Notes under the pieces: generated by a model
What the model saw: only the letters and a program-made list of their open reading frames with translations
What the model was told of the DNA's origin: nothing
Databases searched by the model: none
Part shown: in pieces, positions 1 to 64,000 of the stretch
Layout: each line of letters starts with the position of its first letter
Position numbering within the stretch: the first letter of the stretch is position 1
Made by a program: the position numbers and the translations under genes
Source of the DNA: Vicugna vicugna
Lineage: Eukaryota
DNA length: 64,000 bases
Reading direction: 5' to 3'
Assembly: GCA_013265495.1 (NCBI GenBank)
Contig: MU061578.1
Span: 3,481,308-3,545,307, forward strand

Positions 1-3000
1 CCTGCTGCAGAAGCTCCTTGCCAGGCCTGTCGGGAGCCTTGAGCTGGCCTCCGCCATTCAAGCAGCCTGTGGCAGAGAAGGACAGGCAAGAGTATGGTCA
101 TGGGAAGGGCATCGTCACCTGGCGGTCCCAGAGGGCCCCACCCTGTCTGCGCACCTGCGGGGCAGGCCATGACCTCCACGTAGTGGTATGGGCAGCGCCC
201 CCTCTTGAGTTTCTGCACCAGGTTCTGGATGTTGCGGAAGCCATAGGCCACAGCAAAGTGCAGCAGGACCTGACCCTCCCTCTCCAGAGTCACTTCCTGC
301 AGGTCCTTGTTCCTGGGGGAGCACAGACCCGGTTGTCCACACAGTGTGCCCAGTCCCTCCTGGGTGGGGACAGTGACAGAGGAGGGTAGAAAACTCACTT
401 CCACGAGCTGGGCAGGTGACCTTACACCCAGCCTTGGTTTCCTGGTCTGACATGGAGGCCCCAGCCCTCCCACCGAGGACATGGGGACACACCCTGTGCC
501 AGGAACACTGTCCTGCCACCACGGGCTACTCAGGGCCCTGGACCACCATGCTGTGGGTAAGGACATCGACTCCTACGATGAGGAGACTGAGGACTAGAGA
601 CTTTGGCCCTTTCATGTGAGCTTCCTGGTGCCCCAAGGTCCATGCCAAGCCCACCCTGATATCCTCCTCCATGCCTACTGCAGTGAGGGGACCTGGAGCT
701 CCAGCTGCCCCATTCCCCAAGCTCCAGCTTTTGCCACTGACCTCAGGGGTCTGTAGGTGACCTCAGTCACGTGGATTCCAAAGAGCTCCTGGGCTGCATG
801 CCGGAACACGTGCTCCAGGTAGCCCCCCGAGCCCCCACCCCGATGGCTGGTGGGCTCCTGGGGGGACACGCTGCTGTACCTGGGGAGGAGGGCATGGCCT
901 CAGGTGGTACTGGGGCTGCTGTCTGCTGAGGCTTCTGGGTAACCTCTGTCTCTCAGGTTTGAGAGCATTTGCTAAGTGGAAAATGAGTCATGGACCACAG
1001 GGGCTTTGTGGCCCTGTCAGGAGGCAGCTCATGGGGAAAGGCCTGTCCCCTCCATCATGTCACCTGTTCTGGGGAGCTGAGACCTGTATGAAGTTGGGGT
1101 CAGCTCTGATGACTATCAGCCAATTGTCCACAGGCCTGTCTCATGAACTCAACTGTCTCTGTGGACACCAAGACATACCACGGGGCAGAAGCAAAACCAA
1201 TCAGAAAGGAGCCATGGCAGAGAAGGCAGGAAGGGACAGTGCCTAGCCCCACATTGTCACATCTCCTGCCCACCAGGACACCCATGACCCTAACATCTTG
1301 AGCACCCTGATGCTGGAAATACTTCCTGCCCCTCCACCGTGACAGGTGGTAACTTACAGACTGTCCAGGGGAGCTGGCTCCAGGTCTGACAGTGAGACTC
1401 CTTCTTCTTCCAGCAGCTTCAAAACTTCTCCTGTGATGAAACCACAGAACACGCTCTTCAGCTGAATCTCAAGGAAAACAAGAGTCAGTTCAAGAACACC
1501 CACATCACCTGCATCCACAGCAATCTGTGACCTGGACACAGAGGCCACGTGTCCACCCCTGGCTCGTGGGTAGAGGGTGAACCCAGCCACAGAGGCAGGG
1601 TGGATGCACCGTCCCCAGGGCGCCTCACAGTGCACCTGGAGGTGGGCAGGGCACTGTGTCCCTGGAGGGCAACCATCCCTCAAGCTATCTGGCTGCCGGA
1701 AGGGTGTTCATTTCTCTGCCTTTTAAGCACTTGAGAGCCTGTGAGGCTGCTCAACTCAGAGATGGGGTGACCGACGTGAGCCAGAGGAGCTGTGCCAGGG
1801 CCTGCGCTGGGGACACAGCACCAGCTGGGCTCAGGGATCTGCACCTGTTGTGATGACACAATCCACATCGCGCGACTGGTGTTCCTGGCTGAAAAAGTCG
1901 GGTCTGGAAGCTTCCAGCTTTTTGTCGTAGCAGGGCATCACCGTCACGTGGTAGATCTTGTCGGGGGTCAAACGCTGCATGGAGAAACGTGACTGTGGAG
2001 CAGCTGCCCAACCCAGGCAGCAAAGAGGCCAGGCTGAGGCAGGGGTGACGGCACAGGCACAGCAGGGAACACAGTTTGGCGTGTGGGTCCATGAACTCAC
2101 TTTTAAGGAAACAACACAGACTCTCAACAGCAGCAGGGTTCCCGTTACCTGTTGCTGGGCGAAGAAGTCCTTGACCAGGGAGCCCATGACCTGCTGCGGG
2201 GACCGGGCAGTGCTAATGTAAGGGAGGAGGAAGCTCCCATGGGTCTTCTCGGCGTAGCAGATCCAGCCTGAGGCCGACATGGGGAGCACATGGGGCTGTG
2301 ACGTGAAGGTTCTGGGGGTAGACACACTTGCACAAGGAGTCAGGGTCCCCGAGGAATGGCCCCACTCTGCTGTCCCTGTCACATCTCTAGCATCCCTGCA
2401 ATCACCCCTCAGGGAACTGAAGTGACTACAGGTGACTCTCGGGCTCCTCCCACCCCCCCAGCACTCCCGTCGCCCACATCCAGGTGTCAACATCCTGTCC
2501 CCAGTGCGCACACACCTGGGCAGGCGGAAGTCAGCACAGGCAAGGCCTGCTTGGAGTCCGCCTGTTCTCGGAATCGCTGCACAAACTCTCGCTGGCTCTC
2601 AAGGAGACTGAAGTTCCGTGAGAAGGCGGTATCAAACACGTAGTGTGCCCCTGGAAGGAGAGCACCACCTCACCTCTAAGAAGGACACCCGGAGTGTGAG
2701 GTGCTGCCAACCATGCCCCCCAGGAGTGTCACAGGACCCGCTGGCATTGTGGCCAGCCTGGATTCCTTGGGGCTCACCTCCTCTGAGCTCAGTGGCCACC
2801 AGGACCAGGCCATACCCTACACGGTGTCCAGGACAGCAGCCTATGCCACAGCCTCCCCACACTCTCCCAGCCAGCTCCCGGCATAAAGAGGTCAACCAAC
2901 CTTTATTTTTTTCTGAGCCAGAACCCAGCTCAGACCTGGGAAATGCTCCTTGATGGTGATAATTTTTAAAAAACACAAGGAGGGAGTGAATTCCAGACTC

Positions 3001-6000
3001 GCAAAAGTGCAACATCAGAATTCAGACGGTTTTCTCTTAAAAGGCACTGCTCTCAATCATCAAAACTTTAAGCTAAAGTCAACTTTAAATAGGGTTTCTG
3101 ATACGTTTAGGTCCAAAGACCAGAGGTGTGAAGACCGCCCCCTGAGCCTTGTGTCCAAGCTGGAGTGCTCCCCAAGGTTCAGCACCCACCTATTTTTTTA
3201 AAGAATGCAGTTAATTTCCTGGCAGTGTCTGTAGGATTTAGCTGGAATCTCGCAGCCAATGATGCTCTGGACTGGGGTGAGACCGAGATGACAACCAGCC
3301 TCTGGTGACCAGGTGCCGCTATCTGCAAAGCAAGGGACATGCCACTCACTCTGTGTGTTTTACAGACTCCCAGTGGGCCAGGGCTAGCAAGACCAGACCC
3401 TAACTCAATCAAGGCATGTCATTTTTGTGTACACAGAGAACCTAACATTTAGGGCTAGCACCTCAACAATGGAATACTGACCAGTAATTCACTGAGATCC
3501 CACTGATGAGACTTAAAGATGCCAAGAGTCACCAGGAGATGAGCTGCTCAGACAACACGAGCAAGCGAGGCTGGGGCTGATGTCGGGTTATAGTAGAGTC
3601 CTGAGGACCACCTACCGCTTACCTCATTAGCACCTAGAACCTTCCGCAGCTCCTCGTGGCTCTGCTGAGTGATGAGCACGGTCTCTGCCGAGGTGACACA
3701 GCCACTACATGCCAGGCAGTCATCCAACGAGATCTTGGCCTTCTCCAGCCTCCTAGTCCCTCCGTCCTGGAAGCAAGAGAACTCGGTATACCAAGGGCCC
3801 TGCTGCATGAAGACATGAAGCGGTGGAGCTCAGGGTAACGGAACCCACAGGAAACCTTCATTCTCTGGCTCACAACACAGCAGCTGAATGGCTTTATGTG
3901 CCCACTAAAATTTTAGAAATTAAATATTTATTACAGAAATATTTATATACATTCTAGATTTTCATAGTAGCACCAAATTCTAACTTTGGTACAAACTTGG
4001 CTGGCATGTCAGAATCACACTAAGGAGGCCTCAAGCATTAAATCTACAGAGAAGCAGCTGGCTGGTCACAGAGGTCTTGGAGGGTCGTTGGTCCCCAGGC
4101 TGTACTCATGGGGCTGTGGAGACAGGAAAATGCCAAAGGCCAGGCTCTAAGAGGAGGAGGAGAAAGGCCAGGGTGGAGATGAAGGAAGAAAGGACACAAT
4201 GACGAGGAGGGGGCAAAGACAGGAGATGGTGGGAGCTTGTGCCCTGCTGGGCTGTGACCGCCAAATGTTGGCACTTGGAGGAGTGTGGAGTGCAAGAGGG
4301 ACACGAGGGGCACTCACATCAGACTCAGCCAGACAGTTCCAGTACTTGGTGTTCAAGGCCTCCAGGCTGACATGCAGCAACTCTTCTTACATGCAAGTGA
4401 TCCCAGCAAAACCCCTTTACTCCCGCTTCACACGCAGGAAAGATCTGAGCCAGGGCCAGGTGAGCTTCAGGGGCCCAGAATGTGACCTAAGGGCTGAAGG
4501 AGACTAGAACTCCCTTCCAGCCCAGCTCACTAGGCCTCACTATGCACCTAAGCCACAACTTGAGTTCAATGCCTTTTCCCAATTGGATGGGCCTGAAGGG
4601 CCAGACTGTGACGCTGTGCTGAGCAGGAGGCTGGTGTGCTTCTGACTTCTCTCCAGATCAACCACTGCTGCCCTGAAGCAGGGCTCACTGGCACTCTCAC
4701 CTACCCTGGGTCCCTGTGCTGTGCCAGGATTGGGTGGGACCCATGGTGTGCTGCTGGGTCACCCTCCTGGACTAAGTAGACAGTGGCTCTTTCCCCATGA
4801 CCTTGGGATCCCACTGTCTGGCCCCACCATGAGCCATCCTGTGGCTCTTCCCTGCTTGGGAGGGGTCCCTGGGCCGGTGAGCCTGGTGCCTGTGGTCCAT
4901 GTGATGGCAATGGATGTTCTTGAGAATTCAGATGGCTAAGAGTTGGGGTAAATTTTAGCACTGATAGATTAGGATCTTATCATTGTTAAATCACACAGGA
5001 AGTAGGTATTCATTAAGAACAAGTGACCTGGACTAGAAAATCTCACACAATTAGAATTCAGAAAGAGAGGGAGAGAAACATGGGAACTGCCATCTCTGCT
5101 CCATGTTCAGCCTCTGTTCTCCTTCCCCACCATCCCTGAGGGTTCCAATCTCTCCCAGCCTCCCTGGCAGTCAATGAATTTGACTAGTGAGAAAAGACTG
5201 GTGAGAGGTGGAGGGTCCCATGGTCACTGCACTTGTCATCAGATGGAGCAACAAAATGTGTTTCAATCACCTGAGCTGGAACTCACCTGACTGACTTGGA
5301 AGTAACTCCCATCATCCTCGATGTGGATCTTGGCCATGCCACTTCCTGGCCTCTTATCCACTTTCATGGGCTTGATGCAGTCCTACACCAGTAAGAGATC
5401 GCAAACGGGGACCTGAGTGTGCAAAGGTTCCAGAGGAAGAGGGGCAGCCTGATGGCCACACCACTGCTGCGGGGGACAAAGGCTCTGCCCCGATTCCTGT
5501 CTTCCTGCAGCAGAAGCAGTCTTGGCAGTGTGGCTACTTACCCTACTTACATTCACACCCCACCTACACTAAGGGTCACTCTGCAGGTCACAGTCAGATG
5601 GAGGCAGCGCTAAGTGGGTCTGCACGCCAACCTGTCTGCAGACAGCCAACTCCGACCCTTCACCCTTCCTCAGTGTCAACAGGTGGCATGGCACTGCACA
5701 GAGGACCAGTGGCCAGTGTTTCACTGGCTACTGAGAGGAAGCCAAGGGGTCAGAAGGAAAGTTTTGCTTGGAGGTCACCTCCCAGCCCAGTTCCTGGAAG
5801 AAAGTTCCTTTCTCTCCCTACCTCCTTAAGTTCCCGCTGTCTCTCTCAGCACTTGGAGAACCTCCCTGGCCATCGCATTCCCAAAGACGACCAGCCCCAG
5901 GAAGCCTTGGCGGGAGGCCTGTCTTCTCCCTGCTGCGATGCTCTGGTGCGGTGCTCCAGCTCCGCCCCCTCCTTCTGGGACTCCTTAACTATGGCCCTCA

Positions 6001-6468
6001 GAGCCCTGGTTCTGGATGGCTGGTAGCAATCGATAAGCAGGTACACCAGATAAAGGCGGCAACCTTTCAAGTGCAGCTATCCCGTTCCCTTTAAGAGTAC
6101 GCTCTGCTTTACTCCTCGAAGGCGACACCGACGACACCTCCCTTGCCCTCGCAGCTGGGTGGGGCCGTCCCATCCTGCTCACACGCAAGAAGCCGGCCAG
6201 AGAAGCCTGGTAGGGTCTCCCCGGCCCCACTCCTGAGTTCGCCACCCCAGCTAGGTGACTCCTGTTGCCATGCCCGCCATGGAAGCGGACGCGGTCGCCC
6301 CGGGGCTGCGCGGCCCAACAGCCCGGCTTCCGAGCCCCTCTCTCAGGGGAGACACTGCGGTGGGGGACCTCCCCGCGCACGACCGCCGCCCGGCCCGCCC
6401 ACCTGAGATGGCGCGATGAAGTCGTCGAGGTCCGTCAGCTGCAGCGCCCCGCTGAAGGGCGACGCCAT
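1..6468 (-). CDS. CIAO3: Cytosolic iron-sulfur assembly component 3 (NARFL/IOP1), hydrogenase-like; 3' end truncated by the window edge
   Basis: Coding exons (minus): 6403-6468, 5287-5382, 3623-3766, 3190-3322, 2516-2650, 2149-2267, 1845-1974, 1358-1430, 742-879, 155-312, 1-66 (partial). All GT-AG with continuous phase. Begins [22 protein letters not shown]. Fe-S/hydrogenase-like motifs [25 protein letters not shown] and [14 protein letters not shown] are present. Confidence 0.97.
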
Positions 6469-6760
6469 GGCGCCACACTGCCGCCGACTTCCGCACACAG
6501 GGGTCGCCAAACGTCGCGAAACGGTGAGGTGGTTCCGCCACGCTGCCGGAAAGCGCCAGTGCGGCGCATGCGCATCAGGCCCCGGGGACTGGGTTCCGGT
6601 GCGGCGCGCGTCTCCTGCTGGCGGGCCCGGGAGCCTCTCACTTTCCCCGCCGTAAGGGCGGAGGGGCGGAGGGGCGGCAGGGCGGCGGGAAAGGGAGGCG
6701 CCTCCTGGGCGGTCCCGGGCTCACCTGACGATCAGGTGTGCGGCTCCGGCATCTCCGCTT
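6250..6760 (-). promoter_or_regulatory. CpG-island promoter of CIAO3
   Basis: CpG-dense stretch around the first exon. NRF1-type palindrome GCGCATGCGC at 6564-6573, TCGCGA core near 6515 and ETS-like GGAA motifs. Confidence 0.8.
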
Positions 6761-7749
6761 CGGGAGCTTGCAGAAGTAGTCCCAGGCGCAGCCCAAGAAC
6801 CCAGAAGGGCCCCAGGAACACAGGGGCGCCCAGTTCTGTTGAAGAGGGAAGAAAATGAGAGTGACAGGGATGAGGAAAAGTTCCTCCCAAGGCTGCAACC
6901 TAGTGCAGAGCCCAGAATTCTGGGGGAGGTGGGGAGAGTCTGTGGTTATTTCGGGGACCAGCCTGAGAAAACTTCATTTCCTGTATGATTTCATAACCTG
7001 AGACAGGACTGCTGCCTGCTGGACTCAATTCTCGAGTCATCATATACATTTAATGACCACTTCTTATTGCGGCATTCCAGAAAACTCCAGTGGTGGAGTC
7101 TGGCACATCTCCAGGCCCCACTTCGGCCTAACCCTGAAGGTGCCCTGGTAGGCTCAGCCCCAGAATACTGGCTAGGCACAATCTCACATTCTAGGGGGCC
7201 CATCCCAGCCTATGCTCTTCTTGTGGTTCTTGTCCTCTCCTTGACTCTACCTGGTAACTCTCCACCTGCTTAGGGGTTAACTGTGGGGTTAACTGAGGCC
7301 CACCAGCTGGCACCTGCAGCTGTTCCTCCTGGCTTCCAGGACAGAAACTTCCTTCTCAGCAGCGAGAGGGGCTTTCCCCAGAGGCTGTGTCTGGTGGGCT
7401 TCCAAGCCCAGCACCCCCTATCCTGGCAATATCTGACCAAGGTCTGGGATACAATGCCTGGAATCTCAACGATCTCACTCATTATTAGAACCAGACAAGT
7501 ACAAAAAGAATTTAGTTTCACTGAAATGCCCTGGGGGAGGTTTACAAAATACGTGTGAGAATAGCAAGTGCTGTTGGGATTTGGGGGCAGGATGAGGGTT
7601 GGTTAGGCTGGGGTAGTGGAGAGGGTTTACAGCAGAAGGGGCTCTGGTTGAGGTTGGAGGTTCTTCTAATGCTGGAGGGGGAGAACCTGATGTGTAGATA
7701 TGTAGAGTGGTTTCAGTCTTCGTTTCCCCAGAACCAGTGGAGCAAAGGT

Positions 7750-8330
7750 AGGAGCTAGACAAAAGGTGGAAACAGCCCATGTCCATCAGTAGATGCGGAT
7801 AAAGGAATGTGGTCTATACACATGATGGACTATCATTCAGCTATAGAAGGATGAAGAATGGACACGCTATAATGTAGATGCACCCTGAAGGCACGATGTT
7901 CAGCGAGAGAAGCCAGGCACAAAACACCATTAGTATGTGATTCCACTCCTGTGAAACATGCAGAACAGACAAATCCATAGAGACAGAAAGTAGATTAGAG
8001 GCCACCAGGGCCTTGGGAGGGGGGTTTCAGTTTTGGAAATAGTTGGTGGTGATGTTTGCACAACGTTGTGAATGTAACTAATGCCACTAAAGTGTGCACT
8101 TAGAAATGGTTACAGTGGCAAATTTCAATTTTAATGGAGGTACTGGGGATTGAGCCCAGGACCCCTGCATGCTAAAAATGCATCTGCCACTGAGCTATTA
8201 CTTTCCCTCACCTTGTTACATAATTTGAAAATTAGTAATGTAATATATTAAAAACCATTGAGTTGCACACTTCAAGTGGGCAAATTGAATGGTATGTGAA
8301 TTTATATCTCAATGAAACTATTTAAAAACG
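7750..8330 (+). mobile_element. Old L1 (L1M-type) 3' end fragment interrupted by a SINE
   Basis: Typical L1M 3' phrases: 'aaatccatagagacagaaagtagattag', 'ggtgatgtttgcacaacgttgtgaatgta', 'atggtatgtgaatttatatctcaat'. Confidence 0.8.
8129..8208 (-). mobile_element. tRNA-derived SINE (camelid-type)
   Basis: Reverse complement reads agggaaagtaatagctcagtggcagatgcatttttagcatgcaggggtcctgggctcaatccccagtacctccattaaaa, with pol III A/B boxes. Homologous to copies at 16247, 16824 and 54885. Confidence 0.85.
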
Positions 8331-8508
8331 ACAGGGCTAGAGGCTACCACTCAAGCTGGCCACTTCAAGGTGTCCCTGAGAGGCCCAGGCAGTAAGTACA
8401 CCCTGGTCTGTCCAGTTTCATGCCATTGGCCGAACTGTCCCTGAAGGAGTGCCTGGGTGACTACCAGAGTCAGTTTCTCGTTAAAAAAAAACAGAGCTCT
8501 CACTCGCT

Positions 8509-8685
8509 NNNNNNNNNNNNNNNNNNNNNNNNNNNNNNNNNNNNNNNNNNNNNNNNNNNNNNNNNNNNNNNNNNNNNNNNNNNNNNNNNNNNNNNNNNNN
8601 NNNNNNNNNNNNNNNNNNNNNNNNNNNNNNNNNNNNNNNNNNNNNNNNNNNNNNNNNNNNNNNNNNNNNNNNNNNNNNNNNNNNN
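8509..8685. other. Assembly gap (177 N)
   Basis: Run of N. Confidence 1.
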
Positions 8686-9204
8686 GCCTGCTCTGGGTGG
8701 AGCCAGGATTGGGGACTTTTCAGCCCCTTGAGGGTCTTTTATTAACTCACAGCCATGTCTGTCCCTAGAGACCCTCAGCTCTTATGCCAGCATTGCACCT
8801 TGTCTCTGGTGTGCCTGCTCTCACGGTTTGCAAATTGTTTCATCATCATCATTATCGAGTTTTCACCATGCACTTCCCATGTGCAATACCAGAGTTTACA
8901 CACTTAGGGGAACGCAAGGGCCAGGTGAGGACACAGGGAGGGGCCGGAGCTCCTAAGGCCAGGCAGGTCGGCCTGTACAGCTGTCCTGACGCTGTGGCTG
9001 TGTGTGGGCATCCCTTTCCGTGAACTGGAGCAGGTGCAGAGCTCGGCCTCTGCTTGCTCTGGACATGCCCACAAGATCCACCTCTGGCCAAAGACGACCA
9101 TCTGATCGCTGGATGGGAGCAGCAGGGTTTCCACCAAGGTATGTGGAGCTGCTGACCCCTCCTGCCAGTTGGCCTCAGAATTTCACCCTGCGAGGGACTG
9201 GACC

Positions 9205-9613
9205 TGTGTTAGTGTCCTGCGGCTGCTGGAATGAAGGACCACAACTGGGGGGCTTAAAACAACGGAAATGTATTCTCTCAGTTCTGGAAGCACCAAGTCT
9301 GAAATGAAGGTGTCGGCAGGCCCATGCCTGCTCCAAAGGCTTCAGGGGGCTGCTTCCTGCCTCATCCAGCTTCTGGGGTCTCCAGGCCTTCCTAGGTTTG
9401 GGCTGCATACCTCTAGTCTGCCTCCATTGTCACATGATACCTGTGTGTCTTCTCTCCTATCTTATAAGGACTTGTCATTGGATTTAGGGCCACCCTAATC
9501 CAAGATGATCTCCTCTTGAGATCCTTGACTTAATTGCATCTTTTTCCAAATAAGGTCTGATTCATGGGTTCTGCTGGAAAAACATCTGGGGGTTCACCAT
9601 TCAGCCTGCCACA
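9205..9613 (-). mobile_element. MaLR solo LTR (MLT1-like)
   Basis: Characteristic MLT1 text: 'ggcttaaaacaacggaaatgtattctctcagttctgga', 'cttataaggacttgtcattggatttagggcc', 'ccaaataaggtc'. Confidence 0.85.
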
Positions 9614-9699
9614 GGCCACAGGTCCAAGTGTTTGTGGGACTTCCAGGGGTCAGAGGACAGCTGCCTAACAGAATTGTCTCACCTGGCCATAGACCACCT

Positions 9700-12600
9700 C
9701 CTACATGGGCTAGGTTGGCCCTCAGGGGACAGGTGGGAGGGAGGGACCATCCTTGAGGACTTTGCCACACAGCTGGGGCTGGGCCAGTGGCCATCTTTTC
9801 AAGGCAGACAGCCTGTGTGCAGTGGGAATAAAATGACCCAGGGTGGGCACAATTAGAAGGGATTTTGTCTTTTCCAAAATAAATTAAAAATGTTCCTAAA
9901 CATATAACTTCAAAACACTTAGTGCATCCTCCAATGTTACTGTGTTGTGGGTCAAGGTCCCCCAAGAAATTATAAAGAAGTGGGACTCCGAGTGGCTGGA
10001 ATGTAGGAGCAGGCATGTGCAGCCCATGGAATCAAGGTGCCCGTGATCCACAGGACCCACCAAGACGCCCCCTATCAGGGACGTCCTGCTGTCCCCAGCA
10101 CTGTGGGGTCACCTGCTGAGAGGTGCCTAGCATTGAGTTTAGGGGCCCAGGAGTGGCAGGTGGGAGGAGTGGGGAGACTGCTGGGTTGGCCAGCCCCTGC
10201 CTGCGTGGCCGTGGTTGTGTGGAACAGGGGACTCGTTTCCCAGGGGCCTGCCTCAGAAAACTGTCCAAGTACTAGTTGGCCTCATACCCAGACCTTCTCA
10301 GGCCACCTCCATACCTTTTATAGGCTAGGGAAAATGTTGTTTGTTAGTTTGGATGGTCAACTAGGGTTCTCCTTTTGAGGTGAAGGTCTTCACACTCAGG
10401 GGTTCTGGGTAGATCCCCCAGATCTCTTCTGGTCCTGTGTGCCCCCCCACCCCATCTCAGTGGATGTGGAAACAAAAAGCCTCCAGGTTTGTCCCTGCAG
10501 ACCCTTCCACAGCCCTGTAAGTCTTCTCCAGACTCTGAGCTCTGGGGTGGGGGGACCCCAAATAGGGCAGGTCTGATGTGAGAGTGGGCCCCTGTGCCTC
10601 TTACTCTAGAATCTGAGAGAGAAAGTAGCCTTCTGTAGGCAAATATGCGGGCCTGTTCCCTGGCTGCCTGAGGGGTCCCTACCAAGCCCCTCAGGCTCTC
10701 TGTGAAGCCAGATTGCACCCCTGGGTTGAGCCGTGCTTTATTTGTTGAAGGGAATTACTGTGGACAATGAGCACATCATTAGCAGCATAATCAACACCGG
10801 TGCCTTCCCTCTGGGGCCGCCACATCTTGTCAACAGGTGTGATCCCAGCAACAGCCCTGGGAGGCCTGATGCACATGGCAATTAGTCACTAATGAGAGGC
10901 CTGCTTGACCTGCTCGGCAGGCAGGGCCAGGCTGGGAGAGAAGAGGGCCCAGGGAGAGCCTGGCAGCCCTCCAGTGTCCCCCCTCTGCTCCTGCCTGGTG
11001 GGGCTGCAAGAGGCAGCAGAAAGAGATGGTCACAGAGAGGCCCTGGCCCTGCAGTGGTGACGCTCCGACCTCGGGAGGACAGGTGCACACACATCTGTCC
11101 ACAGGCATGGAAGGTTGGCCCTACCCTGGCCCCAAGAGGACCAAGCAGGTGACCCAGAGGCTTCATCTCTGTGGGGACAGTGGGCCAAGCAGCACCAGCG
11201 GGCAAGCTGAGAGGAGAAGCCCCTCTATTGCCTGACCAGGCTCTGGGCCCAGCAGCTCCATCCTCTGCCACGGGTCCCAGGGAGGACGGCCAGGCCACTG
11301 GTCTGTGCTCTCGGGGGGCAAGCACCGGGCACAAAACTAGCTTGGATGGGGCAACTCCAAGCCATTTGTTAAACCACTGGCCTGTCCTGATGGTAGGTTT
11401 GCAAGTGGTTTGCAAGTGGTTTACGGTGTTGTTAGCCATGGCCCCATTAGAACATCAAGGTCGGGCTTGCTGGCAGCCCCGAGTTGCCTCTGCACCCCAA
11501 CTTTGTACTCAGCTCCCAAGTCATCAAGGAGCCATCTGGAGTATCTGTGGCAGGGGCGTGGGGCTGCCAGGTAGAGTAGGGGACCTCTGCAGGACCCCCA
11601 GTCCCAGGACCTCCCCCAGGCCTGCCTGCCCTATGGTGCTCCACACCCTTCAGATCTGCAGGCTCACCCTGCAGGTCTTGGTAACCTGGCTTCTGGAGAG
11701 GCAGCCCCTCTGCGTGTTGTGGGACCTGTGGGCCCCTAAGTAGTCGCAGGCCCCAACCCTGCACTCACAGCAGGTCTGGGGCTGGTGTACCCTAGGCAGG
11801 GGTTGAGGGGGGCATCCAGAGCTTCTCCACCAGCCTGGCCTGAGAAGATGACAGACCTAGAGATGCCTGACTGCCCACTCGGACCTCCCTGGGGTCAGTT
11901 TTCACAAACATGTCCATCTCTGGCACGCTGGCGACCAACACCCCCACTACGGGGGAACAGGCAACATCACTACTCCTCCGCTGCTACGTCTGACCCCCTT
12001 GTTACTCCCCCCATCTGTAGATCCCCCACCAACCCTGTGTGTGACCCCTGACGCTGTCCTTCCAGTCACCCGTCACCCAGCCCCTACTGCTTGGGACAGG
12101 CCCTTCCCTGCTCAGCCCTCGGCCCCGCCACCTTCTGGAGCACTCCTTGGACCTCCCCAGTGAGGGGAGCTCAGGCAGCCCCCACCCCAGGGGACAGCTC
12201 AGGGGCTGACCTGCACCGTGACTGGAGCCCACTTGGCCATTGGAAGCTCAGCTAGTTTTCTCTGTGATGTTTTTACTGGTTTGTGAAGGTCAGGTCTGAC
12301 CACTGACTGTGGGAGAGTCACCCTGGAAAGTGTGCTTTTGGGACCCAGCAGCCAAACCTGGGGAGCACCCAGCTTGTGAGATCATGGGCTCCCCTCAGGA
12401 GACCCCACCCCAGGCTCCCTGTCCTTCTCCCCTGACAATCTCTGCTCACCCAGCAGGGCCGCCACAGCTGGGAGTCCCCTGTACCTGCTGGAAGAGGAGG
12501 TCTTTCTTGTGCTGGGGGCACCTCCACTCTCAAGGAGGGAGCAGGTGGCCTTGGGGTATGTGGGGGACAGGGAGCCACTCTGCAGAGCAGACCCCGACAG

Positions 12601-12874
12601 GGCCCCCCTCACGTGTGCCCGGGGTGCTGTCCTCCCACTGTTCTGGCCCAGGAGAGCTGCAGCCCCGAATTATCTGAGGTTCTGTCCCATGTCTCCACAT
12701 CTGCCTTGGTTTCCCTTCTGTGGGGGGTGTGGAGGAGGTGACCTAGGACCCCTCCAGGGTCAGCCCTGCCCTCCAACCCTGCCCTCCCCAAGCACCCCGG
12801 GCTCCTCCACACCCCAATCTGGGCCCTTCTCTATTAGGTCACCCTCCCCACAGGCAGCCAAGGCAGTGGGCAGT

Positions 12875-12926
<52 letters not shown>

Positions 12927-15060
12927 TGTGTGTGTGTATAGCCTGTATTCTCTCAGAACTGGGGACATTCCGGGAGCCTGAGGACAGTGGGGAAGCAAAG
13001 TCACCTCAATGGTCTTGAGTGGTGGCCCCGCCACAGCCCGGCCACTCACCATCTGAAGCTGTCCTGGAACATGGTGGGGGCCTCGCAGTCGGCAAGGAGC
13101 TGAAGAAGGACCTGCCATGTGGGGTTGGCAATGCCAGGCAGGGCACAGGAATAGCCCGAGGGCAGGATGGGAGGGGCTGAGAGCACCACCCCAGCTGCCC
13201 AGGATGCCTGCCATGCCTCGAGGCTCACCTGGTGAGCTCCAGGAAGAGCTGGTCCAGGGCCTGGTCCACATCCAGCTTCCAGGTGATGGCACCTGAGGTC
13301 ATAGGGAAGGTGGCCAGCTGCGCCAGCACAAGTCTACCCAGGACCTGGGCCTGGGGTGTGCACTGCCTGTCAGCCCGGCCGTCCCTGGTGTCTGTCCTCC
13401 CACTTGTCTGCCCGAGGCACCCCACCCTCGTGCGCCCGCTTCCCGTGCTCCCCACCGCTGAGCCTTGGGTTCGAGCCCAGCAGGTGCTTAGTTGGACACG
13501 ATGCTGTTTCCCAGGTGCGTATCTAGCCACAGCTGGGAGTTTGCACCCTAGGGCCACTCAGATGTGTCGAGGGGAAGGGGTGCTCAGGGGCCCCTTCTCA
13601 GCCCATGCTGAGTTCAGATATCTGCAAAGGAGGCAGCCCTCAAGCCTAGGACCTGGGATGGGGCCTTCAGGGTCCAAGCCTGACCTCTGACTCTAGCCAG
13701 GGCTGTCCCCAGTGACTGCCCCAGGGCCTGGGACTGTGGTGGGGTGGGGGGCCAGAGGATTAAGGTGGCTCTGCCCACCCACCCTCACCCCCAGACACCT
13801 GCAGGTCAGGACATTTCTGCAGATGTTGTGGGTGCTGGTTCTGGGTGCAGCTGGAAGACAGTGAGGGAGCCCTTCCTTCTAGGGTCAGGGCACGTGTGGG
13901 TGGGGTCACCACCCAGGCCTCCTCAGACCCAGTGTCAGGGCTGCCCATGCCTGCCTGCTCCTACATCTGCTGGAAAATGTTGTGGGAGGTGTCCACCAGG
14001 ATCTGGGCCAGGACAATGCTGTCCATTACCAGCACAAAAGGCCACAGGGGAGCCTGGTGACAGAGTGCCACGTCCTGGCTGCACGGCTCTGGGATGCTGG
14101 GCCCCAGGCAGCAGGAGAGGTCTAGCAGGGGGTGACTGGGCAGTGCTGGGCAGCCAGGCATGAGGAACAGGAGGCAGTTGGGCAAATGGCAGCCCCACGG
14201 CCTTCTGCACCCCCAGCCCCATCCTCGGCCAGCACACTCAAGCACACAGCCAGCAGAACCAGCTGAGTTAGGGTTAGGAAGTGGTGACCTGGAGCAGAGG
14301 CCCACTGTATGTCTGCCCCAGGCTCCAAGCCAGCGGACTCTGGTCCCCTTTTCTATTTTGCCCAGACTGGGGGACAGGTTTTTTTATTTTGAGAAATCGG
14401 AGCAGGAGCCAACCTACTGAGCTTTGGGCACGGCTCCTGTCCCCTGGGAATGTGGGTCCTGCCAGGAGACCTAGCTGGCTGCCCTTGGCTTCATGGGGAT
14501 TACTGGATCAGAGCTACATGGGTCTACACTGGCAATGGAAACAGCCAAGCCAGAAGAGATTATTTATCCCACTTCTTAGGTGTGGCTGGAGGTGCCCTGA
14601 TGGGAGCAGGCTCAGCCAGGTGGAAAAAAACGCAAAAAGCTTTTCTTTTTTTTAATTGCAGAATAAACAGCCCCTAAATTGTTTTGTTCACTCAAAAATG
14701 GTGAACAAGCCAAGGGTAGCTGGAGGGCAACTCCTGACAGGACAGGCAGGGGGAGTGCGTGATGGGTAGGCGAGCAGGAGGTGGGCTGTGCACCAGGACT
14801 GCACCATGAGGAAAGTCTAGAGGGGCTCCCCCAGTGGGCTGCAGGGACTGGGCAGGAGGTGGGAACCAGGGCAACTGTCATCTTTCCACATTTTCTTACA
14901 TTTCTTTAAAGAGCATCACATACTTTTGCATATTAGGAAAAAAAATCTATTGCTGGGTTTGTCTCAGCATATGGTCACCAACACCTGCTGTGATCCACCT
15001 TTTGAATTTTGTAAATCTCCTGTTTTGAGTTCGAATTTCTAGGGTTCCTGCAAAAGTTGA
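9700..15060 (-). pseudogene. Decayed stereocilin-like (STRC/otoancorin/mesothelin superfamily) unprocessed pseudogene
   Basis: Minus-strand peptides match human STRC (recalled) in collinear order. Examples: GAGGAEGRG (14194-14220) vs GAGGAEAQG; LCHQAPLWPFVLVMDSIVLAQILV (within 13964-14065) vs [42 protein letters not shown] (13229-13350) vs QALGRL..YPRLTSQLFIDLS; GLRLLRGPQVPQHAEGLPLQ (11693-11752) vs [30 protein letters not shown] (11131-11157) vs LGPLVGFLG; SFLRQAPGKRV (10230-10262) vs SFLRQSGRHV; QAVCLEKMA (9789-9815) vs QAVAVTPEQMA. Retained splice sites, in-frame stops and frameshifts. Confidence 0.8.
12877..12936. repeat. (TG)n microsatellite, about 30 units with one TT interruption
   Basis: Direct reading. 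Confidence 0.98.
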
Positions 15061-16246
15061 AGCTGGCTTCACAAGCCTCTAGCTCCTCAATCTCCTGAGA
15101 ATTCCTGCTTGCCTCCTGGGCCCCCTTCCTATCGGTTTCTGGCTTTTCTTGTTGATGTGCAGTTCTTCACGTGTCCTCCCAGTTTCTGAACCACACACGG
15201 CATTGTCAGCTGTTAGACATCTCTTCTCTCCTTCTGACAGCTGCCTGTTAGCTGCCGATTTGTTTATTGCATAGGAATCCTTAACTCCAGTGACGTCACG
15301 TTCACCCACCAGTTCAGGGCAGGTTCTGTTGTGGAAGGTCTCCACATCTCCCTGCGTTCCTCAGGCCCTCCTTTCTCTGTCCATCTAGTCCCCTCGGTGG
15401 TATACAGGTCTTTAATGCACCCGGTATCCAACTTGTCTGATGTAAACAAGGGCTCTTGCTTTACTTTTCTTCACTCAGGGCGTCCCATTTTCCAACACCA
15501 TCGGTCCTGTGGATCTGTCCCTCCCCCGACACTGCTCTGCAGAGCCACCTTTTCCATGAGTGAAGCTCCATGTGCGCAGGGTGTATTTTCCTTGAAATCT
15601 GTAGACTGTGCCTTTGTTTCTATCTTAATCACTGTGGCGGTGTCTTAATGTCTGGCAGCTTGCCTCTTCTGTTTAGTTCATGGATATTTATTCCCTGTAT
15701 GTTCAATGAATCTGTTGAGTTCTTGAAAAACAATTCTCCTAGGGTTGAATTGACTGTTAGGGTTGAATTGACTATAGGATAATGTCAGGGGAACTGACAC
15801 TTTATCATGCTGGGTTGTTCCATAAAAAATTCTTTGTTATCAGATAGGCTGATTTCTATGAATCATTCTACTTTGTGGATTTCATTGTTATTAGAAATTA
15901 TACATTTTCCTATTAAATTTGTTCTGATTGCTGACAGACAGGAATGCTATTGATGTTTTATTGTGGTAAAATACACATAAATAATTACATTGTAATAATT
16001 TTTAGGTGTACAATTCAGTGATGGTTAAGTACATTTGCAATGTTATGTAACCATCACCACCACCAATTTCCAGAACTTTTTTCATCTTCTGAAACAGAAA
16101 CTGCACCCAATAAACAATAACTCCCACTTCCCTTGCCTCCCTGGTAACCTCTGTTATACTTTCTGTCTCTATGGGTTTCCCTAATGTGGACATATCATAT
16201 AAATGGAATCACACCATAATTTTTTGGGGGGGCCAGATATTAGGTT

Positions 16247-16337
16247 TTATTTATTTATTTAATGAGGTACTGGGGATTGAACCAAGGACCTTGTGCATGC
16301 TGAGCACACACTCTACCACTGCACTGTACCCTCCCCT
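16247..16337 (-). mobile_element. tRNA-derived SINE (camelid-type)
   Basis: Reverse complement ggggagggtacagtgcagtggtagagtgtgtgctcagcatgcacaaggtccttggttcaatccccagtacctcattaaataaataaa. Confidence 0.88.
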
Positions 16338-16400
16338 GACCACTCTTGTGTATCTGATTTCTTCCACTGAGCATGATGTTTTCAAGGTTCATCCACGGTG

Positions 16401-16533
16401 NNNNNNNNNNNNNNNNNNNNNNNNNNNNNNNNNNNNNNNNNNNNNNNNNNNNNNNNNNNNNNNNNNNNNNNNNNNNNNNNNNNNNNNNNNNNNNNNNNNN
16501 NNNNNNNNNNNNNNNNNNNNNNNNNNNNNNNNN
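16401..16533. other. Assembly gap (133 N)
   Basis: Run of N. Confidence 1.
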
Positions 16534-16823
16534 ACACTGCTATGAACGTGGGTGCACAGGTTATCTGTTTCAGTCCCTGTTTCCAAATCTTTGGGGTGTA
16601 TCTTAAATTGCTGGGTCATGTGGTTATTCTGTGCTTAAGTTTTTGATGAACTACCAGACTGTTTTCTACAGCCCCTGCACCATTTTACATTCCTACAAGC
16701 AATGCACAATGTAACAATTTCTCCACATCCTTGCCAACACTTGTTATGCTATTGATTTTCAAATCAATGTTTTCTGGTATAATTTATGCACAATGAAGGC
16801 ATCCATTTAAAGTGTACAGTCCA

Positions 16824-16954
16824 GGGGGGAGGGTATAGCTCAGCAGTAGAGCATGTGCTTAGTAAGCTCAAGGTCCTGGGTTCAATCCCCAGTGCCTCTA
16901 TTTAAAATAAATAAATAAACCTAGTTACTGCCCCCTACAAATAACATTTTTAAA
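16824..16954 (+). mobile_element. tRNA-derived SINE with 15-bp target-site duplication
   Basis: ggggggagggtatagctcagcagtagagc...gggttcaatccccagtgcctctatttaaaataaataaataaa, flanked by aaagtgtacagtcca (16809-16823) and aaagtgcacagtcca (16955-16969). Confidence 0.92.
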
Positions 16955-19770
16955 AAAGTGCACAGTCCAAAGAGCTTGGGTGGTTACACACCCCATGAAA
17001 TCTCCCCCCAGTGAAGACACAGAACATTTCCATCACCCCCAAAAGTTTCCTCCCTGCTTACTCCTATGAACAGGAATACTTAATTTTGATGAAGCTGCCT
17101 GGCCCCTGGCCACCACTGATGTGCTTTTTGTCATAATAGATTAGTTTGCTGTTTAACATTTTTATAGAAACAGAATCATACATCACGTCCTCTTTGATGT
17201 CAGCCTCTTTCAGTCAGCATGATGATTTTGAAATTCATCCTCCTCACATCAGTAGTTTGTTCTTTCTTACTGCTGACTAGGACGGCATCATGTGAATATA
17301 CCATGTTTTGTTTATTTATCTATTGATGGGAAGTTGTTTTTCCCCATTTTGGTATTGTAAGTAGAGTTGCTAGGAATATTCATGTACAAGTCTTTCTGTG
17401 CACTTATTTGTTTCTCTGGACCAGTTACTTAGGAGGAGAATGGCTAAGTTGTATGGTTAATTGTATGTTTAGCTTCGTAAGAAAATGCCAAACAGAAGTG
17501 CCCATATTACCTTGTGCTCCCGCCAGCAGGGTTTGAGACTCCCAACCATCCCACATCCGTGACACACTTGGCCTTGTCAGTGCCTTTAAATGTTGTCATT
17601 CTGGTGGGTATGTGTCTCCTTGTGGATTTGATTTGCATCTCCCCAGGGAGTGGTGGAGTTGGGCATCTTCTCATGAGCTGATTGACCATTTACCGTTAAC
17701 TTCTTTTGTAAAGTGTCTGTTCAAGTCTTTGGCTTGTCTTTCAAAAACAGCTTCCCTGAGATAGAATTTCCACACCATGTAACTTACCCATTTGAAGTGT
17801 AGAATTCAATGTTAGGATATACACAGAGAAGAGCTTCCTTTAATCTGAGTCATTGAACGCCAGATGCCTTTGGAATTCACCTTTTGCTTCTAACTTGATA
17901 ATGTCTCTTAACAAAGTCAACCTAACATTACAAGGGAGAACAGAACTTACTGGCAAAACATATAATGCTTTACCGTCATCTTAACAACAACAAAAATAAT
18001 GTGTTTCATATACTTCTTATGCCATCAGAGTTAAAACCAGACATGACCTCTCCTTTCCCAGGCACACCACAGTCGCTGTATCTTTTGAGCTCAGACTGCA
18101 GTTCCTCCTTGCAGACACAGAGGAAACTGCCACATCTCACAATCCATTTACCTGTGCAATTGGGTAGCTCCCACCTAACCCTCAATCGGAAGTGATGGAT
18201 CCGGTTAAGTCCATCCAGGGAATTTTTAAATTTCAGATTTTTCATTTTTAATATTTCCTGTTTGGTTCTTTAGAAAATACTGTCATTTTTTCCTACCTCG
18301 GCATTCACAAGAGCTAATTTTCCATTCCCTCGTTGTCTAATAATGCTAATAACTATCTTAACTTGGCATGGATTCTCTTCCCTGGAGAATGGGTCACAAT
18401 CTCCCAGCTCTCCCTATGCCAAGTCACAAATGTTGTGACTATTTTGTTGTGTGGACACTGCATTCTGTTATATTCCTACAAAGACTGTTGATGCCTCTGT
18501 TTTGGTGGACAGTGAGCTCAGTCAGACTTGAGCTGTAACCTCTGCCACCCCGAGGAGGGCAGAGGTCAGTCTTGGCCAGTTTGTAATCTGAGCTGTTTCC
18601 CGTCTGCCCTGCACACACATGGCTCAGGGGTCAGCAGGAGGTCTAGGTGGCATCCATGCACAGAATTTGGGGTTCCCTCCTCTGGCTCTCTCTTTTTCAG
18701 AGTTCTCCATTCACTCTCTACTGTCTGGGGGTTCTGGGCTCCTTCCTCTCTTCAGCCAGAAACGTGGTGTGATTTCTGCTGGAGTCTAAGTGCTCCACCC
18801 AATAAAGCCCCTCACACAAAGGGAGACACACCCCACGCTGGTATCAATTCCCACCTGAAATCTGTCTTGTTTCCTTCATACCCCAGAGCCCTTAGGGAAT
18901 TGGTTTTTTACATCTTGTCCAGAAGTTTTCAGTTGTTCTCTGCAAACGGAACTTTTCTTCCAGGGCACTTACTCTATGCGTAAGTTGGTTCTTATACCTG
19001 GCAGCCTTCCTGAATTTTGTATCAATTAGCATTTGGCTCCACTGCACATAATAGAAAACCCAGCTCATGGAAAAAGGTCAGAGATGGGGCAGCTGTACAT
19101 ACTTGGGTCAGCCAACAGAAGCCTTTGCAGATGTGAAATGCAGAGACAGACTTCACACAGGGGATTCCTGTTCACCAAAATATTGGAGCACACAGGGTTG
19201 GGGTGGGCAGTGAGGGAGTCACAGCGACTCCATCTGCCGGGGTGCACACCAAAGCCATGGAGCAGTCAGATCGGCATGCGGATGCTGGCATCCGGCCAGC
19301 ACAAAGACACACATTGTCTAACCTTGTAGCCACAGCAGCAGGAAGGTGGCTTCCACCTCCCACCTGGGAGACAGCCGGTACCTCGGTAGGTGGGCTCCTT
19401 CAGCCCCACACCTGACCACCCCTATGGTGATGTGCAGGCGAAACAGCCCTGATCCCGGAACTCGCTCCTGGGAGTCACATTCTGGCTGAGTAGCCACCAC
19501 CCCGAACCTGCTGACCTTGGGCTTGGGGGGTGGCAGACGGAGACTCTCATGGCACCAGCAGGGAGAACACACCTTGCCTTGCTGTGTGATTGTGACCTCC
19601 CTGTAGCACCGAGCCTCAGTTTCCCCACCTGAGAAGTGGGAGAGTAAGACCCTAAGCGGCAAGGGCGTGGCTCTACACACACCTGGTACGTGGGTCAATC
19701 TGCCCGGGGCTCCCACACCCGCCCACAGTGGGAGAGGCAGAGGCAGCTCTCCACCCCACATCCCTCCCCA

Positions 19771-19916
19771 GGTCTCCATCCTCCCACACATTCCTGTGGC
19801 CTGAGTACTGGCACTCCCAGCTGCCGGCCAGTGCCTCATTTGTTTGCCTTGACAGACCTCAGAGGCTGCCAGCCTCTTGCTTCCCAGTTGACGAAACTGA
19901 ATCAGAGGAGGCTCAG
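19771..19916 (+). promoter_or_regulatory. MSLN upstream enhancer/promoter (Canscript-like MCAT element) and homolog of the non-coding first exon
   Basis: ggtctccatcctcccacaCATTCCTg carries a TEAD MCAT motif at 19789-19795. About 70 bp downstream, tgccagcctc...ttcccagttgacgaaactgaatcagaggaggctcag resembles the start of the human MSLN mRNA as recalled. Confidence 0.65.
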
Positions 19917-22213
19917 AGTTGGCTGATCACCCTGGAACATCAGAGTCCCCACAAGCAGGGTCCCCCAGATCCTGTGGAGGTGATTGGGAGCTCTTAGCCC
20001 AGGGTCCAGGCTCATGACCATGGCCTCATCCGTGTGGAGTGGGGTCACATGGGAGGGCAGGCTTGGGAAGGGGAGTGGGGGACACCTCTGTCAGCACCTT
20101 TAGTCAAGCAGCTCTGGGTAGGAGCAGGGATTAAGTGGAGGCTGGTACTGGGACCCACCCTGCAGGGGACCCTGTCCAGCCCCACACAAGCAGGCTGGGG
20201 TGGTGGGGAAACCCCACCCCTGCCCCCTCTGTATGCCCCCTCCCTTGTTCCCACTGCACTTGGGGAGCAGTGAGGATCACCTCCCCTGTTCTCAGAGGGC
20301 AGTGCCCTCAGGGTCAACTCTACTCTAGCCCTAGCTACTCCTGACATGCTGTGTGACCCTAGGTTGGCCACACAACATCTCTGTGCTTAAGGCAGATAAA
20401 ATGACCCTGTGTCCAAGACCCTAAATCTGTGATCCATGCCCCTGCCCACCCTCACCAGAGGAACCTGAAGCTGGCAGGGAATGTGGTCTGAATTCATTTT
20501 CCATCATTTGAAGGCCAGACTTTGGGGACTGTGGTTAAGCTGGGGTGGGAGGTTCTGGAGGTGGGTGGGACAAGTGGGGCGGGAGAGAGCTTCAGCCAGT
20601 GTCCTGCAGCTGCACACCTGCTGGAGGCTATGAGCTGATGACCCCTGGGCTCGGGGGTTGGAGCTGACCATTCCTCTGTCACAGTCACAGCTACCTCTAT
20701 CTCACACCACTCTGTTGAGCTGGTGGTCCACTCAGATGCCAGACCCCACAGGCTAGCAGGGCAGGGATAGGAGGGCAGGAGCAGGGCCAGCCCTCTCTGT
20801 GGCAGACCCCACCCCCAGGTCCTGGATAGGGCTTGAATCACCTACCCCCGTGTGTATCAGCATCCGTGTAGGGCCCAGCACACAATAGGCACTCAGCGAG
20901 TATGAGGTGGTTAATGAGTGACAGGGGGCCAGGGGAATACTGGTCTTGGAGGGCTCAGGGTTGGAGATGGGACCATCCCAGGCCCAGAAAGGGAAGCATC
21001 AGAGCAGACTTGCATAAGGAGACAGAGTGCCATAGGGGACTGTTCCCTTGTCACACAAATATGCCTGCCCTAGACTGGCCGAAACAGATGTGGCTTCTGC
21101 AGGTCACACCTGGGTTACTCTGGAAGCTGCAGCTCCAAGACAGCTGAGGTGTGTCTGTGGCCCAGTCTGGCCTACCTGGGGGTAGGTTGCAGATTCCAGG
21201 GCCTATAGTGGGAGACCCCAGCTAGGGCACTAGGGGGGTCCCTGGTTACATGGGACGGGGGTAGTGGCTGAGAGAAGACAGCAGGGGCTGCACAGCCTTT
21301 GCCTGGCCTCACCCACCCCACAGGTAGGGGCCCCAGTCAGCGGCCCATTCTTCAGGGCACTCCCCCAGGCTGGGCTCTTTGCCTGGCTGAAAGCGGTTGC
21401 TGAGACATAAACGTGCCCCTCCCCCATTTCTGAGCTGGGGTGGGGCCCGACACAGGCCTTGGCGAAGGTTTGGGGGAGGGTATGGCTCCACTGCACTTGG
21501 CTGTAGGCGGCCTCCCTCTCTGGGTCTCTCTGGGAGGGCAAGAGTGGAAGGTGGTTTGGTTTCCTGCAAGCCCCCCTCTTTAGGGAGCAGCACCCCAGCC
21601 ACCTTCCACTCACACTGGTCCAGGCCTCTGTTTCCGGAAGAACCTCAGAAGGGAAACCAGGATGGCAGGTGGGCTGTGGCAGCCTCGTCTACCTAGGAGG
21701 GCCCTGGGATTACACAAAGCCAGGCACCTGTGGCTGTGGGTGGGTGGGGAGGACGGCCATGCTGCAGGTTGAGGGGTCAGCGTGACCCCCAGCCCCCAAA
21801 CTGCTCTGTCCCTCTGCTTGGGGTGGGGACACCAAGGCCAGCCAGGCCTTGCTTCCTTGCACACGAAACTCTCCCGCCCTGCCCCATGGGGAGAGAGGAT
21901 GGGCGCCCGCCTGGGCTCCCACAGCTGAGGGCCAGGCTGACTCAGACCTGACCCCCCTGGCAGAAGGGCAGGTTTCCCGGAGGAGGCGGGCCAGGCAGGC
22001 TGATTGGTCCTGAGAGGAGGGCCAGAGGCCACACACACAGACACTGCCACTGCTGGGGAGGCCTGTGAAGGTTTGAGCTGGTAGCCCTCCAGGGCCCTGA
22101 GACCCCTGCAGCCCCACAAGGCGCCACACTGGCCTGGGGCAGTATCGTGGGTGCAGGGAAGCGGTGGGGATGGGAAGTAGTGGGGACATCAGAGTGGCTG
22201 TCCTTCACAGACC

Positions 22214-25200
22214 ATGGCCTTGCAGACTGCTCGAACCCCACTGGAGTCCTATGGGACCTCAACTCATGGCAGCCTCCTGCTCCTGCTTCTAGGCCTCGGT
22301 GAGTAATGATGATGAGCTGTGGCAAAATACTGGAGTGCCAGAGAGCGTCCAAGGGTAGCTGTGGGTCCCTAGGGCTCGGGGCCTTAGGAAAGGCGCTACC
22401 TGCTCTATGCCTCCTTCCCTGGCTGTGGACAGTGCCCCCCAACCTTGCCCTAGGCAGGTGCCTCGAATCCTGGGCAGATGCTCTGAATCTAAGTAGGTGC
22501 CCTGAGCCCAGACAAGTGTCCTGAATCTCATCAGGTGCCTCAAGTCCCAGGTAGGCTGTCAGCCATATCTCTGCCCTGAGAGGTGACTATGTCCGGCACC
22601 CATGCTGGACTGCGGTGACCTATGGGGTTGGAGGTTGAGGCAGGGTGGTGATGGGGGCACAGGCCAAACTGAAGGTGCCCATGAGACAGGTGTCTGACTG
22701 CCCTGAGCAGCGAGGCCCCAGGAGGAGGCCTGTGCTCCCTGGTGTGGTGCTGCAGGACGTGATATCGTGGGGTGCAGGGGCCTAACCCTCTGCTTCTACA
22801 CCCATGGGGTGTGCACGGGGCTGGGAGGGGCCAGCTTTGTCTCCTTCCTCGCCAGGGTGGGGGACTGCAGCAGGCATTGCTAGAAGTTCCTGGCCATCCC
22901 CTTGAGCCTGGTGTGCCCTCCCCTGCAGGGTGGATGTTACCTTCCAGGGCCCAGGCTGCAGACACGGGATTGGTAAGGCCCCTCTGGGGAATCAAAGAGG
23001 GTTTTCTGGCCCTGGGTGGGGGTCCTTGAGCGCCAGGCTTCTCTGCTCAGTCCCAGCGCTGCTTTGTTCTCAGGGCCTCACGACCCCATGGCTGCAGCAC
23101 ACCTCCCGGGACCAGTCCTGGCCACAGCCTGAGCTGACTGTCATCATCCCAAGGGCCTGGCGGGGCACAGAGAGTGAGCACAGTGCCCAGCCCCATTGGG
23201 CGTCAGAAGATGTAGGGTGGGGGCTGGCATGTGATGTCTCACCTGCCTGCGCCTGTGGCCCTTCTTGTCAATCATGATGACCCAAGAGAGTGAACAGAAA
23301 CACCCCATTTTGCTGATGCATAAACTGAGACCCGGAGAAGTCATGTGTTGCCCAGGGTCTCAGTGTGGGTGTGGGAGGAAGAGGTTGATGGGAGAAGCCC
23401 AGTCCCCAACCCCCTGCCTACCCCTGCAGAGAAGGCCTGCCCCCCGGGGCGGAAAGCCCAAGTGGTGGATGAAAAACTCGTCTTCTACGAGGAGTGGGAG
23501 CTGGAGGCCTGTGTGGACGGGGCCCTGCTGGCTGCTCAGATGGACCGGGTGAACTTGATACCTTTCACCTACCAGCATCTCCACATTTTTAAGCGCAAAT
23601 TGGACAAGGTAGTTCAGGACTCGGGCTCCCACCTGCCTGCCATAGCTCTGCTTTCCCAGCTGCCCGGGGAGTGGCTGTGGCCCTCATGGTCACTTTCCGG
23701 GGAAGTTCTACCCACAGGGATACCCAGAGTCCCTGATCCAGCACCTGAGGTACTTCTTCCTTTCGGTCACCCCTGAGGACATCTACAAGTGGAATGTGAC
23801 ATCCCTGGAGACTGTGAAATCTCTGCTCGAAGTCAGCAAAGGACACAAGATGGATGCTCAGGTGACCATCTACCACGGTGGGGAGGGGCAGACACAGCAT
23901 GTGAGGTTGTGCAGGTCCAAGGGGATACATCTCTCGCTGCCCCAAGCCACCTAGTGGCCTCCTCCCACAGGTGGCTGCCCTGATTGCCCGCTATGTAGTG
24001 AGAGGGGGCCAGCTGGACAAGGCCACCCTGGAGACCCTGGCCACCCTCCACCCTACCTACCTGTGCCTTCTCAGCCCTGAGCAGCTGGGCTCCATGAGCC
24101 TCAATGTTGTCTGGTGAGTCCAGGGCTCTGTCAGGTGTGGTGAGCGTGCCATGCTCCCAGCTCACTGCCTGGCCCTGTGCTACCTCCCCAGGGTGACCAG
24201 GCCGCAGGACCTGGATGCATGCAGCCCACAGCAGATAGCCGTCCTCTATCCCAAGGCCCGCATTGTCTTCAAGAACATGACAGGGTCTGAATACTTTGAG
24301 AATATCAAGCCCTACCTGGGTGAGCCAGGGAGGACATGGCTGGGGAGGGGAGGGTGATGCCTGAAGCTCCCGCATCCATGCTGCCAGGTTCCCCCCTCAC
24401 TGGGCAGCCTGTTGGCCGTGTGACCAAAGTGTACCCTGTGTCCCTCCAAGTGTGTATAGGCTGAGATCCTGTGAGTTTTGGGCACCTCCAGCCTTTCTTC
24501 CAACCCAGAGGGTCAGGTGGTCACCAGGCAAAGGAATTTTTGGGAAAACTCTCAGGAAAGGAAGTGGCTTCTGGTAGCCTGTGGTCAGAGGGTGAGACTA
24601 GGGGCTGTTGCAAGCTCTCACACTTAGAGGGCCTTCTCCCATGGGCAGGTGGGGCCCCCATGGAGGACCTGCGGGCTCTCAGTCAGCAGAACATAAACAT
24701 GGACCTGGCCACGTTCAAGAAGCTGCAGACAGAGGCTGTGCTGGTACAACCACAGAGAAGGGGGGCATCCAGGGGTGGGGCCTTTGAGGGGTAGCCAAGG
24801 CCCTCTCCAAAGTCTGGAGGGGCCAAGGCAGGGTCTGGATGGGGAGGCATGGGGTGGGTGGTTTGGACACAGTAGAGGAAAGCAACCTTCTGGGAAAGGC
24901 AAGTGGACCCTGACTGCCGTCTGGGGGCCCTGGCAGCCGCTGACCATTGCTGAGGTGCAGAAACTTCTGGGCCCAAACCTGGTGGGCCTGAAGGCTGAGA
25001 AGGGGAACAGCCTTGTGCGGGACTGGATCTCCCGGCAGTCACAGGATGACCTGGACAGCCTGGGGCTGGGGCTCCATGGCGGCATCCCCAATGGCTACCT
25101 GGTTCTGGACTTCAACGTCCGAGGTGGGCTGGGGTGGCCGGGCGGGTGGGGTCAGGGCAGAGTGAGGGGGAGAGTGTGAGTCTTCCCTTCTCCACACAGA

Positions 25201-25288
25201 GGCCCTCTCGGGAGGCCCCCACCTTCTCAGACCAGGACCTGTGCTCATTGTGACCTCAAATCTGCTCCTGGCCTTCATCCTGAGCTGA
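22214..25288 (+). CDS. MSLN: Mesothelin, short form (401 aa) lacking most of the MPF domain; signal peptide and GPI signal
   Basis: Exons: 22214-22298, 22929-22972, 23074-23173, 23430-23608, 23706-23861, 23971-24113, 24192-24319, 24649-24743, 24937-25123, 25200-25288 (1206 nt, phases continuous). Peptides MALQTARTPL.., KACPPGRKAQVVDEKLVFYEEWELEACVD.., GGAPMEDLRALSQQN.., GGIPNGYLVLD.., and a hydrophobic C-terminus. Confidence 0.95.
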
Positions 25289-25379
25289 GCCCGTTGCTCT
25301 GGAGGCCCTGCTGTGGAGGCCCTGCCTGGCTGGGAGCAGGCCTGGGTGGTCCCTGTCCGACCTGAGGGCACCGAAGCAC

Positions 25380-25385
25380 AATAAA
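25380..25385 (+). terminator. MSLN poly(A) signal AATAAA
   Basis: About 90 nt after the stop codon. Confidence 0.85.
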
Positions 25386-25730
25386 AGAAGACCCATACCC
25401 CCCTCGCAGTGGTGCCCCCTGGTGTTTTGAGGACTGGGTGGGAGGGCCCCGGGTGGGAGGGCCCCTGATGGCTGTGACCCCATAAAGCATGGTTCCCTGG
25501 GTTGCAGCCCCCTCCTGTTTGCACCTGGAAAGAGGAGGGACTCCAGGCAGGAGGGCTCTTGGGACTTTCCTGCTGCTGTTTCCCCTGAGGCCAGGCCAAC
25601 ACTCAGTGTGGCTTCTAGTGACACTGTCACCCCAGGGGACTCCCTGGAAGTCCTGACCCCAGCTAAGAGGGTCTCTGTGCCTTCCTTAGGCCCAGAGCAA
25701 AGGAACACAGGCAGGAAGATCCCCTCGTCC

Positions 25731-25736
25731 TTTATT
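25731..25736 (-). terminator. MSLNL poly(A) signal AATAAA
   Basis: tttatt on the plus strand, about 175 nt past the MSLNL stop. Confidence 0.75.
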
Positions 25737-25910
25737 CAAATCCATCAGCAAAATCAGCCCCTTTGCCAACCCCCGTTCTTCATCTGGAAGAGGCCAGAGG
25801 GCAGGGCAGCGTCTCCCTCACTGGCTGGGGAAGTGACCCCGGGCTCAGGTCCTCAGTCTGGCTCCAGGTCCTGGGAGCTGGGTGTGGGCAGGGACCGGCC
25901 CTGTAGGCCC

Positions 25911-28900
25911 CTAGGACATGGGGCGTGGCCAGGTCCCCTGGGCCTGGTGCCTGTGTCTTGGCCTGAGTAGTTGTCCAGCTCCACTTAATAGCCCCAGTTT
26001 TCCTGCATGTGGTGCTGGGGCAGCACTGCCTTCAGAAGCTATGGTGCAGATGCCCCATGAGTGGTCCCAGCTAGGCTCCAGGGTGCCCCAATACAGCAGC
26101 CACAGGAGGCCTGAGGGCAGGGCTATGGCAAGTAGCAGGTACCCAAGGTGGGCTGGAGGGCTGCCTGTAGGTGGAACAAGGAGGGAGCACCCTTCAGTCT
26201 TGCTGGGTGCCCCCCGTTCCCACTCAAGGCTGTCCCACAGCCTCCGAGGCCTGGGCAGCCCCTGCCCTAGGCTGGAGGCTCACACCATCCCTGTGGGTGG
26301 GAAAAGCAATGAAGACCCCCATGCACAGCCACTCTTTTGGGCCAAGACAGGGACCTCATAGCTTCCCTACCCTCCACCTTCTGCAGCTCAGTGGGTTTGG
26401 GGGAGACAATTGTGTCCTTCACTAACTCGGCAGGTGATGCAGGGGAAAGCCAGTGTCACCCAGATGTCATCCGAGGAGGCAGATGGAAAGATTTGGCCAG
26501 CAGAGAATGAGACTGAGTGAAGATGAGAAGCTAGTAGCAGTCAGGGGTCTGCAGAGGGCCCAGGGCACAGAGGGCAAAGGGGGGATGTCCTGCTGAGGGG
26601 GAGGGTGGGTGCGGTTGTACCTGAGCTGGGGGCATCACTCCCAGGCTGGTCTGAGGTGGGGGCTAGCTGGGGTATCCAGGGTGTGGTGCTGGGGGTCCCA
26701 GTGGTTGAGTGGGCTGGGCCAGTGGGGCCAGTAGGGTCCGTGTCCAGGCCCAGCTCACCCAGGGCTGACTGGTTGAGGCTGCGGAGCCAGGAGCTGATGG
26801 TCGGGTGGCTGCGAGCCTTCTGCAGGTCCCCTACATTCTGGCCTAGCAGTGTGGTCACGTTGCCCACACTCAGGCTCTGCAAGGGAACCAGGGGGCCATA
26901 GAAGGAGGGACATGGGTCAATGTTTAACCAATCCAGGGGTGAGACCTGGCAGAACCAGCCTGGAGAAGTGACCTGGGGCCCACACTATCTGTACACCTCC
27001 AATTTGGGGATATTGGGGCCTGCAGACATGACCTAGGGCTCCCCAGCTCGGCCAGCCCTGCCCCACACCTGATGGGCAGCCCCTGGGCTCACCTGAAGCA
27101 CACAGGGGTTCAGGTTGGTAAAGGTGTCAATGTCCATGGAGACGTTAGCCTGGGCTAGGTGCCGCAGCTCCTCCACCGGGGCACCGCCTGGGGGTAGGGC
27201 AGTGGTGAGGGCTCTGGAGGAGGGCAGGGCTCCAGAGGAGGGGTGTCGCACACAGGGCGGGGTCTCACCGAGGTAGGGGCGCATGAGGCGGTAGTAGGCA
27301 GCCGCTGTCCTGGCACTGCTGAAGGCCTCTCGGGCCTTGGCGTAGAGCACGTTCTTCCGGCTCTGAGGGCAGGAGGAGATATCCAGGGTGCCGGCCAGCC
27401 TGGGGGAGGGTGTGGGGCTGAGGGCAGGCCAGCAGCCCCTCATCCTCTGGACATGGGGCCTGGCCCTCTCTCCCTGAGCCACAGCTTTCCTCTTCACCTT
27501 GGCATTGGGCTGACTAGTGTGTCCCCCAAATTCACATCCACCCAAAACCTCAGAATGTGACCTTATTTGGAAATAGGGTCTTTCCTATGTGCAGATATAA
27601 TCAAATTGAGATGAGGTCATGCTGATTTCGGGTGAGCCCTAAATCTAACCACTGGTCATAAGAAGAAATTTGGACACAGACATGGGGAAGATGGTTATGT
27701 GATGATGGGGGTAGAGATGGGGGTGATGCAGCACCAGAAGCTGGAAGAGGTAGGAAGAACCATCCCCTACAGGTTTCAGAAAGAGGTGGGTCTGCGACAC
27801 CATAATTTCAGACTTCTGGCCTCCAGACTGTGAAAGGATACATCTCTGCTGTTTGTAGCCACTCCCCTTGTTATGGTGGCCATAAGAAATGAGCATACCT
27901 CTGATGGCCTGGCCTGGGCCCCAGCCTGAGCCTCAGTGTCCCCCAACCTTCCTTGGCTAAAGAGTGGAGTTGGCTCAGAGCTGTGGAGGGTGAGTTGCTG
28001 GGTGGGCTCACCGGAACTCTGAGGGCTGGATGGCCTGGATCTGCCGGGGGCTCATCCAGCAGAGGCGGGAGCCCCCGATGGCCACAAGCAGGGCGCCAGT
28101 GACAGTGCCGTTATGGTCCAGGAACTTCTGCAGGATGGCCTGTGGGTAGGGTTGGGGTCAGCAAGGCTGGAGTCAGTGGAGCCTCCTACAGCCCCCACTG
28201 CCCTCACCTCCGTCTGGTTCTCCAGGGCCCCATCTGGGGCCAGCAGGGCCACAACTGTGTCCCTGGATGTGATGTGCCACCGGCCGATCTCACCATGGGA
28301 GTAGAGGTAGACCAGCGAGGGGATGAGCTGCAGCTGCTCCTCAGGGATGCCGCCCGGGTAGACCTGCAACGAGTGGTGGGTGGGGGTCAGGCCACACCGC
28401 TGGCCCCCAACTCACCTCCCACTACTGGTCCCCAGCGCACCTGAGCCAACTTGGTCTTGACGACTTGCTGGCACTCGGCAGGCAGCGGGTGCTGCAGCAG
28501 GGGGTCCAGGTTGGCCCTGAGCACGCGGTTGCCCAGGCAGGACTCGAGCTGTGAGCAGTCGTAGCGCACCAGGAAGAGGTTGTCCTGCAGCGTGGCTGCA
28601 GTGATGTCGCCGCGGATGCAGGTTCTCCCTGTGGCTGGGTGGGGTGCTGGTGTTGAGGACCGAGCTGGTCAGCCTCGGCCTGAGCTGACAACTGCTGCTG
28701 ATTTTGGGCCCCACTTCACTCCTAACCATGACCCACCCATGACTCTCGTCAAACTTGACCCCCTAGCCAAATACTTGGCCCAGACCAGACTGAGTCAACT
28801 CTGACCTTGACCTCAACTCCCAGTCCTGCCCCACCAGACTCTGACCACTCTGCTGAGGCTGGATGAAGACCCCTAGGCCAAGCTCAGGGGATTCAGTGTG

Positions 28901-31900
28901 GGTTGCCATGTCTCTGGTGCCCCCACTCCTGGATGAGGACCCTGAGCAGGGGGAGACGCAGTGTCCCCAGACACGGTGGCCACACTGACCTGTGTCCCTC
29001 TTGAACTGTGAGGAAACCAACTTGGCCTTGGCCTCGAGGAAGCAGGTGACAAAGCGCCTGGCATCATGCTGGCTGAGCTGCCCCTCCCGGCACATGGCCA
29101 CCATGCTGCCGAAGAAGTCCAGGCCCACGGCCTGGAGGGATGGGCCTGGAGAATCCACACCCTAGGGAGGGCCACCAGAGCCACCCGTCCCCTCCTCCCT
29201 CCCCTCAGACAGAAACTCTGTGATGGAGAGTGACCAGGGACACGACTTGGGCATCAGAATGTCTGTACAGCCGACCCGCAGGCCTAGACGGGCTGATGGA
29301 AGGTCGGCTGGAGCCCCTACCCTGCCCCAAGGTGCTGCCCTACCTCCTGCACCTGCATCCACAGGCCAGGGCTGATATAGGTGGCCAGAGGTCCCAGAGC
29401 CTGCAGCCCCTCCAGGTTCCAGGAGCCAGGGGGCCTGACGTGCAAAGGGGGGCTCTGTATCAGGTCTGAGTACAGTTCCCAGGGCTTGCCCAGCAGAGAT
29501 TCTTCCACCCCAGGCCTCTGGGGAGGGGGACTGCGGGGCCCAGCAGGTGGGGACAGCACCCCAAACCCATACACTGTAGGCAGCAGGGTCAGGGTGGGAT
29601 GTGAGCTGGGTCAGAGGCTGGAGGTCAGTGGGGCTGTGGACACCAGTCTCCAGGCCGCCTCCTCTCTCATCTCAAGGAGGGGAGGCCTGGGCAGAAGGGA
29701 CGGGCCCCCACCCACCCGAGCTTGGTCCTGCCACTGGCCAGCAGCCTGTTGAGGGCGAACTGCTGGGTGGCTGTCAGCCGGGGGCAGCGCAGCAGGTTCT
29801 GCAGCACACGGGGGTCTGCGGCCATGATGCTTGATGCGTCCATGTCACACACCAGGACCCCGAGGAGCAGCAGGTCAGAGGCACTGAGCCGTGGACGGGG
29901 CCCTCCCTGCAGGATAGCAGGTCAGCATGAGCTTGGTCCCACTCACCCATCCTGTCCTCGCCCGGCCAGCCCACAGCGCCTACCAGGCAGGCCAGGGCCC
30001 TGTGCTGCAGGGCGGCCCTCTGGTCAGGCAGGTTGGCCAGCAGTTCTGTGTCTCCCTGGGCGGCACGATGGATGAAGGCCCGGCAGTTGGCTTCTCTCAC
30101 CTGTGTCAGGCTGCGGGAAGGTAAGGAGCTGTCAGTAGGGCAGGGCCAGCTGGGGGGCCTCCAAATGACTGAGGTGCCCCTGGGAGCATGCTCAGCCCAG
30201 CCAGCCAGACGCTGGGCAGGGAGGGGCACTCACTCATAGAAGAGCAGCAGGTCCGGAGGGTGGAGCTCAAAGTCACGCTGGAGGCCTTGCCGGGCGGCCA
30301 GGTTGGCCAGGCAGCTGAGCTGGGCAGCGCAGGCACTTTGTCATGCCCTCGTCCCGCCTGGGCCCTACCCAGCCCCTTCCTCTCTGCCCGTCACCCTCCC
30401 CTCAGTGTGGGGCCCTCCTTGGGCCAAGCCCCTCACCCACCTCTCCACCCTCACCCCAAGTCCACCTGTCCCTTCTTTCCACCTGCCGGCTCTCTGTTAC
30501 TGGACTCCATGTCTTCCTCTTCTTGCCTCAACCTCCACGTCAGAACAGGCCTCAGAATGGGTCAAACCTAGCCTGAGAGCCCCCAACTTCCGGCATCAGG
30601 CTCCTGCCCACCCCAGCCCCCACGGCACCACAGTGGTTCCTGGAGTCCACTTATCCGCTGCCGACCCCGCCTGGGCTTCTTATCCCACTCACTTGGCCTA
30701 CTCTGGGGTTGTTTCAAATTTATTACTAGTTTTATATTAATTTTATAACAAGACAAAATGACAGCTTTTCTTCCTTTCTTTTTTTAAACTCAGGGGCTGG
30801 TGACTTTGTGTCAGCTGTGGGTCCTGGTGGGCTCAACCGGCCCTTCTCGTGGCCCAGGTAGGGGAGAGGCTAGCAGGCTGGAAGATCCCCCTGGGAGTCC
30901 GGACAACTTGGAGGCCAGGTGGGCAAGCCCTCGTCAAACCCAGAGCAAGAGGCAGGAGTCTGTGGGCAATTGGCTGAGAAATCCTGGCAATGGTCCAAAG
31001 TGGGCCGTGCTGGAAAATCACTCAAGGGAAGGAGATGCTGACCTCAGAGGCCAACTTCATGTCCCATCAGGTGACCTGAGAGGTGCATCTTAGGTGGCTG
31101 TGAAATTGGCAGGTTGGCCTACAAACAATGGATGCAGTTCTCTAGTGCGGGGTCCCTGTGCTCCAGGAGAGCTGCTCTATGTCCCGGCCCTGAGGTCCTG
31201 GCCTGGGTCCTCTGCTAAGGATGCCTCCCCTCCTGCCTGTCCCCGGGGCGCTTCTCCAGGGAGTCTACCCTTGCCCTCGACACCCAGGTGCTCACTGCAG
31301 GTGCCGCTGCTGACCTGCCAGGCTCTGAGGGGGACCTGCTGCAATGCCATCCTCCTGATCAAAGCTGCAAGCTGGTCCCGGGACAGCTGGCTGGCCGGCT
31401 GGCACCAGAAGCCTTGCAGGAGGGAGGTGTTGGCACTGGGCAGAAAGGAGGCAGACAGTGAGGGGCAGAGGGAGTGGGAGGCTGGGGGCCTCCAGGCTGC
31501 AGCATGCAGGATGATCACTCTTCAACACTGAGGAGTGAGACAGGAAGTGCAGACGGCCAGGCTCTAGTTTCACAGACACGCATGTGCACACACTCATTCC
31601 TCTGAGAGTACCTGGTTGGTGCCAGGCACCGAGCCATGGGTGGGATTAAAAGTGGCCCCTGAGTCCAGAGCGTCCAGACTCTGAGTCTACGCTTCCTCTG
31701 AGGCCTGGTTCCAGAGTTTAGGGCTCCATGGTCCCAGCGATGGCTGAGAGTTTGGAGAGCACCTGCCAGGCACCCACAGCCAGGCATTCCTCATGATGTG
31801 AATCTAATACAATTCATGCACGGGGAGGGGTCATGTCTCAGCTGGTCCAACTTGGCCTCCAGCTCTGCCTGATCAGTCAGCATAGTGGTCAACTGATTCA

Positions 31901-33241
31901 CAGCAGATGAGTGACTTCCAATCCCCCCTGCATGATACCCCTGGAGAGAGGTCCAGTTTGGAGTCTGAGAGGGAAGCAAAGCTTGAGGGGGAAACGAATG
32001 CTGAAAGGCCTCAGGACAAGAAGTGATTGCCTGCCAGGCCAAGGAGAGTAGTGCCAGCCATGTGCGCATGACTCTGGTGCAGGACACCAGCCTCCCTGAG
32101 CCGTCTCTGGTGAGTTACCTAGGCAGGCAGGGCCAGGCCCCCATGTTGGAGCCGGGAGTCAGAGCCCTGCCCCAGATGCCTGGGCCATCACATGCAGACC
32201 CTGGAGATGGTCCTTCCTTGTCCCCTACCCAGGCCTGCCAGGGAATCTGCTGCAGGAAATGTGATTGTGGACTTAGAACTTGCACTCACCTGGCCCACAG
32301 GTTGGCGCTGCTGGCATCCAGCCCTCCCTGGGAGGCACCCTTGGTGTTGGGAGGAGAGCAGTGGGCAGTGAGTGACACCAGGAGGGCAAGGCCCGGGCTC
32401 ACCAGGGCACCTGGAACAGAACAAGCTGTGAGCACGTGTGGGAGCATCCAGTGTGGGTCTGCCCAGGGCCTCTGTGTCTGCCACAATGGTGCTGGTCACC
32501 TGTCTATGCCAGCCTAAGCCTGAGCGCATGTGCCTGGGTGTGCTTCTGATCAGGTGAACATGTGTGTGACAGCGTGTCTAACTGTATAGATGACTGTCTT
32601 TGACATTGTATGCATGTGCCCCAAATGGTATGTGGTGATGAACACACATATGTGGTGGGTTGTATGTGTGTGGTGGCATGCATGCCCACACAGCATGCCT
32701 GTGTGTCTGGTGGTATGATTGTGTACACACCCGTGTGATGATGTGTCGGCATGTGCAGCAGGTGGCATGTGACTATGGAAGCTTGTGCACATGTATGTTG
32801 TGGCCTGTATACATGCCTACCAATGCCACATCTATAATGGCACATCCACGTGTGGATGGTGTGACCCATGTGTGTACACCTGGCAGGTGTACATGTGTGT
32901 AAACTCTTGCCTCCACCCCTCCCTCCACCCTCTGTCCTCACAGTCTGAGCCCCAAGATCCCCAAGCAGAGGGATGGGGTCAGCTACCATCTTCTCCTGAG
33001 CCCCTAGGTAGCTCCGTCCCTTCTAGCCATGGTCCCCCTCATCCATGCCTTGTCCCCACCAGGACCCCCAGGCCCAGTGCCCCATCTGTGCCGTCTCACT
33101 TCTCTTCCCTAATGCCCAGTGGGGGAGCCCTGGGGCAGGACCCCCAAGAGCAGACTAGAGGAAAGAGGGTGGTCCTGTCCCACTGGGGAGCTGCTTCCCG
33201 AGATGGGGAGGGAGGGTCATTTCACCTGCTCTGGGGCCCAT
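25911..33241 (-). CDS. MSLNL: Mesothelin-like protein, intact ORF (700 aa)
   Basis: Exons (minus): 33226-33241, 32290-32410, 31315-31435, 30234-30319, 29984-30110, 29716-29906, 29344-29434, 28990-29131, 28441-28628, 28208-28363, 28012-28139, 27269-27399, 27093-27187, 26621-26876, 25911-26164 (2103 nt, no internal stop). Peptides SLLQGFWCQPASQL, LVCDMDASSI, GGAPVEELRHLAQANVSMDIDTF. The start ATG (GCCATGG) is less certain than the rest. Confidence 0.92.
27501..27899 (+). mobile_element. MaLR solo LTR (MLT1-like) in an MSLNL intron
   Basis: 'gtgtcccccaaattcac', 'cctcagaatgtgaccttatttggaaatagggtctt', 'gacttctggcctccagactgtga'. Confidence 0.88.
32520..32900. repeat. Degenerate TG/CA-rich low-complexity tract in MSLNL intron 1 (similar tract at about 34540-34800)
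   Basis: Dense tgtg/catg/caca alternations without a perfect unit. Confidence 0.7.
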
Positions 33242-36200
33242 GGCTGTGCGGCGTGCAATGGTTTTTCTGGCAGGAAGGCACCAGGGTCACAGGCAGCCAG
33301 TCCAGGACAAGCTGGAGAGGAGACAGGAGGTAGTGAGGCCAGGGCAGGGCACAGAGGGTAGGTCACCATCCAGGGTCACACAGGATAGGCACTGTGAAGG
33401 GCCTCGAACTTCGGGCTGCAACCATGTCTCTCTGTCTTGCGGGAGGGTACAACCCACAAACAATTTATCTTTGGAATAAAAGGGAGTGGCAGATGGGGAG
33501 CCAAGCCCAACCCTGGGGCCTCTGTCATTGTGGGTCAGGACTCAGGGGACCCACAGGCTGGGCTGCCGTGTCTCCAATGAACCGATATCTTAACAGCTCT
33601 AGGGGTTGGGTGGGTGGTAGTCCCAGTGAGTCCCTGTAGCATCAGGGGTGAGAGGCCTGGTGGCCCCCAACCTACTTTGGTGTAGCCTTGGCTTCAGACC
33701 CACATCTGGTGGCCTAGGCAGCCCCCTTTCCCTCTCAGGGCCTCAGGTGCCCAGTGAGACCTGACCCCGGACACCACTCACGCTGCAGCCCGCTGGCTGC
33801 CCTGACCAAAGTGGAGATGACAGTTGTGAGGCCTGGGGAAGGTGGGTGGGCCGGGGAGCCCAGGCCACGTTGCTGGCTCCTGGGCCACAGCCTTGCACGG
33901 GCTGTCGACTTGGGACACCCGTGGGCCTCTGGACTCTGCATGGCCCAGGAGGAACACAGAGAGGTGTTACTGCCCCACAAGACAGAGGCTCAGAGGGACT
34001 CAGCTACCTGCCCAGGGCCGCACAGAGGCCAGACTTCCAGCTGAAGCCCTGTGCGTCCAGCTGGTGGTGATTCCTGCTTGCCCCTGCCTCTCACCTGGGC
34101 ATGAAGAATTCCGTCTGTCCTAGAGGGAGGCTGCTCCAGGGCCAGGTGGCAGCTGTCAGAAGCAGCGATGTTGCAGACTAGGTGCTCCAGACACCAGCAG
34201 TCCCAGTCCACCCAGTGAGTCAGCCCCTGCAACTGAGCCTTGGGGTACAGGGATGGTGCAGGGTAGTGGCACCAGGGTCCCTGCTCACTTCCATGCCTCA
34301 CTCAGCACCCTGCCCGGCTGGCCACCCACTTCTGCAGCGATGCCCGCCAGGCAGATGTGTAGGGGAGGAGCCAGGGCTATGCCAGGTGACGCTGCCATGT
34401 CTGCCCCTCGGGGCCCCAGGCACAGCAGGCACTTGCTCCGCAGCCCCGCGAGAGTGAGAGGTTGAGCTCACGGTTGGCAGCTGCCCAGCGCACACCCCTT
34501 GCCACTGGTGGGGCCCCAGCCCAGCAGTGTCCTTGCCTCGAGGTTCACGTGTGTGTTTGTACATGAGCACACCTGCACTTGATGTGTGTGCTAGCATCCG
34601 TGTGAGTACATGTGCACGTCCATGTGCACCCAGGAGCACACACATCTGCATGCGTATGTGGTGCACGTATGTCCCCTGCAGGGATGTCAGGCATGCGTGG
34701 ACCCTCTGTGCTGCCTGGGTTGAGTGACAAGTGTGTGTTTCCGTTCTGTTGGTGCTGTCACAGAGCTGGCCACGTGTGTACATCTCGGTGGGGAGAGCGT
34801 GCAGGCAACCTTGATGGTGCACGGCCATGCCGGCCACACACGCCCTGGTGTGCAGCCTGCTAGGGCCCAGGATAGGGCTGGCTCCATTGGGCAGGTCTTG
34901 AAGGTAGAGCAGGAGGTGCGGATGCAGGACGGCTGAGGATGAAGGTGCCCACAGATGTTTCCCTGCCAGCTGAGGTGGATGGGGAGCCAGGTGCCCCAGG
35001 CTGGCCTTCGACCTCAGCTTTCACCACATCTGCCCCTGCTTAGTGGGGCCAGGAGGCTCTGGAACCTTGAGCCCCTACAGCACGGTTCCATCTGGCAGGG
35101 CGAGTGGCAGTAAGGCCCGTGACCCCCAGAGTCCCAGGGTCCCAGGGGGCAGGGTTGGGGCCAGGTCCACCAGCAGGAGCAAGCTCACCCTGGGCCCCAG
35201 CAATGAACCCCTGAGGTGGGCCATCAGCTCCACCCAAGCCCTGAGCACTCGAATGGGAGCAGGTTTTGGCTAAGGGCCTGCTGGGGCTCTGGATGCTAAG
35301 GGGTCTGTGGGGAGGGGGTGTCACTTAGTGGTGGGGTCTCTACCCACCCCAGGGCCCAGGCCGGGGTGGAGGAGGCTCCTCATAGGCTAGTGAGTGCAGG
35401 AGGCCAGATACTGGCTGTCCCATTTGGACTTGGCCCCCAGGGCAGGCTCAGGCCATGCAAACCACCACAGCAACAGACCGATTGCTGAGCTGTACAGAGC
35501 CACACCCCGCCCCCAGTTCTCCCGAGTATTCTCATGGAATCTGGCCCCACCAGCAGCACTGTGCAATGCCAGCTTTGCAGATGAGGAGACTGAGGCCCAC
35601 AGAGCTGAGCAGCTTTCCCCTGGCCATACAAGGTGAGCAACAGTGGGACAGTCCTGTAGCTGGACTGTCCTGTCAACACCGAGTTCCCTGGGGTGTGACA
35701 TCTGTGGCTGCCCCACAGTCAGCTGTTGGGGCAGATGAGCTGGGTGGACCCTGGGAGGGGCAGGCAGCCTACCTGTAGGGAGCAAGGTTGGGATCTGGCC
35801 CTGGGGGCTCTCAGAGGGGCTTTTCAGTGGGAGGAGCCAGGCTGTGGGACAACATATGTGGAACATCCCCCAGGCAGTCCCGACCCACAGGCCGCCTGTC
35901 TGCCCTTCTATCGCACTTTCTCTCCCTCTGCAGCTGCCTGCCTGTCCAGCCCGCCCATCTTCTGTTTTGCTGCTTGCTCTGCAGGCTCAGCCCATGGGCC
36001 CTGAACCAGGTCAGTGTTCTGCAGCTGGTCGTACCTGTCCTCTGGTCTCCCCCAGATCCCTCCCCAGCCTACAGTTCCCACTTGGCAGACTGGCAGTCAG
36101 AGTTGACCGAAGTCCCCAGCTCCTGGCTGACCTCCTAGTGCCTCCCCAGACCACTTGGCACTAAGTAGAAGCTGGAGCTCCCGCCCTCAATGGGGTGGGA

Positions 36201-37893
36201 TAGGGTGGAGGCTAAATCCTGGCCCTACTGGGACTCCTGGCTCCAAAAGGGTGGGGACGGGAGTAGTAGGCTGTCTTCAGCCCCTTGGCCTCCCCAGCAG
36301 CTCCTTGGGACCTGAGGGTAGGTGAACAGTGGTGATGCTGTCTAGCTGAAGGAAAATTATTTTTTCTGTCCTGACAAGAGAAATGTCCTCTTGACTTCAG
36401 GACCTATGCCCCAGGGAGATATAAAGGGACCCCTGGACTCCCCTCATGTGGCTAGCTGCTGGGGGACAGGGAAGGAGACCTGGACTCTCTGGGATGTTTT
36501 GGGGTAGCCCTGCCTGAACTGGGCAGGGAGAGACCCCTGGGGGCATACGTGGAAGGAAGGGCTGTCAGGGTGGTCCTGGCTTGGCCACAACCCTGTGGGC
36601 CCAGATCCTCTGGGAGGTGCCAGCAGTTGGGAAACGACTGGGTATGTCCAGGGAAATGGAACGCAGAGCTTCCAAAGGTCACTGCAGGCTCAGGCGGATG
36701 GGGCTGAGACCTGGAACAGCAGTGACCCCATGTGGCAGCAGCAGGCATGACAGCCTCTGAGCACCGCCCAGGAGGTGTTGAGGGTAAGGGCGTGAGGAGG
36801 GGGTGTAGGGGGTGTGGGGAGAAGCAGGAAGCCTACACAAGGGCTCCTGGCCTTCCGTCCTTTGGGGAACCTTCCTTCATTCTCTACTCAGACACTCACT
36901 GAGCAGTGTGTGTGGGCCAGGACCGTGCTCCAGGTGAGGGGCTCAGTACAGAGTGAGCAAGGCCAACACAGTCCTCAACTTGTAGGGTGGATGAGAAATG
37001 GGGAGCAGACAGTGGAGAAGTTCCGGGAAGGGAATGAAGTGAGGTAAGTTGATGACAGAAGCGGGGAGAGTGGTGGATGGTGGGGAAGGGGAGATGAGGG
37101 CAGAGTGTGGAGGATGAGGGCAGTAGGAGGGAGGTTGGGGAGGTGGGGCAGTTCTCAGTGAGGAAATGAAGGGCTGAGAGGGCTGCAACGGGGATACAAT
37201 CCCATTGCACCCTAGTCCAGTGAGAAAGGTCATGCTAGGTACATCACTGTAACCATCTGTCTGGGGTGCTACTCCATGGGCCCCTGTGGTACTCCAGTTA
37301 CAGAAGAGGAAACGGAGGTGCAGGGGGCAGTGGCTGGCACCTGCATTTCTGCAGAGGCCCCACTGGTGGGTGGGTGGCTGCCTCTGGCTCCATCCTGGCT
37401 GAGATCCCACTGTGATTACAAGCGGGGCCAGCCCAGGAGCGCCACAACAGGGCTTGCCTGCCTTGGATAGCTGAGAGGAGGGGCCTGGCCCAGCTGGGTG
37501 AAGGGACAGATGTGTGACCACAAACTGGCTGGAGGCCCAGGCACCAGCCCTCTCATAGCATTCTGAGATTTTGGAGTGCCCCAGGGTAAGCACTCAGCGA
37601 GGAACCCTGGTAAGACTAGATGGTTGCTGTTTTTGTTGAGTATCTGGGGGTCCTCCAGGGATATGACTGGCCCAACTTGTGCCAATTCAGAGTGCAGCCC
37701 CACACCAGAGTGGCACGGTGTTCACCACATGAGGGGGTGGGTGGCAGATTAGGATCACAAGGTTTGTCTTGGTTTCTGCTGAAGGCCTTGAGCAAAGGTC
37801 TGCCCAGTGCAGGGATGGGGGTGGGGGTCTGGGCCCCCCCGGAACCCCACATCAGGCACATTCATGGTTACTTGCAAAGTCAGTCACTGACCA

Positions 37894-37899
37894 TTTATT
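37894..37899 (-). terminator. Probable RPUSD1 poly(A) signal
   Basis: AATAAA on the minus strand about 770 nt after the stop codon. Confidence 0.6.
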
Positions 37900-38664
37900 C
37901 TGAGTCCTAAGAGCCCAGCTGTGCCTGGGGCAGTGTGGGCATGTTGTGGGGGATAGGGGAAGCTCTGGGGTGACTGCCCTCATTCCCAGGCTGAGGTCTG
38001 ATGACCCGTGGCTAACTGGGAACTGCCAAGCAGGTGGTGAAGTCAGCATCTGTGACCTGGCGCCCGGAAGACCCCACAGGGGCAGCGTTCACATTGGGTC
38101 TGGAGGAATGGCAAGCGAGGTGGAAGCTGGGGGTGTGGCTCACGCCCACTTCCATGGGAGATGCTCCGGATGTGGGCGGACGGAGCAGTTTGGCAAAAGT
38201 GAAGGCACAAGGTAGGACCTGTCTAGCAGGGAGGGTCACGGTCTGCAGGTGGAGAACCCAGCCAGGCTGGGGTGACGGGCACAGAGGATCCAAGCAGAGC
38301 AATGTGGAGTGGGGCACTGCAGGCCCAGGAGGAGTCCACCTTGAGGCTGGCACAGGTCCTGGCTCTTCCTCTTCCAGGGTGATCCAGAGCCAGTCTACAA
38401 GTCAGCCCCTGGGGGTGAGGCTTTGGAGCCAGGGAGGCGCTCTGGGGCAACAGCCACGATTTCCCCAGAGGGGCTAAGAGGGAGGCCGTGTGGGTCCCAC
38501 AGCTCAAGGGCTCCATCCTCTGGAATCACAGCTGCCTGGCTCCTCTGCTGGCCCTGCCAGCCCCTCTTCAGGCCTGGCTGCTGCAGGGACTGGTCCAGGG
38601 CTCTGAACCACAGCCCCTGCCCCTTGGGGTCCCAGTATGCCATCCCCACCCCAGGACAGTGTTC

Positions 38665-40435
38665 TCAGTTGTCTGGCTCCAGAGTCCACTCCGACAGCCA
38701 CTGCAGGCATGAGGCCCGCTGTGCCTCTGTCTCATGGGGCTTGGCAGGAGGTGGTGGGGGCCGGCCTGGCCCTGGCAGGGGTGTGGAGGGGCTGCAGGGC
38801 CCAAGGCCCCCATCTATGGGGTCAGGGTCTGGGGCCGCCCGCAGGACCTGGACGAGCTCACCCAGTGGCTGCACCAAGGTGTGGGGGCTCCAGCAGGCAT
38901 CAAGGGCAGGCACAAAGGGGTCAGGTGTGCAGGCCTCCACGCACTCGGTGTCTGTGGGGATGCGCAGGTAGAAGGCGTGGAGCATCATGCGGAAAGGCTG
39001 GTCCTCCTGGCCCGAGGCCTGGCCGTAGGTTAGGTCCCCTACGATGGGGTGGCCAAGGGCACTGCAGTGCACGCGCAGCTGGTGCGTCCGGCCTTTGGGG
39101 AAGAGAGGGGGTCGGTCAGGTGGGGGTGCCACTCCATGCCCACCCCCTACCCGCTCACGTCATGCCCAGCACTGTCCTTGACTGTGGCCTTGGAGCCTCA
39201 AGCAACTCCAGGGGACAGCAGACCTCTCTGTTTCATGCCATAGATAAAGATGTCAGAGCTCAAGACGGAAGCAACTTCTGGGGTTTCCCCTGGTGAAGGC
39301 AGGGCTGGAGCAGTGCCTGGTTCACTGGAGAACATAGACCAGCAAAACCCCATGTGGGGCAAGAGGCTGCAGGCTGTGGAGCTGAGCGTGGGGGAGGAAT
39401 CAGTTTGGCTAGTGATGCTAAGGGAGCCTGGGGAGGTTCCTTTCCTTCTTGATGGAGATGCCTGAGGCAGGACACCATCAGAAGCAGGACAACATAAGAG
39501 GCAGCAAAGAGACCCCAGCAGCTGCTGGGCCCCCACCGCAGGACATACCTGTGAGGGGCTGCAGCAGCACTTTAGAGACAGGCTTTCCTGCATACAGCCC
39601 ATGTTCCAGGACCACCAGCTCCGTGAGGCTTGGTTTTGGGTTCTCACAGCCTGAGGGGAGTGAGGCAAGCTCAGAGTTGGCTGGACCATCTCTGGGACCG
39701 AGTGCACCCCAGCCTAGGTCACCTGCCCAGGTTGCCCCAGCCCACCCAGGGTCCTCACTGGACAACATGTACCCCTGGCCCCCACCCCCTGCTTTTCGTA
39801 CCCTCTGTGCCCTCAATGCACATGGTGTGGGTCCGGCCTTCTGTGCTGCTCTTGCCGATGGAATAGCTGACGGTCATCCGGCTTTCTTGGACATGCCCCC
39901 GCACCTGCCAAGCGGGGTCACATGCTGCTTGCCAGGCTACCTGCCACTTCTGGGGCGCCCACCCAACACCCAGAGCCTGCCAAAGCGGACTGAGAGTTGG
40001 AGACCCCTGCCCCAGAGACCAGCCACGCCTTACTAGAGCCAGGTAAGCCTTGGTGACACGTCGGTCCTTGAAGCACCTGTAAGCGCTGCCTGCGGCTGCC
40101 TTGTTCAGAGCCACACAGAGCGCCCCACTGGTGGAGAAGTCCAGCTGGTGGCAGAACCTGGTATGGGGCAGAGGATCAGCGGTGGCTGGGCTGGGGGTGA
40201 CTGCTTCCCCCCATGGAGGGTGCTGTGGGAACCTGTACCCAATTCCCGCACACCTGAACCCGTAGCAGGTGTCAGGGTCTGCCAGCTCTGGGAAGCGGTA
40301 TCTCAGCTGCTTCTGGAGGGTCAGCGTCTCCCGCCAGGCCTTGCTGTCGATGCGCACATCCCAGTGCTTGTTCACCACCAGGAAGTCATGGCTACGGTAC
40401 ACAACACACAGGTTCTCCATGCTGCCTGGCTCCAT
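38665..40435 (-). CDS. RPUSD1: RNA pseudouridylate synthase domain-containing protein 1 (RluA family), 312 aa
   Basis: Exons (minus): 40254-40435, 40034-40157, 39802-39904, 39549-39650, 38665-39092 (939 nt). Motifs [11 protein letters not shown] (catalytic Asp), [10 protein letters not shown] and [10 protein letters not shown]. Confidence 0.97.
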
Positions 40436-40899
40436 GGTGGCACCTGCAATATGAGGCAAGTGCGTGGGGTGGGTGGGGTGTGTGTCATGGGGTGTTCAGC
40501 CCCACACCATGGCCCTGCCCACCTAGTGTGGACACTCCTGCTCCCCTGGGCCCCCGCTCTGAAGCTACCAACCCTATGCAGCAGACAAGCTTGCAGACCT
40601 ACTGTGTGCTTGCATCCTCATCTCTGAGTCAAGTAGCAAGTTATCTACCTGCTGGGGTGAGGGATCCAGCTAAGGTCAGAGAAGCTAGTGTTGCTCTGGG
40701 CTCTGGCTATGGGGCAGTCCTGCCCAGATCCAGGCCTGGGGAGAAGCAGCCTTCCCCTCCAGCCCGCCCCCACGGTCCCTTCCCGGACAGGCCATGGACG
40801 CACGATGAGAGTTTTTCTGAGTGGGGTCGGGTGAAAGGCGGGGAACAGGGTCCTCTCTCGCTCACGCAGACACCCCCTGCCCTGCCATCCCTCCACAAA

Positions 40900-41429
40900 A
40901 TCCCCGCTCTCGCGTCTGATGGGCACAGGCCGAGCGATGCCGACAGGAACCCGGCTGCACTCCTTTCCCGAGCCCCCGCCCACTCCAGGGCCGACCTGCA
41001 GCTGGGCCGCGCCGTCCGGGTCCCCGATGCAGCGGCCCAGCCCCGGCTCCTGCTCCCGCGTCTCCGCACCTAGTGGTCCAGCGACCCCAGAGGCGCCACT
41101 CGGACCACTGAGTCGCACCTAGCCCCGCTCGGCCTGCGCACGCAGCCCCGCCCACGCCCCGGACACGCCACGCCCAAGCAGCGGACGGGCGGCCGTGCTG
41201 ACCAATGGAGAGCACCGGAGCCTGCTGCTTTGGCTCCAGAGAGCGGACTCGGCCCTGCCCAGACTGCGCGCGCAGCCCCGCCCACGCCCCGCCTCGCCTG
41301 TTGACCAATGGAGAGAGCCGCCGGGCACGTCGGCTATTGATTGGCGGCGCCGGGTCGCTCGGGGCGGGAGCGGCGCGCACGGCGCGGGAGGTTCGGACCC
41401 TGCGGCCCGTGGCGGGTCAGCTGGCGGCC
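40900..41429. promoter_or_regulatory. Bidirectional CpG-island promoter of RPUSD1 and CHTF18
   Basis: Head-to-head genes. Repeated GC boxes (ccccgcccacgcccc), CCAAT boxes near 41200, 41305 and 41340 (reverse), and an E2F-like GGCGGGA near 41363. Confidence 0.85.
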
Positions 41430-44400
41430 ATGGAGGACTACGAGTGGGAGCTGTGCGGCGTCGAGGACGACTTCCATAGCCAGTTTGCGGCCGAGCTCGA
41501 GGTGCTAGCCGAGCTGGAAGGTGGGCATGGGCCTTGCCGCGGCCTCGTCCCCGGAAGCCCGGCAAGGGTTCTGGCGCCCCCGGGAGTTCAAGAGGGCTGC
41601 TCATAGAAGGGGAGGCGCGAAGGTCGAGAGGTAGCAACTGCCTTAGGCAGGGGCGCGTCGGAGGGAGCAGGGCCTTTCAGTGCCGCCGCCTGTGGGGCTG
41701 TGACTGTGTGCAGACAGGCTGCAGTGGGCGGCTGATGTACGCCTTCTTTCCGCAGGGACAGCCCCCCTGTCATCCTCCAGTGGCCCCCGGCCCACCGTGG
41801 GCCAGCCTCGCCTGACGTTCGAAGAGGCCCTTGCTAGAGGGAATGTTGCCACTTACTACTCTCCAGCTGGACCTCCAGGGCATTGCAAGGACAGTGCCAG
41901 GAAGAGGCAGCTGCCCGCTGACATCCAGGGGGACGGACCCCTGCCCTCCAGTACGTTTACGGGGCCCCAGGGCATAGGGGTGGGGTGCAAGAATGGGGAA
42001 TAATATTTCTTACTTCCATATGTCTCCCTAGCCCCCAAAGTCAAACGGTCCAAGCTGGAGGCTGCCAGGAGACTGAATTTCAGGCCCGACGAGATGGAAG
42101 AGCCCCTGCTTCCTGACTCCCTGAGTCGGGACATCACCCCCCCACTGAGTCCTGAGGTCCCTGCTGAGCTGTGGAGCAAGGGGTGTGTGGCTTGGGGCAC
42201 AGGTGTCCAGGTGGCCTTGGAAAAATCCCATTCCTCAGACAAGATTCCTGGCCTGTGGGCCTGTGGGAGTGCTGGGTAGCCGGGATTGAGTCTGGGCCCC
42301 TTCTCTGAGAGTAACAGGAGGTGAGAATCCGCGCATCACCTCATCCCTTCCCAGGCCTTTGGACACCGGGGCTGATGTGGATCTCACTCCGGCCTCACCA
42401 GCCACCCGCAATCCTGTCCTGAGGCGGCCCCCTGTCTTGGAGGACTATGTCAACGTGACCTCTACGTGTGGTGACCGGGTCTTCCTGGTGCTGCGGGCTG
42501 ACCCAGTGGGCACTGGGGTGCAGGTGGGTGCTGTGTAGCCACAGGTAGGGGCCTGGACATCATATCCCCACTCTGACCCAGGAGGACCCCTCTAGAGGTC
42601 CACCTGGCCTCCAGTCATCCACTGGGGAGGGCTGCCTCCCTCCTTCTCCCCCCACCCCCTCCTTCTTCTTCCTCCTAATCCTCCTCCCCCCTCCCCCTTT
42701 TCTTTCTCCCTCCTTCTCCTCTTTCATCTTCTTTCACCTTTCCTCTCCTCCCTCTTAGAGCTGGCCCCACCCCACACCCCAGTGATTTCTCCCCCTGGGG
42801 TCCCTGGTGAGAGGGGGCTCCTTGTGGCCTGCTTATGCTACGGAATACTACCTGGGTCTCTGAGCACTGTTAGGAAGGGGACTGAGGGAATCTCATAATG
42901 GAGGAGGGGTTGACTGCTGTCCTCCTTTCCCTGCAGAGCCCTTTCCTTGATATCCGGTGGCGTGGCGGTGGCCAGCTGGACCTACTGGGTGTGTCCTTTG
43001 CCTCCCTGAAGGAGAAAGTAGACAGCGAGGTGGGGTCTGCTGGGGTTTGCTGGGAGGGAAGAGGTAGTTCTGGGGTGACTGGCAGAGCCATTCTGATCCT
43101 TGTTTGTACAGCGGCGGCAGCGACTGCTGGAGGAGGCCCAGCGGCTCTCGGAGACACTGTGCAGGTGACACGGTGGTGGGCCCCTCCACCCCTCGGGTCC
43201 TCACCAGACTTTGGACTGCTGATCCCCAGCCTGTATTCTGGGGGGGGGGGTGTGGTCCCTGCACGTGGTTAAGGCCTAATGGCTCAGTGTACGATGTTCT
43301 CCAGTCTCAGGTCAGAGGAGGAGGAAGCGCAGCCTTTGGGAGCCCCGGAGGAGGAGGTGGCTGATGGCCGAGATGCCTCCCAGCATTGCCTCTGGGTAGA
43401 TAAATTCGCTCCCCAGCACTACACGGAGCTGCTCAGTGATGATGTGAGACCTTGTTTTTGCTCAAGTGTGACTGGCTTCTTTGTTACTGAAAAGAAAAAA
43501 CTCAGGGTTTAGCACATCTTTGTGTTGCCAGTCCATGGAGGTGTCAGGATTTAGGGGAGGGCTTTGGTCAGCCTTGTTGAATTGTAGATGGGAAATTGAG
43601 GCCAGTACGGGGCCAGAGTGTTGCTGGTCACTTATGTTTTATGTTTCTCACAGTAGCTGATGCTGAGATGCTCTTGGAGATAGTGGGCAGGGGTCCTGGA
43701 GGGGTCAAAGCCTGGGCTGTGGGGAAGGTGGCCTTGGTGTGAGCCTGACTCTGTCGCTCACCAGCAGTGTGACCAGGCATCACTCTCTTGTCACTCAGTG
43801 TCCCTGTGTGTGTCTTTGATCTTGTAAGGGCAAGTTGATGTGAGAGGCAGGCAAGAGGAGTCCTTGGTGCTGGTGTCTCCTCCAGGCCAGGCCTCTCTTC
43901 CCACAGTTCACTAACCGCTGCCTCCTCAAGTGGCTAAAGCTGTGGGATCTGGTGGTGTTTGGCCGAGAGAGGCCTGCCCGGAAACCCAGGCCCAGTGTGG
44001 AGTTGGCCCGTGGAGGCAAAGAGACTATGGCCTCCAGCAAGTGGAAGAGCCATGAGCAGGTGCTAGAGGAGATGCTAGAGGCCGAGCTGGACCCAAGCCG
44101 GCGGCCCCGACAGAAGGTGAGCAACACCTGACTGTGCTGCACAGGCCTCTGAGCCCAGGGTCTGGACTCTGGGGACCATTTACTGCTCTTTTGGTTGTGG
44201 GTTTATGTCAGGGTCTTGGCGTGGAGAGCCAGCTCCACCCCAAGGGAGTTGAGCTGGGGCTTGAGTACTTTGTCCTAATGACTTAGGTGAAGTCAGCTCT
44301 CCTTGAAGGACCTTAACATCCCCCCACAGTGATCACGGTGGGACTGTGGGTGGTTTCTAGACGTCAGTCATGTCAGTAATGGCTATGTCTGTCAGATCCC

Positions 44401-47400
44401 CTCCTTACTTCTTGCTCTGTGCCACGAGCAGTCTGGGGCTTGTTCTTCTTTGGTGACTGGGGTGGCACAGGGGGACGTCTCTCAGCACCAAGCTTCATGG
44501 AACAGACAGGATTTTCACTCTCTGGCAGTTGGGCTGGGGGCTCTCAGAGTCCTCAAGGTGGTGAGGTTTGCAGCACGTTTTCTTCTGCCTCGACTGCAGG
44601 TGGCGCTGCTGTGTGGGCCCCCAGGGCTGGGCAAGACCACTCTGGCCCATGTGATTGCACGGCACGCTGGGTACTCCGTGGTGGAAATGAATGCGAGGTG
44701 AGTGGAGGGAAAGGCTGGGCCTCCTGTCTGCCCTGACATGTCTGGTCGAGTCTGGGACACAGCCCTGAAAGCCTGGATTGAAGGTGGAGCTGGGGTCCAG
44801 GGTCCAGGGGCAGTGGAACTTGTCCATTCTTAGGGCTCACTGGGATTTGGAATTTGACCACAGTGTCATGGGGTAGCCTCGTGTAGTACCCTTGAGGTGT
44901 AGGCATGGTGGCTCTGCCTTGGGAGATCATCCTGCCAGGGAAACTGGCTGTCACCCTGGCTGAGGCCACGGCTGTCCTGACAGCCTTTTCCTGGCCTTAT
45001 GGTTCCAGTGACGACCGCAGCCCTGAGGCCTTTCGCACGCGCATTGAAGCGGCTACGCAGATGGAATCAGTGCTGGGCACTGGTGGGAAGCCCAACTGTC
45101 TGGTCATCGATGAGATCGACGGGGCCCCCACGGTGGGCCTCCTGGGTGTGTGGTGGGTGGGCTGGCAGGTGGGCCGTGGGGGCTGTGGCTTACCACACTG
45201 TCTGCATGTTCTTTCAGGCTGCCATCAATGTTCTCCTGAGCATCCTGGACCGTAAGGGCCCACAGGAGGCAGAGCCAAGGGGCCCAGCCATGCCCATGGG
45301 TGGGGGGCGGCGGCGCCGGGCAGAGGAGGGGCTCCTGATGAGGCCCATTATCTGCATCTGCAATGACCAGTGAGTGGGGCAGGGCGGGGTCTCCCCTGGG
45401 CAGGTGTGCCCCCACCTGGCCCCTGATCCTTTACCTACTGGGCTGTTGCCTGCTCCCTGGTGCCCAGGCCAGGCAGATAACCCTTTGGACACTGATCATC
45501 CCCCTAGGTTTGCACCCTCCTTGCGGCAGCTGAAGCAGCAGGCTCTTCTGCTCCACTTTCCACCCACTTTGCCCGCCAGGCTCACACAGCGGCTCCATGA
45601 GGTCTGTGGAGGCTGCCCTCCCCTCTGCCATCAGGCTCCCCAGCCCCCCAGCTGGGCCCAGGACGTGGGGTGGAGGAGACTGGTGGTCTCGGGTGGTGGA
45701 TGGTTCCAAGCAGTGACTGAGGTCCTTCCATAGAGATCTACAGTCTCTGCTCCTTGTAGAATAAGAGCTGTTCACTTGTTTCTAGAGAGGAGGTGGCCAC
45801 AGGGTGGGGCCCTGGGGGCAGACACCCACCCTCCTACTCCCTGCAGATTGCCCTGCAGCAGGGCATGCACGGTGACCGAGGTGCACTGGCAGCCCTCTGT
45901 GAAAAGACAGACAATGACATCCGCGCCTGCATCAACGCCTTGCAGGTAGGCAGGTGGCCCTCCTCTCGCCGTCTGCCCCTGACCCCTTGTTAGATTTCTG
46001 CTTGGGCAGGTGTCAGCCACCTCTTACTCCCCACTCCCTGTGTCTAGTTCCTGCATGGGCGGGGCCAGCGGGAGCTGAGTGTTCAGGCTGTGCAGACCAC
46101 ACGCATTGGCCTCAAGGACCAGCGCAAGGGGCTTTTCTCTGTGTGGCAGGAGGTCTTCCAGCTGCCCCGGGCCCAGAGGTAGGTAGACCAGCCTTGGTCT
46201 GGATGTCCCTGGTGCCTTGGTCCCGGGATGCTAGTCAGTTCTGCCTTTGTGGACAGGATCTAAGGCTGCATGGGCCCTGGGGGCTGCTTTGCTCTGGCTC
46301 GAGCTCCCCCATCGCCCCTTTTGTGGGATTTCAGGGTGTGGTAAATGTACAGGAGCCAGTGCCACTGGGGGGAATTAGTGGGTGGGGCTGGCGTACAGGG
46401 TGATGGGTTGGGGGCTCCATTCCAGCCTTAGCACCATCTCTGTAGGCACCGCGTGGGTCAGGACCCGACCCTGCCCACCCACGTGCTTCTGCTCAGTGAT
46501 GGGCACGCAGGCTCGGAGCCCCTCACTGCTGAGGCACCCATGACCCTGGCCTCGCAGCGGTTCTACCACATTCTGCACATGGCCGCCTCTGCAGGGGAGC
46601 ACGAGAAGGTGGTCCAGGTAACTGCTCCACCTCAAACCTTTGTAGGGGGATAGGACAGGAGACCAGCATCTGGCAGTGTTCTTTGTCTCCAGACAGGGCT
46701 CAGCCTGAGGAGAAACAGGGGGGACAGGAGGGAGGGGAGCAGGCACAGGGCTTTGGGAGACGACTTAGAGGAGTGACGAGCAGGGATAGGGAGCCAGGAG
46801 GAAGAACTGACCCATGCCAGGAGAGGGAAGGCTGGTGTGGGCGTCGTCTAACGGGGTCACTCTGGCTGCTCTCTGGGAATTATCTAAAGGGTGGCAGCAG
46901 TGGCTAGGGATGGGGTGGGGATTCTGGATGTGAGCTGCAGGAACGTGGATGAGGGTGTGTGTGGTGTGGAGAGCAGGTGGCAGATGCCCCCCACCCGCTG
47001 GGAAGCCTGGTATAAGCTGCCTCCCTAACTAAGCAGCTTTGGATTAGCAGCTGGGGATCCTTGCAAATCCGGAAATCCACTCTGTGGAGGGCAGCATGGT
47101 GGCGGGAGAGGAGGGACTCCCACGAGGAATGAGTGGGAACTCCATGCTCTCAATTCTGGTGGACAGAACTTTCTTTAGGGAGAGGCTGGGGGCTTCTTTC
47201 TCACATGTCTTGGGGTTTTGGTCAAACCAGAGTCGAGGCACCAGGATGGGCCTTCCTGGCCACCCTCAGGGCCCCGGGCCATTCACTGGTATTTGCAGCT
47301 GTGCCTGAGCTCCTTGGCCTCACAGGCAGGTGGGAGATGAGGGGTCCTGCTGGGTGGTGCTTGTACTGGGGGGAGGGGGTGTGGGACTGTAGGGGTTCAG

Positions 47401-49798
47401 GAACTGGCCTGTTGCCCACAGGGCCTGTTCGACAATTTCCTGCGGCTACGGCTGCGGGACTCCAGCCTGGGCGCTGTGTGTGCAGCCCTCGACTGGCTGG
47501 CCTTTGATGACCTGCTGGGCCAGGCTGCCCACCACAGCCAGAGCTTCCAGCTGCTGCGCTACCTGCCTTTCCTGCCCCCAGCCTTCCATCTGCTCTTCGC
47601 CTCCAGCCGTGTGCCGAGGATCGCCTTCCCCAGCAGCCAGCAGGAGGTGCGCCCCACACCCTGCCCATGCCCAGGGTCCAGCCTAGGGGTCTTGAGTGAC
47701 CCAGTCCTGATTCACCCTCCACCCTAGGCCCAGAATCGCATGAGCCGGACACAGAACCTGATTCAGACACTAGTGTCAGGCATCACACCAGCCACCCGCA
47801 GCCGGGCAGCACCCCAAGCCCTCGTCCTGGACACCCTCTGCCTGCTTCTGGACATCCTCGCACCCAAGCTGCGCCCCGTGAGTGCCTCGCCCAGAAGAGG
47901 GTGTGGCTTCTGGTGGGGGCAGGCCCCTGGCCATGCTTAGCACCCATGCCCGCTGCCCCACAGGTGAGTACGCAGCTGTACAGCACCCGAGAGAAGCAGC
48001 AACTGGCCAGCCTTGTAGGCACCATGCTTGCTTACAGCCTGACCTACCGCCAGGAGCGCACACCTGATGGGCAGTATGTCTACAGGCTGGAGCCGTGAGT
48101 CTGTGCAGTGCCTGGGGGCAGGGAGGCTGTGGGGGCTGGGCGCTAGGTGCCTTGGCTATTGCTTGGCAGGAGTCTGAAAGTGTGGCCTTGGTGAGATGTG
48201 TGAGTCTCAGTTTCCCTGTTGGAGGGTTGGGGAGTCAGTTCTAACTCAGCCCTTACCCATATGTGACTGTGGGGTGGGGGCCCCCTGGTGGGGCACAGCC
48301 CTGGGATCTGAAGTTTACTGCAGGGTCTCTCTCTGCCTTAGTGCCCCCCAGGGGCTTCCCCCAGAGGGCCCTTGAGTTCCCCAGGGCTCCAATTCTCTGT
48401 CCTGAGACGGTCATGGGGATGGAGGGCTGGCACCAGTGGTGTCCTGGATGCAGATCCTGGAGGCAGCGATGATGGTGGTTCCCAAGTCCTCAGCCTCATG
48501 CCCTGCCAAGTTTGTCACACCATCCCTGTGCAGCCCTCTTCATCCCCATATACAGCTAGGGAAACCAAAGCTCAGGCTAGATAATCCCTGCTGCTGCCAT
48601 GAGGCTGGGGCACGGCAGTGCCAGGATTAGACTCCGTACTGCAGCTGTTGCGTTCCGGCAGTTGGGGTCATTGTGGTGAGTAGCTCCTGTCCCTGTCCCT
48701 GCTGACTGGGTGCCTTGGTGTCCTGCCCTGCCCTGCTCACCGTGAGCACAGGAATGTGGAAGAGGTCTGCCGCTTTCCCGAGCTGCCTGCCCGCAAGCCC
48801 CTCACCTACCAGGCCAAGCAGCTCATTGCCCGCGAGATTGAAGTGGAGAAGATGCGGCGGGTGGAGGTCTTGGCTCGGGCTAGGGACAGCCCCCAGGTGA
48901 GCCCACCTAGGCAGAGCAAGGCTCTCAGAGTGGACACTGTCCCTGGTGTGGTCCTGCTCAGTCATCTCTCACTATACTCAATTTCTTGCAGGTGGACGGA
49001 GATGCCCTGGGGGCCGAGGGTCCGCTGGGGAGCACTGGGGAGAAAGGGGCGCAGCCACCTGCCCCATATAGCCACAAGCAGCAGCTGGAGTGCATCATGA
49101 AGAAAGCCACTCTGGAGGAGCAGGTGTGGGGCGGATGTAGGGGTGGGAGACAGTGGGTGCGGGGCTAGGTGGCTAGAAGGTGGAGCCTGCTGGGCTGGAG
49201 TCGGTGACCTTGAGGTGGGCTGATTCTAAGCCCTGAAGGTCTGGCTCCCTGCTGATCAGCGTGATGGTTTTACCTGGGCTCAGCGTCCCATCTGGGCAGG
49301 GTGCTGGCACTTCCTACCCCAGACCTGACCTTATTGAAGGGTGGAGGGAACATTTGCTAAGGTCAGCGCTGGAGTGAGGGGAGAGGGGCCATTGCCCAGA
49401 GATTCCACAAGACCCCTCCTCACTGGGAGATGGCCTCTGGGCCCTCCTCCTCTCTAATGGCTCCTTGGGTAGGGGACTGTCCGCTGTGGGTCAGTCTCCA
49501 TGAGCCTGACCAGCCTGTCTCTTTCAGCCTGAGAGGGACTTCTTTGGCCGTGTGGTTGTCAGGAGAGCAGCAGCCCCAAGCGCAGGTGTGTAGGGGGCGG
49601 TGGGGATGGTGCAGGGGTGGGGTCAGAGTCAGGTGTAGGAACAGCTCTGTGGCCCCCACAGAGGATGCAGCTCCTGAGACCGACACAGCTGAACGGCGCA
49701 TGGGCACTGCGGTGGGCAGGAGTGACGTCTGGTTCCGCTTCAAGGAGGGTGTCTCCAATGCCGTGCGTCGCAGCCTGTACATCAGGGACCTGCTGTAG
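41430..49798 (+). CDS. CHTF18: Chromosome transmission fidelity factor 18 (RFC-like clamp-loader AAA+ ATPase), 982 aa
   Basis: 22 exons: 41430-41520, 41756-41950, 42032-42182, 42355-42523, 42937-43029, 43112-43164, 43305-43443, 43907-44116, 44600-44697, 45009-45132, 45218-45369, 45508-45601, 45847-45945, 46048-46178, 46446-46617, 47422-47646, 47728-47877, 47964-48094, 48752-48896, 48992-49123, 49528-49585, 49662-49798 (2949 nt). Walker A GPPGLGKT, Walker B VIDEIDG, C-terminus [17 protein letters not shown]. Confidence 0.97.
42645..42760. repeat. Polypyrimidine low-complexity tract in CHTF18 intron 4
   Basis: Almost exclusively C/T. Confidence 0.8.
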
Positions 49799-49814
49799 GT
49801 GGGCCACACTGAGC

Positions 49815-50025
49815 CCCTGGGATCTATGCTGGACATCCCTGTGTTGTGCTGGACGTTTGGATCTGTGCTGGACGTCGTTGGGATCTATACTGGACATCCT
49901 GATCCACACTGGACACCCTGGGGTCATGCTGGGTGCCCTGGATCCACCCCAGATGTCCCCAGGATCTATGCTGGACACCCTGGTCCTATGCCAGATGTCC
50001 CCAAATACACACTGGACGCCTGGAC
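49815..50025 (+). repeat. Degenerate minisatellite in the CHTF18 3' UTR
   Basis: Recurrent core ggatct(a/g)tgctggaca/g at roughly 20-25 nt spacing. Confidence 0.75.
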
Positions 50026-50072
50026 ATTCGTTTCTCTCTGCTAGAGAATGTACAGAAGACTTACAGCCTCAG

Positions 50073-50095
50073 AAAGTCTTTTTTATAAAGACTTT
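50073..50095. terminator. Candidate shared, palindromic poly(A) signal for convergent CHTF18 and GNG13
   Basis: TTTATAAA (50082-50089) reads TATAAA on both strands and overlaps the inverted repeat AAAGTCTTT-n5-AAAGACTTT. I saw no AATAAA between the two stop codons. Confidence 0.6.
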
Positions 50096-50155
50096 TATGG
50101 TCCCCTTTACAGAGCTGTCCTCTTTAGAGGGAGGTATGAGCTGGTTGCAGGGGCC

Positions 50156-50544
50156 TCACAGGATGGCGCACTTGCCCTTCTCCACCCACGGGTTGTTCTT
50201 CATCAGGTCGGGATTCAGGAAAGGATCCTTGGGGATCCCATCCTCGATCCATTTGAGGAGCCTGTGGGTGGGCAGGGTGGGGTGAGCAGGTGGGCACGGG
50301 GTCCCCCAGAAGTGCTGCCTGATGGCAGTGTGTAGGGATGTGGTCTTGGCTCAAACAAATGAGCACAAAACAGGGAAATGAGATGCAAATCACAGCTGGC
50401 CTTGTGTGGGGTGTGGCTGTGGCTCCAGGGGGTCTTGGGGACTTACTCAGGGATGGTTTTAGACGACATCTCCCTCTTGAAGGCCAGCTGGTACTTGAGG
50501 CTCTCAACTTCCTTCTTCATCTGGGGCACATCCCACTCCTCCAT
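50156..50544 (-). CDS. GNG13: G protein subunit gamma 13, 67 aa
   Basis: Exons 50447-50544 and 50156-50261. MEEWDVPQMKKEVESLKYQLAFKREMSSKTIPELLKWIEDGIPKDPFLNPDLMKNNPWVEKGKCAIL, with CAAX box CAIL. Confidence 0.98.
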
Positions 50545-51689
50545 GGCGTCGGGAGCTTCGGAAGTGGCCAGCCTGGAGCTAGAGGGTATGGGAGAAGGCA
50601 ACAGAGCTAGGGGGCTACCAGCCTGCCATCCGCCCCGCCCCAGGTGCTCTCTCCCCACTGGTGAGCCTCCACCCTGACAAAGGTGGAAGGGAGCTCCACC
50701 CTAGCACACCAGTGCCCAACTCATTGCCTGGAGAGGTCCCCAAAGCACATGCCACCCACTGGGGTACACAGCCTGGAGCTGAGGCCCCACTAACGAGGCC
50801 TCATGTGCCTGCCCCCCACCTCCCGTGGGGCTAATTAACTGCGGAGAAAACTTTCCACACTTAGCTCTGTATCCCTACCCTCCATCAAAGCCTCACCAAG
50901 GCCGGGCTTCTGGGTTGGAGAGGGGCAGGGCAATGTCCCTGCCTTGGGAGACAGCAGCACAGAGCACACAGCAGGACAAGTCCCCCGACTCCCTACTGTG
51001 AGGCCCACTTCCCACTCCTGGTTGCAGAAGGGGCAACCCAGACCATTGTGTAAGGGGTAGGGCTCTGACACACACACCTGTGTGCCTCCCCCTGATTTGC
51101 ATGGGCCAAGCCCACCCTGAGGGTAGGTTAATCCTGGAGAGTGAGGCTGCTATTTGCATTGCTCTGGCCACAGAGATGGGGGCAATGCTGAGGATCTTGA
51201 GGTCACGGGCTGCACAGCTGGTCCAGGACTTGGAACCCCTGCAGCCTCCTGATACCCGGTGTCTCCTCTGACCTGCCTACAAGCCCCTGGCCAGGTCCCT
51301 AAGTGTAAGCCTGCCCAGCAGAGCCACGGGTTCAGATCTCTCAGGAGACCGTGTGAGCTGGGGTCAGGTAAGGGTAGGTTGTTCTCTGCCTCCCTTGCCC
51401 CAGCCCGCTCAAGGGGCCCAGGGAGCCCTGCACTGTCCCCTCAAGCCCTGCCCCCATCACTGAGGCTGGGAGCCAGGGACCCGGCTTCTTTGACTCAGGA
51501 TGGGTGAACAGGGGCTACCAGGAGTGTGACCCTGCCTGCCTCATGCTGTGGAGGGGGCTCCTGGAAGGGTCGACCAGGAACAAGGGTGAGAGCCAGGGCC
51601 GGGGGAGGGGCGGCCAGTGGGGGCGTGCAGGGCTCCCCTCCCAGAGACCTCGAGTTTGAGCACCCTACCCCGTGCAAGCTCAGAGTCAC

Positions 51690-51960
51690 GTAGGCGAGGG
51701 CTTCTCAGGTAGGGGCGGCAGCCCTCCCGCAGTCCCCTCCCCGCCGCCGCCCCTACCTGCGCGCAGCCGCTGTCGCCGCCGCTGCGGGAGCCTGCCGCCC
51801 ACCCCGCGCGCCCCCGGCCTCGGCGCACGGCGTTCGCTTGGCGGGCACTGCGGGCGGCGCGCACGGCATGCAGACGCGGCTCCCCTCGCAGCCCTCCTGC
51901 AGACTGAGGGTCCTCTCCAGTCCGGCCAGCCCCTTAGAACACGCAGGGCCGCTGCCTATC
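51690..51960 (-). promoter_or_regulatory. CpG island with probable non-coding exon 1 and promoter of GNG13
   Basis: CpG-rich. Minus-strand donor GCAG|GTAGGG at 51757/51756. The acceptor before the ATG exon is near 50573. Confidence 0.7.
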
Positions 51961-54884
51961 CCGAAGACAGGCCGGCAGGGGCGTCTCTGGGGTTAGGATG
52001 GTCTTGGTCAGCCCAATGGGACATGGGCAAGGCCCAGAGCCTCCGGCCTCGGTTTCCTGCTCAGCCGAGAAACGGGCCAGTTCATCAGACCTACCTTGGA
52101 CTGTGACCGCGAGGGTGAAGTGATGAAAAGAGCCAAGTGATGGAGAGGGCGAAGTGATGGACTGGACGAGTGAGCCTGGCACACAGGCGGGCAGAGCCCA
52201 AGCAGGTGCCCCGCCCACTCCTGCCACCTGGGCCAGGCCCTGGCACCGCCCCCACCCTCCGCCCTCCCTCCTCAGGGCTGAGCTGACCCCTGGGATCTGG
52301 CTTTGCCAGGCATGCTCTGCCAGCCTCCAGGGGTTAGAGATGCAGCTGGGGGCAGTTTGAGGTCAGCTCTGGCCCTGGATGGTGAGGTGTCTTCCCACTG
52401 GGCTGTGTGGGCTCCTGGGCTGCCACATGGTGCAGCACCAAAGACCTTCAGCCTTAGATTGTACCTCAGCCCCTCAATGCCCCTCACAGGCTGGAGTCAC
52501 CAGGCTACATGGGAGTAGTGGGGATGGGGTCAACTTGCTGTGCCCCACCTACCCAGGCCTCAGCAGCATCCATTGACCAGACCAGAGATAACCCACCCAT
52601 GGGTGTGAGCCTGTTCCAGCCAGGGTACTTGGGCCTGCATAGAGTTGCTTCCTGCTCTGACCCCTGCCCCCTATTCCCAGGCCAGTGGTGGTGGGCAGAC
52701 TGGGCAGCTGTGGAAAGTGGTAGGGTGCAGCTCACCAATCAATGCCCATGGAGGCCAGTCCCCAGAGCTCCCTGGGGCAGCTTGGACCAGGCCCTTGGCA
52801 GGTGTTCCTGCAGCCACCCTGGCTCACTCTGCTCCCACTTGGAAGGCAGGACAGAGTGTTCCCTGCCCCCTTGGGCTCCTGGGCCCTCCCTGTTGTGAGT
52901 GCATAAAACAAGGTCAGCTGTGCCTGCTGGCCTCTCAAGCATCAACATGATGATGGATCAGGAGGCACTTCTGGAACTAGGGCATGTTAGGGAAACTAGG
53001 GATTATTTTTATGATGGATTTACAGGGGGTGGGGGGCTTAAAGCCAAGGGTGCCAGCATCCTCCTTAGAGCAGATGGCCAGCAATGCTGGCGTCACTCCA
53101 CCTGAGGGCATGCACCCTGTCGCTCAGGCTGTTAGGGGCTCTCCTCTGCCTGGGGGCCCTGCTCACATGAGGTGGGGGCAGGGTGTCAAGTTGGCCCCAG
53201 AACTGTGTCAAGGTTTGGACTGAGACCCAGGTCAGCCAGGCCCCACCACCTAGCCGCACCTTCCCCTTGAGGGCGTGGGCAGAATGGGGCACCTAAGACC
53301 AGGTTCTGGCCCAACAGTTTTCCAAGAGTTCCCTGGGAGAAGCCCTGGTGTGACCCGGCAGGGAATGGCCCCCTGTGGTCTGCTCTGGGGCCTGCTTTGC
53401 AGGTGCTCTTTGATCTCTCCACCATGGATCAAAGCACTCCATTGTGACCACAGCTGAAATCAGCCGGTGAGCTGCATGCAGGCCTTAGTGGTAACACTTG
53501 AACACATCTGGATGTCGTCATCAGGATGGTGGGAGCTGTGGGGCACAGGGTCCTGCACTCCCACTCTGCAGTACTGTTTCCAGTGTGTGAGTGCTAGTCA
53601 TGCCCACTGCCCTGTGGACCCTCAGGGTTCAGAAGTGGTCTCTGTGTTGACCCCGGTGGCCCCGTGTGATGGAGGCCATAACTCCATGTGGTGACTGAGC
53701 TAACACACGCCTGCTCCTGTGAGCCTGTGAAGCCCCCCATCCTTGGTGAGAGTCAGGGACCCTGTGTCTCCTATTTCTCACCTTCCTGGGAGGGTGAACT
53801 TGTGAACCCTAGACACCCCAGGGGGAGTGCTGGGTCTGGAACTTGCAAAAGTCCAGTAAATTGAGGCAGGAGGAGGACACTCTGGAAGCAGTGATGGTTT
53901 GTGCTCCAGCTGATGCCACCTTGCAGTCCCCCAGAGCTGGTCCAGGGAGACCAGACGCCTTTCTGAAATTAGCTCCACTAACTGGGCTGCTGATGAGAAC
54001 CAACAGGGCTCCTCGCTGTCCTAGAAACAGCTGCTTCAGGCGCCTCACCTGCAGGGCTCCTGACTGGGACAGGCAGTGCAGGCTGGGCTCCCAGGAATGT
54101 GGCAGGCTTGGAGGCGGGTGCAGTGCTGATTTTAGTGCTCAGGAAGAATCAGACAGTAGTGTGTGGGGGGTTCTCTGACCCCTGGGGCAGTGTCTGAATG
54201 AGGGCTCGGGGAGCAGGGGGAGGAATCACTCCAACCAGATGAGACCTGCAGGTTGTGCCGTCCCAATGCTACTCCTACCCGTGGCCTTGCTGGGCAGGGC
54301 CAGAACTGAGACTAGTCTCTCATTCAGTGTGAAGGGCATGCTGGCAACCCAGTAGCACCCTGGCTGTTGTCAGCTCCTGCTCCGGGCCTCCTGAGATGGG
54401 GGCTCTCCCCTGCACAGCATCCCAGCGAGTGAGTACGCAGCCCGGACAGATCCAGCACCAAGTGCAAGTAAGACAAGGCCTGTGCGAGACCACCTCCCCC
54501 GGGTATGCAGCTGCACTTCAGGTCTTGGGGATGGGGGGTCAGACCTGACTCACAACCCTCCCAGGGCCATAGGCCTGCCCTCCAGTGAGGAAACTAAAAG
54601 GCAAGTGGCCCACACGGCAGGACCCAGGCTTGGAAAGGAATGGAGGGGGGCTGTCTGGCCAGCACTCCATCCCAGAGTGGGTGTGGGACCCTCAGGGTTA
54701 CAACAAGGTGACCCCGATTCCTGAGGTACAGTGACAGTGGTCCCCGCATGAGGGACATCATGCCAACTTGTTTCCCATCCCTGGAAACAAAACCGGCAGA
54801 GGAGAACATGGGGATTGGAAGATAACAAAGAAACTTTTTATTTCACCCAGTTAAACAGAGGTCACAAAAAAACCAAGTAGTCCT

Positions 54885-55000
54885 GGGGGAGTAGGTATAG
54901 CTCAGTGGTAGAGCACCTGCTTAGCGTGCAGGAGGCCCTAGATTCAATCCCCAGTTCTTCTGTTAAAACACAAAAAGCCAAAATAAACAAAAAAACCTAG
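54885..55000 (+). mobile_element. tRNA-derived SINE (camelid-type)
   Basis: ggggagtaggtatagctcagtggtagagcacctgcttagcgtgcaggaggccctagattcaatccccag plus an A-rich tail. Confidence 0.88.
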
Positions 55001-56899
55001 CTCTCAGATTCACATGTACAAAATATACAACCAGTGATTCCAGGGACTTACGGGCTCTAGTCGGAACAATGACCTCTGAGTCACAAAGTGACTGGTGAAA
55101 TGGTTTATTCTAACAGTTCTGTGGTCAGGGCCCAGGGTCTGCACCTGACCAAGAACACAACACGCCAGTGCCCACAGGCCACCCAGCAGTCCCCTCCTAA
55201 TGAAGCCAGTGCTGCTCATGGGTTCTGCGCATTGCTGCTGAGTCTGCTGGTCTGCATCCCCAAAGGACCATGTGCCCCAGAGGTGGGTGAGTAGGGTGAA
55301 TGCACACACCAGGCCATCAGTGTGTCCTTGCCGAGGTCTGGGCCTGGCTCTCGGTCTTCCCTCTTGGCTTGCAGCTGCAACCTCAGATCCGTGCAGCACT
55401 GCAGAGAATTCTGCCCGAGCATGGGGCAGTGGCAGCGTGCAGCTATGTGAGTGGGACTGAGGTGTGCAGAGGACCCCTTCTGCTCTATGCCTCACAGCTG
55501 ACCCCACACGTGCACCCTCTAATGAGAAGAGCAAGGCTGACCCAGCATGAGCACAGCCAGCTGCGGCTGGTTCCAGAAGCAGCTCACCGTTGCTGCTTCA
55601 CAGAGGAAACAGGTGCAGATGGCCCTGTTGAGCCCTCCAGGACCTCCCTCAGGCCAGTAGTCAAACACAGTGGGACTCAGGCCTTAGCAGGTGGGATTCT
55701 GGGAGCTCAGGTCCCAAGGGATAGGCCCACCACATCGAGGAGGATGGAAGAGGCCTCCTGAATAGAGTACTCAGGGGTTTTCCACCAAAGCAAAGGGAGG
55801 AGACACCTTGGGGGACATGGTTCTGTCAGGTCTCAGGCCACACCCCCCAGGCAAGGACAATGTCCAGCAGTGCTCACTGTCCAAGGTAGGTCCGATGAAC
55901 TGGCCCCTGTGCTGAGCAGGAAACTGAGGCCTGGGGTTCTGGGGCTTGTCCAGGTCCCACCCTCTTCTGTGGGTTTTGTGTCCTTCATGGAGAGACTTCC
56001 CTCAAACACCTGGAATCCTGGCCATCTGCTCATTTCATCAGAAGCTGACAGAAACTCTGGTGACCACAAATGACTGAATAGGGACCCTCAACTATCACAA
56101 AAGTCTCTTCCCAGAAAGGACCCCTGTCCTGTGCCAAGGGACAGGGTCTTCATGGGAACCAGGACTTTCACCCCTCCCAGGTCCAAGGTAGGACTCCCTC
56201 CCCTGTGCGCGTCTTCTGCCTCAGGATGCAGACTGTGCAGAGGACTGCTGTGGCCAGTCGGGGTGGAGAAGCTGATGTCTTAGACAGACGCTAGGTTTAA
56301 AGAAATCAAGACATCCCTGACACTCAGAATTAAATCTCCCGTGGGGTGGGTCTGTCATCAGACACGGGAGACGATAAAGCCAACTGGAGTCCACGCAAGG
56401 AGCAAACTCTGGCTTGCGGCCTCCCTGGGAGTGCACCCTGGACAACGGAGCTCGCTGGGCAGAGACGGGCAAGAGCTGCTGCCATGGCACATTCACACTG
56501 CTCGGCTTCACACAGAATGTATCTGTTCTTGGGAACCTGCTCCATGAGGACTGGGGGGCAGCGCGGAGGGTCAGCACAGTCACCCCAAGGACAGCTAACC
56601 CTCCAGGAGGAGCCCACGCACCGCGAGATCCTGGCTGCGACCTTAGCCTGGACTCAGGACGCTGCTCCGCCGCCAGGACGCAGAGTAGGGTCAATGGGCT
56701 TCCCCTGAAGGCTGGGATTTCGACAGGAAACCACGACGCGACAAATACTATGATTAAAAGTCCTTATTAGACGAAGTTTCCTAGGACCGGAGGCTGATGG
56801 CCTGTTTATCTAAAGAAATTGAGCCAAGCAAAGGTTTCTGGCACTCTTAATGGCATTAACGTGGTGGTCTTTATCATGAAAAAAAGCACTAAGCGGCTC

Positions 56900-57330
56900 C
56901 GGGAGGAAAGGTCCGTTCAGCAGGCTACGGACCCCCAGGCGGGGCACAGGAACAGCGAGCACGTCCGAGCCGCCCACTGCTACCACTTTCCACCTGGCCG
57001 CACGCACTCGAAGCGCACTTGGGAGATCCCTTCCGGATCGAAGCCGGAAGGGGCGGGATGTGCCGGGGGTGGGGGGGCCCGTCCACCGGCACCGGGGCGG
57101 GGCCTTCGCGGTACGTCTCCGTGCGTGTCGCGGCCATCTTGGAGCCGGGCGGCGACGTCTTCAGGGGCGGGAGCGTGGCGTGGAGGGAGCTTCCGCTGTC
57201 ACGTGTGTGACTCAGATTTTCCTTTCACCTGGCTTCCCAGGCTCCTATTAAGTTATGGCAGGTGACCTTTGAGGCGGTCGGGCACTCCCACGCCGGCATT
57301 GGTGAGCGTGACCGGTCGCGGGACTCCGTG
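56900..57330. promoter_or_regulatory. Orphan CpG-island promoter-like element
   Basis: Inverted ETS pair CTTCCGG-n7-CCGGAAG (57030-57050), GC boxes, YY1-type GGCCATCTTGG (57132-57142) and E-box GTCACGTG (57198-57205). No recognisable protein-coding gene attached. Confidence 0.65.
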
Positions 57331-58964
57331 ACAAAAGTTGGAGACTAAGAGAGCCAGAAGTCCCTCTGCCCAGCTCACTCCCCGCTCTCAAGTCTTCCCA
57401 GGTTTCTCCACCCAGCGCCCCCTCAAGTCCCCCCGACTCAGGTCACCATCTCAGATACCCCTTCTCATGTCCCCTCTCAGGCGCCCCCTCACGTCCCCTA
57501 CCTCAGATCCTCCCTTCCCAGGTCCCCCCATCCCACGTTGCCCCTGTCAAGGGGACACCGTCCTTCCAACTCAAAGAGCTTTCTTGGAAACCTGAGCCAC
57601 GTTGTTACAGCTGCGTTTTGAGGAATGTCGTGAAGCTATACACCAGGCACTTCTGTGTGAAACGTGTGCAGAGAGGCGACAGTGGACAAAGATTGTCTTC
57701 CGATGTGACCCAGTTAAGGACTTTGGTCTCTGTCCTGGTGGCCTGTGGCTTGCACAGCAAGGAGGTGAGGCTTACAGGGAGCAGGAGGGGCTTGTTAGAG
57801 ACAAAATCCAGCGAATCAAGGCACAGGTTTGCATACGATTAAGCCTGGTCTCCTGAGACCCACATCCAACCTTGCCCCAGCTCTCTGCTAGGGTGTGGAT
57901 GGCAGCTCCCACCAGAAGTGGTTGTGGCATCTAGTGGGTGGAGGCCAGGGGTGTTGCTCAACACCCGTGTGCCCAGGGTGGCCCTGCCACTGCCCTATGT
58001 TGTTGAGTCCGAGTTCTGGCCTCCAGGCCGCCTCTCCTAGTTCCTTCACAGCCCTTCCCTCATCAAAGGCTCCTGACCTGGCCATCGGCAGGTTCTGGGT
58101 TGTGCAAGTCGAAAAGACCCACGGTATAGAGGTCCCTATTGGGCAGATGCGTGGTGGTGTCAGGCAGCTCTGTCCTCCCGTGTCCCCTTGCTTGGTTCTT
58201 ACCACTAGGTGGAGCCACAGGCCCACGCAGTTGCAGCCCCGCGGTCCAGATGCCAGGCGCAGCTTTCACATTCAGTCTCAGAACCCTGCTTCTATTAAGT
58301 AGTGACATCTAGGTGTATTTACTGTGTTAGAAACGGAAATGGAGAAGCCATAACGCTTATGCTTTTCACTTAAAACCAACAATTATAATTCCACTACATG
58401 TGAACAACATGCTTTAATGAAAACCAGCATTATTTTCCCATCGTTTTACATTTGTGCAGATCTCCTAAAGGAGCTGCATTCTCAGCTCTGCTTCTGCCTT
58501 CACTTGGTTTTGACATTGCCTGTCCCACAGCGTTTGGAACAGCACACTGTGCCCTTTCAAGAGATCGCGGGTGAGAAAAGACTGTTCTTAGCTGCCCTAT
58601 GAAAACCAGACCTTGTGCCCCTGGTCCCACCTAGAGAACCTTGTATGCCTGACTCATGCACTTTCTCATGTTCTGTCCACATTGATTTGCTGCATTTTGA
58701 TTACTTTCATTGAAGATAAGGAGGGTCAGACATAAACTATTTTAAGTGATTTTATGGCGAGAAACGAGCTTGTGGAAATCTGATTTGTAATCATGCTTAC
58801 CCTGCCCCCTAGTCTTGCTGAGGCCCAGATATTTGGGATTCCCAGAGGACACTGTCTATGTCAGAGACTGCAGGTGATCAAGGGGATCCTGGTCCTTTCA
58901 CTTTTTGGGGTCATTGGAGAGACTGGGCTGATATGATTATGGGGCTGTCTTGCTACTTTAAAAA

Positions 58965-59400
58965 AATAATTAATAGACTTTAATTTTTTTAGAGTACTAT
59001 TAGGTTTATAGAAAAACCAAGCAGAAAGAACTGAATTGCTCTGTGTCCCACTGCCCTGCGCATCCCTGTCAGTGACCTCTACTTTGGTGAGGTGCACTCA
59101 TCACAATTATGAACTGATTTTGACCCTGTGTTAACTAATACCGGTGTTCTATCCAGAGTCCTCTTCCTGCCCCAGACCCCTGTGATGTGTGGTCCTCATG
59201 TTTCCTGGGCTTCTCTGGGACAGGGTCTTGGACTTCATGGAGTTTTCAAGGCCTTAATCATTCTGAGGTACTGGTCAGGGATTTTGCAGGATGCCCCTCA
59301 GCTGGTGTTTGCTGGATGTTTTTCTCATGGTTAGACAGGAAAACGGTGGCTACTTTGGACCATGATCTTTCTGTATATCCTGCTTCCCTCCCCGGAGACT
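58965..59400 (-). mobile_element. Old L1 (L1MC/MD-like) 3' fragment
   Basis: 'tttaatttttagagtactattaggtttatagaaaaa', 'tactggtcagggattttgcaggatgcccctc', 'tttttctcatggttagac'. Confidence 0.7.
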
Positions 59401-60960
59401 GAGAGGGACTGGAGGCACAGAACAGGGTCCTTCCTGTCCTCCTTGAAGGGAGAGGGAGGGAGGGAAGGGACACGAGAGCACAGCATCCCTGGGCCAGGAG
59501 AGCACACATGTCATAGGAGCAGCAACAACTAAGCAGGGCCTGACACCCTCGAGCACCTGGGGTGAGCATCTGGTAGGAAGATCTGGCTGGGAGCACCTGG
59601 TGGCAGCACCTGGCGGGGAGCCCTGCAGCCTTTCCTGGACTGAGGCCTTGTCTCAGGGAGAGCGGAGGCTCTGCTTTGGTGAAGGGCTCTCAGGTCCCTG
59701 TGGCCGGGCTCTATCCAGGGAGCATCTGTCCTCCCAGCTCAGCCCATGGTTCCTGGGATCCAGTGGGCACCCCTAGCCCAGCCAACCTGCTGTCTCCACG
59801 CTGGGCTTGCTCTTGGGTAAGCTAATGGGATTGTGTGTTCAGTCTGCGACCTCCCCGGCATCCCCCTCTGGCTTTTCTGGGAGGCTTCACTCTGGCCTTG
59901 GGGTTTTCCCGGCGACTCGAGGCACTGTTTTCATCTGCTTTACCCCTGAGGATCCACGTGAAGCTTTGTGGACCCCGATTGTACTGGTCATGGGCCACTG
60001 ACTCTTGCTGAGGGCCAGGCTCCACAGGGACAGGTGGGAGGGAAATGGGGAGCATGGGTGTGCACACGGACAAGGTGGTGGCCATAGGGGTTGGGGGATA
60101 CTCTGGGCTGAGTGGTTCGGGCTTGACTGGGAGTAGGGGCCCACTCCAGGCCGTCCCCATCACCTTCCCAGTGCTTGGGATGAGAGCAGCCTGGAACCCC
60201 ATGGCCATCTGGCCCTCACTCCTCATTGTCCTGGTGACAGCTCGTTTGTGGAAAAGCCTGTTTCCTTCTTAGAAAAAGTGTGTTTGGTTCCATTCTCTGC
60301 TGACATGTCTTTACTCAGTGAGGATTGAGGCTCTTGGCTTTTCATAGATATTCTTAACGAGCCCCTGTTTCCTGTTGTCCCTCAGACACAGCTGATGAGC
60401 AGTCTTCCCATCTGCAGGACCTGCCGAGGCAGCCCTCTTGGGCAGCAGGATGTTGCTGCAGAGGTACTTGCTGCCTTTGGGAGACGGTTTCCTGGCCCTT
60501 CTTTTCTGTTGGCTCCCAGTTTCTTTCAGGCCCTTCACCTGTGTACACCCCCTGCCCAACAGCCTCCCCAGCTGAGGAATCCACTAGCAGTTAAAGCAGA
60601 AACAGAACCAGCCCTGCCCCCTAAAATTGAACTTTTGTTGTTTGTCTTCAGAAAAGGAAACCAAATGTTGATTTGGGCTTGTCTGGATTGTTTCAGCCAT
60701 GGATGAACAGCCAGACCTTCCCGTTTCAACATCCAGACGCCTCTTTTCTCCCTCCCTAACGGCGGATCAGAAGCGCTTTTGTTGTTTACGACACAAGCCA
60801 CCCCATTTCACTGCCAGAGAGCTCAGAGCTCTCTGTGTAAGAAATGGAGGTAAGAGAAAGGAAAGCAGGAGGGCTCCCTGCTGACTGTGCACCCATGATC
60901 CTCTGTGCCCTGGGAGTTGGGTTCATGAATGGTCTGGTATTTCAGGGACCCACCTTATTT

Positions 60961-61160
60961 TGGAGCCAGACTACTAGGGTTCACACTCTGGTGGTGTCCC
61001 TTCCCAGCTGTGTGGCTTCAGCTTCTCTGTGCCCTGGTTTCTTCACTTGCAAACAGGGATTAACCCACCGGGTGTGAGGGTTAGATAAATTAATACATGG
61101 AAAGGGCCAATGATTAGTGCCAGGTAAGTGGTGGCCCAAGATGATGGTGGTGGTGATGAT
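60961..61160 (+). mobile_element. MIR SINE fragment
   Basis: 'tggagccagactactagggttca', 'cagctgtgtgg', 'ttctctgtgccctggtttcttcacttgcaaa', 'gtgagggttagataaattaatacatg'. Confidence 0.7.
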
Positions 61161-61689
61161 ATTAGGAAAAAACATATGAAGAAATATAGTACATAAAAAC
61201 AAACAAGATGTGTGTAAACTCACTGAATGTCAAAACATAATTTAGAGAGTGACTTGAATTATGAAAGTACTCACTGCTTGGTTCTTTCTGGTGCTGTAGT
61301 ACATATTGAATTGACAAAATATTTGGGTCTCAGCCATTTCCAAGCACATGTCTCTTGTAGGGATTTAAGAATGCTTGTCCCTATAGTTTCTGGAAGGGGA
61401 GGGGGATTTATTCATCTTCTTCCAAGTGGAAAAAACTGATGTATTAGGACAGAAATCTTGCCTTTTGTAATTGTCACAAGAATTCGTCAGATGCCCTAAA
61501 CACAACCACGGTTTCACTTCTCCACAGTGGGCTCCCAGGCTGCCACAGGGGCCGCACTCTCCTGTTGGTTCCTTCTTCACTGGGTATTTCAGCCACTCTC
61601 TCTTGGGAGATCGAGTAGCCCTTAAAAGATCTGCTGGGCCTGGTCTTAGAGGAAAGAGCAGATACAGCCCACACAGTAGCAACTCACGC

Positions 61690-62239
61690 TGACCCAGGTC
61701 ACCAAAATATACCACCTTGGCATGAAGCTGAAGGCAGTTGAGAATCAACAGATGCAGAAAGAAGCCTTTTTGGAGCTTTCCTCATCTGACTAAAAGCAAC
61801 TTCTGGGAAATAGGGCTGCCGTAAATTCCTTCAGTAGGGCAGGTCCACTTCCAAAGGGAGTACTTCGAGTACAGCCTACCCCAAATCCCATCTGGGGAGG
61901 GGAGAAGTTTATGGCCCTGAAGGAGATGGAAAGACCGCTCAGACCTGTGTAGACATTAACACCAACTTCCTTATGTGTGGATTATTCTCCTACAACCCAT
62001 TTGTCTTATCTAAAGAGATTTATTTGTTTTTCCTATAAGAAGGCTTTTTTCTTGACTCTCTTTTCCCTATAAAGCTAGGTAGATAAGCATCAAATAAAAA
62101 CCATTTACTGAGCTAGCTACTTTCCTTGGCTCCCATGTGCATGCTAGTGGACTTTTTCCTTCTATTAATCTGTTGTCAGTCCACACGCCTCAGTTACTGA
62201 ACTTAAGAGGGTAGAGGAAAAGGTATTTCTTCCCCTACA
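61690..62239 (+). mobile_element. ERV1 solo LTR (MER34-like)
   Basis: Start 'ccaaaatataccaccttggcat..gctgaaggcagttgaga..cagatgcag' and end 'gggtagaggaaaag..ttcttcccctaca' match the MER34/MER4-group LTR pattern as recalled. Confidence 0.7.
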
Positions 62240-63794
62240 GCCTCCACCACAGAGGCTCTCTAACTTGCCAGATATGAAGATGGGGTGAGGCGATGGGGGT
62301 GGAGGGGGCATGGGGATGTGGGGGTTGGGAGTTGGGACTGAGGACCCCTACACCCGCCCTCTGTCCCTACTCGTCTTAAATGTGACACCATGCTGGCAAA
62401 ACTCACCAGAATGAGCGAGAAGATCAAGATTGATCCCCTCAGCAGACAAATGATGGCTTTTCATCCAGAAACAAAACACTGTCAGGTAGTGACAGTGAGT
62501 GAGAAAAGAGGTCCTAGTGAAGGCAGGCAGAGGCTGTGGAGAAGGGAGGGGCGGGCCTTCTGCAGGGCGGGTGATTCCTTGTGGTCTTGGGGGGCTACAC
62601 GTATCGGAAAGTTGGGAAAAAAAATTCTTAGTTTTTTTCCTGTTTGGTTTAAATTGGGTTCAAGATGTCTCACGTAGGAAACCAGAGGAATTTACTGCAT
62701 GCCATCACCACACCCAAACTTGCCATCTCCTTGGCGCTCAGAGAACCATGAGTCCATCGGCTCCCTTGCCTGGGCCAGCAGGAGCCACTGGGGCTCGGCC
62801 AGCTCTGGTGAACCTCTGACCTCAGGAGGAGCTGGAGCAACCTGCATACTGCAGACGTGTGTCTGTCCTCCTGCACGCCTCCCCGTAACCAGGGGCAGAT
62901 GTGGTGGGCAGAGGTTTGCTGAAATGACTTAGAATGTTTATCGTTAGAAACCTTGTTTTCAGGTTGCAAGTGTAAGAAGTCATACCCGTGTTTTCCTGTA
63001 GATGCAGAAGAGCATAGTTTCTGAATTTTGGGTAGCTCCTTTAAATTGTGCTGGTTGTTCAGGGAGAGACACTGTAGAACTTAGCGTTAAGATGCAAAAT
63101 GCTTTTAACACGGCTCCCTAATTGCATGTGCTTAGAGCGCATCTGGTGAGAGTTACATGGGCCCTGCTTTTGTAAACGGATCTATTGCCGCTTTATCAAA
63201 GGCAGAAAATTAGGGGCTACTGAGCCCACTGTGCAGGGGATGGACGTGGTGGCACAACTCTGAAGCAGTAGAAGACATCTTACGTGTGATGTTTGTCACT
63301 GTTTTAAGCTTAAGAGTGACATTTGGTATTGCAATGCATCATCTGGCTGTTTTAGACGAACTTTGGTCCTTCTGACTCTCTCCAGGATTTGAGGTGGCAG
63401 TGCACTCGCATTTCGATGGTGTGGAAGCCCTGGCTGCCATCTTACCATGCACACAGCTTGAGGTGTCGGCCTGGCCTCTGGGCTGTTCCTTATCCTCTGG
63501 GATAATTGGGATCAAGTTCTTCCCAGGAGAAAATAAAATATACTGGATGAAAATGTCCTCTGATCAAAGAGCCTGAACAAGGAAACACCCAGGAGGTCAT
63601 TAAAAGGCTGAGATCACCCGTTCCCCTGTTTCCAAAAATCTACCAAAAGCCACAGCCTGGGAGCTGGGCGGGGCGTGTTGGAGAGCCCTGAGAGCCTGAG
63701 GTGAACACTGGGACCCCATACGCCCAGGGTCCTCCTTACGCAGTGGGCTAAAGAAAGACCAGTGGAAACAGGAGAAAGACAAACAACCCAATTA

Positions 63795-64000
63795 GAAATG
63801 CACAAACAGACATTTCCCCAGAGAAGATAGGTAGATGGCCGGCAAGCACCTGAAAAGATGCTCTTCAAAATGCAAGTCAGAACCACCACAGGCACCACTC
63901 ACCCCTACCCTGGTGATTATAACAATGAAAATGCAAAACAACAGGTGCTGGCGAGGACATGGAGAAACTGGAAGCCTCGTGCGTGGCTAGTGGGGACATA
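63795..64000 (+). mobile_element. Old L1 ORF2 3' fragment (runs off the window)
   Basis: 'acagacatttccccagagaaga', 'aagcacctgaaaagatgctc', 'aggtgctggcgaggacatggagaaactggaa'. Confidence 0.75.

What the first reader, a model, noticed from the sequence alone, without database searches (positions are those of the whole stretch)
22929..23173. Mesothelin has lost the MPF domain by a clean in-frame deletion of six exons
Seen in sequence: the 44-nt exon GWMLPSRAQAADTGL (22929-22972) is followed, after one 101-nt GT-AG intron with no gap, by the 100-nt exon GLTTPWLQHTSRDQSWPQPELTVIIPRAWRGTE (23074-23173). In human MSLN (recalled) the homologous exons GWVQPSRTLAGETGQ and GIVAAWRQRSSRDPSWRQPERTILRPRFRREVE are separated by six exons encoding about 222 aa, most of megakaryocyte potentiating factor. 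Both junction ends are phase 0, so the product is an intact 401-aa protein: signal peptide, short linker, mature mesothelin, GPI signal. All other exon lengths match human except a one-codon-longer last exon. Inference: this lineage makes membrane mesothelin but no MPF, a natural domain knockout. It may be shared with other artiodactyls and already present in annotations without comment.
Basis: partly seen in the sequence, partly recalled or inferred. Interest (0 to 1): 0.8.

Follow-up and report, generated by a model that had tools for sequence, protein, structure and literature searches.

The report
Mesothelin gene lacking its MPF exons
This South American camelid's mesothelin gene really does lack the six exons that encode megakaryocyte potentiating factor, but the same ancient deletion is carried by all laurasiatherian mammals checked and was published in 2011, so the finding is correct but ordinary.

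Summary
A 44-nt exon (22929-22972) and a 100-nt exon (23074-23173) are separated by a 101-nt GT-AG intron. The ten-exon MSLN model gives a 401-aa protein, 400/401 identical to alpaca XP_006204304.1.

It is not an assembly artefact. Contigs from two other individuals of the species span the locus without gaps. RNA contigs of a close relative, read as Camelus, join the two exons directly.

It is not lineage-specific. Mesothelins of about 400 aa with the same junction are annotated in camelids, hippo, whales, bovids, pig, equids, rhino, carnivores, bats and pangolin. All 83 MPF-bearing hits are Euarchontoglires. Pig, donkey, panda and bat genes are 3.1-3.5 kb and carry an orthologous intron of about 100 nt.

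Against mouse lemur, the intron is the first ~50 nt of ancestral intron 2 fused to the last ~43 nt of intron 8. Six exons (672 nt, 224 codons) are missing.

This is the deletion of Kim & Hahn 2011 (Int J Mol Med 27:289), cited in PMC11417096, which reports that dog mesothelin lacks MPF. Verdict: real, already known.

Untested side leads: decayed MPF exons in tree shrew, a different deletion in a titi monkey assembly, and erosion of the furin site in MPF-less species.

The parts
22214..22298 (+). MSLN exon 1: start codon and most of the signal peptide (85 nt coding)
   Evidence: ATG at 22214 and GT donor at 22299. RNA contigs X1 and X2 join 22298 to 22929.
22929..22972 (+). MSLN exon 2 (44 nt): end of the signal peptide and first residues after it. 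Ends in phase 0.
   Evidence: Orthologous to mouse lemur exon 2, L005 1929-1972, also 44 nt.
22973..23073 (+). Fused intron, the deletion scar (101 nt, GT..AG). About 22973-23022 derives from the 5' end of ancestral intron 2. About 23031-23073 derives from the 3' end of ancestral intron 8. The breakpoint lies within about 23023-23030.
   Evidence: Local alignments to L005. The orthologous intron is about 95-105 nt in pig, donkey, panda and Hipposideros. RNA contigs skip exactly these 101 nt. DNA contigs of two other individuals are collinear.
23074..23173 (+). MSLN exon 3 (100 nt), orthologous to exon 9 of the full-length gene: the last part of the pro-region, ending just past the former furin site. 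The motif reads R-A-W-R here and R-A-R-R in Camelus.
   Evidence: Pfam PF06060 positions 268-300, alignment to L005 3979-4084, furin motif survey.
23430..23608 (+). MSLN exon 4 (179 nt): N-terminus of mature mesothelin, including the conserved Y..W..E residues of the MUC16/CA125-binding region
   Evidence: Pfam E 1e-30, positions 302-360. RNA joint 23173 to 23430. The residue names come from PMC11417096; the sequence is.
23706..23861 (+). MSLN exon 5 (156 nt; alternative acceptor at 23718 gives 144 nt)
   Evidence: RNA contig X1 record 2 supports the 23706 acceptor.
23971..24113 (+). MSLN exon 6 (143 nt)
24192..24319 (+). MSLN exon 7 (128 nt)
24649..24743 (+). MSLN exon 8 (95 nt)
24937..25123 (+). 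MSLN exon 9 (187 nt)
   Evidence: Pfam E 2e-28, positions 536-596.
25200..25289 (+). MSLN exon 10, coding part with the stop codon: hydrophobic C-terminal tail (putative GPI signal). An AATAAA lies at 25380-25385.
   Evidence: RNA contigs cover the stretch to 25400. The GPI function is inferred from homology.
26718..30693 (-). Context only: a paralogous mesothelin-family gene (MSLNL-like), tail to tail with MSLN. It keeps its own N-terminal region, which is weakly similar to MPF.
   Evidence: tblastn hits of full-length mesothelins on the minus strand. A minus-strand PF06060 gene sits in the same position in pig, donkey, panda and bat.

Best explanation
The window holds the MSLN gene of a South American camelid (closest to alpaca). 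It carries the ancient laurasiatherian deletion of about 2 kb that fused intron 2 to intron 8 and removed exons 3-8, which encode almost all of megakaryocyte potentiating factor. Exon 2 ends and old exon 9 begins in phase 0, and the six lost exons total a multiple of three, so splicing across the ~100-nt fused intron keeps the frame. The product is a 401-aa precursor: signal peptide, a residual pro-peptide of about 39 aa, mature mesothelin with the MUC16-binding residues, and a C-terminal GPI-type tail. Shown here: the genomic structure, its presence in independent individuals, the spliced junction in RNA of a sister genus, orthology of the fused intron across four orders, and the breakpoints. 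Inferred: signal-peptide cleavage, GPI anchoring, whether the weakened R-A-W-R site is still cut, and that no MPF-like activity is made from elsewhere in the genome.
For: The sequence and gene model come, with Pfam PF06060 hits on the exons and profile positions ~45-267 absent. The model is 400/401 identical to alpaca XP_006204304.1. All Camelus and Vicugna RefSeq models are 397-409 aa.

DNA contigs X18 (6475 bp, 7 differences, 0 gaps) and X19 (7996 bp, 10 differences, 0 gaps), from other samples and studies, span the locus. RNA contigs X1 and X2 carry the joints 22298>22929 and 22972>23074 at depths 48 and 6. X1 has Cys13, as in Camelus (22251 A>G).

No MPF-like coding sequence lies anywhere on the MSLN strand of the window. 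Mesothelins of about 400 aa with the same junction occur in Artiodactyla including whales, Perissodactyla, Carnivora, Chiroptera and Pholidota. All 83 MPF-region hits are primates, colugos, rodents or lagomorphs.

Pig, donkey, panda and Hipposideros genes are 3068-3481 bp, with a collinear exon 2, ~100-nt intron and exon 3 at 76-82% identity. Mouse lemur has six intervening exons of 672 nt, and its intron 2 start and intron 8 end match the two halves of the window's intron.

Literature: PMC11417096 reports that the deduced dog mesothelin lacks MPF. It cites Kim & Hahn 2011 for the same exon deletion in cow, pig, horse, panda, hedgehog and dog.
Against: No RNA from the window's own species was laid; both RNA runs carry camel-type variants. 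Kim & Hahn 2011 could not be read here, so its content is known only through the citing paper, and I do not know whether camelids were in it. Afrotherian, xenarthran and marsupial genes were not examined. The direction of change (loss rather than gain) therefore rests on three things: the intron halves, the decayed exons in tree shrew, and weak MPF-like similarity in the paralogue. Cleavage and anchoring of the protein are untested.
Confidence: 0.95

Rival explanations
1. Assembly collapse: the six exons exist in the animal but were dropped from this assembly.
For: MSLN lies in GC-rich sequence (about 60% GC), where assemblies often fail.
Against: Contigs assembled independently from two other individuals in two studies are collinear over the intron with no gaps. 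There is no N run or repeat at the site. RNA of a sister genus joins the exons directly. Four other orders show the same structure.
Confidence: 0.01
2. A deletion private to camelids, independent of those in other mammals, which would make it a new lineage-specific domain knockout.
For: Independent MPF losses may exist elsewhere (tree shrew and titi monkey).
Against: The fused intron aligns base for base with that of pig, donkey, panda and a bat, with the same length class and the same two halves. The protein junction is identical across laurasiatherian orders. One ancestral event is far more economical.
Confidence: 0.02
3. The MPF exons have moved rather than been lost: they survive elsewhere in the locus (for example in the relic noted at 9700-15060) and are used by another transcript.
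For: Another scan note (s1-234042) reports a stereocilin-like relic upstream, and mesothelin and stereocilin are related families.
Against: tblastn with four full-length mesothelins at E<=1 finds nothing for residues ~45-265 on the plus strand or at 9700-15060. The only weak hits are to the minus-strand paralogue at 29.7-30.7 kb. RNA contigs start at exon 1 and run straight into exons 2 and 3.
Confidence: 0.02

Closest known systems
Laurasiatherian MSLN exon deletion (Kim DS, Hahn Y. Int J Mol Med 2011;27:289-93, PMID 21132261), as summarised in PMC11417096
   Same: Same gene and same loss of the MPF-coding exons, explained there by joining of two introns. Reported for cow, pig, horse, panda, hedgehog and dog. 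The window's intron is orthologous to that of pig, horse-family and panda genes.
   Different: Nothing of substance. The window adds a camelid example, and I do not know whether camelids were in that paper. The breakpoint mapping against mouse lemur was redone independently here.
Dog mesothelin (PMC11417096, Front Vet Sci 2024)
   Same: A precursor without the MPF part, with the Y/W/E residues of the CA125-binding region and a GPI-type tail conserved. Jackal and dog proteins share the junction.
   Different: Dog keeps a full R-D-R-R furin motif. The window has R-A-W-R. The camelid protein has not been studied experimentally.
Full-length MPF/mesothelin precursor of primates and rodents (about 622-642 aa; e.g. 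mouse lemur XP_012593320.2, mouse isoform 1)
   Same: Orthologous exons 1-2 and 9-16 with identical lengths for most exons, 60-68% identity in the mature part, and the same neighbouring paralogue.
   Different: These carry six more exons (224 aa in mouse lemur) that encode MPF, released by furin at R-F-R-R. That motif is present in 74 of 78 MPF-bearing sequences, against 32 of 68 complete short ones.

Membership tests
Mesothelin (MSLN orthologue, Pfam PF06060) | Sequence match to the mesothelin family profile above the curated cut-off | tested here: met
   Four exons taken singly score 46-107 bits against a cut-off of 25.8. Exon 3 scores 24.7 bits, E 8e-06.
Mesothelin (MSLN orthologue, Pfam PF06060) | Orthology to annotated MSLN rather than to the MSLNL paralogue | tested here: met
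   400/401 identity to alpaca mesothelin XP_006204304.1. The best hits are all named mesothelin. The paralogue lies separately on the minus strand.
Mesothelin (MSLN orthologue, Pfam PF06060) | Conserved exon structure and synteny (tail to tail with a mesothelin-family gene) | tested here: met
   Exon lengths 85, 44, 179, 156, 143, 128 and 95 equal those of mouse lemur. The neighbour arrangement matches pig, donkey, panda and bat.
Mesothelin (MSLN orthologue, Pfam PF06060) | N-terminal signal peptide and C-terminal GPI-anchor signal | not testable with these tools
   A hydrophobic leucine run at residues ~20-28 and a hydrophobic C-terminal tail are visible. No predictor or experiment was available.
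Mesothelin (MSLN orthologue, Pfam PF06060) | Furin site R-X-K/R-R releasing the N-terminal fragment | tested here: not met
   The window has R-A-W-R, the minimal R-X-X-R only, while Camelus has R-A-R-R. Whether it is cleaved is unknown.
Mesothelin (MSLN orthologue, Pfam PF06060) | MPF domain (profile positions ~45-267) | tested here: not met
   Absent from the gene and from the window. This absence is the finding.
Laurasiatherian MPF-exon deletion allele | Exon 2 and old exon 9 adjacent, separated by one short fused intron | tested here: met
   101-nt GT..AG intron. The equivalent intron is about 95-105 nt in four other orders.
Laurasiatherian MPF-exon deletion allele | Same breakpoints, meaning an orthologous scar and a single event | tested here: met
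   Collinear alignment at 76-82% identity through the intron. The two halves match lemur intron 2 and intron 8.
Laurasiatherian MPF-exon deletion allele | The junction is used in mRNA | tested here: met
   RNA contigs X1 and X2 carry it, from a camel-type relative and not the window's own species. PMC11417096 matched a partial dog RT-PCR amplicon (exons 5-8) to predicted variant XM_038669678, whose deduced protein lacks MPF.

The most novel reading that the evidence does not exclude
MPF may be dispensable enough to have been lost more than once, followed by decay of the now pointless furin site. Beyond the single laurasiatherian deletion, the tree shrew assembly keeps recognisable MPF exons with frame-breaking indels and an in-frame stop, while its mature-mesothelin exon is clean. 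A titi monkey assembly has a different deletion, from intron 2 into exon 8, with a TTAGGG-like repeat at the joint. Among MPF-less species the R-X-K/R-R motif survives in only about half, and here it reads R-A-W-R. If these are real and not assembly or annotation faults, MSLN would be a small natural experiment on the function of MPF and of the pro-peptide cleavage.
Probability: 0.3. Interest if true: 0.35.

Novelty: already known. Interest (0 to 1): 0.1.

Why it matters
Little is new for the window itself. It is one more species carrying a published, clade-wide exon deletion that RefSeq already annotates. The practical points are modest. Camelids, like dogs, cattle and pigs, cannot yield MPF as a serum marker. 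Antibodies or assays against the MPF part of human mesothelin have no target in them. A mesothelin of about 400 aa in a laurasiatherian genome should not be flagged as a truncated or misassembled gene. The clade-wide loss, together with the normal platelet counts of knockout mice mentioned in PMC11417096, argues that MPF has no indispensable role.

Tried and rejected
- **Spliced protein as a query.** Searching with the whole spliced protein was not possible by reference. I used single exons and then the stored alpaca protein instead.
- **First exon coordinates.** My first coordinates were off by one and gave stops; they were corrected.
- **MAFFT on mixed lengths.** A global alignment of long and short proteins scattered the short N-termini. 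I replaced it with direct listing of the N-termini.
- **Kim & Hahn 2011.** The paper is not held, and a phrase search found only the citing paper.
- **Tupaia RefSeq protein.** It is not on record for locus retrieval. The older 588-aa model gave the locus.
- **Spurious contigs.** Two DNA contigs with only 22-nt matches at 23877-23898 and 25121-25142 (records 6 and 8) are short matches from another locus and were ignored.
- **Rejected readings.** Assembly collapse, a camelid-private deletion and relocated MPF exons; see the rival explanations.
- **Not done.** I did not search for afrotherian, xenarthran or marsupial orthologues, and I made no structure prediction, because neither would change the verdict.

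Full report
**1. The observation**

- Exon 2 is 44 nt, preceded by AG and followed by GT.
- The intron is 101 nt and contains no N.
- Exon 3 is 100 nt, followed by GT.

The only N runs in the window are at 8509-8685 and 16401-16533. Ten exons with canonical splice sites run from the ATG at 22214 to the stop ending at 25289. They splice into 401 codons, or 397 with a nearby alternative acceptor for exon 5. Exon 2 ends and exon 3 begins in phase 0.

Single-exon translations match Pfam PF06060 (Mesothelin) with E-values down to 1e-30. Exon 3 lies on profile positions 268-300 and exon 4 on 302-360, so roughly positions 45-267 have no counterpart.

**2. Whether the gap is real**

I laid two DNA runs and two RNA runs on 22100-25400.

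DNA contigs came from two other samples of the window's species, in two different studies. They cover the locus collinearly: one 6475-bp contig spans the whole stretch with 7 differences and no gaps. A 7996-bp contig spans 22100-25018 with 10 differences and no gaps. That rules out an assembly collapse.

RNA contigs from a closely related organism join 22298 to 22929 and 22972 to 23074 with GT..AG ends, at word depths 48 and 6. They continue through the later exons. The RNA carries A>G at 22251, which turns Tyr13 into the Cys13 of Camelus proteins, so this is camel RNA rather than RNA of the window's own species.

tblastn with four full-length mesothelins finds nothing for residues ~45-265 on the MSLN strand anywhere in the window. 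That includes the relic at 9700-15060 noted by another reader. The only weak hits are to the minus-strand paralogue at 26.7-30.7 kb.

**3. Whose gene it is and who shares the gap**

A search with exon 9 found a 405-aa representative. Its cluster holds RefSeq mesothelins of Camelus bactrianus, C. ferus, C. dromedarius and Vicugna pacos, all 397-409 aa for the main isoforms. The window's protein is 400/401 identical to alpaca XP_006204304.1 and 386-387/401 identical to the camels. The window is therefore from a South American camelid.

Searching with the alpaca protein returned mesothelins of about 400 aa from many laurasiatherians:
- hippopotamus, baleen and toothed whales, bovids, deer, pig and peccary;
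- donkey and rhinoceros;
- many carnivores and many bats;
- pangolin.

Primates and rodents returned about 620-650 aa. The N-termini show the same join in all these orders: the end of exon 2 runs straight into the start of the old exon 9.

Conversely, a search restricted to the MPF part of the mouse lemur protein returned 83 proteins. All were from primates, colugos, rodents or a hare, and none was laurasiatherian.

**4. One event or many**

The genes of pig (3068 bp), donkey (3221 bp), panda (3481 bp) and the bat Hipposideros (3405 bp) are as compact as the window's 3076 bp. Exon 1 through exon 3, introns included, aligns collinearly with the window at 67-74% identity. The segment of exon 2, intron and exon 3 aligns at 76-82%, with an intron of about 95-105 nt in every species.

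Mouse lemur (L005) has six exons of 50, 121, 86, 130, 194 and 91 nt between the orthologous exons. That is 672 nt or 224 codons, with phase 0 on both sides. The other exon lengths equal the window's.

The first ~50 nt of the window's intron match the start of lemur intron 2. The last ~43 nt match the end of lemur intron 8. The breakpoint therefore lies at about 23023-23030. This is a single ancestral deletion of about 2 kb that joined two introns.

**5. What is known**

A full-text search found PMC11417096 (Front Vet Sci 2024). It matched a partial dog cDNA amplicon (exons 5-8) to a predicted transcript and reports that the deduced precursor lacks the MPF part. [quoted passage not shown]

According to the citing paper, that study found the loss in cow, pig, horse, panda, hedgehog and dog, and attributed it to non-homologous end-joining of introns. 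The 2011 paper itself is not held.

The window's feature is that published deletion seen in one more laurasiatherian. The scan's own notes hold nothing on it besides the neighbouring relic.

**6. How it works**

Shown:
- the frame-preserving gene structure;
- its transcription in a sister genus;
- conservation of the mature part, including the Tyr, Trp and Glu that PMC11417096 names as functionally important in human mesothelin (the F-Y-E-E-W-E-L-E stretch).

Inferred from homology:
- removal of a signal peptide of about 36 aa;
- a residual pro-peptide of about 39 aa;
- GPI anchoring through the hydrophobic tail.

The furin motif that frees MPF in primates and rodents (R-F-R-R) reads R-A-W-R here and R-A-R-R in camels. 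Across the sequences collected, R-X-K/R-R is present in 74 of 78 MPF-bearing proteins but in only 32 of 68 complete short ones. These counts are not phylogenetically independent. They are consistent with relaxed constraint on cleavage once there was no MPF to release.

**7. Side observations outside the window**

Tree shrew: RefSeq gives a 392-aa protein with the same exon join, yet the locus still holds MPF exons (L007). Orthologues of exons 4, 6, 7 and 8 are 73-83% identical to lemur. They carry indels that break the frame and an in-frame stop, whereas the first mature-mesothelin exon has no indel.

Titi monkey: the assembly (L006) lacks everything from about 60 nt into intron 2 to the last ~40 nt of exon 8. 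A TTAGGG-like repeat sits at the joint.

Both rest on single assemblies that I could not check with reads.

**8. Verdict**

The feature is clade-wide, annotated and published. Novelty: already known. Interest is low.

Noticed in passing
L007:14200-15700 (Tupaia chinensis KB320600.1): The tree shrew MSLN locus still holds orthologues of MPF exons 4, 6, 7 and 8. They carry frame-breaking indels and an in-frame stop, while the first mature-mesothelin exon is clean. RefSeq XP_006146423.1 (392 aa) skips them with the same exon-2-to-exon-9 join. This may be an independent loss of MPF outside Laurasiatheria, or errors in a 2013 assembly.
   Followed up: partly
L006:1985-2110 (Plecturocebus cupreus CM080820.1): The titi monkey assembly lacks sequence from about 60 nt into intron 2 to the last ~40 nt of exon 8, with GGGTTAGGGTTAGGG at the joint. 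The annotated protein is 374 aa without MPF. The breakpoints differ from the laurasiatherian ones. It could be a real deletion or an assembly fault; this was not resolved.
   Followed up: partly
window 23155-23166: The former furin site reads R-A-W-R in this genome against R-A-R-R in Camelus. Among the collected sequences, R-X-K/R-R is kept in 74/78 MPF-bearing proteins and 32/68 complete MPF-less ones, which suggests decay after the loss of MPF.
   Followed up: partly
window 23173>23706 (joint in run X2): One low-depth RNA contig (depth 2) skips exon 4 (179 nt), which would shift the frame. It is probably a minor or aberrant splice form in the camel-type sample.
   Followed up: no
window 23947-23970: The 24 nt upstream of exon 6 read in frame (P-P-S-G-L-L-P-Q). 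They correspond to the 8-aa insertion of the longer camelid isoforms (405 and 409 aa), so this is an alternative acceptor.
   Followed up: no
window 24690-24698: The third N-glycosylation sequon of primate mesothelin, N-V-S in the gorilla orthologue, reads N-I-N in camelids, so that site is probably lost. The other two sequons (N-V-T and N-M-T) are kept.
   Followed up: no
window 9700-15060: Another scan note (s1-234042) calls this a stereocilin-like gene relic. Full-length mesothelins give no tblastn hit there at E<=1, so it does not hold the missing MPF exons. I did not examine it otherwise.
   Followed up: partly
P0021 (manatee, 512 aa), P0028 (grey squirrel, 434 aa), P0005 (bison, 427 aa): Several annotated mesothelins have unrelated-looking N-termini upstream of the old exon 9. 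They look like gene-model artefacts around this locus and were not checked.
   Followed up: no
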